From a virus (Duplodnaviria; Heunggongvirae; Uroviricota; Caudoviricetes), in IMG/VR virus record IMGVR_UViG_3300032257_000005, positions 64,001 through 86,291 of that record: a stretch of DNA of 22,291 bases; one strand, written 5' to 3'. The notes under the pieces are model-generated. The model made no database searches. It saw only the letters and a program-made list of their open reading frames with translations, and was not told where the DNA came from. Made by a program: the position numbers and the translations under genes. How positions within the stretch are numbered: position 1 is the stretch's first letter; each line of letters begins with the position of its first letter. Positions 1 to 22,291 of the stretch are shown one piece after another.

Positions 1-135
1 TATCTCTTTATTACCCATTTCATGTGTCAGCACAGGTCTATCCATTATTTTTTCAACATATTCATGCATATTTGAAAATTCACCAATTAAAATACCTGTA
101 TACGCACTAACAATTGCAGCTTCATTTTTAGTCAT
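1..135 (-). CDS. Hypothetical phage protein, runs off the window edge (MTKNEAAIVSAYTGILIGEFSNMHEYVEKIMDRPVLTHEMG...)
   Basis: Hand-translated, not in the track. ATG at 135 overlaps the upstream TGA (ATGA), with GGAG SD upstream; open to base 1. Confidence 0.8.
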   Translation of the reverse strand, partial: MTKNEAAIVSAYTGILIGEFSNMHEYVEKIMDRPVLTHEMGNKEI

Positions 136-146
136 TTCAAATCTCC
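132..146 (-). repeat. Start-associated direct repeat A, copy 1 (GGAGATTTGAAATGA)
   Basis: Exact 15-nt match to 458-472; contains SD plus ATGA stop/start overlap. Confidence 0.85.
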
Positions 147-461
147 AAAGTATGTATTACAAAATTGTTTTATATTTTCACGTTTAGTTTTTTGTTCAGC
201 TATATTTTGTTTTATTACATCTTGATTACGTTCATGATCCACCATTGCTTTACCATTTATTAAAAACATTTCTTTTATTAAGTCAGATGTAATTAATCCA
301 GATTCAATTGCATACTTTTTTATACCATCATCAAAGTAAAATAATTCATCAGGTTTATATAATTGTCTAATAAATATAATTGCATCTACAGCACTATCAT
401 ATTGATAGATGATTGTTTTAAATAATGCCATTTGCCATTTATTATCATTTACAGATATCAT
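132..461 (-). CDS. Hypothetical protein (109 aa, MISVNDNKWQ...)
   Basis: Track ORF 132..479. Start moved to ATG 461, which has a GGAG SD and an ATGA overlap with the upstream gene. Confidence 0.75.
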   Translation of the reverse strand: MISVNDNKWQMALFKTIIYQYDSAVDAIIFIRQLYKPDELFYFDDGIKKYAIESGLITSDLIKEMFLINGKAMVDHERNQDVIKQNIAEQKTKRENIKQFCNTYFGDLK

Positions 462-472
462 TTCAAATCTCC
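458..472 (-). repeat. Start-associated direct repeat A, copy 2
   Basis: Exact 15-nt match to 132-146. Confidence 0.85.
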
Positions 473-622
473 GCACCAATCATTAATAGCAGAATTAAGA
501 CTGATATAAGTTTCAGTACATTTAATACCGTCTATTGTCCAAACTTCCCATATAGGCATTTTCATTTTTGATAAAATCTGATTAAAATGATAATCACCTT
601 TTTTTACAAAACCTAGCATCAT
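458..622 (-). CDS. Hypothetical protein (54 aa, MMLGFVKKGDY...DWCGDLK)
   Basis: Hand-translated. TAAGGT SD upstream; TGA overlaps the next ATG. Confidence 0.75.
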   Translation of the reverse strand: MMLGFVKKGDYHFNQILSKMKMPIWEVWTIDGIKCTETYISLNSAINDWCGDLK

Positions 623-636
623 AATATTTACCTTAT

Positions 637-720
637 TTAAAAAGTTAACAACAACATTAAATCGTAAAATACGATAAACATATCAAAAGCTAGTAAAGCT
701 AATATAGATATATTATTCAT
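637..720 (-). CDS. 27-aa hydrophobic peptide (MNNISILALLAFDMFIVFYDLMLLLTF)
   Basis: Very strong SD (AAAGGAGG) just upstream of ATG; fills the gap between neighbouring genes. Confidence 0.65.
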   Translation of the reverse strand: MNNISILALLAFDMFIVFYDLMLLLTF

Positions 721-738
721 AATTGCCTCCTTTAAAAT

Positions 739-966
739 TTATTTATCTTCACTTCTAATAATTTCACATGCTTTATTTATTGCTAACATTGAATACAATC
801 CAGTATCTTTACGTTGACTAATTGTTAATCCATCAATAGCTAAATATAAATCTTTTAAGCAATCAACTATTTCTTCTCGTGTAAATTCTTTATCAGCATC
901 AGCCATACTAATTCCGCACGTATGACAAAAACCTTGATTATCTGAATAGTGTTGTTTACATTCCAT
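739..966 (-). CDS. Hypothetical protein with a possible N-terminal Zn-binding motif (CxxH...CxxC)
   Basis: Track ORF; AAGGG SD; MECKQH...FCHTCG. Confidence 0.75.
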   Translation of the reverse strand: MECKQHYSDNQGFCHTCGISMADADKEFTREEIVDCLKDLYLAIDGLTISQRKDTGLYSMLAINKACEIIRSEDK

Positions 967-968
967 TT

Positions 969-1259
969 CTATTTCCCTTTAATCAAATTATCATTTATAT
1001 AATCAACTGATCTATCTATAATGCGTTCAGCACGATCAATATCAGATTGTTTAGCGCGTGGGCAATACATATCAATTAATGCAGCACCAACTCTTTGAGC
1101 TATTTTTGCGTTATTGCTTTTTTCTTTAGCACCAACACATGCGTAATGATGCTGGTGCATTACATCAACTAGATGATCTATTTGATGCCTATATTCTTGA
1201 ACACCTACTTTGTTAGTTGGTTTCATTTTTTTTATTAATTCATTTGGTAATTGTTGCAT
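969..1259 (-). CDS. Hypothetical protein (96 aa)
   Basis: Track ORF; AAAGGTGA SD; ends in TAG 2 nt before the next ATG. Confidence 0.8.
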   Translation of the reverse strand: MQQLPNELIKKMKPTNKVGVQEYRHQIDHLVDVMHQHHYACVGAKEKSNNAKIAQRVGAALIDMYCPRAKQSDIDRAERIIDRSVDYINDNLIKGK

Positions 1260-1281
1260 TTTATTTCACCTTTACTCGGTT
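1257..1281 (-). repeat. Start-associated direct repeat B, copy 1 (AACCGAGTAAAGGTGAAATAAAATG)
   Basis: Matches 1680-1703 apart from one A indel; 17-nt exact core at 1265-1281 and 1687-1703. Confidence 0.9.
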
Positions 1282-1283
1282 AT

Positions 1284-1297
1284 GCACATCCTTGTGC
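1284..1297 (-). promoter_or_regulatory. Putative CsrA/RsmA-binding hairpin (GCACA-AGGA-UGUGC)
   Basis: 5-bp stem with AGGA loop; 11/12 match to the CsrA SELEX consensus RUACARGGAUGU; lies just 5' of the SD of 969..1259. Confidence 0.6.
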
Positions 1298-1304
1298 TGG
1301 TTAA

Positions 1305-1682
1305 TTATTTAATTTCTTCAAGATTGAAATTATCATTGTTTGCTTTTTTAACTATAAAGTTTTTACCCTGAAAATAAACTTTAGCACCTGCATAAATTTC
1401 AATATATTCTTTTCGTTTTTGTTTATGGCTAGTCAAGCATGAACCAAGTCCAAATATAAAATAAACTTCTTGTTTTAATTCGATTGCTCTTTCATATGCT
1501 TTTATCGGACATTCGTTATATTCAAGGGCATAACTCATAACACTATTAATTTTAAATTTAGTTAAATGATTTTTCTTAATTAAATTATCACCAGCTTTAA
1601 GCTTAATAACACCATTTTCATCTTCATTATTGATTACATCGTAAGCTGGATAACTTCCTACTACATTTTTTACTTTTAACAT
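1305..1682 (-). CDS. Hypothetical phage protein (125 aa, MLKVKNVVG...)
   Basis: Track start 1691 is a GTG inside the SD. ATG 1682 is correctly spaced from AAAGGTGA. Confidence 0.8.
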   Translation of the reverse strand: MLKVKNVVGSYPAYDVINNEDENGVIKLKAGDNLIKKNHLTKFKINSVMSYALEYNECPIKAYERAIELKQEVYFIFGLGSCLTSHKQKRKEYIEIYAGAKVYFQGKNFIVKKANNDNFNLEEIK

Positions 1683-1703
1683 TTTATTCACCTTTACTCG
1701 GTT
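1680..1703 (-). repeat. Start-associated direct repeat B, copy 2
   Basis: Near-exact match to 1257-1281. Confidence 0.9.
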
Positions 1704-1728
1704 GCTGTTTGTTTACTCTATGATTTAA

Positions 1729-1756
1729 ATTATACACACTATTTCATAAGATACAA
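1729..1756 (-). promoter_or_regulatory. Putative sigma70 promoter for the leftward small-gene array
   Basis: Minus strand reads TTGTAT-N16-TATAAT, about 47 nt upstream of ATG 1682. Confidence 0.55.
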
Positions 1757-1798
1757 GTATAATTTCAAGTTTTTTTCATTTATTTTGTATATTTTACG

Positions 1799-1811
1799 TA
1801 AGTTATTGATT
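1799..1811 (-). promoter_or_regulatory. IHF consensus site
   Basis: Minus strand AATCAATAACTTA is a perfect WATCAANNNNTTR match in an AT-rich context; a one-mismatch copy lies at 1844-1856. Confidence 0.6.
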
Positions 1812-1840
1812 TTAAATGTCATATTGATATTACTTTTTTG

Positions 1841-1868
1841 TTGTAAATTATTGTTTTTATAGTAAAAT
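1841..1868 (+). promoter_or_regulatory. Putative sigma70 promoter for the tRNA transcript
   Basis: TTGTAA-N16-TAAAAT about 50 nt upstream of tRNA-Pro; the region is AT-rich, so a chance match is possible. Confidence 0.4.
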
Positions 1869-1919
1869 ACACAGCATGAAACGAATTAATTCACAAGAAA
1901 AACCGAATCACCCCAATAA

Positions 1920-1997
1920 CGGGGTGTATTGTCAGCTTGGTAGACGACTCGGTTTGGAACTGAGAGGCCGTGGGTTCAAATCCCACCACCCCGACCA
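1920..1997 (+). tRNA. tRNA-Pro(UGG) with encoded CCA
   Basis: Acceptor CGGGGTG/CACCCCG; D-arm TGTC-AGCTTGGTA-GACG; anticodon arm CTCGG-TTTGGAA-CTGAG (TGG at 1955-1957); T-arm GTGGG-TTCAAAT-CCCAC; ends A-CCA. Confidence 0.95.
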
Positions 1998-2020
1998 ATT
2001 ACAACAACAGAGCTAATTAA

Positions 2021-2094
2021 AGCTCTGTCGTATAACGGTAGTACAGTTGATTTTGAATCAACAAGTTTCAGTTCAATTCTGAACAGAGCTGCCA
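2021..2094 (+). tRNA. tRNA-Gln(UUG) with encoded CCA
   Basis: Acceptor AGCTCTG/CAGAGCT; D-arm GTAT-AACGGTA-GTAC; anticodon arm GTTGA-TTTTGAA-TCAAC; T-arm TTCAG-TTCAATT-CTGAA; ends G-CCA. Confidence 0.93.
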
Positions 2095-2115
2095 ATTTAA
2101 TAAAGGAGAAACACC

Positions 2116-2127
2116 ATGAAGCTATAA
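2116..2127 (+). other. Minigene Met-Lys-Leu-stop with strong SD
   Basis: AAAGGAG at 2102-2108, 7-nt spacer, ATG AAG CTA TAA. Confidence 0.55.
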
Positions 2128-2149
2128 AACAACATAGGAGTAATAGCTC

Positions 2150-2299
2150 ATGGTACTCGTACATAAACGCGGTAAAAAGAACCGCAAATTTGGACGTAAT
2201 AAAAAATGGTGTGAACGTTATTTGACTGAAGATCGTAAAGCGAAAAATAAAGCTAAACGAAAAGCACGACATAACAAGAAACATCCTAATGACAAGTAA
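2150..2299 (+). CDS. 49-aa very basic protein (MVLVHKRGKKNRKFGRNKKWCERYLTEDRKAKNKAKRKARHNKKHPNDK)
   Basis: Hand-translated; AGGAG SD at 2136-2140; 21 of 49 residues are K/R; followed directly by a terminator. Confidence 0.75.
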   Translation: MVLVHKRGKKNRKFGRNKKWCERYLTEDRKAKNKAKRKARHNKKHPNDK

Positions 2300-2306
2300 T
2301 AAAATC

Positions 2307-2335
2307 AGCCGGGTATAGTATCCCGGCTTTTTTTT
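2307..2335 (+). terminator. Rho-independent terminator
   Basis: AGCCGGG-TATAGTAT-CCCGGCT followed by a T run. Confidence 0.9.
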
Positions 2336-2399
2336 GTCTATACTACTTGAAACGGCAAGCACGTTATCAAGCCTCGTTCAAAAGCCTCGCTGATAAAAT

Positions 2400-2440
2400 G
2401 CCTCCTTGCTGTAATTGAATTCTAATTACACTTTGGAGGC
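2400..2440 (+). promoter_or_regulatory. SD-sequestering hairpin upstream of the tail tube gene
   Basis: GCCTCC (2400-2405) pairs with GGAGGC (2435-2440); inner stem TGTAATT/AATTACA. Confidence 0.65.
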
Positions 2441-2447
2441 TTTTCTA

Positions 2448-3647
2448 ATGGGACAACAATTTTCAGATTCAAACCGAGTAGGTGTACGTTATATAGCAGA
2501 GGCTTCATTTGCTGTTCAACCTACTGGCCCTAATATGCAGGAGTTAAATTTTACTTCTGAATCCTTTAAATCAAATGTAAATACCGTTACATCAGATACT
2601 ATCCGTTCAGACCGAAACGTATCAGACATTACACAAGTTGGTGGTGGTGCTGGTGGTGATGTTGGTTTTGAATTACGTTATGGTGATATAGATACTTTGC
2701 TTGCTGGCGCATTACAAGGTGCATGGGCAACGACTACTGTATCCGCAACAGTTGCATCATCTTACTTTTCCGGTGCTGATATCCATGTTAACGATGCTTT
2801 AACGGCTGCTGATAATATATTAGTGGGTCAATTACTACGTGTAGCAAATGCTTCTGCAATAGCTAACGATGGTGACTATCGAGTAACCGGCGTTTCTGCC
2901 GTAGGTGCATCAACAACAATCGTAACACTTGCTAATGCAAGTTCTGGTGTTGCTGCTGCTTTTACTTCAGATGTATTTGCTGCCACGACTACATTACGCG
3001 GTAAGAATTTACGTAACGGTGTACTTGCACAAAGCTATACGATTGAAAAACAATTCGCCGATGTATCAGCTACAGCCGTTTATACTGGTATGAGAGCAAC
3101 CACACTTAGCCTTGCGTTTGATTCACAGGCTATCATGACTGGTACTATCGGTTTTGCCGGTGTTGGTCAAACAGCCGCTTCAGCAACAATAGCTTCAGCT
3201 ACAACAGCCGCTTCAACTAATCTTGTTATGAACGCATCTAATAATGTTGCGCGTATATGGGAAGGTGGACAGGCTATCACAGGCATTGCATTTCAAAGCG
3301 TTTCAATTGATTTAAACAATAACCCGCGTGATCAACCTGTAGTCGGTTCTGCAAACCTTGCCGGTATCGGTACAGGTCGTTGTGAAGTAACTGGATCTAT
3401 GACCGCTTATTTTGAAAATAATACTTTGATTAATAAGTTTACGGCAGGTACTAAATCAAATTTCCGTTTTCAAATTACCGATGCAAGTGGAAATAGTTAT
3501 GTTGTCGATATTCCAAATACTACCTATACAGATATGACTATTGTAGCGGGTGGCCCTAATCAGGATATCGTACAAGAAGGATCATGGGGTGCTGCTGTAG
3601 ATACTACAGGTACTTATGCAATCCAAATAGATGCACTTGATGCATAA
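2448..3647 (+). CDS. Major tail tube protein (Phage_tube_2-like)
   Basis: GGAGG SD before ATG 2448 (track start 2415 is a TTG extension); SDTIRSDRNV motif; position before chaperones and tape measure. Confidence 0.85.
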   Translation: MGQQFSDSNRVGVRYIAEASFAVQPTGPNMQELNFTSESFKSNVNTVTSDTIRSDRNVSDITQVGGGAGGDVGFELRYGDIDTLLAGALQGAWATTTVSATVASSYFSGADIHVNDALTAADNILVGQLLRVANASAIANDGDYRVTGVSAVGASTTIVTLANASSGVAAAFTSDVFAATTTLRGKNLRNGVLAQSYTIEKQFADVSATAVYTGMRATTLSLAFDSQAIMTGTIGFAGVGQTAASATIASATTAASTNLVMNASNNVARIWEGGQAITGIAFQSVSIDLNNNPRDQPVVGSANLAGIGTGRCEVTGSMTAYFENNTLINKFTAGTKSNFRFQITDASGNSYVVDIPNTTYTDMTIVAGGPNQDIVQEGSWGAAVDTTGTYAIQIDALDA

Positions 3648-3675
3648 AATTCACCAATAGAAAGAGGAATAAATT

Positions 3676-4086
3676 ATGGATTTATCTAGTTTTGAAAGTA
3701 ATGTTGAAGCATCAGAAGATGGTGTATGGAATGATCTTAGCGAAGATTCACGAATTAAAGTTGCACGTTACGGTAACAAGAAATTTAATAAATTACTGCA
3801 AGCTAAAATGTCACCTTATAAGCGATTGATAGATCAAAATCGTTTAGATGATGATATTTCTGAAAAGATTTTAAATGAAGCTATTGTAGGTGGTATTTTA
3901 TTGGATTGGGAAGGTCTTACTTATCAAGGTGAGCCACTTAGTTATAGCCGTGAAAATGCAATGATGGTTTTAAGTGATAAACGCTTAAAAGATTTTCGTG
4001 ATTATATTGTAACGATTGCACAAGATGCTGAATTATTCAGAGCTGAACAAATAGATGAAACCGTGGAAAAGTCGTTAACTGTTTAA
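3676..4086 (+). CDS. Tail assembly chaperone (gpG-like)
   Basis: GAGGA SD; RIKVARYGN...LLDWEGL motifs; lies between tube and tape measure. Confidence 0.85.
   Translation: MDLSSFESNVEASEDGVWNDLSEDSRIKVARYGNKKFNKLLQAKMSPYKRLIDQNRLDDDISEKILNEAIVGGILLDWEGLTYQGEPLSYSRENAMMVLSDKRLKDFRDYIVTIAQDAELFRAEQIDETVEKSLTV
4065..4071 (+). other. Predicted -1 frameshift site G GAA AAG giving a 240-aa gpGT-like fusion (3676..4397)
   Basis: The -1 frame is open from 4059 (TGA at 4056) and reads ...EKVVNCLKWNLEWGKQ..., running into track ORF 4146..4397. Confidence 0.75.
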
Positions 4087-4397
4087 AATGGAACTTAGAA
4101 TGGGGCAAACAAGAAACGTTTTTAGAGGGGCTTGTACAGCAAGGAATGAATGTACAAGCGTTAAGGAATAAGCCAATACTTGAATCAAAGTATGAAAATA
4201 TTTATAACGCTTATTCATTAATGCATAGAAGTAGAAGGGCGGAAATGTCTGGTGCATTACCAATACCTTTAACTGAAATAGAATGTTATTGCAGATTATT
4301 TGATGTTATTGATAGGGAATTATTAATAACAGTTGTTATAGCAATGGATAATGCTTACTTGGATTGGGTTGAAGAACATGCCAACAGAAATACTTGA
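4071..4397 (+). CDS. gpT-like C-terminal part of the frameshifted tail chaperone
   Basis: Track ORF 4146..4397 extends upstream to the slippery site; RSR...PIPLTEI...AMDNAYLDW resembles gpT-type sequences. Confidence 0.75.
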   Translation, partial: VVNCLKWNLEWGKQETFLEGLVQQGMNVQALRNKPILESKYENIYNAYSLMHRSRRAEMSGALPIPLTEIECYCRLFDVIDRELLITVVIAMDNAYLDWVEEHANRNT

Positions 4398-7300
4398 ATT
4401 AAAAGTTGATTCCAAAGGTGTTGTAACAGGTCTGAAACGAGCTGAACAAGCTAATGACAAGTTTTCAAGAAATGTACAATCAACATCTAAAAAAACTGGT
4501 GGCGCATTTTCAAAACTTCAAGGTTCTATTTTTAGTTTAAAAGCTGCATTTGTAGGTTTAGGTGTAGGATTTTTATTTGTTAATGCAATTAAATCATCAA
4601 TAGAATTTAATGCAACTATATCTAATCTATCTGCTATTACTGGTGCTACTGGTAAAGATTTAGATTTCTTAAAAGATAAAGCAAAAGAATTTGGTGAAAC
4701 AACTACTTTATCTGCATCTGGTGTTGCTGAAGCATTTAAATTAATTGCATCTGCTAAACCTGATCTTTTGGAAAGTGGTGCGGCATTAGCGTTTGTAACT
4801 AAAGAAGCTATTACCCTTGCTGAAGCTGCAAACATATCTATTCAGCAATCTGCAATATCATTAGGTAGCGCATTAAACCAATATGGTAAGGGTGCTGAAT
4901 CTGCAACTAAATTTATTGATGTTCTTGCGGCTGGTGCAAAATTTGGTGCATCTGAAATAGCTGATACAAGCCAAGCATTAAAACAAGCGGGTACGGTTGC
5001 GGCATCTGCTGGAATTTCATTTCAACAATTAAATGCAAGTATTCAAATATTAGCGGGTGTTGGTCTTAAAGGTGCTAGAGCTGGTGTTGGCTTAAGAAAT
5101 GCATTTTTACTATTACAAAAAAATGGCATCGGTGTAACTAATGGGATATTCAATTTAAATAATGCATTAGAAGAATTAGCACCTGATGTTGATAATACAA
5201 CTAAATTAATGGAAATATTTGGTACTGAAAATGTTGTTGCAGGTCAAAGATTAATTTCAGCAAGAAAAGAATTAATAGCAATGACAAGTAAGGTTAATGA
5301 AAATGGTGTTGCATTAAAACAAGCTAGAACTAATGTAGATAATTTACAAGGTGATTTAAAAAATCTTGGAAGTGCGTTTGAAGGTTTGCAATTAGCTATA
5401 ACTGAAGGTGCTGATTCTCCATTAAGAGGATTAGTACAATCATTAGCAGATCTTTTGAGATTTATGTCAGATAATATTGATGTAATTATTTCATTTACTA
5501 AAGCATTAGGTACATTTTTTATTCTGACAAAGATAGTCAATTTATTCACTAAATTAAAAGCTGGTGTTACAGCAATGATAGCTGCAAATAATTTAGCGGC
5601 TGCGGCAACGGCTGTAACAACTGAAACAATGGTTGCATCGGCTGCGGCAACAACGGCTGCAAGTACATCAATGGCTGTACTTGGTACTACTGCATTAACA
5701 ACATCAAAACAATTAGCTCTAGCGAATAAAACAGTTAAATTAAGTAGTGCAACTACAGCCGGTCTTGGTACTGTAATGAAAAAGACAACTGTAGGCATGG
5801 GTTTAATGGGTGCTGCTGGTGCTGGATTACGCGGCATTATGACTTTACTAGGTGGCCCTGTTGGGTTATTTATTACAGCCGCTAGTGCTTTAGTGTTTTT
5901 TACTAGCAACATGAAATCTGCTGAAGAAAGAATGGGTGAATTAAATGGTGAAGTTGATAAATTAAATGCTTCATTAGGTAAACTATCAAGATTAGAAGTT
6001 GCTGCTGCTTTTGATACTGCAAAAGATAAGGCATCTGATTTTCAGAAAGAAATAGCAAACGCTCAAACTGAAATAAAAGGTATTCGACAGCAACAATTAA
6101 GATTTGGTCTAAGCACTTCTATTTATAAAGGCATGGAAAAGCAAATTAGAAATATAAAAATACAGGTAGAACAATGGAATGAAGGATTGATTAGAGTTCA
6201 AGCTACTGCTGAAAAATTAAGACAGCAAAAAGACTTTTTAGTACCTGCTTTAGCAGATACACCAGATCGAGCTGCATTAGCTAAATCAATTAATGATGCT
6301 AATATAAAAAGAAAAGAAGATGCAAAGCCTGAAAATATTGCAAAAGGTCTTGAATCTAAAATAGCTTTTGCTACAGCACCATTTTTAGGTGGTCAAACTG
6401 AATTAAGAAAAGCACAACAAAAATTAGAGGAATTACAAAAGCTGAAACAAGAATTATCTAATCCTGTTATATTAAAAGCTGTTTTAAAAATTGGTGGAAA
6501 AAAAGCAATAGATAATCTTAATTTTGCATTAGATGCGGCAAAGAAAAATGTTGATGATATAAATGTAAAATTAAGTAAGCCTGTTAAAACAGTTGGGCAA
6601 AAATTTGCTGATGATCTTAAGACGCAAATTAATTTATATGGAAAAACAGAACGTGAAATAAAAATCGCGCAAGTTGCACAAGAAGCATATAACGCTGGCA
6701 TAACAAAACAAATAGGTTTAATTAAAATGCTGGCAGGTGAGTTATTTGATCTAAATAAAGCACGTCAAATAAGAGAAGGTGTTGATCCTACTATTGCAAT
6801 ACAACGTGAGATTGATCAGGTAAACAGATTGCGCGGCCAATCTGGTGCGGCTGGTATTACTGATGATCAAGCAAGACAAGCTATTAGGAATTTAACAGGT
6901 GTTGCTACTGCTACTGATAAACTAAAAGTACAGGAAGATATTTTAAATCTTGCTATTCGTGAAGGTGTATTAACAATACCTGAACAAACTAGGGCGTTAT
7001 CTGAATTAGCGTTTGCTAAGGAAAAGGTACGTCAAGCCTCAATGGATCTAACTTCTGCCGAACGTGAAGCAATAGTAATACAGCGTTCAGAAATTTCTTT
7101 ACAGCAAGCACGAGATCAAGCTGATTTTACAAAAGGTAGAATAACCACTATTGATTTAATTAAGCGACAAAATAAAACAACAAAAGCAAGTATTGAATTA
7201 TTGAAAAAAGAAGCGGCTGCTGCTAAAGCTGCTGGAATGGAATTAAAAGAAGCTAGAATAAATGAACAAATTATCTCATTAGAAGCGTCATTAACAAGTG

Positions 7301-7836
7301 CATCTGATTTAGTACGTGGTGATTTTCAAGATGCATTTACCGATACGTTTGATAGTTTGATTATGGGAACTAAATCAACAAGTGATGCATTTAAAGATTT
7401 AGCAAAAAGTATATTAGCTTCATTTAGTAGAGTGATTTCACAAAACTTAGGTGAAAGTTTAGCTAATTCATTATTCAGTTCAAGCACATCAAGCGGCGGT
7501 GGAGGCGGTAGTAGTGGCTTTGGTGGAATAATTGAAAGTGCTTTAGGTGCTGTATTTGGTGGTGGTAGTGAAAGTGGTGGCGGCTTTGCTGGTGGTGGTT
7601 CGTTTCGTGTAGGTGGTTCAGGTGGTGTTGATTCTCAATTAGTACAATTTAAAGCATCACCTAACGAAACAGTAACGGTTACTAAGCCTGATCAAAAAGG
7701 TGGCAACGGCGGAATGACGGTCAATAATTATTTCACGATATCTGCACCTAACGGAAACGTTAGCGCACAATCAGAACAGCAAGTAGCAACGGCTGCTGGT
7801 CGTGGTATACAGAACGCAATGCGAAGGAATACATAA
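4378..7836 (+). CDS. Tape measure protein (TP901-family core)
   Basis: About 1150 aa, Ala/Gly-rich; LSAITGATGKDL...AKEFGETT core; C-terminal FAGGGSFRVGGSGGVDSQLVQFKASPNE. Start MPTEIL at 4378 preferred over 4351. Confidence 0.93.
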   Translation: MPTEILELKVDSKGVVTGLKRAEQANDKFSRNVQSTSKKTGGAFSKLQGSIFSLKAAFVGLGVGFLFVNAIKSSIEFNATISNLSAITGATGKDLDFLKDKAKEFGETTTLSASGVAEAFKLIASAKPDLLESGAALAFVTKEAITLAEAANISIQQSAISLGSALNQYGKGAESATKFIDVLAAGAKFGASEIADTSQALKQAGTVAASAGISFQQLNASIQILAGVGLKGARAGVGLRNAFLLLQKNGIGVTNGIFNLNNALEELAPDVDNTTKLMEIFGTENVVAGQRLISARKELIAMTSKVNENGVALKQARTNVDNLQGDLKNLGSAFEGLQLAITEGADSPLRGLVQSLADLLRFMSDNIDVIISFTKALGTFFILTKIVNLFTKLKAGVTAMIAANNLAAAATAVTTETMVASAAATTAASTSMAVLGTTALTTSKQLALANKTVKLSSATTAGLGTVMKKTTVGMGLMGAAGAGLRGIMTLLGGPVGLFITAASALVFFTSNMKSAEERMGELNGEVDKLNASLGKLSRLEVAAAFDTAKDKASDFQKEIANAQTEIKGIRQQQLRFGLSTSIYKGMEKQIRNIKIQVEQWNEGLIRVQATAEKLRQQKDFLVPALADTPDRAALAKSINDANIKRKEDAKPENIAKGLESKIAFATAPFLGGQTELRKAQQKLEELQKLKQELSNPVILKAVLKIGGKKAIDNLNFALDAAKKNVDDINVKLSKPVKTVGQKFADDLKTQINLYGKTEREIKIAQVAQEAYNAGITKQIGLIKMLAGELFDLNKARQIREGVDPTIAIQREIDQVNRLRGQSGAAGITDDQARQAIRNLTGVATATDKLKVQEDILNLAIREGVLTIPEQTRALSELAFAKEKVRQASMDLTSAEREAIVIQRSEISLQQARDQADFTKGRITTIDLIKRQNKTTKASIELLKKEAAAAKAAGMELKEARINEQIISLEASLTSASDLVRGDFQDAFTDTFDSLIMGTKSTSDAFKDLAKSILASFSRVISQNLGESLANSLFSSSTSSGGGGGSSGFGGIIESALGAVFGGGSESGGGFAGGGSFRVGGSGGVDSQLVQFKASPNETVTVTKPDQKGGNGGMTVNNYFTISAPNGNVSAQSEQQVATAAGRGIQNAMRRNT

Positions 7837-8696
7837 TGCCATTTTTAGAAGATCCAGTTTTTCCAGATGATATAAGTTATGGGTCAAAAGGTGGCCCTAT
7901 GTTTAATACATCAGTTGCTATTGTAAATTCTGGCTATGAAACAAGAAATGCAAACTGGTTATACCCATTACATAAATTTAATATTCGTTACGGTATAAAA
8001 ACATCTGAACAAATGTACGGCGCAAGAGAGCATTTTTATGTTGTTCGCGGTATGGCAGATGGTTTTCGTTATAAAGATTGGCATGATTATACGAGTGGTG
8101 TTAATAACGCATCTGCTACAGCATTTGATTGCTCTGTTACGGCTTCGGCTGTTATAAGTACTTCTTCATATCAACTTTATAAACAATATGTGAAAGGTGC
8201 TAGATCTTTTACACGTAAGATATCAAAACCACTTGCAAGTACAGTTGTGGTTGCGGTCAGTAGTGTTTTATATCCTTCATCACAAGTATCAGTTTTAGCC
8301 AGTACCGGAACGATTAATTTTGCAACTGATGTTTCGGCTATTGTATCTGCTATAACACAAGCGGTTAGTTCTGTATTTACTATAACAGGCCATTCATATT
8401 TAACAGGTGAAACACTTTACATTGATAATGCTTTAGGCATGACTGAAATAAATGGTAAGCGAATAACAATTACTAGCACTACGGCTAACACACTTGAAAC
8501 AGATCATGATACTAGTGGTTACGGTGCTTATACCAGTTCAGCATCTGCTAATACACATCCACAAAACGGTGAAGTTATTCAAGCCGGTTTTGAGTTTGAT
8601 GTTCCTGTTAGATTTAACTCGGATATATTCGATACGATTCATGATGATTACGATATAACAACGACTGATATTGAAGTCGTGGAAATAAGGATATGA
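7836..8696 (+). CDS. DUF2460 / GTA g12-like distal tail protein with an internal insertion
   Basis: FPDDISYGSKGGPMFNT...NANW...GFRYKDWHDY...AGFEFDVPVRF motifs. Confidence 0.9.
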   Translation: MPFLEDPVFPDDISYGSKGGPMFNTSVAIVNSGYETRNANWLYPLHKFNIRYGIKTSEQMYGAREHFYVVRGMADGFRYKDWHDYTSGVNNASATAFDCSVTASAVISTSSYQLYKQYVKGARSFTRKISKPLASTVVVAVSSVLYPSSQVSVLASTGTINFATDVSAIVSAITQAVSSVFTITGHSYLTGETLYIDNALGMTEINGKRITITSTTANTLETDHDTSGYGAYTSSASANTHPQNGEVIQAGFEFDVPVRFNSDIFDTIHDDYDITTTDIEVVEIRI

Positions 8697-9730
8697 GTAA
8701 AGTTATAACGGCTGAAATGTCAGCACATTTAGAAAGTGGAAACACAACTTTATCTACATGCTGGAGAATGATACGTGAAGATGGTGTTGTACTTGGTTTT
8801 ACTGATAGCGTTGTTGATTTAGAAGTATCCAGTGTTGTATATGAAGCTGCTACCGGATATACACCTTCTGCATTAACTAAGAATGATAATATGGCCGTGG
8901 ATAATATGGATATTCTTGGTTTACTTAATTCCGATGGTATTACTGATGCGGATATTGAAGCTAAGAAATACGACAATGCAGAAGTATTTACATTCATGGT
9001 TAATTATAACGATTTAACGATGGGTCAAATAAAAATGGGTCGTGGTCGTATCGGTAATATAACAACACAAGATGAACAATATGTTGCTGAATACAGATCA
9101 TTAGCGCAATTACTTCAACAACCAGTAGGTGAACGTTATTCGTTACGATGTCGAGCTGAATTAGGTGATACAAGATGTGGTGTAAATTTATTGCCTGATG
9201 TATGGGCTTCATCTACTGCATATGACATTGATGATATTGTTAGAGCATCTAGTTATGATGCTAGAAGATATGTTTGTACGGCATCTGGTACAAGTTCTGG
9301 AAGTGAACCAATTTGGAATACAACAATAGGAAGTACAACTACTGACAATACAATAACATGGACTGCATTTGATGCATATACACATCAAGGTACAGTTTCA
9401 TCAGCACCAAGTAGACGACATTTTATAGATACAACATTAGGAAAAGATACTGGTTTTTTTGATTATGGCGTTTTGACTTGGACAAGTGGGAATAATTCTG
9501 GATATACAATGGAAATAAAGTCATATGTAAAAAGCATGGCTTTCTATAATTTTTATCTTTACGAAAATATGCCTTATAGTATTGAGGTTGGAGATACATT
9601 TACAGTAACAATAGGTTGTGATAAAGACTTGGCTACATGTAGAGATACGTTTGATAATATTGTTAATATGAGAGCGGAACCGTTTATCCCCGGTATTGAT
9701 AAAGTCACACAATTTGGTGGTCAAACATGA
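8693..9730 (+). CDS. DUF2163 / BR0599-family baseplate hub (GTA g13-like) with four conserved Cys
   Basis: TCWRMIREDGVVLGFTD; CRAELGDTRC; GCDKDLATCRDTFDNIVNMRAEPFIPG. Confidence 0.9.
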   Translation: MSKVITAEMSAHLESGNTTLSTCWRMIREDGVVLGFTDSVVDLEVSSVVYEAATGYTPSALTKNDNMAVDNMDILGLLNSDGITDADIEAKKYDNAEVFTFMVNYNDLTMGQIKMGRGRIGNITTQDEQYVAEYRSLAQLLQQPVGERYSLRCRAELGDTRCGVNLLPDVWASSTAYDIDDIVRASSYDARRYVCTASGTSSGSEPIWNTTIGSTTTDNTITWTAFDAYTHQGTVSSAPSRRHFIDTTLGKDTGFFDYGVLTWTSGNNSGYTMEIKSYVKSMAFYNFYLYENMPYSIEVGDTFTVTIGCDKDLATCRDTFDNIVNMRAEPFIPGIDKVTQFGGQT

Positions 9731-10134
9731 TTACCAGAAAACAAATAGTGGATGAAGCGCGTACATGGATTGGAACACCTTTTCAGCATCAAGCGCGTGT
9801 TAAAGGTCGTGGTGTTGATTGTATTGGTGTCGTTCAACAAGTAGCGCAAGCATTAAGCATAACTAAATATGATCGTAGTGATTACGGTCGTGAACCTGCT
9901 AACGGTGAATTACAAAAAGCATTGAATGAACATTTAATAAAAATAGATACGTTGGAAAACGGTTGTATCTTATTAATGAAATTTATCAATGAACCACAAC
10001 ATGTTGCTATCTATACAGATAAAAATACGATTATTCATGCATATGCCAATGTAGGTAAATGTGTTGAACATCGGTTAGATCCAAAATGGGAAAGACGAAT
10101 TTATTCAATGTATAAATACATAGGTGTTGAATAG
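9727..10134 (+). CDS. NlpC/P60 tail-associated peptidase (GTA g14-like)
   Basis: ARTWIGTPFQHQ, GVDCIG (Cys), PQHVAI (His), IIHA. Confidence 0.92.
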   Translation: MITRKQIVDEARTWIGTPFQHQARVKGRGVDCIGVVQQVAQALSITKYDRSDYGREPANGELQKALNEHLIKIDTLENGCILLMKFINEPQHVAIYTDKNTIIHAYANVGKCVEHRLDPKWERRIYSMYKYIGVE

Positions 10135-11804
10135 TGGCTTCCGTTGCTGGCATATTAATAAAAGTTGTTGTTGGCGTTGTTGTCAATGCAATCACTCGCG
10201 CCATATTTAAACCCGATCCAATTCAAGGCCCACGATTAAATGATTTAAACGTAAATACAAATTCGTTTGGCTCAGAAATACCGATAATTCGTGGTTCGAT
10301 GCGAGCCGCTACTAATACGATATGGGCAGTCGATTTAAAAGAAGTTGCAACATCATCTTCTGGTGGTAAAGGTGGTGGACAAAAAAGCACAACATATGCT
10401 TATTACGGTGATTTTGCAGTAGCGTTATGTAAAGGTGAAGTAACAGGTGTTGCTAAGATATGGGCAGATTCAATATTAATCTATGATGTTTCTGTTGGTG
10501 GTGATATAGAAACAATTATTAATAGTTTTGATTTGTTAAGTGCGATATCTATTTACACTGGATCAGAAACACAATTACCGGATTCGCTTATAGAAAGTTA
10601 TGAAGGTGTTGGAAATGTGCCTGCATTCAGAGGATTAGTTTATATTGTATTTTCAGATTTAGCGTTAGAAAGATTCGGTAATAGATTACCAAACATAACT
10701 GCGGAAGTTATAGAAAAAGGTGCTTTTTCTGGAAGCAACTTTGATCAGTTTTCTAATCCCGTTACAAGAGAAGATGGTTCTTTTTTATATGACGATGGTT
10801 TGGTTAGTATCGGTGTATGGGATACTTTAGCGTCAGGAACTTTCACTGAATATAAATATGATTTAGATAATGCTTTATTAAGTAAAACTATATTAAGTTT
10901 GGATGGAACTTTGGCAGCATCACCAGCTAGTCAAAGTAACTGCAATAATAATCATAATTATACTGCTTTTGAACATACACTAGGAACGAATAGAACAGAG
11001 TTGTGGTATAGAAGTGATTTTCAATACATGTTGGATAAGACTGGTGCATTAGGATCAAACGCTTGTTCTGGAACGTTTGGTTATTTGTTTGTACCTAATG
11101 GAGGCGCTTATATTTTTGCGCCTCATGCAGACGGATCAATAAATCGGTATCAAATAGATGCAGCAAATAATCTTCTTAGTAATGGAGGCATACCAGAAAA
11201 ATGGTATTATCCTAGCGATTTAGATACCAATCTTTCTAATGTTTACGTTAGTGATGAAAATGAAATATATTACTATCATAAAAAACTTTCAGGTGGTTAC
11301 AATTTATTAAAATTAGATTTAAACCTTAATGTATTAGTAACATGGACTAGTATACCGACACTTTTCAATGGAAACTTTACCGTAGGAAAACAACCAAACA
11401 CAAGTCGAAATGTTGTTGTTTTTAATACTAGTAGCGGCACTTACAGTGCGTATTTTTTAGATGATGATGGAACATTAACATTAATAGGAACGTTATCTTT
11501 AAAAACAAACGGCGGTGCTAAGTATCTTGCACACGGATTTTTTTCTACACCATCAGAAATTTTTTATACTTCCGCTTTATTGTCGTCCAGTTCAGTGGCA
11601 TTATCGAGTGTGGTTGTAGATGTTTGTGATGGTATTGGCTTAGATAGAACTGATTTAAACTTAACAGAATTATCGGCTTCTACTATTGATGGGTATTCAA
11701 CATTACCTTCACCTTCTAGGAATCAGATACAGCCTTTACAACAAGCATATCATTTTGATGTTGTTGAATCTGATTTTAAACTAAAGTTCATATCGAGAAA
11801 CTAA
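10134..11804 (+). CDS. Tail-tip (g15/J-like) N-terminal module, paralog 1
   Basis: GTG start overlaps the upstream TAG; GPRL-DL-V...IPIIRG...NTIW, IWAD, PAFRGLVYIVF...L..FGNRLPNITAEV; ends FDVVESDFKLKFISRN. Confidence 0.88.
   Translation: MASVAGILIKVVVGVVVNAITRAIFKPDPIQGPRLNDLNVNTNSFGSEIPIIRGSMRAATNTIWAVDLKEVATSSSGGKGGGQKSTTYAYYGDFAVALCKGEVTGVAKIWADSILIYDVSVGGDIETIINSFDLLSAISIYTGSETQLPDSLIESYEGVGNVPAFRGLVYIVFSDLALERFGNRLPNITAEVIEKGAFSGSNFDQFSNPVTREDGSFLYDDGLVSIGVWDTLASGTFTEYKYDLDNALLSKTILSLDGTLAASPASQSNCNNNHNYTAFEHTLGTNRTELWYRSDFQYMLDKTGALGSNACSGTFGYLFVPNGGAYIFAPHADGSINRYQIDAANNLLSNGGIPEKWYYPSDLDTNLSNVYVSDENEIYYYHKKLSGGYNLLKLDLNLNVLVTWTSIPTLFNGNFTVGKQPNTSRNVVVFNTSSGTYSAYFLDDDGTLTLIGTLSLKTNGGAKYLAHGFFSTPSEIFYTSALLSSSSVALSSVVVDVCDGIGLDRTDLNLTELSASTIDGYSTLPSPSRNQIQPLQQAYHFDVVESDFKLKFISRN
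10453..10484 (+). repeat. 32-nt exact direct repeat, copy 1 (CTAAGATATGGGCAGATTCAATATTAATCTAT)
   Basis: Identical to 12163-12194; encodes KIWADSILIY. Confidence 0.95.
11753..11798 (+). repeat. 3' direct repeat, copy 1 (33 nt exact; 46 nt with 2 mismatches)
   Basis: TTTTGATGTTGTTGAATCTGATTTTAAACTAAA is identical to 13478-13510. Confidence 0.95.
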
Positions 11805-13526
11805 ATGGCTTCAGTCGTATTTTCATCGTTAGGGCAATCAATAGGTAGTAACTTAGGCGGTGCTGTTGGTGGTGCTATCGGTAGCGTTGTGGGTTCAATA
11901 ATTGGTGAAGCATTATTTCCGAGCGGTGCAGATCGTTTCGGCCCACGGTCAGATAATTTAAAAGTTATTTCTTCTACCTTCGGAAAAGATATAAATAAGA
12001 TATATGGAACGGCAAGAACAAGCACTAATATAATATGGTCTACAGATCTAATAGAAACTGCAACGGAACAAAGCGGTAAAGGTAGTGGCCCAAGTTTTAC
12101 AACATATTCATACGCGGGTAATTTTGCAGTTGGTGTATGTGAAGGTGAAATATTAGGTATATCTAAGATATGGGCAGATTCAATATTAATCTATAATAAA
12201 AGTCATGATGCTACACCTGCTGAAATAATAGAATCTAAATTGTCTTTTGACAGTATCAGTATTTATACTGGAACAGAAGATCAATTACCGGATGCATTAA
12301 TAGAAAGTTATGAAGGAGTTGGTAATGTACCCGCCTTTCGCGGTTTGTCATATATTGTTTTTGAAGGATTGGATTTAGAAAAGTTCGGCAGAAGATTACC
12401 TATAATAACTGTAGAGGTTTCCAGAAAAGGCACTTTATCAGATGATTGGAAATTAATAACAACGGCTCCCTTTGGTTTTTTTTCAACCATGTTAGCAAGT
12501 AACGGGACGCTGTACGCTACTTCTGGATTAGATTTATATTACTCTAATGACATAGGGCTTACTTGGATATACATGAGATATTTTGTTCCTTTTCTTGGTA
12601 ATGTTGCTGAGTTACTTGAATTATATGATAGAGATGGGTATTTTATTATTAAGGTTAATTCAGATGCTTGGAGATCGTTAGATTACGGTGTTACGTGGGA
12701 AAAATTTACGATTGCAGGTGGATCAAGTAATCGTGGTTTTTCTTATATGGGAAATGGTGTAATGATAGTATATGGTCTTTTTACACATTATTATTCACAT
12801 GATTACGGTGATAATTGGTCTACATTTACACTTCCTGCATCAATCGTATTTTATTTAGTGATCAGAGTACACGACGATCTATATTTATTATTTCAAAGTA
12901 ATAATGTTTATGCTTCTTATGATCGAGCTGTAACTTGGTCATATAGAGGAAGCTGGTCGGGTGCTGCTGTTATAGCTTTTAGTGGTTTTTATATGGAAGA
13001 TGTTGATACTGTATTAATTTCAGATGGTGATGGAAATATATATACATCTACCGATAAAGGTATAAATTGGTCTTTTGTAGTGAAACCAGAAGGTAGTCAT
13101 CTTTCTGTTAAATATGGAGATAATGGAACAATTTTAGCTAGCAATGGAAATAGACTTAGAGTGTCTACAGATTATGGTTTAACTTTTCCTATAGATTTAG
13201 TTACTTCAGGTGATGTTAGAGGTAAAATTTATTATGGGTCAGATTGTTATTTAATTACTACTGATTCAACTGCTAAATCAGTTTATTTAAAAACTGGCCC
13301 ATTGATAACAGATGCAACAGAAAATTTATCTGCTATCGCTTCTTCAATTTGTATAGATGCAGGTCTTGTTTCTAATGATGTAGATGTAACCGATTTAACC
13401 GATATCGTTAATGGTTATATTATAAGCGAAAAAAGTGCGAGTAGAGATTATTTAGTATCTTTGAGCCACGGTTATTCTTTTGATGTTGTTGAATCTGATT
13501 TTAAACTAAAATTCGTATCGAGATAA
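11805..13526 (+). CDS. Tail-tip (g15/J-like) N-terminal module, paralog 2, with Asp-box/BNR repeats
   Basis: Same framework motifs as paralog 1; six S-x-D-x-G-x-T/N-W-like repeats; ends FDVVESDFKLKFVSR. Confidence 0.88.
   Translation: MASVVFSSLGQSIGSNLGGAVGGAIGSVVGSIIGEALFPSGADRFGPRSDNLKVISSTFGKDINKIYGTARTSTNIIWSTDLIETATEQSGKGSGPSFTTYSYAGNFAVGVCEGEILGISKIWADSILIYNKSHDATPAEIIESKLSFDSISIYTGTEDQLPDALIESYEGVGNVPAFRGLSYIVFEGLDLEKFGRRLPIITVEVSRKGTLSDDWKLITTAPFGFFSTMLASNGTLYATSGLDLYYSNDIGLTWIYMRYFVPFLGNVAELLELYDRDGYFIIKVNSDAWRSLDYGVTWEKFTIAGGSSNRGFSYMGNGVMIVYGLFTHYYSHDYGDNWSTFTLPASIVFYLVIRVHDDLYLLFQSNNVYASYDRAVTWSYRGSWSGAAVIAFSGFYMEDVDTVLISDGDGNIYTSTDKGINWSFVVKPEGSHLSVKYGDNGTILASNGNRLRVSTDYGLTFPIDLVTSGDVRGKIYYGSDCYLITTDSTAKSVYLKTGPLITDATENLSAIASSICIDAGLVSNDVDVTDLTDIVNGYIISEKSASRDYLVSLSHGYSFDVVESDFKLKFVSR
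12163..12194 (+). repeat. 32-nt exact direct repeat, copy 2
   Basis: Identical to 10453-10484. Confidence 0.95.
13478..13523 (+). repeat. 3' direct repeat, copy 2
   Basis: Matches 11753-11798. Confidence 0.95.
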
Positions 13527-13527
13527 T

Positions 13528-14973
13528 ATGACTACTTATACAATACCGATCGAAGATTTAGCCGCTTATAATTATGGCAGTACAATGCCAGATAAGCTGA
13601 AGCGCACTCGACTTGATGAACTGGAATTACCTAATCAAGTTGAAGTTATTTATCTCAATTCAATTACAGATTATCAACAAGGTTATGAATACGCACAACG
13701 ACAAATAAAAAATGTTGATGGTGTTTTTACACTTCAGTTACCTATTAGTTTTGCCGGTGGTGATACACCTGCACAAATAGCAGATATTATTTTATATAAC
13801 GTTTGGACTGAACGAGTCCAGTATGAAATTACGCTACCGTTTAAATATGTAAAATTAGATGCTTCGGATAGATTGTCAATTACTTTAAATAATGTAACGC
13901 ATTTAATTCGCATTACAAATATCGACTATGAAGCACCTTTGTTAGTTAAGATAAAGGGTGTTGCAGATGAAACAAGTTTATACACTTCTAACGCAGTAGG
14001 TGGAACGGATAATCAAATAGGTCAGACCGTTCCAGTAATAGGCGCAACTTCTATAAACTATTTGGATATTCCGATGTTAAGAGATTTGGACAATTCTAGT
14101 GGTTACTATGCTGCTGCTAGTGGGTACAACACAAATTGGCCGGGTTGCGTTATATATAAATCAACTGATGGTGGTGTTGTTTACAACGAACTTAATTCAT
14201 TAGTAACAGCATCAACAAAAGGAACTACGATTGGTGCGTTAGGTGATACTTCATATCCTTGGCAATGGGATTATGCAAATACAGTTAATGTTTCACTCAT
14301 ATCTGGAACATTATCTGGCGAAACTGAAATAAATGTTTTAAATGGATCAAATTGGTGCTTAGTAGGTAGTGAGATAATTGCTTTTAAAACTGCAACACTT
14401 GAAGGGGATGGAACATATACGTTAAGTGGTTTGATGCGTGGTTTAAAAGGAACTGATTGGGCTACAGGAACACATGTATCAGGTGATAGATTTATTTTAT
14501 TGGATTCATCTTCAATATTACGAATATTAGAAGATTCAAGCCTTATCGGTACAAGCGCAAAATATAAAGCAGTAACGCTCAGTAAGTCGATAGCAGATAC
14601 ATCACTACAAGATTTTACGAATAATGCCGTTTGTTTAAAGCCTTATTCCCCGGTTGATGTAAAAGGATCACAAGCAACAAACGGTAACTGGACTTTTACA
14701 TGGAAAAGGCGAACTCGTTTTGGTGGTGAATGGCGAGATGCTGTTGATGCTACACTTAATGAAGATTCAGAAAAATATTTAGTTGAGATACATAGCAATC
14801 CATCTGCATCGACAATAGTTAATACATTGGCTACAGTGACAAGTGAAACCGCAACATACACAAGCGCACAAGTAGTTACTGATTTTGGAAGCGCACAATC
14901 AAATTTAACTATTGGTGTATTTCAATTATCAGAAACAGTCGGCAGAGGATATATTAGGAAGGTAACAGTATGA
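13528..14973 (+). CDS. Tail-tip C-terminal module (Phage-tail_3 / g15 C-terminus-like)
   Basis: RLDELELPNQVEVIY...DYQQG; LDIPML; WPGCVIYKSTDGG; LSGLMRGLKGT; PYSPV; WKRRTRFGGEW; LNEDSEKY. Confidence 0.88.
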   Translation: MTTYTIPIEDLAAYNYGSTMPDKLKRTRLDELELPNQVEVIYLNSITDYQQGYEYAQRQIKNVDGVFTLQLPISFAGGDTPAQIADIILYNVWTERVQYEITLPFKYVKLDASDRLSITLNNVTHLIRITNIDYEAPLLVKIKGVADETSLYTSNAVGGTDNQIGQTVPVIGATSINYLDIPMLRDLDNSSGYYAAASGYNTNWPGCVIYKSTDGGVVYNELNSLVTASTKGTTIGALGDTSYPWQWDYANTVNVSLISGTLSGETEINVLNGSNWCLVGSEIIAFKTATLEGDGTYTLSGLMRGLKGTDWATGTHVSGDRFILLDSSSILRILEDSSLIGTSAKYKAVTLSKSIADTSLQDFTNNAVCLKPYSPVDVKGSQATNGNWTFTWKRRTRFGGEWRDAVDATLNEDSEKYLVEIHSNPSASTIVNTLATVTSETATYTSAQVVTDFGSAQSNLTIGVFQLSETVGRGYIRKVTV

Positions 14974-15983
14974 CAACTCCAAAATTAGATCTGCCAGAAA
15001 TAGCAGAATCACAAGCGTCTAAATATTTAACGCATAATCAAGCCTTGCGTGATTTAGATGCTATTACACAGCCTCACATTATTAGTCAGCAACCAGATAT
15101 TCCTGTATCTACTTTTGCTGAAGGCGATACTTATATTATTACCTCTGCGGTAGCCAGTGGTAATTGGAACGGACAAAAAAATAATATAGCTTATTACTTT
15201 AATTCGGCATGGATTATTGTTTCGGCAGTTACGGACGGTTGGCGTGTTTATGATAATAATTTAGGTGTTGAATTAATTTATGCAAATTCTTCTTGGGGTA
15301 CACACATAACGGACGGCATTTCTTCTGCAACGATTACAGATAAAGGTCAACTTCTAGTCGGTACTGGAAATGCTTTGGTATCTGTTTTACCTATAGGATC
15401 ACCGGGACAAGTGTTAAAAGTGGACGCGGCAGGTTCAACGGTTGAATGGGCTGCGGTCGCTGGTACTGGTGATGTTACTGGCCCTGCTTCTGCAACGGCA
15501 AACGGTATTCCTAGATTTAGTGGTTCAACTGGTAAAGCTATTATTACATCTAATTGGGCAATCGTTTCTGTTACGGATATTATGACTGCTGGCGGTACGC
15601 TTGATATGAACAATGAGGTTATCAAGCAAGCAGAAATACAAGATTACTCTGAAACAGTTGTATCTGTAAATGTATCTGCCGGTGTTACTGATGTGAGTTT
15701 GGATATGACAACGGCTAACGTTTTCCATGTTGTGCTTCAAGCAAATGCTTCTGTCGGTTTTACTAATCCACCGGCAAGTTTAAAAAATGGGTCACTTACT
15801 GTTTACTTAGATCAAGACGGTACGGGATCAAGGACATTAACGTTAAAAGATACTATAATTTATGCTAGTGGTGCAGCCTCAACTATTAGTAGCGGTGCAA
15901 GCGAAAAAGATATATGGACATTTACAACTAGGGACGGCGGTACAACTTGGTATGCAATGGCGGCGGGACGTAAATTCGCATGA
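14970..15983 (+). CDS. DUF2793-containing tail fibre / adapter
   Basis: TPKLDLPEIAESQASKYLTHNQALRDLD N-terminus; C-terminal TRDGGTTWYAMAAG adapter-like end. Confidence 0.85.
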   Translation: MTTPKLDLPEIAESQASKYLTHNQALRDLDAITQPHIISQQPDIPVSTFAEGDTYIITSAVASGNWNGQKNNIAYYFNSAWIIVSAVTDGWRVYDNNLGVELIYANSSWGTHITDGISSATITDKGQLLVGTGNALVSVLPIGSPGQVLKVDAAGSTVEWAAVAGTGDVTGPASATANGIPRFSGSTGKAIITSNWAIVSVTDIMTAGGTLDMNNEVIKQAEIQDYSETVVSVNVSAGVTDVSLDMTTANVFHVVLQANASVGFTNPPASLKNGSLTVYLDQDGTGSRTLTLKDTIIYASGAASTISSGASEKDIWTFTTRDGGTTWYAMAAGRKFA

Positions 15984-17458
15984 ATAAATTCAGATCACTT
16001 ATTTTTGATTTTATTAAACCAAAATACTTTATTGCCAACAGTGCAAGAATGGGTGCGGCAGGTTCTGGTGGTTCTGGCATACCTTTTTATGGCTATACTT
16101 CGGCGGTAATAGCAGATGGTGCGGCTGCTTACTGGAAACTGGACGAAGCAACGGGATCGACTGCCGTTGATTATGCTAGTAGTTTAGATGGAACCTATAC
16201 TAATGGTGTTACAAAAGGTGTTGCTAAGTTAATAAGTGATTCTGGTGGTACTGCTGTTTCTTTTGATGGAACAAATGATTTTATTACGATGGGTGATGTT
16301 CTTGATTTTGATCAAGGTGATCGTTTTTCTATTGAGTTTTTAATTAACACAACAGATGATGGTGGTGGTAGTGGTGCTTCTATAATATCAAAACAATCTA
16401 ATACTGCACCTTATAGTGGTTATTCTCTGTATGTTTATATAAACTATATTTATATATCACTTATAGGTACAACTTATGCTAATAGATTAGAGAGTCATTA
16501 TGCAGTAGCGATAAATGATGGTGAAGATCATCATGTTGTGTGGACATATAACGGAAGTTCTAATATATCAGGAATGAAATTATCGGTAGATGGTGTTTTT
16601 CAAACTATGACAACCGATGTTAATAATTTAAGTACATCTACTGTTTGTGCTGAACCTTTTAATATAGGCGCAAGAAATAGTGTAGATATATTTGTATCTG
16701 CTGTTATCGACGAAGTTGCAGTTTATGCTACGGCCTTACCTGAAATCACTGTAAGAAAACATAAAGCGTTAAGTTTAGGTTATGCCTCGGCAACTTATCC
16801 TTTTGCGGTTATAACAGATGGAGCGATTGGTTATTGGCGTTTAGGTGAAACAACGGCATCAACGGCATATTCAGATGTTAATCATGTAATGGATGGAACC
16901 TATACAAACGGTGTTACGAAAGGTGTGACCAGTTTAGTTTCAACTGAAACCGATACGGCTGCTTCTTTTGATGGTACGAACGACTATGTATCTGTTACAG
17001 ATACGACAGATTTAAAAATAACGGGTAATATTACGGTTGAAACTATTGTTGCATTCAGTTCAACACAAACAGGTAAATACATAGTTTCAAAATGGGATAA
17101 TGCGGCACAACTTTCTTACATATTAAACATACCGGCAACCAATAATGTTTTCCAATTTGCTATTCGTACTGGCGGGGCAACTAAAAAAGCCAGATCGACA
17201 CCAACTTATAATGACGGTAATTCTCATCATGTTATGGGTACATATGATGGATCTAATATTAAATTATATGTAGATAAAGTTTTGGTCGATTCATCGGCTG
17301 TCACTGGGTCGATAACTGATTCCACTGCTGATTTTGTTATTGGTGCGGGTGATGGAAATATAAGTAACTTTGACGGTACGATTGATGATACGGCAATTTA
17401 TGCAACTGCACTAACATCAGCGCAAGTTTCATCACATTTTGCCGCTACTGGATTATAA
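15980..17458 (+). CDS. Receptor-binding protein with two tandem LamG/ConA-like domains
   Basis: Two copies of AYWKLDE/GYWRLGE...DGTYTNGVTKGV...SFDGTNDF/Y...HV..TY.GS...IDE/D.A.Y.TAL. Confidence 0.85.
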   Translation: MNKFRSLIFDFIKPKYFIANSARMGAAGSGGSGIPFYGYTSAVIADGAAAYWKLDEATGSTAVDYASSLDGTYTNGVTKGVAKLISDSGGTAVSFDGTNDFITMGDVLDFDQGDRFSIEFLINTTDDGGGSGASIISKQSNTAPYSGYSLYVYINYIYISLIGTTYANRLESHYAVAINDGEDHHVVWTYNGSSNISGMKLSVDGVFQTMTTDVNNLSTSTVCAEPFNIGARNSVDIFVSAVIDEVAVYATALPEITVRKHKALSLGYASATYPFAVITDGAIGYWRLGETTASTAYSDVNHVMDGTYTNGVTKGVTSLVSTETDTAASFDGTNDYVSVTDTTDLKITGNITVETIVAFSSTQTGKYIVSKWDNAAQLSYILNIPATNNVFQFAIRTGGATKKARSTPTYNDGNSHHVMGTYDGSNIKLYVDKVLVDSSAVTGSITDSTADFVIGAGDGNISNFDGTIDDTAIYATALTSAQVSSHFAATGL

Positions 17459-17469
17459 AGGAAAGTAAT

Positions 17470-17775
17470 ATGCCTGATTTTACAGAAAGTGATAGTAGAG
17501 CATTATATAAAGCTCATGAACGACTTGATACAATGTCTGAGATTGTTGTCGAACTTCGTACACAAAATAAATATCAAGAACAAAGAATAAAACAAAATGA
17601 AGATATAATGACTAAACATATGACTGATGAAGAAAAAATGTGGGATAAAATGCAACGTAATTTTGATTCACTTGTACGATTCAAATGGATTGCATTAGGT
17701 GTTATTGGTACGTTGTTAGTGGCTACTTCCGATAATCCGGTAGTTTCAAAAATAGTTGAGTCGGTGTTGAAATAA
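17470..17775 (+). CDS. Coiled-coil protein with a C-terminal TM (XhlA/holin-like)
   Basis: AAGGA SD; hydrophobic WIALGVIGTLLVA; first gene of the lysis region. Confidence 0.6.
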   Translation: MPDFTESDSRALYKAHERLDTMSEIVVELRTQNKYQEQRIKQNEDIMTKHMTDEEKMWDKMQRNFDSLVRFKWIALGVIGTLLVATSDNPVVSKIVESVLK

Positions 17776-17776
17776 T

Positions 17777-18013
17777 ATGTTAGCTAAAGACAAAAGAGAT
17801 CATATATTATTTGGTTTATTAGGCTTCGGGCTTGTTTGGGCTATATCAAAAAATATAGATTTTGCATTAGCCGTAACCGCGTTGTTCTGGGGTAGTAAAG
17901 AATTAATATGGGATGGTTTGCTTAAAAAAGGTACACCAGAATGGTTAGATTTTTTTGCTTCTGTTGTTCCATCGTCTATAATCTATTTAATAGTGAGGTT
18001 TTGTTATGCCTAG
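17777..18013 (+). CDS. Small multi-TM membrane protein (DKRDH...KELIWD...DFFAS)
   Basis: Two to three hydrophobic segments; directly before the endolysin. Confidence 0.65.
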   Translation: MLAKDKRDHILFGLLGFGLVWAISKNIDFALAVTALFWGSKELIWDGLLKKGTPEWLDFFASVVPSSIIYLIVRFCYA

Positions 18014-18437
18014 TTTCGGTACATCATCAAAAGGTAAGCTTGATACATGTGATAAAAGATTAATTGATATTATGGAAGTTGTAGTCAGGCATATCGACTG
18101 TACTATTATTTGCGGTCATAGATCTGAACTTGCACAAACTGAAGCATTTGAAGCCGGAAATTCTAAAGTTGAATGGCCTCATAGTAAGCATAATAGCTAT
18201 CCGTCAAAGGCTGTTGATGTTGCACCGTACATTTTAGGTCGCGGTATACCTTGGCCTCAAGAGGATAAGTACAAAACAAAAGACACGGCGCAATTTTATT
18301 ATTTACAAGGTTTCATTCGCGGTATCGCTGAATCAATGGGCCATAAAGTTCGGTTTGGCGGTAACTGGAATGGCAGTAATGATTTCAGACAAAACAGTTT
18401 TGATGATACCCCTCACGTAGAAATAGTTGGAGAATAA
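18006..18437 (+). CDS. Endolysin, peptidase M15 family (L-Ala-D-Glu type)
   Basis: ICGHRS...Q, SKHN...AVD, RFGGNW, DTPHVE Zn-peptidase motifs. Confidence 0.9.
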   Translation: MPSFGTSSKGKLDTCDKRLIDIMEVVVRHIDCTIICGHRSELAQTEAFEAGNSKVEWPHSKHNSYPSKAVDVAPYILGRGIPWPQEDKYKTKDTAQFYYLQGFIRGIAESMGHKVRFGGNWNGSNDFRQNSFDDTPHVEIVGE

Positions 18438-18438
18438 T

Positions 18439-18636
18439 ATGACAAGCTTTTTAAACAAGTGCCGTAAATCATGGACACTAAACGGAAATATGATTGCTGC
18501 TATACTCATTGGTATGCAAGATAATCTAGGCTTATTGCAATTACCACAAGATTATCATAAATGGGCTTTGTTTATTATCATAATAATGAACATCGTTTTA
18601 CGATTCAAAACCAGTACCGCTATTGGAGATAAATAA
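18439..18636 (+). CDS. Putative holin (2 TM)
   Basis: GGAG SD supports ATG 18439; KSWT...LRFKT pattern with two hydrophobic segments. Confidence 0.65.
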   Translation: MTSFLNKCRKSWTLNGNMIAAILIGMQDNLGLLQLPQDYHKWALFIIIIMNIVLRFKTSTAIGDK

Positions 18637-19073
18637 TGTTTAAAAATTTAATGATTGTAATGTGTGTTTTATTTGGTATGTCAGTTTCTTGGGTTAAAGC
18701 AGATCCAGCCGATCCTTCACTTAAAACTTTTACATGGTCAAACCCAGTTGATTTTGAAGATGGTACGACTGTACAGGTAGATGGTACGCCTTATGTTTTT
18801 GGTGGCAGTAAATTCTATTGGAAATTAAATAACGGAACTGATAAATATGGCGATCCTAATTCTTTTACTATTTCAGATCCAAACGCTACAAGCTTAAATG
18901 CTGATACACTTCCTGTTTTACCTGATGGTTCTTATTTAGGTGCAATGACTGGTTTTGATATAAATGGAATCGAATCAAAATATTCAGAGGACGTTGTTTC
19001 GTTTACGGTGGTTGGGGGAAAGTTAGTAGCGTTCAAGAGATCAAACCCACCAACGAACCTCAAGAAGCAATAA
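18636..19073 (+). CDS. Secreted protein with signal peptide and an Fn3-like beta-sandwich (145 aa)
   Basis: MFKNLMIVMCVLFGMSVSWVKA signal; FTWSNP...EDGT...Y...TGFD.NGIESKYSE pattern. The fold call is tentative. Confidence 0.7.
   Translation: MFKNLMIVMCVLFGMSVSWVKADPADPSLKTFTWSNPVDFEDGTTVQVDGTPYVFGGSKFYWKLNNGTDKYGDPNSFTISDPNATSLNADTLPVLPDGSYLGAMTGFDINGIESKYSEDVVSFTVVGGKLVAFKRSNPPTNLKKQ
19016..19022 (+). other. In-frame slippery heptamer G GGA AAG
   Basis: Codons GGG GGA AAG at 19014-19022; identical to the lambda G-T site. Confidence 0.75.
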
Positions 19074-19204
19074 AATATATTATTGGGATTGGTCTGGCTT
19101 TAGTCGCTTTTTTAATTGCGACAGGCCACTGGAAAATAGCACTTTTGATATTAATATTATGTCTGATAATAATATGGTATCTAAAAAAGAAAAGTGCCCC
19201 TTAG
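19022..19204 (+). CDS. -1-frame extension of 18636 (VSSVQEIKPTNEPQEAIKYIIGIGLALVAFLIATGHWKIALLILILCLIIIWYLKKKSAP)
   Basis: Frame open 18959-19204, with no ATG/GTG/TTG before the hydrophobic segments; fills an otherwise empty gap. Confidence 0.65.
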   Translation, partial: VSSVQEIKPTNEPQEAIKYIIGIGLALVAFLIATGHWKIALLILILCLIIIWYLKKKSAP

Positions 19205-19240
19205 CAGTTTTTGCTAGTACAAAATGTAGGAGTTATAAAC

Positions 19241-19387
19241 GTGAAAGAAAAGATAAGAAATGTCGGAAAGAAGGCAAAGCAGTTTGTAATAGAGTATTGG
19301 AAAAGGGTACAACTAAGTTGGAAAAGTAACGCGGTCAGTTTTGGGATAGGTGTTGTTTTAGGTTACGTTATACATGCTTTACGCTAA
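19241..19387 (+). CDS. 48-aa basic protein with a C-terminal TM (MKEKIRNVGKKAKQFVIEYWKRVQLSWKSNAVSFGIGVVLGYVIHALR)
   Basis: Hand-translated; AGGAG SD at 19228-19232 and GTG start; overlaps the i-spanin start. Confidence 0.7.
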   Translation: MKEKIRNVGKKAKQFVIEYWKRVQLSWKSNAVSFGIGVVLGYVIHALR

Positions 19388-19748
19388 GTTAATTGGTGCG
19401 GCTGTTGTAGCTGGTATTGTTTATCTCGGTTACTCCTATGTTACGGGAGTAATCGAGGATAACAAAACTCAAGCTATTAATATTAAAACGTTAGAAACAG
19501 CTATTAAATTAAAAGATGCTGAAATTGCTGGTAATAAATTAGCGATAGTATCACTCGTAAAACAAAACAGTGACTATTTGAAAACGTTAAATGATGCAAA
19601 ACTTGTTGAAGCCAGTAAAAACAAAGTGATTGATGATCATGACTTGAAAAAACTATTTAACGCAAGACCTAAAACAATGAAGCGATTGATTAACAAAGGT
19701 ACAGCAACAGTATTAACTGATATAGAAAGGTTATTCAATGAAGATTAG
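19374..19748 (+). CDS. Inner-membrane spanin (Rz-like)
   Basis: N-terminal TM followed by coiled coil; overlaps a lipoprotein gene. Confidence 0.75.
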   Translation: MLYAKLIGAAVVAGIVYLGYSYVTGVIEDNKTQAINIKTLETAIKLKDAEIAGNKLAIVSLVKQNSDYLKTLNDAKLVEASKNKVIDDHDLKKLFNARPKTMKRLINKGTATVLTDIERLFNED

Positions 19749-20046
19749 CTTATTTGTAATATCAATATGTCTTTTGTATGGTTGTAGTTCTATTCAGGAA
19801 AAATCAATTAACGTATCTAGCAAACAGAAAATTAATTGTAGCAGTCTTGAAATACAGAAACTAATTTTACTTAAAGTTAAATTTAATATTGTATTTGATG
19901 AAAGTGGTGAACGCTATGCTGGTTTAGATGGTAAAAATTACGGCAACTTATCTAAAAACATGCAAGCCATTATCAAAGGTATTAAGCAATTAAAAGGCGG
20001 TATACAATTATATAAAACCTGCATAGCTGATTTTAACCAGAATTAG
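19738..20046 (+). CDS. Outer-membrane lipoprotein spanin (Rz1-like)
   Basis: Lipobox LLYG|C at Cys16; ...YGNLSKNMQAII pattern. Confidence 0.78.
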   Translation: MKISLFVISICLLYGCSSIQEKSINVSSKQKINCSSLEIQKLILLKVKFNIVFDESGERYAGLDGKNYGNLSKNMQAIIKGIKQLKGGIQLYKTCIADFNQN

Positions 20047-20734
20047 CAACAAGTAAATCATGTTCTGTATTTATACTGTCACCAGCCTTATCATTAAATT
20101 CATAACAATAAACAATACCATCATTTTCTAGTGTTCGCATTTGCTCAAGCGATTCACTTTTTTCTAATGATTTATTTTTCCATGCCTTATAATAAGTTAA
20201 AAATGAAACATTATACCCATAAATACCACAATGCTTTTTAGCAAATGTTATTGGATAACGTGTAAAAAATAATGCTTTATTATTTCTATTAATTATTACT
20301 TTAATGACGGATTCATCATGCATTTCTTTATCAGTTATATCTTCATACATTGATATCATAGCTCTATGCTTATTATAAACAGGTATATTATCTAATAAGT
20401 AATTTACTTTTTTAATAGCATCAGGGTTAACATTCCAGTTATCACCTTGTACATTAATAATAGAATCGGAATTACTTAATTTTAATTTTGTTGCTATGTA
20501 AGCACAACGTTCAGTACCATTTTCACAAATAATATTTTTTGTATTAACAATCTCAACACGCGAATCAAAATCCATACCAGCAATAATATCACTATCAGTC
20601 GCAACAATAATTCTATCTATTTCTGATTTAAGTGCATTTTCAACTGTATGTTGAATAACAGGCTTGCCTTTTATTTTGCGTAACATTTTATTCTTAACAC
20701 GATGCGAATTAATTCTTGCGGGTATAATTATCAT
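20033..20734 (-). CDS. kdsB: CMP-Kdo synthetase (3-deoxy-manno-octulosonate cytidylyltransferase)-like
   Basis: IPAR.NS.R...K.L..I.GKP.IQH, VATD, GTER, INVQGD, HCGIYGY, LEKSESLEQMRTLE motifs. Confidence 0.9.
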   Translation of the reverse strand: MIIIPARINSHRVKNKMLRKIKGKPVIQHTVENALKSEIDRIIVATDSDIIAGMDFDSRVEIVNTKNIICENGTERCAYIATKLKLSNSDSIINVQGDNWNVNPDAIKKVNYLLDNIPVYNKHRAMISMYEDITDKEMHDESVIKVIINRNNKALFFTRYPITFAKKHCGIYGYNVSFLTYYKAWKNKSLEKSESLEQMRTLENDGIVYCYEFNDKAGDSINTEHDLLVANSG

Positions 20735-21003
20735 CCTATAACCTCCAACATTCTTTTTGCTTTTTCAGTTAAAATATAACCATCTTTTTTCTTTTTATGT
20801 AATGATTCACTATTATTTACTTTACTTTGTTTTATATACTGAGAGCTAATTAAAATATCTACCGTTCTTTGAGGTATTATTTCATGCATCCCATCTTTAC
20901 TTATTACACAACCATTCACCCAAGGGTTGTTTTTTGTCATGGTCATAAGCCAGCCATGATTCATCTTATATAGCGTACTTGTGTATATTACGTTCAATCC
21001 CAT
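20731..21003 (-). CDS. Hypothetical protein (90 aa)
   Basis: GAGGA SD; TGA overlaps the kdsB ATG. Confidence 0.75.
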   Translation of the reverse strand: MGLNVIYTSTLYKMNHGWLMTMTKNNPWVNGCVISKDGMHEIIPQRTVDILISSQYIKQSKVNNSESLHKKKKDGYILTEKAKRMLEVIG

Positions 21004-21072
21004 AACTATATCCTCTATTTGGCTAAAGTAGGCATCATTACAGCGTGTTTTAATTGTTTTTTATGTGATAGC

Positions 21073-21288
21073 TTATGTATTAGCATTAATCTGCCTACGA
21101 TCGTTACAGCGTCTTTCAGTTAACCTTCTATCGGGTAAGTTTTCAGCATTAAAATCTGGATTATTATCCCAACTAAAAGCAGTTGATTTATTTATACGTC
21201 TTTCGTTTTTTCTTCTTTGATCTGATCTGTAATAAAAATTAAAATCGATAGGTTGTTTCATCATATTACCATTAATGAATTCGCTCAT
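21073..21288 (-). CDS. Small protein with (D/E)RR repeats
   Basis: DQRRKNERR...DRRLTERRCNDRR. Confidence 0.7.
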   Translation of the reverse strand: MSEFINGNMMKQPIDFNFYYRSDQRRKNERRINKSTAFSWDNNPDFNAENLPDRRLTERRCNDRRQINANT

Positions 21289-21496
21289 TTTGTATATCCT
21301 TCACATTTATTTTATATTGTAAATCTTTACCGATATTAACGATACAAAATTGATTTAATATAATATCGACACTAGCATTATCATAATCTTTTTCAATACA
21401 AAAATTATAAGTTTCTACCTCTAACGATAATAGTATTAAACTCCATATTTTTAAAGTAATTAATATTATGAAATAAAATTTTAATTTATTATCCAT
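21272..21496 (-). CDS. Small protein with an N-terminal TM
   Basis: Track ORF; hydrophobic FYFIILITLKIWSLILLSL. Confidence 0.65.
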   Translation of the reverse strand: MDNKLKFYFIILITLKIWSLILLSLEVETYNFCIEKDYDNASVDIILNQFCIVNIGKDLQYKINVKDIQNERIH

Positions 21497-21502
21497 ATAT
21501 AT

Positions 21503-21667
21503 TTATTTACATGCTTTATTGCAAAATTCGTCTTTCAGCTTTAATAATTCACCGACAGGAATAGGGGTTGGCGGCTCACCAACCTGCATAAAACAGGGGT
21601 GTAATCCCTACAGTGATAAATCAGTTATAAACATGGTTATAATTAATCTCATTTCTTCTTCAGTCAT
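21503..21667 (-). pseudogene. 54-codon frame interrupted by TAG at codon 20 (MTEEEMRLIITMFITDLSL*GLHPCFMQVGEPPTPIPVGELLKLKDEFCNKACK)
   Basis: AGGTGAG SD within repeat C; TAG at 21608-21610; terminal TAA 6 nt before the next ATG. Confidence 0.55.
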
Positions 21668-21668
21668 A

Positions 21669-21691
21669 CTCTCACCTATAATGGTTATTTA
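21669..21691 (-). repeat. Start-associated direct repeat C, copy 1 (TAAATAACCATTATAGGTGAGAG)
   Basis: Exact 23-nt match to 22165-22187; each copy is followed by an ATG. Confidence 0.93.
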
Positions 21692-21702
21692 CTGGCCTAA
21701 AC

Positions 21703-22002
21703 TTAGAATAATCCATTGTATTTGTTAATTAAAAAACACTGGTCAATGTGACCTTTTAGTTCATATCTTCCAGCAAGTGATTTTTTACAAACTAAATAAC
21801 CCAGTTTTGTTATCGGCTTTCTGACCCCCATGCCATACAAGCTAGGAATTACTTTTTTTAATCTTAAAATTCTTTGCCTGTATTCAGGGATTGAGTCTCT
21901 ATCAAATGGCCCTTCCCATCCGCCAACAAACACCATACCTTTTGGGTCATAAATATTAACGATAATTCTTTTAATATCGTCTATTTTTGGCATGTCACTC
22001 AT
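21703..22002 (-). CDS. Hypothetical protein (99 aa, MSDMPKIDD...)
   Basis: Track start 22020 moved to 22002, which has a GAGGA SD and overlaps the upstream stop. Confidence 0.75.
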   Translation of the reverse strand: MSDMPKIDDIKRIIVNIYDPKGMVFVGGWEGPFDRDSIPEYRQRILRLKKVIPSLYGMGVRKPITKLGYLVCKKSLAGRYELKGHIDQCFLINKYNGLF

Positions 22003-22162
22003 CTTGATCATCCTCAGCATTGTTAATTATTTGTCTTTTAGCTAACTCTAATACCCCCAATATTGAAACAATAGAAAGCCCCTCTCCATTTTCATAAATA
22101 GTATTTATTATTTGATTATATAAAAATAATTCCTTTGGCTTGCTTACACCGACTTCGATCAT
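21995..22162 (-). CDS. Hypothetical protein (55 aa, MIEVGVSKPK...LSIVSILGVLELAKRQII...)
   Basis: Hand-translated; SD within repeat C. Confidence 0.75.
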   Translation of the reverse strand: MIEVGVSKPKELFLYNQIINTIYENGEGLSIVSILGVLELAKRQIINNAEDDQDE

Positions 22163-22164
22163 AT

Positions 22165-22187
22165 CTCTCACCTATAATGGTTATTTA
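22165..22187 (-). repeat. Start-associated direct repeat C, copy 2
   Basis: Exact match to 21669-21691. Confidence 0.93.
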
Positions 22188-22291
22188 AAAAAGGGCTGGC
22201 GTTTGATTGTCCATATAGCAGTACGTTTGATTGCTCCATTAGGGACAGGCTTTTTCCACCATAAGTCTGATAGCTCACCACTATCTAATAA
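22181..22291 (-). CDS. 3' end of a hypothetical protein entering from the right edge (...DLWWKKPVPNGAIKRTAIWTIKRQPFFK)
   Basis: 37 open codons ending in TAA inside repeat C. Confidence 0.65.
   Translation of the reverse strand, partial: LLDSGELSDLWWKKPVPNGAIKRTAIWTIKRQPFFK

Follow-up and report, generated by a model that had tools for sequence, protein, structure and literature searches.

Leader hairpins that may compete with the acceptor stems of two adjacent phage tRNAs

The DNA analysed here (the window, 22,291 nucleotides in length) covers the right-hand 22 kb of a phage genome in IMG/VR that is 86.3 kb long, has terminal repeats and derives from a microbial mat sample. The window has a G+C content of 32.9%. 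Two tRNA genes, both on the plus strand, lie between a block of leftward genes that ends at position 1691 and the tail tube gene (2415-3647), which is followed by the tape measure gene (4351-7836) and then by genes for baseplate proteins. The first tRNA gene (1920-1997) encodes tRNA-Pro(UGG) and the second (2021-2094) encodes tRNA-Gln(UUG), and each is recognized by ARAGORN and by the Rfam tRNA model and includes an encoded CCA end. The tRNA-Pro is of a phage-only type, with a D-arm that reads GUAUUGUCA...GGUAGACG. The tRNA-Gln is AT-rich and forms a weak predicted cloverleaf (−19.9 kcal/mol).

A consensus scan places a putative sigma-70-type promoter (TTGTAA-16 nt-TAAAAT) at 1841-1868 on the plus strand, from which transcription of the tRNA genes would start near 1875-1876. 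The resulting pre-tRNA-Pro would carry a 5′ leader of about 44 nt (1876-1919). The two tRNAs are separated by a spacer of 23 nt (1998-2020) that constitutes both the trailer of tRNA-Pro and the leader of tRNA-Gln. Directly after tRNA-Gln, a strong Shine-Dalgarno sequence (AAAGGAG) precedes a mini-ORF of only three codons (ATG AAG CTA TAA, 2117-2128), and behind it is a very basic 49-aa ORF (2150-2299) with its own Shine-Dalgarno sequence (TAGGAG). The latter ORF is without a Pfam match and has a weak PHROG match to which no function is assigned; searches of PHROGs and Pfam likewise returned nothing informative for the small ORFs that adjoin the tRNAs. A plus-strand hairpin with a T-run that resembles an intrinsic terminator (2307-2328) closes the unit before the tail tube gene. 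An Rfam search of positions 1700-2420 identified no family besides the two tRNAs and no partial tRNA in either leader. A hit to freshwater-2 that overlaps the 3′ half of tRNA-Gln and the next ribosome-binding site was rejected as weak (E = 0.7; 21.6 bits versus a gathering threshold of 49.9).

Each leader can form a hairpin with the 5′ acceptor strand of the tRNA it precedes. In the Pro leader, the arm CACCCC (1909-1914) duplicates acceptor positions 66-71. It pairs with GGGGTG (1921-1926) at tRNA positions 7-2, which leaves a 6-nt loop (AAUAAC, 1915-1920) that contains the RNase P site (1919/1920). In the Gln leader, the arm ACAGAGCT (equivalently ACAGAGCU, 2007-2014) is a copy of tRNA positions 65-72 and pairs with positions 8-1 (AGCTCTGT, 2021-2028). 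Again the loop has 6 nt (AAUUAA, 2015-2020), with the RNase P site (2020/2021) at the junction of loop and stem. These elements had been pointed out in a preliminary description of the DNA as CACCCC-AATAAC-GGGGTG (1909-1926) and ACAGAGCT-AATTAA-AGCTCTGT (2007-2028), and the letters given there are exact. Its statement that each leader duplicates the 3′ acceptor strand of its own tRNA and spans a 6-nt loop also holds when compared with the actual 3′ strands, CACCCCG for tRNA-Pro and CAGAGCT for tRNA-Gln.

The copied segment is 6 nt long for tRNA-Pro and 8 nt for tRNA-Gln, or 9 nt if A2006 is included. Identity between leader and 3′ acceptor strand ends almost exactly where the pairing ends (6-9 nt), as is expected of a complement that is kept for pairing. 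Both hairpins can be extended into tRNA positions 9-11, and thereby cover the start of the D-stem as well. When folded in isolation, the hairpins have predicted stabilities of −11.0 kcal/mol (Pro) and −13.0 kcal/mol (Gln), which were equalled by four and by none of 200 shuffled sequences, respectively. The other two tRNAs of this genome both lack a leader hairpin. These reside at a second locus outside the window (G000:C1:33769-33985), which comprises a tRNA-like gene of 99 nt whose anticodon arm is odd and a tRNA-Glu gene, each followed by the repeat CCATA(C/T)AAGCCAAGCATTTA.

Several estimates bear on whether such hairpins could have arisen by chance. Shuffled leaders reach the observed perfect stem at a frequency of 2.7e-2 for Pro and 8e-5 for Gln, and mock leaders consisting of real genomic 30-mers or 23-mers do so at 5e-3 (Pro) and at most 2.4e-4 (Gln). 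The joint chance probability of both hairpins is about 1e-6 to 1e-4, with the shuffles giving a value of about 1e-6. As a background, we used 352 other phage tRNAs and the criterion of a perfect stem of at least 6 bp with a loop of 3-12 nt. Only four of these tRNAs (~1%) have such a stem. The loop does not exceed 8 nt in one of them, no stem reaches 8 bp, and phage tRNAs in this set show no general enrichment of leader hairpins. Both the leader shuffles and the four cases among 352 agree with the earlier assessment that the shared geometry is unlikely to be due to chance. A mutational process that creates palindromes, such as template switching, was also considered and rejected, since the whole 86-kb genome has no excess of short-loop inverted repeats: 12 perfect 8-bp examples are present versus 17 ± 5 expected, one of which begins exactly at the first base of tRNA-Gln.

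A two-hairpin geometry produced by coincidence is therefore unlikely. Nevertheless, a coincidence on the order of 1e-6 is conceivable across very many windows, and the scan from which this locus was picked spans on the order of 250,000. By this account, which we regard as rather improbable, the hairpins were simply drawn from a very large sample, and their occurrence at the Pro genes of related modules (described below) reflects shared ancestry from one evolutionary origin. The Pro stem alone, with p = 0.005-0.027, would be compatible with this account, as would a looser, free-energy measure, by which 2.0% of the background tRNAs reach the Pro value and 1.2% reach the Gln value (−11.6 and −13.0 kcal/mol). 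Opposed to it are the Gln stem, with a probability of about 1e-4 or less by itself, the joint probability given above, and the presence of like hairpins at unrelated tRNAs (tRNA-Tyr and a His-like tRNA) in modules that were not chosen for them.

Relatives of this phage that were found through the tail tube protein (57-68% identity) have about 200 nt and no tRNA at the equivalent locus, which indicates that the tRNA unit is an inserted module. For the same reason, synteny yielded no homologous leaders, and a whole-record search of two related virus records gave no match. Contigs identical to the window were found in two microbial-mat DNA sequencing runs, and because they match exactly, they offer no strain variation that could be used. 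A search for RNA sequencing runs that include the locus returned none. The same mat samples (runs X1 and X2) contain a much more abundant 35-kb contig with a related tRNA-Pro that has 10 differences from window positions 1931-1998. Its leader is different and has no hairpin.

Homologous leaders were instead found at four other viral loci, which share with window positions 1841-2000 a module composed of a promoter, a leader of about 40 nt and the tRNA-Pro gene. These are L064:1165-1326, L082:2985-3131, L083:5628-5774 and L085:378-518, the last of which is GenBank MW202545.1. Window positions 1873-2000 are 83% identical to L064 by blastn. The −10 box and the subsequent CAT(C/T)ATGAA sequence align between the window and L082, L083 and L085, and this sequence is conserved 7-9 nt after the −10 box in the four module relatives. 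Apart from ATGAA, the Pro leader shows little conservation in its 5′ part. The leader includes a perfect 10-bp palindrome in the window (GAATTAATTC, 1883-1892) that is too short for a stable fold and is not present in the relatives. An ORF that runs from the conserved ATGAA through tRNA-Pro (1876-2016) was rejected as a coding region, as its frame relative to the tRNA differs among the window, L064 and L082. The contigs that host the Pro module have very different G+C contents, and L064, the relative that was compared with our phage genome, has almost nothing else in common with it. The Pro module looks horizontally mobile.

A leader hairpin is kept in three of the four homologous Pro modules. 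In L064, the stem has 7 bp, or 10 bp with its extension (−13.1 kcal/mol); in L082, it has 7-8 bp (−12.6 kcal/mol), and in L083, it has 6 bp (−8.3 kcal/mol). The leader of L085 is retained and forms no such structure, from which it follows that the hairpin is dispensable there. The hairpins of L082 and L083 are not an unbiased sample, because the search pattern by which these loci were retrieved required CACCC in the leader, whereas L064 and L085 were found without that bias.

The D-arm pattern of the tRNA-Pro occurs at nine viral loci and has no match in 185,579 prokaryote genomes (genome_contigs). Another eight phage tRNA-Pro genes share this D-arm; they lie mostly within tRNA clusters, and none of them has a leader hairpin. 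Pattern scans of viral_contigs and genome_contigs detected no close homologue of the tRNA-Gln, and a metagenome scan recovered L064 again (as L068), together with distant tRNA-Pro genes without hairpins, and nothing more. One further pattern match, in L084, was rejected as a tRNA because it is a tandem 24-bp repeat. This array (L084:9100-9253, minus strand) has at least five units of ACGGGTGTATTGTCACCCTTCATA, and no tRNA is called there. Each unit includes the first 13 nt of the window's tRNA-Pro type and then its complement CACCC.

The Pro leaders permit a limited examination of covariation, as had been proposed in the preliminary description. Among the Pro relatives, there are three changes in the 5′ acceptor strand. 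Where G2 is replaced by U2 (L082, L083 and L085), the leader has A in place of the C found in the window, which constitutes a two-sided change. Where G2 is replaced by A2 (L064), the leader C is unchanged and forms a mismatch, and two leader substitutions add pairs to U8 and A9. Where G4 is replaced by U4 (L085), the leader is again unchanged, and with a second leader mismatch the hairpin is lost. Hence the leader followed one of the three changes, missed another that is offset by a longer stem, and missed the third at the cost of the hairpin. Counted over the five sequences, a two-sided change occurs once, acceptor changes go uncompensated twice, and a leader-only loss occurs once. Overall, 80% of cells in the leader pairing can form base pairs, versus at most 54% in slid-partner controls, while the true acceptor stem of the same five sequences pairs in 100% of cells and has three two-sided changes. 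The covariation in this alignment is therefore suggestive, but it is thin and mixed, is not proof, and indicates that the hairpin can be lost.

Hairpins of the same type recur at other tRNAs within these modules. The tRNA-Tyr of L085 is preceded by CATCCC, which can pair with GGGATG across a 5-7-nt loop (−10.8 kcal/mol), and a His-like tRNA of L082 has ACCGAC opposite GUCGGU with a 6-nt loop (−9.8 kcal/mol). Both are unrelated to the Pro and Gln genes, and they are two of ten module tRNAs that were unselected for the feature, compared with a background frequency of 0.3-1.1%. A binomial estimate puts the probability of this recurrence at no more than about 0.005. With the looser energy criterion, the value is about 0.06 and the excess is not significant. 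Genes for His-like tRNAs follow tRNA-Pro in both L064 (1338-1412) and L082 (3148-3220). They have two acceptor mismatches each and the 3′ end TCACCCCAAAT, and may be decaying. For the L082 gene, the 5′ strand pairs better with the leader than with its own 3′ strand.

The leader arms might instead be neutral relics of tRNA-array evolution. The arm would then be the remnant of the 3′ end of a former upstream tRNA gene. This gene could have been a tandem copy or one for tRNA-His, which ends universally in CACCCCA, by coincidence a complement of the GGGGUG of tRNA-Pro. The pairing would be a by-product. We consider this explanation unlikely, yet it has an appreciable chance of being correct. The leader in the window (...CGAATCACCCCAATAA) resembles the 3′ end and trailer of the His-type tRNAs that come after tRNA-Pro in relatives (...GTCACCCCAAAT...), for which the ends compared are GTCACCCCAAATAAG in L064, TTCACCCCAAATGA in L082 and GTCACCCCAAAGAAA in L085. 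Similarly, the L082 leader, CCACCCAGA-ACC, resembles the end of tRNA-Pro itself, CCACCCAGACCA. Three of the four background stems of at least 6 bp (at L039 tRNA-Lys, L039 tRNA-Leu and L069 tRNA-Thr) derive from the 3′ end of the preceding tRNA, and decay of the hairpin is seen in L085.

Other observations speak against a relic. A partial tRNA copy would be expected to show identity of about 15 nt or more that includes the T-arm or CCA, but the leaders match for only 6 nt (Pro) and 9 nt (Gln), the identity to the 3′ strand stops together with the pairing, and Rfam reports no partial tRNA in either one. Moreover, two independent remnants at adjacent, unrelated tRNAs would need to have given equal 6-nt loops, and the Gln copy would need to have stayed perfect (9/9) while all other bases of the supposed parent gene disappeared. 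The leader base opposite position 2 also fits each lineage's own acceptor, both in the window and in L082 and L083.

The preliminary description had offered as an alternative that the same sequences serve as operators at the DNA level. More generally, they might be an operator, a recombinase core whose inverted arms flank a spacer of 6 bp, or a terminator of transcription on the other strand, all of which we judge to be very improbable. The arm-6 bp-arm layout does resemble that of recombinase core sites. However, one arm of each palindrome is dictated by the tRNA, and in relatives the arm sequence varies with the tRNA acceptor. The two palindromes share no sequence, and so one protein could not read both. 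In other words, neither a common recognition sequence nor conservation of the arms independent of the tRNA is observed, and the operator proposal has no support. With regard to termination, the minus-strand version of the Pro hairpin was flagged as terminator-like (CACCCCGTTATTGGGGTG followed by ATTCGGTTTT). This candidate was rejected because the nearest minus-strand ORF of at least 100 aa to the right is located at 20033-20734, with only short, probably spurious ORFs in between. On the plus strand, the hairpins have no U-tract, and a scan found no intrinsic terminator or attenuator at 1909-1926 or 2007-2028, where the tails are UAUUGUCA and CGUAUAAC.

At the RNA level, we evaluated how the leader hairpins compare with the tRNA fold by using nearest-neighbour models, which omit tRNA tertiary structure, Mg2+, modification and proteins. 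In the predicted precursor ensembles, the leader hairpins dominate with pair probabilities of 0.96-1.0. Relative to an enforced cloverleaf, the best fold with a leader hairpin gains 1.8 kcal/mol for Pro and 9.2 kcal/mol for Gln in the full ensemble. When the D, anticodon and T arms are kept, the hairpin and cloverleaf states are predicted at −27.4 versus −29.4 kcal/mol for Pro and −20.5 versus −20.3 kcal/mol for Gln. The best direct refolding path between these two states has a barrier of about 9.5 kcal/mol according to the model estimate, and we read this as exchange within about seconds. Because this barrier is so low, the hairpin is better described as a competitor than as a lock. The original proposal of an anti-acceptor latch thus survives in that the hairpins compete with the acceptor stem in folding models, but the notion that they lock the tRNA does not, given the near-isoenergetic states and the modest barrier.

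The explanation we favour, which we put forward tentatively as one that has a substantial chance of being right without being firmly established, is that the two hairpins are selected anti-acceptor RNA structures that slow or order the RNase P processing of both tRNAs. The sequences themselves, the predicted stabilities, the partial conservation and the recurrence at other tRNAs are the observed part of this explanation. Transcription from the predicted promoter, the order of folding and the effect on RNase P are inferred.

Mechanistically, the anti-acceptor arm of each leader would be transcribed ahead of its tRNA. It would pair with the 5′ acceptor strand, and with the beginning of the D-stem, upon their emergence, at a point when about 55-60 nt remain to be transcribed before the true 3′ partner is available. 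As long as the hairpin stands, there would be no acceptor stem and the RNase P site would lie in the loop, such that RNase P presumably could not cut. The 3′ acceptor strand would later have to displace the leader arm, through branch migration that begins at the hairpin's open end. As a net outcome, 5′ maturation of the two tRNAs might be slowed or ordered. Release of the 3′ end of tRNA-Pro may also be delayed, because the RNase P cut at tRNA-Gln would free the tRNA-Pro trailer. The hairpin would therefore act as a built-in anti-determinant for RNase P and not as an absolute lock.

A displaceable hairpin could also help maturation rather than gate it. The leader arm might serve as a co-transcriptional folding guard: by holding the 5′ acceptor strand and the first part of the D-stem in a harmless hairpin, it would keep a weak, AT-rich tRNA from mispairing until the 3′ strand has been made. 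This proposal seems improbable to us. The weak cloverleaf of tRNA-Gln (−19.9 kcal/mol) is what such a guard would be needed for, and the low exchange barrier (~9.5 kcal/mol) and isoenergetic states would suit a temporary placeholder. There may also be a precedent, as Wong, Sosnick and Pan reportedly described, in PNAS in 2007, how in RNase P RNA, SRP RNA and tmRNA the 5′ strand of long-range helices is sequestered by labile non-native hairpins. However, with its leader the tRNA-Gln is predicted to be more misfolded rather than less, since the freed 3′ end pairs with the D-loop (−29.5 versus −20.3 kcal/mol for the cloverleaf). Furthermore, the GC-rich and stable tRNA-Pro of L082 has a hairpin too, and most phage tRNAs manage without one.

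Processing of pre-tRNAs is known to be sensitive to structure in the leader. Three reports show that structure next to the cleavage site lowers the kcat/Km of RNase P (PMC9433436, PMC10731613, PMC7897497). The first two also relate that a stem-loop in the leader of E. coli valV enforces 3′-to-5′ processing of valV-valW (citing Zhao and Harris 2019), and that N(−1)N(−2) of E. coli leaders pairs with the 3′ RCCA sequence. The phage elements are like the E. coli leaders in having a cis structure at or near the cleavage site, which in E. coli reduces the fraction of precursor available to RNase P and can determine in what order multi-tRNA transcripts are processed. The predicted hairpins (−11 and −13 kcal/mol), which place the site inside the loop or where loop and stem meet, would fit among such structured-leader anti-determinants. 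In the E. coli examples, the structure is confined to the leader or extends the acceptor stem, whereas the phage leaders are predicted to take the place of the 3′ strand and thereby undo the tRNA fold. An anti-acceptor leader would be a variant of these known anti-determinants.

Two further systems involve refolding of the precursor. In a synthetic theophylline-responsive RNase P riboswitch, a leader hairpin hides the cleavage region (Ender et al. 2021, PMC7897497), so that refolding has to precede the action of RNase P, as is proposed for the phage precursors. Unlike the phage leaders, this riboswitch is an engineered element gated by a ligand, and what it sequesters is the single-stranded leader and not an acceptor strand. 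No aptamer, sensor domain or ligand is evident in the 23-44-nt phage leaders (Rfam, 1700-2420), which sets them apart from riboswitches. In mouse n-Tr20 C50U, a non-native pre-tRNA fold impairs RNase P (PMC8915964). There, as is proposed here, the rate of processing depends on how the precursor is balanced between the cloverleaf and another fold. However, the mouse case is a pathological misfold in the tRNA body that is driven by mutation, whereas the phage leader arm is apparently maintained in several phages.

Short repeats of tRNA sequence next to tRNA genes also have precedents. The tRNA-linked repeats of E. coli, which are mentioned in PMC8144298, are partial tRNA copies beside tRNA genes, and like the att duplications of integrases they place a short repeat of the tRNA 3′ end adjacent to the gene. 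These repeats are at least 18 nt long, lie downstream or at the borders of elements, and are not placed for pairing with the 5′ strand through a 6-nt loop, whereas the phage leader copies are 6-9 nt long and directly upstream. The open-access literature searched contained no leader that repeats the 3′ acceptor strand so as to take its place. The earlier statement that no equivalent had been described consequently applies to the strand-copying leader within that literature, and not to inhibitory leader structure as such, which is known from valV, RCCA pairing and the synthetic riboswitch.

A bolder version of the RNase P reading, which we offer as a speculation with little probability behind it, is that a mobile lineage of phage tRNA modules uses anti-acceptor leaders as natural programmed gates on tRNA maturation. 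In this version, the precursors would be inactive and not tRNA-shaped. Their release would come after a delay or be cued, for example by an RNA chaperone, by a helicase or by the small basic protein whose gene lies just downstream. If true, such a programmed gate would be the natural counterpart of the engineered RNase P riboswitch.

If the arms are relics instead, they illustrate that misleading structures can arise from the ends of adjacent tRNA genes, which matters for regulatory interpretations of tRNA flanks. RNase P is usually viewed as constitutive, and few natural cis elements time the 5′ maturation of tRNAs, the leader of E. coli valV being one. Competition between a leader and the 3′ strand for the 5′ acceptor strand would, if true, give phages a simple and evolvable means for timing or ordering their tRNA supply, and would be a natural template for the synthetic control of tRNA processing.

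What the first reader, a model, noticed from the sequence alone, without database searches (positions are those of the whole stretch)
10134..14973. Split tail-tip gene: two alternative N-terminal modules share one C-terminal half
Seen: two full paralogs (556 and 573 aa) share the g15/J-like framework and the ending FDVVESDFKLKF[I/V]SR but have unrelated central domains (about 10715-11570 and 12420-13300). One ORF (MTTYTIPIEDL...) carries the rest. Established from family motifs: in GTA-g15-like proteins this junction is normally continuous. Both paralogs are intact and coupled (TAA-ATG, TAA-T-ATG). Inference: a plug-in tail tip in which the common C-half docks non-covalently with either N-module, giving mixed tips or two virion types with different receptor ranges, with no invertase or DGR. 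Alternatives: paralogs 1 and 2 are in frame across a single TAA (readthrough), and the C-half frame is open from 13510 (+1/-2 shift). This is the strongest candidate for an undescribed system.
Basis: partly seen in the sequence, partly recalled or inferred. Interest (0 to 1): 0.85.

Follow-up and report, generated by a model that had tools for sequence, protein, structure and literature searches.

The report
Split phage tail-tip gene, alternative front halves
In this uncultured 86-kb phage the large tail-tip protein is encoded as two alternative front halves, each with a different probable sugar-binding propeller, plus one shared back half; other phages carry two or three front halves in the same layout, so one phage may be able to build tail tips with different host-recognition parts.

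Summary
ORF1 (10134-11804) and ORF2 (11805-13526) share a g15/megatron-like N-terminal domain (54% identity) and a ~78-residue tail (40%). Their middles are unrelated. ORF3 (13528-14973) carries the rest of the protein.

- **Where the cut lies.** It falls inside the megatron central domain. Pfam Phage-tail_3 is complete only when an N-module tail and ORF3 are read together.
- **The split is real.** It is not an assembly error or recoding. Four metagenomic loci are cut at the same residue, with different junction frames. In one, the NlpC/P60 gene lies between the two halves.
- **The layout recurs.** About 85-90% of ~145 informative IMG/VR relatives have one continuous gene. Two unrelated contigs carry three tandem N-modules before a single C-half. 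On an N-domain tree each of those arrays forms its own clade.
- **The middles.** ORF2's is a six-Asp-box BNR propeller. ORF1's is all-beta and possibly a propeller.
- **What is not shown.** That both N-modules dock on ORF3, giving mixed or alternative tips, is inference. The ORF1-tail/ORF3 complex prediction gave only weak support (0.40; best control 0.17).

I found no published description. Earlier scan notes on other genomes record related stand-alone N-domain copies and other cut points in this family. Verdict: a new variant of a known kind.

The parts
9727..10134 (+). NlpC/P60 tail peptidase (g14-like), immediately upstream; its TAG stop overlaps the GTG start of ORF1
   Evidence: Pfam PF00877, E 3.4e-08; sequence
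10134..11804 (+). N-module 1 (ORF1, 556 aa): front half of a split megatron/g15-like tail-tip protein
   Evidence: PDB 6TBA/6TEH g15, E 1.6e-24; PHROG 4271, E 7.5e-80
10134..10730 (+). ORF1 hydrophobic N-terminal helix (iris/penetration-like) plus adhesin-like domain
   Evidence: Aligns to g15 51-204; 54% identical to ORF2; hydrophobic N-terminus
10731..11564 (+). ORF1 variable middle domain, all-beta and possibly a lectin-type beta-propeller, in the place of the g15 peripheral domain
   Evidence: No Pfam hit. An exhaustive phmmer search found no true homologue. The ESM Atlas model has TM 0.56-0.70 to beta-propeller clusters, low confidence. It aligns end to end with the L005 N-module at 30% identity.
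11565..11801 (+). ORF1 tail: first part of the central (Phage-tail_3) domain, ending in the motif FDVVESDFKLKFISRN
   Evidence: PF13550 profile positions 6-34, E 9e-4; matches g15 765-829
11805..13526 (+). N-module 2 (ORF2, 573 aa): second front half, starting directly after the ORF1 stop
   Evidence: g15, E 3.5e-34; PHROG 4271, E 1.2e-78
12441..13289 (+). ORF2 variable middle domain: BNR/Asp-box beta-propeller of the Ycf48/sortilin-Vps10 type, with six Asp-boxes at residues 247, 291, 331, 371, 415 and 454
   Evidence: PF15902, E 6.3e-10. Six motif matches against 0.03 expected. Atlas structural matches at TM 0.8 to PSII_BNR/Ycf48 clusters.
13290..13523 (+). ORF2 tail: first part of the central domain, ending in FDVVESDFKLKFVSR
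   Evidence: Matches g15 764-826. Read through with X into ORF3, it completes PF13550 to positions 4-163 of 164.
13528..14973 (+). Shared C-half (ORF3, 481 aa): rest of the central domain (to about residue 160) plus the fibre-binding domain
   Evidence: PF13550 positions 39-163 and PF23666, E 6e-24; PHROG 4271 positions 824-1306; R4C megatron 8GTC, E 1.5e-22
10453..10484 (+). Exact 32-nt block shared with 12163-12194 in ORF2, inside the adhesin-like domain
   Evidence: 12 of 13 synonymous codons identical here, against roughly 50-60% elsewhere
11753..11785 (+). Exact 33-nt block shared with 13478-13510, covering the last beta-hairpin of both tails
14970..15983 (+). DUF2793 protein, probable tail fibre that binds the fibre-binding domain of ORF3
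   Evidence: PF10983, E 1.7e-17; PHROG tail-fibre families. The binding role is inferred from RcGTA and R4C (PMC7296036, PMC10276861).
7836..9730 (+). Distal tail protein (DUF2460) and baseplate hub (gp84_N plus BR0599), partners of the megatron in the tip
   Evidence: PF09343, E 2.6e-49; PF09931, E 1.8e-52; PF09356, E 2.7e-23

Best explanation
This is the tail-tip 'megatron' (RcGTA g15-like) gene of a complete 86-kb siphophage. It is naturally cut into a front half and a back half, and the front half is present as two tandem paralogs.

Each front half (N-module) has three parts:
- a hydrophobic plug helix plus adhesin-like domain;
- a different outward-facing middle domain (a BNR propeller in ORF2, an unrelated all-beta domain in ORF1);
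- the first ~80 residues of the central domain.

The single back half (ORF3) supplies the remaining ~155 residues of the central domain and the fibre-binding domain.

Shown:
- the anatomy;
- the cut lies inside one Pfam and structural domain;
- the cut is conserved in relatives;
- arrays of two to three N-modules before one C-half recur, and on an N-domain tree the paralogs of L107 and of L108 each cluster by genome.

Inferred:
- The three genes are co-translated from one operon.
- Either N-module completes the central domain of ORF3 by fragment complementation.
- The trimeric tip therefore carries ORF1-type and/or ORF2-type modules, either mixed within a tip or as two kinds of virion.
- This gives the phage two different glycan- or receptor-binding heads on one common chassis, without any DNA switch.
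For: 1. The domain spans the cut. ORF3 alone matches PF13550 positions 39-163. The ORF2 tail joined to ORF3 with an X matches 4-163 of 164, and the score rises from 57.8 to 74.9 bits. The ORF1 tail matches positions 6-34. In RcGTA the central domain is residues 745-984 (PMC7296036). The tails map to 764-829.
2. The cut is clean. Fused relatives read ...KFVKRGGSSxxTIP..., and the window reads ...KFVSR | MTTYTIP... with nothing lost.
3. The same cut occurs in L005, L006 and L087. L090, L107 and L108 are cut about 25-30 residues later. Junction frames and overlaps differ. In L087 the NlpC/P60 gene lies between the halves.
4. Arrays recur. L107 has three N-modules (595, 633 and 630 aa) and one C-half. 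L108 has three (315, 594 and 604 aa) and one C-half. Each module has the N-domain and the tail, and the middles share only 18-26% identity.
5. On an N-domain tree of 161 sequences, the L107 trio (support 0.92), the L108 trio (1.0) and the L141 pair (0.94) each form their own clade. This fits separate in-situ duplications, or concerted evolution.
6. Both window paralogs are intact although synonymous sites are near saturation. About 50-60% of codons for identical residues are the same, close to the ~48% seen in the unrelated middles. They are therefore old copies kept under selection.
7. Both keep a hydrophobic N-terminal helix.
8. The genes abut with stop-start coupling, and promoter- or terminator-like sites are not enriched between them.
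9. Complex prediction of ORF3 1-165 with ORF1 470-556 gave weak support. Score 0.40, best of 3 controls 0.17, runs agree in at least 77% of contacts, partner pLDDT at least 65. The mark was reached by 58 of 80 solved complexes and 2 of 110 mismatched pairs. At 0.60 or under it was reached by only 7 of those 80 solved complexes and by both of those mismatches. Solved fused homologues (6TEH, 8GTC) exist, so the pass may reflect likeness to them rather than binding.
Against: - There is no direct evidence that either N-module is in virions or binds ORF3.
- The megatron is a trimer with three sites (PMC7296036, PMC10276861), so two or three paralogs must compete for sites. Nothing shows that they do so productively.
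- AF2 models of ORF1 and ORF2 were poor (pLDDT 50 and 47), so the fold of the ORF1 middle and any trimer contacts remain uncertain.
- The two tails are only 40% identical apart from the last hairpin, so their affinities for ORF3 could differ greatly.
- Arrays are rare. I found three, possibly four, and none among the ~157 best IMG/VR loci.
- The ligands of both middle domains are unknown.
Confidence: 0.55

Rival explanations
1. Only one N-module is the structural partner of ORF3. The other is a maintained paralog with a different job: a soluble glycan-binding or decoy protein, a part that sits elsewhere on the tip through its adhesin-like domain, or a spare cassette kept for recombination.
For: - The trimer offers only three sites (PMC7296036).
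- The tails are only 40% identical.
- N-domain-only genes without a tail exist in L018 and L021, so the N-domain can apparently be used without being tied to the central domain.
- ORF1 has a weaker GTG start.
- The L005 N-module next to its C-half is ORF1-type, so the ORF2 type may be a later insertion.
Against: - Both paralogs keep the tail and its near-identical final hairpin, which makes sense only if both meet ORF3.
- In L107 and L108 all three array members keep the tail.
- Both keep the plug helix.
Confidence: 0.25
2. Recoding restores a single chain. This would be a +1 frameshift in 13510-13527 fusing ORF2 to ORF3, and/or readthrough of the in-frame TAA at 11802 fusing ORF1 to ORF2.
For: ORF1 and ORF2 are in the same frame across one TAA. 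The ORF3 frame is open for 18 nt upstream of its ATG.
Against: - Relatives with the same cut have other frame relations: -1 with ATGA or one-base overlaps in L005, L006 and L090, and a whole gene in between in L087.
- Array members in L107 and L108 are out of frame with each other.
- I saw no slippery motif at either junction by eye.
- ORF3 has its own ATG exactly where the homology resumes.
- An ORF1-ORF2 fusion would carry two plug domains.
Confidence: 0.04
3. Artefact or decay: an assembly or sequencing error, strain variants chained by the assembler, or a dying gene.
For: The record is a metagenome-assembled virus. Some other splits in the census may be frameshift errors, for example L055, L089 and L030.
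Against: - The same cut point occurs in independent samples at 41-60% identity.
- Start codons sit exactly at the cut.
- The paralogs are far too divergent to be strain variants (57% amino-acid identity in the best domain).
- The genome is complete, with terminal repeats.
- All three ORFs are long and intact in a 35% GC genome.
Confidence: 0.03

Closest known systems
Megatron protein g15 (Rcc01698) of RcGTA (PDB 6TBA/6TEH) and megatron of roseophage R4C (PDB 8GTC)
   Same: - Same domain order: plug helix, adhesin-like, peripheral, central, fibre-binding.
- Same operon context: tape measure, DUF2460 distal tail protein, hub, NlpC/P60 peptidase, megatron, DUF2793 fibre.
- Sequence homology at both ends.
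   Different: - There it is one chain of 1304 or 1447 aa. Here it is cut inside the central domain.
- The front half is duplicated.
- The TIM-barrel-like peripheral domain (PF13547) is replaced by a BNR propeller in ORF2 and by an unrelated all-beta domain in ORF1.
Other natural cuts of the J/g15-type tip: lambda gpI with gpJ, and phage Chi 'tail assembly protein 1' with its minor tail protein (PDB 8VJH)
   Same: Parts that are one chain in GTAs are separate genes in other phages and reassemble in the tip. This is recalled from my own knowledge and from earlier scan note e1-1909052. I did not test it here.
   Different: Those cuts lie between the plug and the rest, not inside the central domain. 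They do not come with alternative paralogous modules sharing one partner.
Phages with several receptor-binding proteins on conserved anchor domains (for example the CBA120 tailspikes and the K1-5/SP6 dual tailspikes; recalled from my own knowledge, not tested here)
   Same: Paralogs have conserved docking parts and different receptor-binding or enzymatic parts. All are expressed from one genome to widen recognition.
   Different: There the paralogs are side appendages with separate docking sites, and all are present together. Here the paralogs are the front half of the central channel-plugging tip protein, and they appear to compete for one site on a shared back half.
Mu G-segment and P1 C-segment inversion, and DGR tail-fibre diversification
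   Same: One constant part combines with alternative variable parts of a host-recognition protein.
   Different: Those use a DNA invertase or a reverse transcriptase and express one variant at a time. Here there is no RVT_1 or Resolvase match, and all parts lie in one co-directional operon.

Membership tests
Megatron / GTA g15-like tail-tip protein (PHROG 4271; PF13550 + PF23666) | N-terminal plug helix plus adhesin-like domain homologous to g15 1-229 | tested here: met
   ORF1 E 1.6e-24 and ORF2 E 3.5e-34 to 6TBA; PHROG 4271 E about 1e-79 for both
Megatron / GTA g15-like tail-tip protein (PHROG 4271; PF13550 + PF23666) | Complete central domain (Pfam Phage-tail_3) within the protein | tested here: not met
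   No single ORF holds it. ORF3 covers profile positions 39-163, the ORF1 tail covers 6-34, and only the read-through of ORF2 tail plus ORF3 covers 4-163.
Megatron / GTA g15-like tail-tip protein (PHROG 4271; PF13550 + PF23666) | C-terminal fibre-binding domain (Rcc01698_C) | tested here: met
   ORF3 PF23666, E 6.2e-24
Megatron / GTA g15-like tail-tip protein (PHROG 4271; PF13550 + PF23666) | One continuous polypeptide | tested here: not met
   Stops at 11802-11804 and 13524-13526. The cut is conserved in L005, L006 and L087.
Megatron / GTA g15-like tail-tip protein (PHROG 4271; PF13550 + PF23666) | GTA TIM-barrel-like peripheral domain (PF13547) | tested here: not met
   No PF13547 hit in ORF1 or ORF2. 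ORF2 has PF15902/BNR instead.
Megatron / GTA g15-like tail-tip protein (PHROG 4271; PF13550 + PF23666) | Operon context: DUF2460, hub (PF09931 + PF09356), NlpC/P60, then a DUF2793 fibre | tested here: met
Megatron / GTA g15-like tail-tip protein (PHROG 4271; PF13550 + PF23666) | Trimer closing the tail channel in the virion | not testable with these tools
   Needs virion structure or proteomics
Multi-receptor-binding-protein phages (paralogs with a common anchor and different heads) | Paralogs with conserved docking segments and unrelated receptor-binding domains | tested here: met
Multi-receptor-binding-protein phages (paralogs with a common anchor and different heads) | All paralogs present on the virion | not testable with these tools
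   There is no proteomic data for this uncultured phage.
Invertase- or DGR-driven tail-fibre switching | Site-specific invertase or reverse transcriptase in the genome | tested here: not met
   No PF00239 or PF00078 match in the whole 86-kb record. Tyrosine recombinases were not searched.
Programmed frameshift or readthrough fusion (lambda G/GT type) | Frame relation and slip site conserved among relatives | tested here: not met
   Junction frames differ: +1 here, -1 in L005, L006 and L090, and a gene in between in L087.

The most novel reading that the evidence does not exclude
A recurrently evolved 'combinatorial tail tip'. By cutting the megatron inside its central domain, siphophages turn the front half into an exchangeable cartridge. 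Arrays of two or three cartridges with different glycan-binding heads are co-expressed. They assemble by split-domain complementation onto one back half. The result would be heterotrimeric tips, or a mixed virion population, that recognise several surface glycans from one genome without any DNA switch. The exact 32- and 33-nt blocks may serve as recombination points for swapping cartridges.
Probability: 0.35. Interest if true: 0.75.

Novelty: new variant of a known kind. Interest (0 to 1): 0.6.

Why it matters
- **Host recognition.** The tail-tip (megatron/J-type) protein both plugs the tail channel and helps recognise the host. If one phage can load this central position with alternative front halves, that would be a way to widen or hedge host recognition. 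It differs from side-fibre paralogs, invertible segments and DGRs.
- **Structure.** The central domain appears to tolerate being split. That makes it a natural example of fragment complementation in a virion, and a possible handle for swapping recognition heads between laboratory phages.
- **Evolution.** The array paralogs of L107 and of L108 each cluster by genome, which hints at repeated origin under selection rather than accident. Concerted evolution could give the same tree.
- **Annotation.** 500-600-aa 'hypothetical proteins' after NlpC/P60 in GTA-like tail modules should be read as megatron front halves.

Tried and rejected
- **AF2 models.** The models of ORF1 and ORF2, built on 11-row alignments, were poor: mean pLDDT 49.6 and 46.8, with the middles below 50. 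I ran no fold search on them because the matches would be meaningless.
- **ORF1 middle, exhaustive search.** phmmer against 1.84 billion representatives found only short repeated-stretch matches in Ig/MBG-type adhesins. I read these as compositional, not homology.
- **ORF2 middle, word-index search.** It found only weak BNR-propeller relatives.
- **Cultured relatives.** Megablast of the whole window against cultured phages found nothing. A single-protein IMG/VR scan also found nothing.
- **P0002 contig.** It has genes of at least 441 aa, 551 aa and 480 aa, and is probably a second two-module array. No DNA was available, so this is unverified.
- **Complex prediction.** One job was run, for the ORF1 tail only, and gave weak support. 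The ORF2 tail, full modules and trimers were not tested.
- **Literature.** Searches for megatron with split or paralogs, for PF13550, and for tail tip with split gene found no description of this layout. This covers only the held library.
- **Rejected readings.** Assembly error, TAA readthrough and +1 frameshift were considered and set aside for the reasons given under rival explanations.
Full report
**What the window is**

The window is the last 22 kb of an 86,291-bp IMG/VR virus record with direct terminal repeats, judged complete. It holds a GTA-like siphophage tail module, in this order:
- tail tube protein (2415-3647);
- tape measure (4351-7836);
- DUF2460 distal tail protein;
- hub (PF09931 + PF09356);
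- NlpC/P60 peptidase;
- the three ORFs of the finding;
- a DUF2793 fibre-like protein;
- a LamG protein.

No cultured phage is close at the DNA level. The best protein matches are about 30-35% identical: PhiJL001, Microcystis phage Mwe-JY26 and Dinoroseobacter phages.

**Checking the observation**

- ORF1 (10134-11804, 556 aa) and ORF2 (11805-13526, 573 aa) share 54% identity over about 190 N-terminal residues and 40% over the last 78. Nothing significant lies between.
- The junctions are as described: AAC-TAA-ATG, and AGA-TAA-T-ATG.
- Both heads match RcGTA g15 residues 1-210 (E 1.6e-24 and 3.5e-34). Both tails match g15 about 764-829.
- ORF3 matches g15 963-1302, R4C megatron 1008-1438, and positions 824-1306 of the 1309-position PHROG 4271 profile.
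- Bardy et al. divide g15 into iris/penetration (1-46), adhesin-like (47-229), peripheral (230-744), central (745-984) and fibre-binding (985-1304) domains (PMC7296036).
- The cut therefore lies inside the central domain, and the variable middles occupy the place of the peripheral domain.
- Pfam agrees. ORF3 alone covers Phage-tail_3 positions 39-163. The ORF2 tail read through with an X into ORF3 covers 4-163 of 164, with a higher score. The ORF1 tail covers positions 6-34.

**Is the split real?**

Cultured relatives have one continuous gene. The closest metagenomic relatives of ORF3 do not.
- L005 (59% identical) and L006 (41%) have an N-module ending in the same motif, followed by a separate C-half. 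L090 is cut about 25-30 residues later.
- In L087 the N-module, the NlpC/P60 gene and the C-half follow in that order, so the halves are not even adjacent.
- An alignment across the junction shows a clean cut. Fused proteins read ...KFVKRGGSSxxTIP..., and the window reads ...KFVSR | MTTYTIP....
- L090, L107 and L108 are cut 25-30 residues further on, at Pfam positions about 47-51.
- Frame relations at the junction differ between loci. This argues against programmed frameshifting and against a shared sequencing error.

In two IMG/VR samples (80 loci chosen by C-half similarity, 77 more by N-domain similarity):
- about 73 of 78 and 58 of 67 informative loci are continuous;
- roughly a dozen are cut at one of three regions: before the tail, after the tail, or between the central and fibre-binding domains;
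- some of these could be frameshift errors.

**The same architecture elsewhere**

Searching the protein collection for stand-alone N-modules led to two contigs with three tandem N-modules and one C-half.
- L107: NlpC/P60, then modules of 595, 633 and 630 aa, then the C-half.
- L108: an NCBI metagenome contig with NlpC/P60, then modules of 315, 594 and 604 aa, then an 848-aa C-half.

Every module has the N-domain and the tail. Within an array the N-domains are 61-97% identical, the tails 53-59%, and the middles 18-26%. L108_1 has no middle at all.

On a FastTree of 161 N-domains:
- the L107 trio (support 0.92), the L108 trio (1.0) and the two megatrons of L141 (0.94) each form their own clade;
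- the window's two paralogs fall in a clade of five together with fused megatrons.

The arrays therefore look like separate in-situ duplications. Concerted evolution could mimic this pattern. The tree rests on a 170-residue domain and is midpoint rooted.

The P0002 contig (60% identical C-half) has genes of at least 441 aa and of 551 aa before the C-half. It is probably another two-module array, but no DNA was available.

**The variable middles**

- ORF2 has six Asp-boxes spaced 40-44 residues apart, against 0.03 expected by shuffling. It has a Sortilin-Vps10 match (E 6e-10). The Atlas model matches Ycf48/PSII_BNR propellers at TM about 0.8.
- These relatives are binding propellers, so I favour a binding role for the ORF2 middle.
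- ORF1's middle has no sequence relatives beyond distant N-modules: L005 at 30% identity end to end, and P0130 at 26%.
- It is predicted all-beta. An Atlas model of modest confidence resembles lectin-type propellers at TM 0.56-0.70. This assignment is tentative.
- In RcGTA and R4C the peripheral and added domains are proposed to bind carbohydrate (PMC7296036, PMC10276861).

**Age and maintenance of the paralogs**

- Among identical residues, codon identity is about 50-60% in the heads. This is close to the ~48% seen in the unrelated middles, so synonymous sites are near saturation.
- Both genes are nevertheless intact and conserved at the protein level, which argues for selection on both.
- Two exact blocks stand out, with 12 of 13 and 13 of 14 synonymous codons identical: 32 nt at 10453-10484 and 12163-12194, and 33 nt at 11753-11785 and 13478-13510.
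- They suggest gene conversion or selection at the nucleotide level. They could also mediate loss or exchange of the ORF2 cartridge. Another first-stage note flagged the same blocks.

**How it most likely works**

Shown:
- The operon encodes two front halves and one back half.
- The back half lacks the first quarter of its central domain.
- Each front half carries exactly that piece.

Inferred:
- ORF3 folds its central domain together with the tail of ORF1 or ORF2.
- Three such pairs, with three hub proteins, form the tip under the distal tail ring, as in RcGTA and R4C.
- The three plug helices close the channel.
- The tip displays ORF1-type and/or ORF2-type heads.

The one complex prediction (ORF3 1-165 with ORF1 470-556) gave weak support:
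- score 0.40, best control 0.17;
- runs agree in at least 77% of contacts, and partner pLDDT is at least 65;
- the mark was reached by 58 of 80 solved complexes and 2 of 110 mismatched pairs;
- at 0.60 or under it was reached by only 7 of those 80 solved complexes and by both of those mismatches;
- fused homologues are solved, so the pass may come from likeness.

Whether tips are mixed or uniform, and what each head binds, is open.

**Rivals**

The main rival is that only one module is the structural partner. The three-site limit, the divergent tails and tail-less N-domain genes in L018 and L021 speak for it. The retention of the tail in every array member speaks against it. Recoding and artefact are unlikely for the reasons given above.

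**Comparison with what is known**

- The parts belong to the megatron/g15 family by sequence and context, but two family features are not met: a single chain and the TIM-barrel-like peripheral domain.
- The family is already known to be divided differently among phages. The RcGTA paper describes domain swapping between hub and megatron. Earlier scan notes on other genomes report a stand-alone N-domain paralog in Hyphomicrobiales prophages and the Chi-type plug/hub split. I did not test those notes, apart from seeing similar N-domain-only genes in L018 and L021 and the bare module L108_1.
- I could not find described a cut inside the central domain combined with an array of alternative front halves sharing one back half.
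- I rate it a new variant of a known kind, of moderate to high interest. The functional claim still needs to be proven.

Noticed in passing
window 10453-10484 / 12163-12194 and 11753-11785 / 13478-13510: Two exact nucleotide blocks of 32 and 33 nt are shared by ORF1 and ORF2, although synonymous sites elsewhere are near saturation. Possible gene-conversion tracts or recombination points for swapping or deleting the ORF2 cartridge.
   Followed up: partly
L087:2-3178: The NlpC/P60 peptidase gene lies between the megatron N-module and the C-half, so gene order in the tip module is not fixed.
   Followed up: partly
L141:4725-12797: Two complete megatron sets lie in tandem, the first continuous and the second cut before the tail. 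Their N-domains are sister sequences on the tree. L122 also has a second N-domain gene after its megatron, at the contig end.
   Followed up: partly
L018:3788-9425 (and L021): The megatron is broken into about five genes: a 205-aa plug plus adhesin-like protein, a 543-aa second N-domain protein, genes of 140 and 369 aa, and then the tail plus C-half.
   Followed up: partly
L108:5275-6222: A 'bare' 315-aa N-module with no middle domain. Its N-domain is 97% identical to that of the third module in the same array, which points to recent duplication or gene conversion.
   Followed up: partly
loci L029, L041, L058, L070: Many fused megatrons of about 720-780 aa lack any peripheral domain, with the N-domain directly followed by the tail. 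Many ~300-aa proteins carry only the fibre-binding domain (Rcc01698_C). L120 and L152 are cut between the central and fibre-binding domains.
   Followed up: no
window 2415-3647: This 410-aa ORF with a TTG start is a large tail tube protein. Its best matches are Dinoroseobacter phages R5C and R26L and Pseudanabaena phage Pan1, at about 35% identity.
   Followed up: partly
L030:3-1553: An in-frame stop lies inside the C-half, at profile position 178, in an IMG/VR contig. It may be a pseudogene, a sequencing error or another genetic code.
   Followed up: no
Caulobacter phages C1, C2, CcrSC and relatives: These 300-kb Caulobacter phages show two separate places matching the C-half, so they may carry two megatron-like genes.
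   Followed up: no

Follow-up and report, generated by a model that had tools for sequence, protein, structure and literature searches.

A gene in the lysis cassette of an uncultured phage appears to encode two forms of one exported, fibronectin-III (FN3)-like protein, a soluble form of 145 aa and a membrane-tethered form of 189 aa, by means of a conserved -1 programmed frameshift; we put the probability of this reading, which draws on the nucleotide sequence and on the homologs of the gene, at about 0.7. The gene (18636-19073, plus strand, 0 frame in the ORF list) is located in the window, i.e., the whole analysed stretch of 22,291 nt, which forms the final 22.3 kb of a complete uncultured-virus record; this record comprises 86,291 bp, is flanked by direct terminal repeats and has a G+C content of 33%. 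The slippery heptamer G GGA AAG (19016-19022, plus strand) is in the X XXY YYZ phase: the codons at 19014-19022 read GGG GGA AAG, and the first G of the heptamer is a third codon position. Downstream of it, the 0 frame contains 16 sense codons followed by TAA. An open -1 frame covers 18959-19204; it lacks ATG and GTG and includes a single TTG, at 19145, inside the second hydrophobic segment. A slip at the heptamer would replace the 16-residue 0-frame tail with an extension of 60 codons ending in the TAG at 19202-19204 (19022-19204, plus strand), yielding 129 + 60 = 189 aa with the junction ...VVGGK/VSSVQEIK (junction peptide VVGGKVSSVQEIK). The extension starts with an 18-aa polar linker, which is followed on the same strand by a 16-residue hydrophobic helix 1 (YIIGIGLALVAFLIAT, 19076-19123), the turn GHWK, a 16-residue hydrophobic helix 2 (IALLILILCLIIIWYL, 19136-19183) and the basic tail KKKSAP (19184-19201); both helices, predicted from the sequence, score above 2 on the Kyte-Doolittle scale. 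The initial annotation had described this anatomy (signal peptide, in-frame G GGA AAG, start-less -1 frame, linker, two helices, KKK, and 189 versus 145 aa), and every element of it is correct.

The N-terminus of the 145-aa protein resembles a signal peptide. Direct reading of the sequence shows K3, then a hydrophobic core, then V-K-A/D-P, so that the predicted Sec signal peptide comprises 22 aa (MFKNLMIVMCVLFGMSVSWVKA, followed by DP; 18636-18701, plus strand), with cleavage after VKA. The homologs have a common N-terminal pattern in which the h-region is followed by A/xP. This segment is probably a Sec signal peptide and the 145-aa product is probably exported. An exhaustive HMMER search over 1.8 billion representatives identifies 24 relatives, most of them proteins of 118-165 aa with signal peptides and some of them large multi-repeat proteins. 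The C-terminal tail read in the 0 frame (...NPPTNLKKQ in the window) is conserved in the family as ...(N/S)PPT(N/Q)L..Q, including members without any -1 frame, and resembles what we take to be the motif opening an FN3 domain. An AF2 model of the 145-aa protein, based on 14 sequences, is a beta-sandwich with a pLDDT of 81. In a comparison of this model with the PDB, all the top matches are FN3 domains (E-values from 2e-3), and among the AlphaFold DB clusters, those named FN3 match with E-values from 2e-5. Thus, the protein is predicted to consist of a single fibronectin-III-like domain of the Ig superfamily, an assignment made by fold only: a Pfam search of the 145-aa protein, including the fn3 profile, gives no match at E-values up to 0.1. 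In the model, the slip site directly follows the final strand, at the end of the fold (strand E121-126; VVGGK at 125-129).

Profile searches do not place the protein in any described phage family. Neither the 145-aa protein nor its extension has a significant PHROG or Pfam match, including holin, antiholin and spanin families, and the extension produces sub-threshold Pfam matches (E-values of 0.008 or weaker, below the curated cut-offs). Megablast of the region 17400-20100 and tblastn with the protein find no match among GenBank phages, and the same searches with P0015 and P0025 find none either. A word-indexed protein search retrieves the protein itself only and, with the alignment as the query, five proteins. 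Scans of IMG/VR, metagenome and GTDB contigs add solely loci of the L009 and L006 types and three shorter, tail-less relatives (L014-L016); L026, another protein from these scans, is an unrelated cadherin-FN3 protein and was rejected as a family member. Judged by these searches, the family is unknown among cultured phages and appears to be sparse, its members coming from uncultured phages.

Analysis of the genomic context, using the ORF list, PHROG and Pfam profile matches, and tblastn, reveals a packed lysis cassette downstream of the tail-fibre genes of the window. This neighborhood contains genes for a coiled-coil protein of 101 aa that carries a membrane helix at its C-terminus (17470-17775); the holin candidate, a membrane protein of 78 aa with several helices, encoded where a holin gene is usually found (17777-18013); an endolysin of the L-Ala-D-Glu peptidase type (18006-18437, plus strand; phrog_465, 3e-23), for which the tblastn matches are annotated endolysins of Vibrio, Stenotrophomonas and Pseudomonas phages; and a 65-aa two-helix membrane protein (18439-18636). 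On the other side of the 145-aa gene are a gene for a 48-aa protein with a C-terminal membrane helix (19241-19387, plus strand; GTG start after TAGGAG) and an Rz/Rz1-like spanin pair (19374-20046) detected by PHROG matches, namely an i-spanin (19374-19748, plus strand; phrog_739) and an o-spanin lipoprotein (19738-20046, plus strand; phrog_812). The gene order is, accordingly, endolysin, 65-aa membrane protein, 145-aa gene, 48-aa membrane protein, spanin pair. The location between holin and spanins that the initial annotation gave for the gene calls for a small correction, in that the gene lies upstream of the spanin pair but has no direct contact with a holin.

In L006, a relative from marine sediment, the cassette is syntenic with that of the window, gene by gene, at 40-60% identity; the two spanins are 42% and 40% identical to their L006 counterparts (i-spanin and o-spanin, respectively), and the 48-aa membrane protein is conserved with a 45-aa L006 gene. 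In L009, the gene sits directly after a small M15-like enzyme. In L005, a related endolysin locus, no counterpart of the 145-aa gene was found. The sole gap in the cassette of the window is 19074-19240, 167 nt that would be non-coding without the extension; the other neighbouring genes overlap or abut. Gene callers leave the same gap 3' of the gene in the L006 and P0019 contigs.

The 86-kb genome contains 17 in-frame X XXA AAG sites, and in synonymous resampling of the last 25 codons of the window gene, such a site arises 19% of the time; the heptamer alone is, therefore, weak evidence. At just one of these 17 sites, 19016-19022, does the -1 frame pass the 0-frame stop: there it runs for 60 codons, 44 of them beyond that stop, and at the other 16 sites it closes within 1-33 codons, always before the 0-frame stop. 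In the long ORFs of the window, -1 frames of at least 60 codons are found at merely 1.35% of the in-frame positions. Several observations would fit an explanation without any recoding, under which the -1 frame is a by-product of an untranslated AT-rich spacer and the heptamers reflect conserved Gly-Gly-Lys or Lys-Lys residues combined with codon bias. X XXA AAG is common in frame in this genome, as the count of 17 shows, and T-rich sequence easily mimics hydrophobic peptides. Codon-usage scoring of 19073-19201 does not separate the frames either (0.09 bits per codon for the -1 frame versus 0.25 for the +1 frame); the +1 frame is open in the hairpin region because the middle T of the hydrophobic codons becomes the third base there.

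The relatives argue against this explanation. DNA was obtained from 12 family loci, the window and eleven others. The resampling test covered 10 of the others (L027 was added later and stands outside it), with the last 25 codons scanned in each and with a null in which the last codons of each protein are redrawn according to the codon usage of its own locus, the residues remaining fixed. An in-frame X XXA AAG is present in 7 of the 10, compared with 0.72 expected (P about 2e-8, an approximate value because the loci, few in number and related by descent, are not fully independent). Both the residues and the codon usage that an account by codon bias would invoke are already fixed in this null. 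Two relatives, L006 (39% identical) and L009 (33%), have GGG GGA AAG 18 codons before the stop. In five others (L011, L019, L020, L021 and L023), the site is A AAA AAG, which is a few codons closer to the stop than the G GGA AAG of the window, at a distance of 12-13 codons. The codons that precede AAA AAG are TCA, CAA, CTA, GTA and ATA, encoding S, Q, L, V and I, and all end in A; the A is thus present after five different residues, which conserved lysines and codon bias would not explain. The hairpin frame, moreover, recurs at 40-50% G+C (L017 and L021), where chance open frames rich in Ile, Leu and Phe are unexpected. On these grounds, we consider the absence of recoding highly improbable.

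The codons of pairwise-identical residues are themselves identical in 31% of cases within the A AAA AAG group and in 51% within the G GGA AAG group, and at 0.31-0.51, shared descent alone does not explain the identity of the heptamers. Diverged homologs have, accordingly, kept the slip site at positions that are free to vary synonymously. In all eight heptamer loci, the -1 frame is uninterrupted between the heptamer and the stop. A further locus, L017, lacks a canonical X XXY YYZ heptamer; at its homologous Gly-Gly, G GTT TTT occurs in phase, a heptamer used by cardioviruses and arteriviruses. L018, L024 and L027 have no slip site of these types, and in the first two the -1 frame ends at the stop. 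As an observation in its own right, G GGA AAG and A AAA AAG form a natural pair at nearly the same place in one family.

The membrane-directed extension is conserved as a protein in part of the family. The -1 extension of L006 also comprises 60 residues and aligns with that of the window without gaps (20/60 identical); common to the two are V..VQ, TN, E.IKY, the G.W turn, LIL and W.LKK. The -1 frames of L017 and L021 have the same layout, and so does that of L020 as far as its contig runs: an Ala/Gly-rich helix 1, a G-H/N-(P)-W turn, a more hydrophobic helix 2, a W, and a K/R-rich tail. These hairpin-bearing relatives are 28-39% identical in the main domain, and their extensions are nearly equal in length, with the parts in the same order; none of the four has a canonical start codon ahead of the first helix. 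As a way to check the frameshift, the initial annotation had proposed looking for conservation of the heptamer and the membrane frame in homologs. The heptamer recurs in the 7 of 10 loci noted above, and the membrane frame in L006, L017, L021 and L020, and together they support the frameshift interpretation; the membrane frame does not extend to L009, L011, L019 and L023, whose extensions (22-59 residues) are non-hydrophobic, unrelated and not alike. Another possibility, translation that continues past the TAG at 19202 into the gene for the 48-aa protein, was rejected: the frame is shared in the window, but L006 has two stops at this place and the peptide between is not conserved.

These four heptamer loci imply that heptamer and anchor are not strictly linked, and three of their four -1 frames exceed the length expected by chance (P 0.03-0.09). 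Slipping may serve different ends in different lineages, or it may be regulatory. If it were regulatory throughout, ribosomes in the -1 frame would cross the gap and modulate the next gene, and the peptide would have no conserved job. Retention of the heptamer where the extensions are unrelated and non-hydrophobic would be compatible with such a role, as would the -1 frame of L009, which runs across the start of the next gene, and a conserved 22-nt element that lies on the -1 stop in the window and L006, upstream of the ribosome-binding site of the next gene. A purely regulatory read-through, however, would not need a conserved hairpin, and in five loci the hairpin is conserved as a protein, in the order of its parts, in its length, and in the W and basic tail. 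An exclusively regulatory slip is, for this reason, quite improbable.

The hairpin could also be made as a separate membrane peptide of 40-odd residues, by re-initiation at a non-canonical codon on the 0-frame stop, in which case the heptamers would be irrelevant to its synthesis. The candidate codon is the ATA at 19070-19072, within A-TAA. In each of the five hairpin loci, an ATA overlaps or adjoins the stop and the hydrophobic part follows immediately; the charges on either side of the hairpin suit a free N-in/C-in peptide more readily than an extension of an exported domain; and in L017 the hairpin is present although a canonical heptamer is not. The family member of L027 is a lipoprotein and lacks a slip site; the gene after it encodes a separate two-helix membrane protein with its own ATG. 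This arrangement indicates both that tethering of the domain matters and that a membrane partner with its own initiation is a workable design. A precedent for termination-coupled re-initiation is the lysis gene of MS2, listed in a recoding review (PMC5009743). Against re-initiation, it leaves unexplained the presence of heptamers at synonymous sites in 8/11 loci and the openness of the -1 frame from heptamer to stop in 8/8. The ATA follows automatically from the C-terminal Gln or Glu codon of the family (CAA or GAA) joined to TAA or TAG, and it is found on the stop in the hairpin-less loci L009 and L019 as well. E. coli initiates very poorly at ATA, and no locus has a Shine-Dalgarno-like sequence before this codon. 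The initial annotation had held that independent initiation of the membrane ORF at a non-canonical codon would overturn its interpretation; the automatic ATA and the missing Shine-Dalgarno sequence weaken this objection, and we regard re-initiation as unlikely, with some weight left to it.

The position of the shift within a homopolymer-rich stretch, GGGGGAAA, raises the question of a one-base assembly error in the G5A3 run, the true gene being a single frame of 189 codons. The 16 residues that follow the site in the 0 frame are, however, conserved across the family, and the hairpin is fused in frame in none of the 24 homologs. Furthermore, three independent assemblies, L006, L007 and L008, are identical over 700 nt and have the same arrangement, and the independent assemblies L021/L022 and L009/L010 are likewise identical across the region. 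The conserved 0-frame tail and the identity of independent assemblies make an assembly indel very unlikely, to the point that we give it almost no credence.

With respect to stimulatory signals, folding of the downstream RNA at all loci detects no convincing stem-loop and no shared structure (z between -2.0 and +1.2), an Rfam search of the locus returns no match, and a promoter and terminator scan finds nothing. Upstream, six of nine loci have a 9-mer matching the anti-Shine-Dalgarno sequence (in the top 0.5-1.5% of the whole gene) 10-17 nt before the heptamer, a signal that arises partly from the Gly-Gly codons. In dnaX, slippage is stimulated from this same distance. The window has only a weak match, and at 4 nt it is too close to the heptamer.

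Under the preferred interpretation, a programmed -1 frameshift, most ribosomes would stay in frame and produce the soluble periplasmic protein with its short conserved tail, ...NPPTNLKKQ. A minority would slip by -1 on G GGA AAG, just past the last beta-strand, the tRNA-Gly in the P site re-pairing with GGG instead of GGA and the tRNA-Lys in the A site with AAA instead of AAG. Slippage in lambda G/GT amounts to a few percent, and by analogy, slipping probably occurs here at a few percent as well. The slipped ribosomes would read 60 more codons, adding the polar linker, the two-helix hydrophobic hairpin and the basic tail, and the resulting fusion would tether the same FN3-like domain to the inner membrane, with a topology deduced from the sequence. 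The slip is likely to be ribosomal because the heptamer is in phase and the A and G runs are too short for efficient transcriptional slippage; given runs of just 5-7 bases, the latter was rejected as the principal route.

The predicted topology is awkward. If both helices crossed the membrane after an exported domain, the KKK tail would end up outside, which the positive-inside rule disfavours. Either helix 2 is the only one to span the membrane and the Ala/Gly-rich helix 1 stays on its periplasmic side, or a free peptide with both ends inside may be made as well.

Programmed -1 frameshifting in tailed phages is textbook knowledge for tail chaperones and some capsid genes. Among the closest known systems is lambda gpG/gpGT, which shares with the present gene the heptamer G GGA AAG, a late position of the minority slip within a short late gene, a start-less C-terminal extension, and a site conserved among distant phages. 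The present gene, however, has no sequence relationship to it and is located elsewhere than ahead of the tape measure gene. Moreover, the gpGT extension is a tape-measure-binding domain, whereas here a membrane hairpin would be added to an exported protein. An identity with the tail assembly chaperone G/GT was rejected: an ORF of tape-measure size lies at 4351-7836, and the present gene is 11 kb downstream, among lysis genes. With tau/gamma of E. coli dnaX, the family shares A AAA AAG, present in five members, and, in 6/9 loci, a candidate Shine-Dalgarno-like element 10-17 nt upstream. The dnaX shift truncates the product and the present one would lengthen it, and no counterpart of the downstream dnaX hairpin was found here.

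Ig-superfamily-like domains are combined with recoding in other phage late genes, too. The phage T3/T7 capsid proteins 10A/10B and the Ig-like additions resemble the present case in that a -1 shift occurs near the stop of a late gene. In the latter, the Ig-like domains are added by frameshifting to capsid or tail proteins (Fraser et al. 2006, as cited in PMC5009743), i.e., the domain is the extension and the carrier is a virion protein, whereas here the FN3-like domain is the body, the membrane anchor is the extension, and the protein is exported and not part of the virion. Production of secreted and membrane-anchored forms from one gene is known for the Ebola virus GP gene, which yields soluble sGP and transmembrane GP by transcriptional slippage (PMC5009743). 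The likeness includes recoding at a homopolymer run and, for Ebola virus, a set ratio of the forms; the difference is that in Ebola virus, an animal RNA virus, the polymerase stutters, and here the heptamer phase points to the ribosome. The review of Atkins et al. (2016; PMC5009743) contains no phage pair of secreted and anchored isoforms made by ribosomal frameshifting, and a full-text search of the literature found no -1 frameshift that yields secreted and membrane-anchored forms or that lies within a lysis cassette, in agreement with the initial annotation, to which no described frameshift of this kind in a lysis cassette was known. The gene thus looks like a genuine, so far undescribed case of a known trick, in which a known -1 slip is put to a new, secreted/anchored use.

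The function can be approached by way of the gene neighborhood. The most likely role, our best guess from position alone, would be to regulate the lysis proteins from the periplasm or to act as their partner there; it is favoured because the gene sits in the cassette in three phages. Lambda S105/S107 is a holin/antiholin pair of isoforms made from dual starts, and T4 RI is a small periplasmic domain with tethered and released forms. Like these, the present gene belongs to a lysis cassette and would give two isoforms that differ in membrane topology; unlike it, they rely on alternative starts or signal-anchor release, not on frameshifting. No similarity to holins, antiholins or RI was found by sequence or profile comparison. 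Roles of the isoforms in lysis timing or exclusion, which the initial annotation had suggested, are purely speculative. A bolder and rather unlikely proposal is that the frameshift constitutes a family-wide lysis switch, with a pinholin-like hairpin on a periplasmic FN3-like sensor and with isoforms that act antagonistically, like holin and antiholin, to time or veto lysis. The Ala/Gly-rich helix 1 would then be able to exit the membrane, helix 2 being hydrophobic and the basic tail cytoplasmic.

If the frameshift is confirmed, lysis research would gain a new cassette component, and the finding would add a gene family that annotation pipelines now truncate, leaving an unexplained gap. The recoding field would gain an interchangeable pair of slip sites, G GGA AAG and A AAA AAG, within one family. 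Should the family-wide switch prove true, phages would have a third route, in addition to dual starts and the release of a signal-anchor, to lysis-regulator isoforms that differ in topology.

Apart from the slip site of the gene for the exported fibronectin-III-like (FN3-like) protein, the only plus-strand copy of GGGAAAG in the genome is found at window positions 10088–10094, near the 3' end of the ORF at 9727–10134. This copy is outside the X XXY YYZ phase because its first base occupies codon position 2. The +1 frame that spans the hairpin region of the -1 extension is open for 99 codons (19030–19329). Over the hairpin, this openness is accounted for by the middle T of hydrophobic codons, which becomes the third base in this frame and so cannot make a stop; the open frame should not, taken alone, be considered a ground for calling a gene.

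A 22-nt element that overlaps the TAG of the -1 frame is kept in the window (19197–19218) and in a relative from an uncultured phage, L006 (3538–3559). Six of the 7 differences between the two copies fall at three-base spacing (p ~0.02, a rough estimate from these two sequences), a pattern that is compatible with a putative +1-frame peptide, PLAVFAS. The same comparison also fits a predicted 6-bp hairpin, TTAGCA-GTTTT-TGCTAG, in which one pair shows a compensatory change, one changes from G-U to G-C and one is broken; two sequences are too few to choose between the peptide and hairpin readings.

The L006 cassette includes an additional, upstream signal-peptide paralog of the FN3-like gene (2553–2990; 145 aa, 27% identity to the protein in the window), which leaves no space for a -1 extension. 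At locus L027 (2407–3137), the family member P0005 contains a lipobox, LISC|GG, in place of a plain signal peptide; the slip site is absent from its gene, and 92 nt past this gene, a 67-aa two-helix membrane protein is encoded with its own ATG. At locus L009, two genes come after the FN3-like gene (3424–3977). One encodes an 82-aa lipoprotein; the product of the other, 102 aa long, has a phospholipase A2-like Pfam match (PF09056) and is an unusual partner for lysis genes.

The 0-frame tail encoded at window positions 19026–19073, (N/S)PPT(N/Q)L..Q, is conserved at the C-termini of the family and is similar to the start of an FN3 domain. HMMER matches to the family include large multi-repeat proteins. 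The FN3-like family may have originated from a multi-repeat FN3 protein that was cut just within the following repeat.
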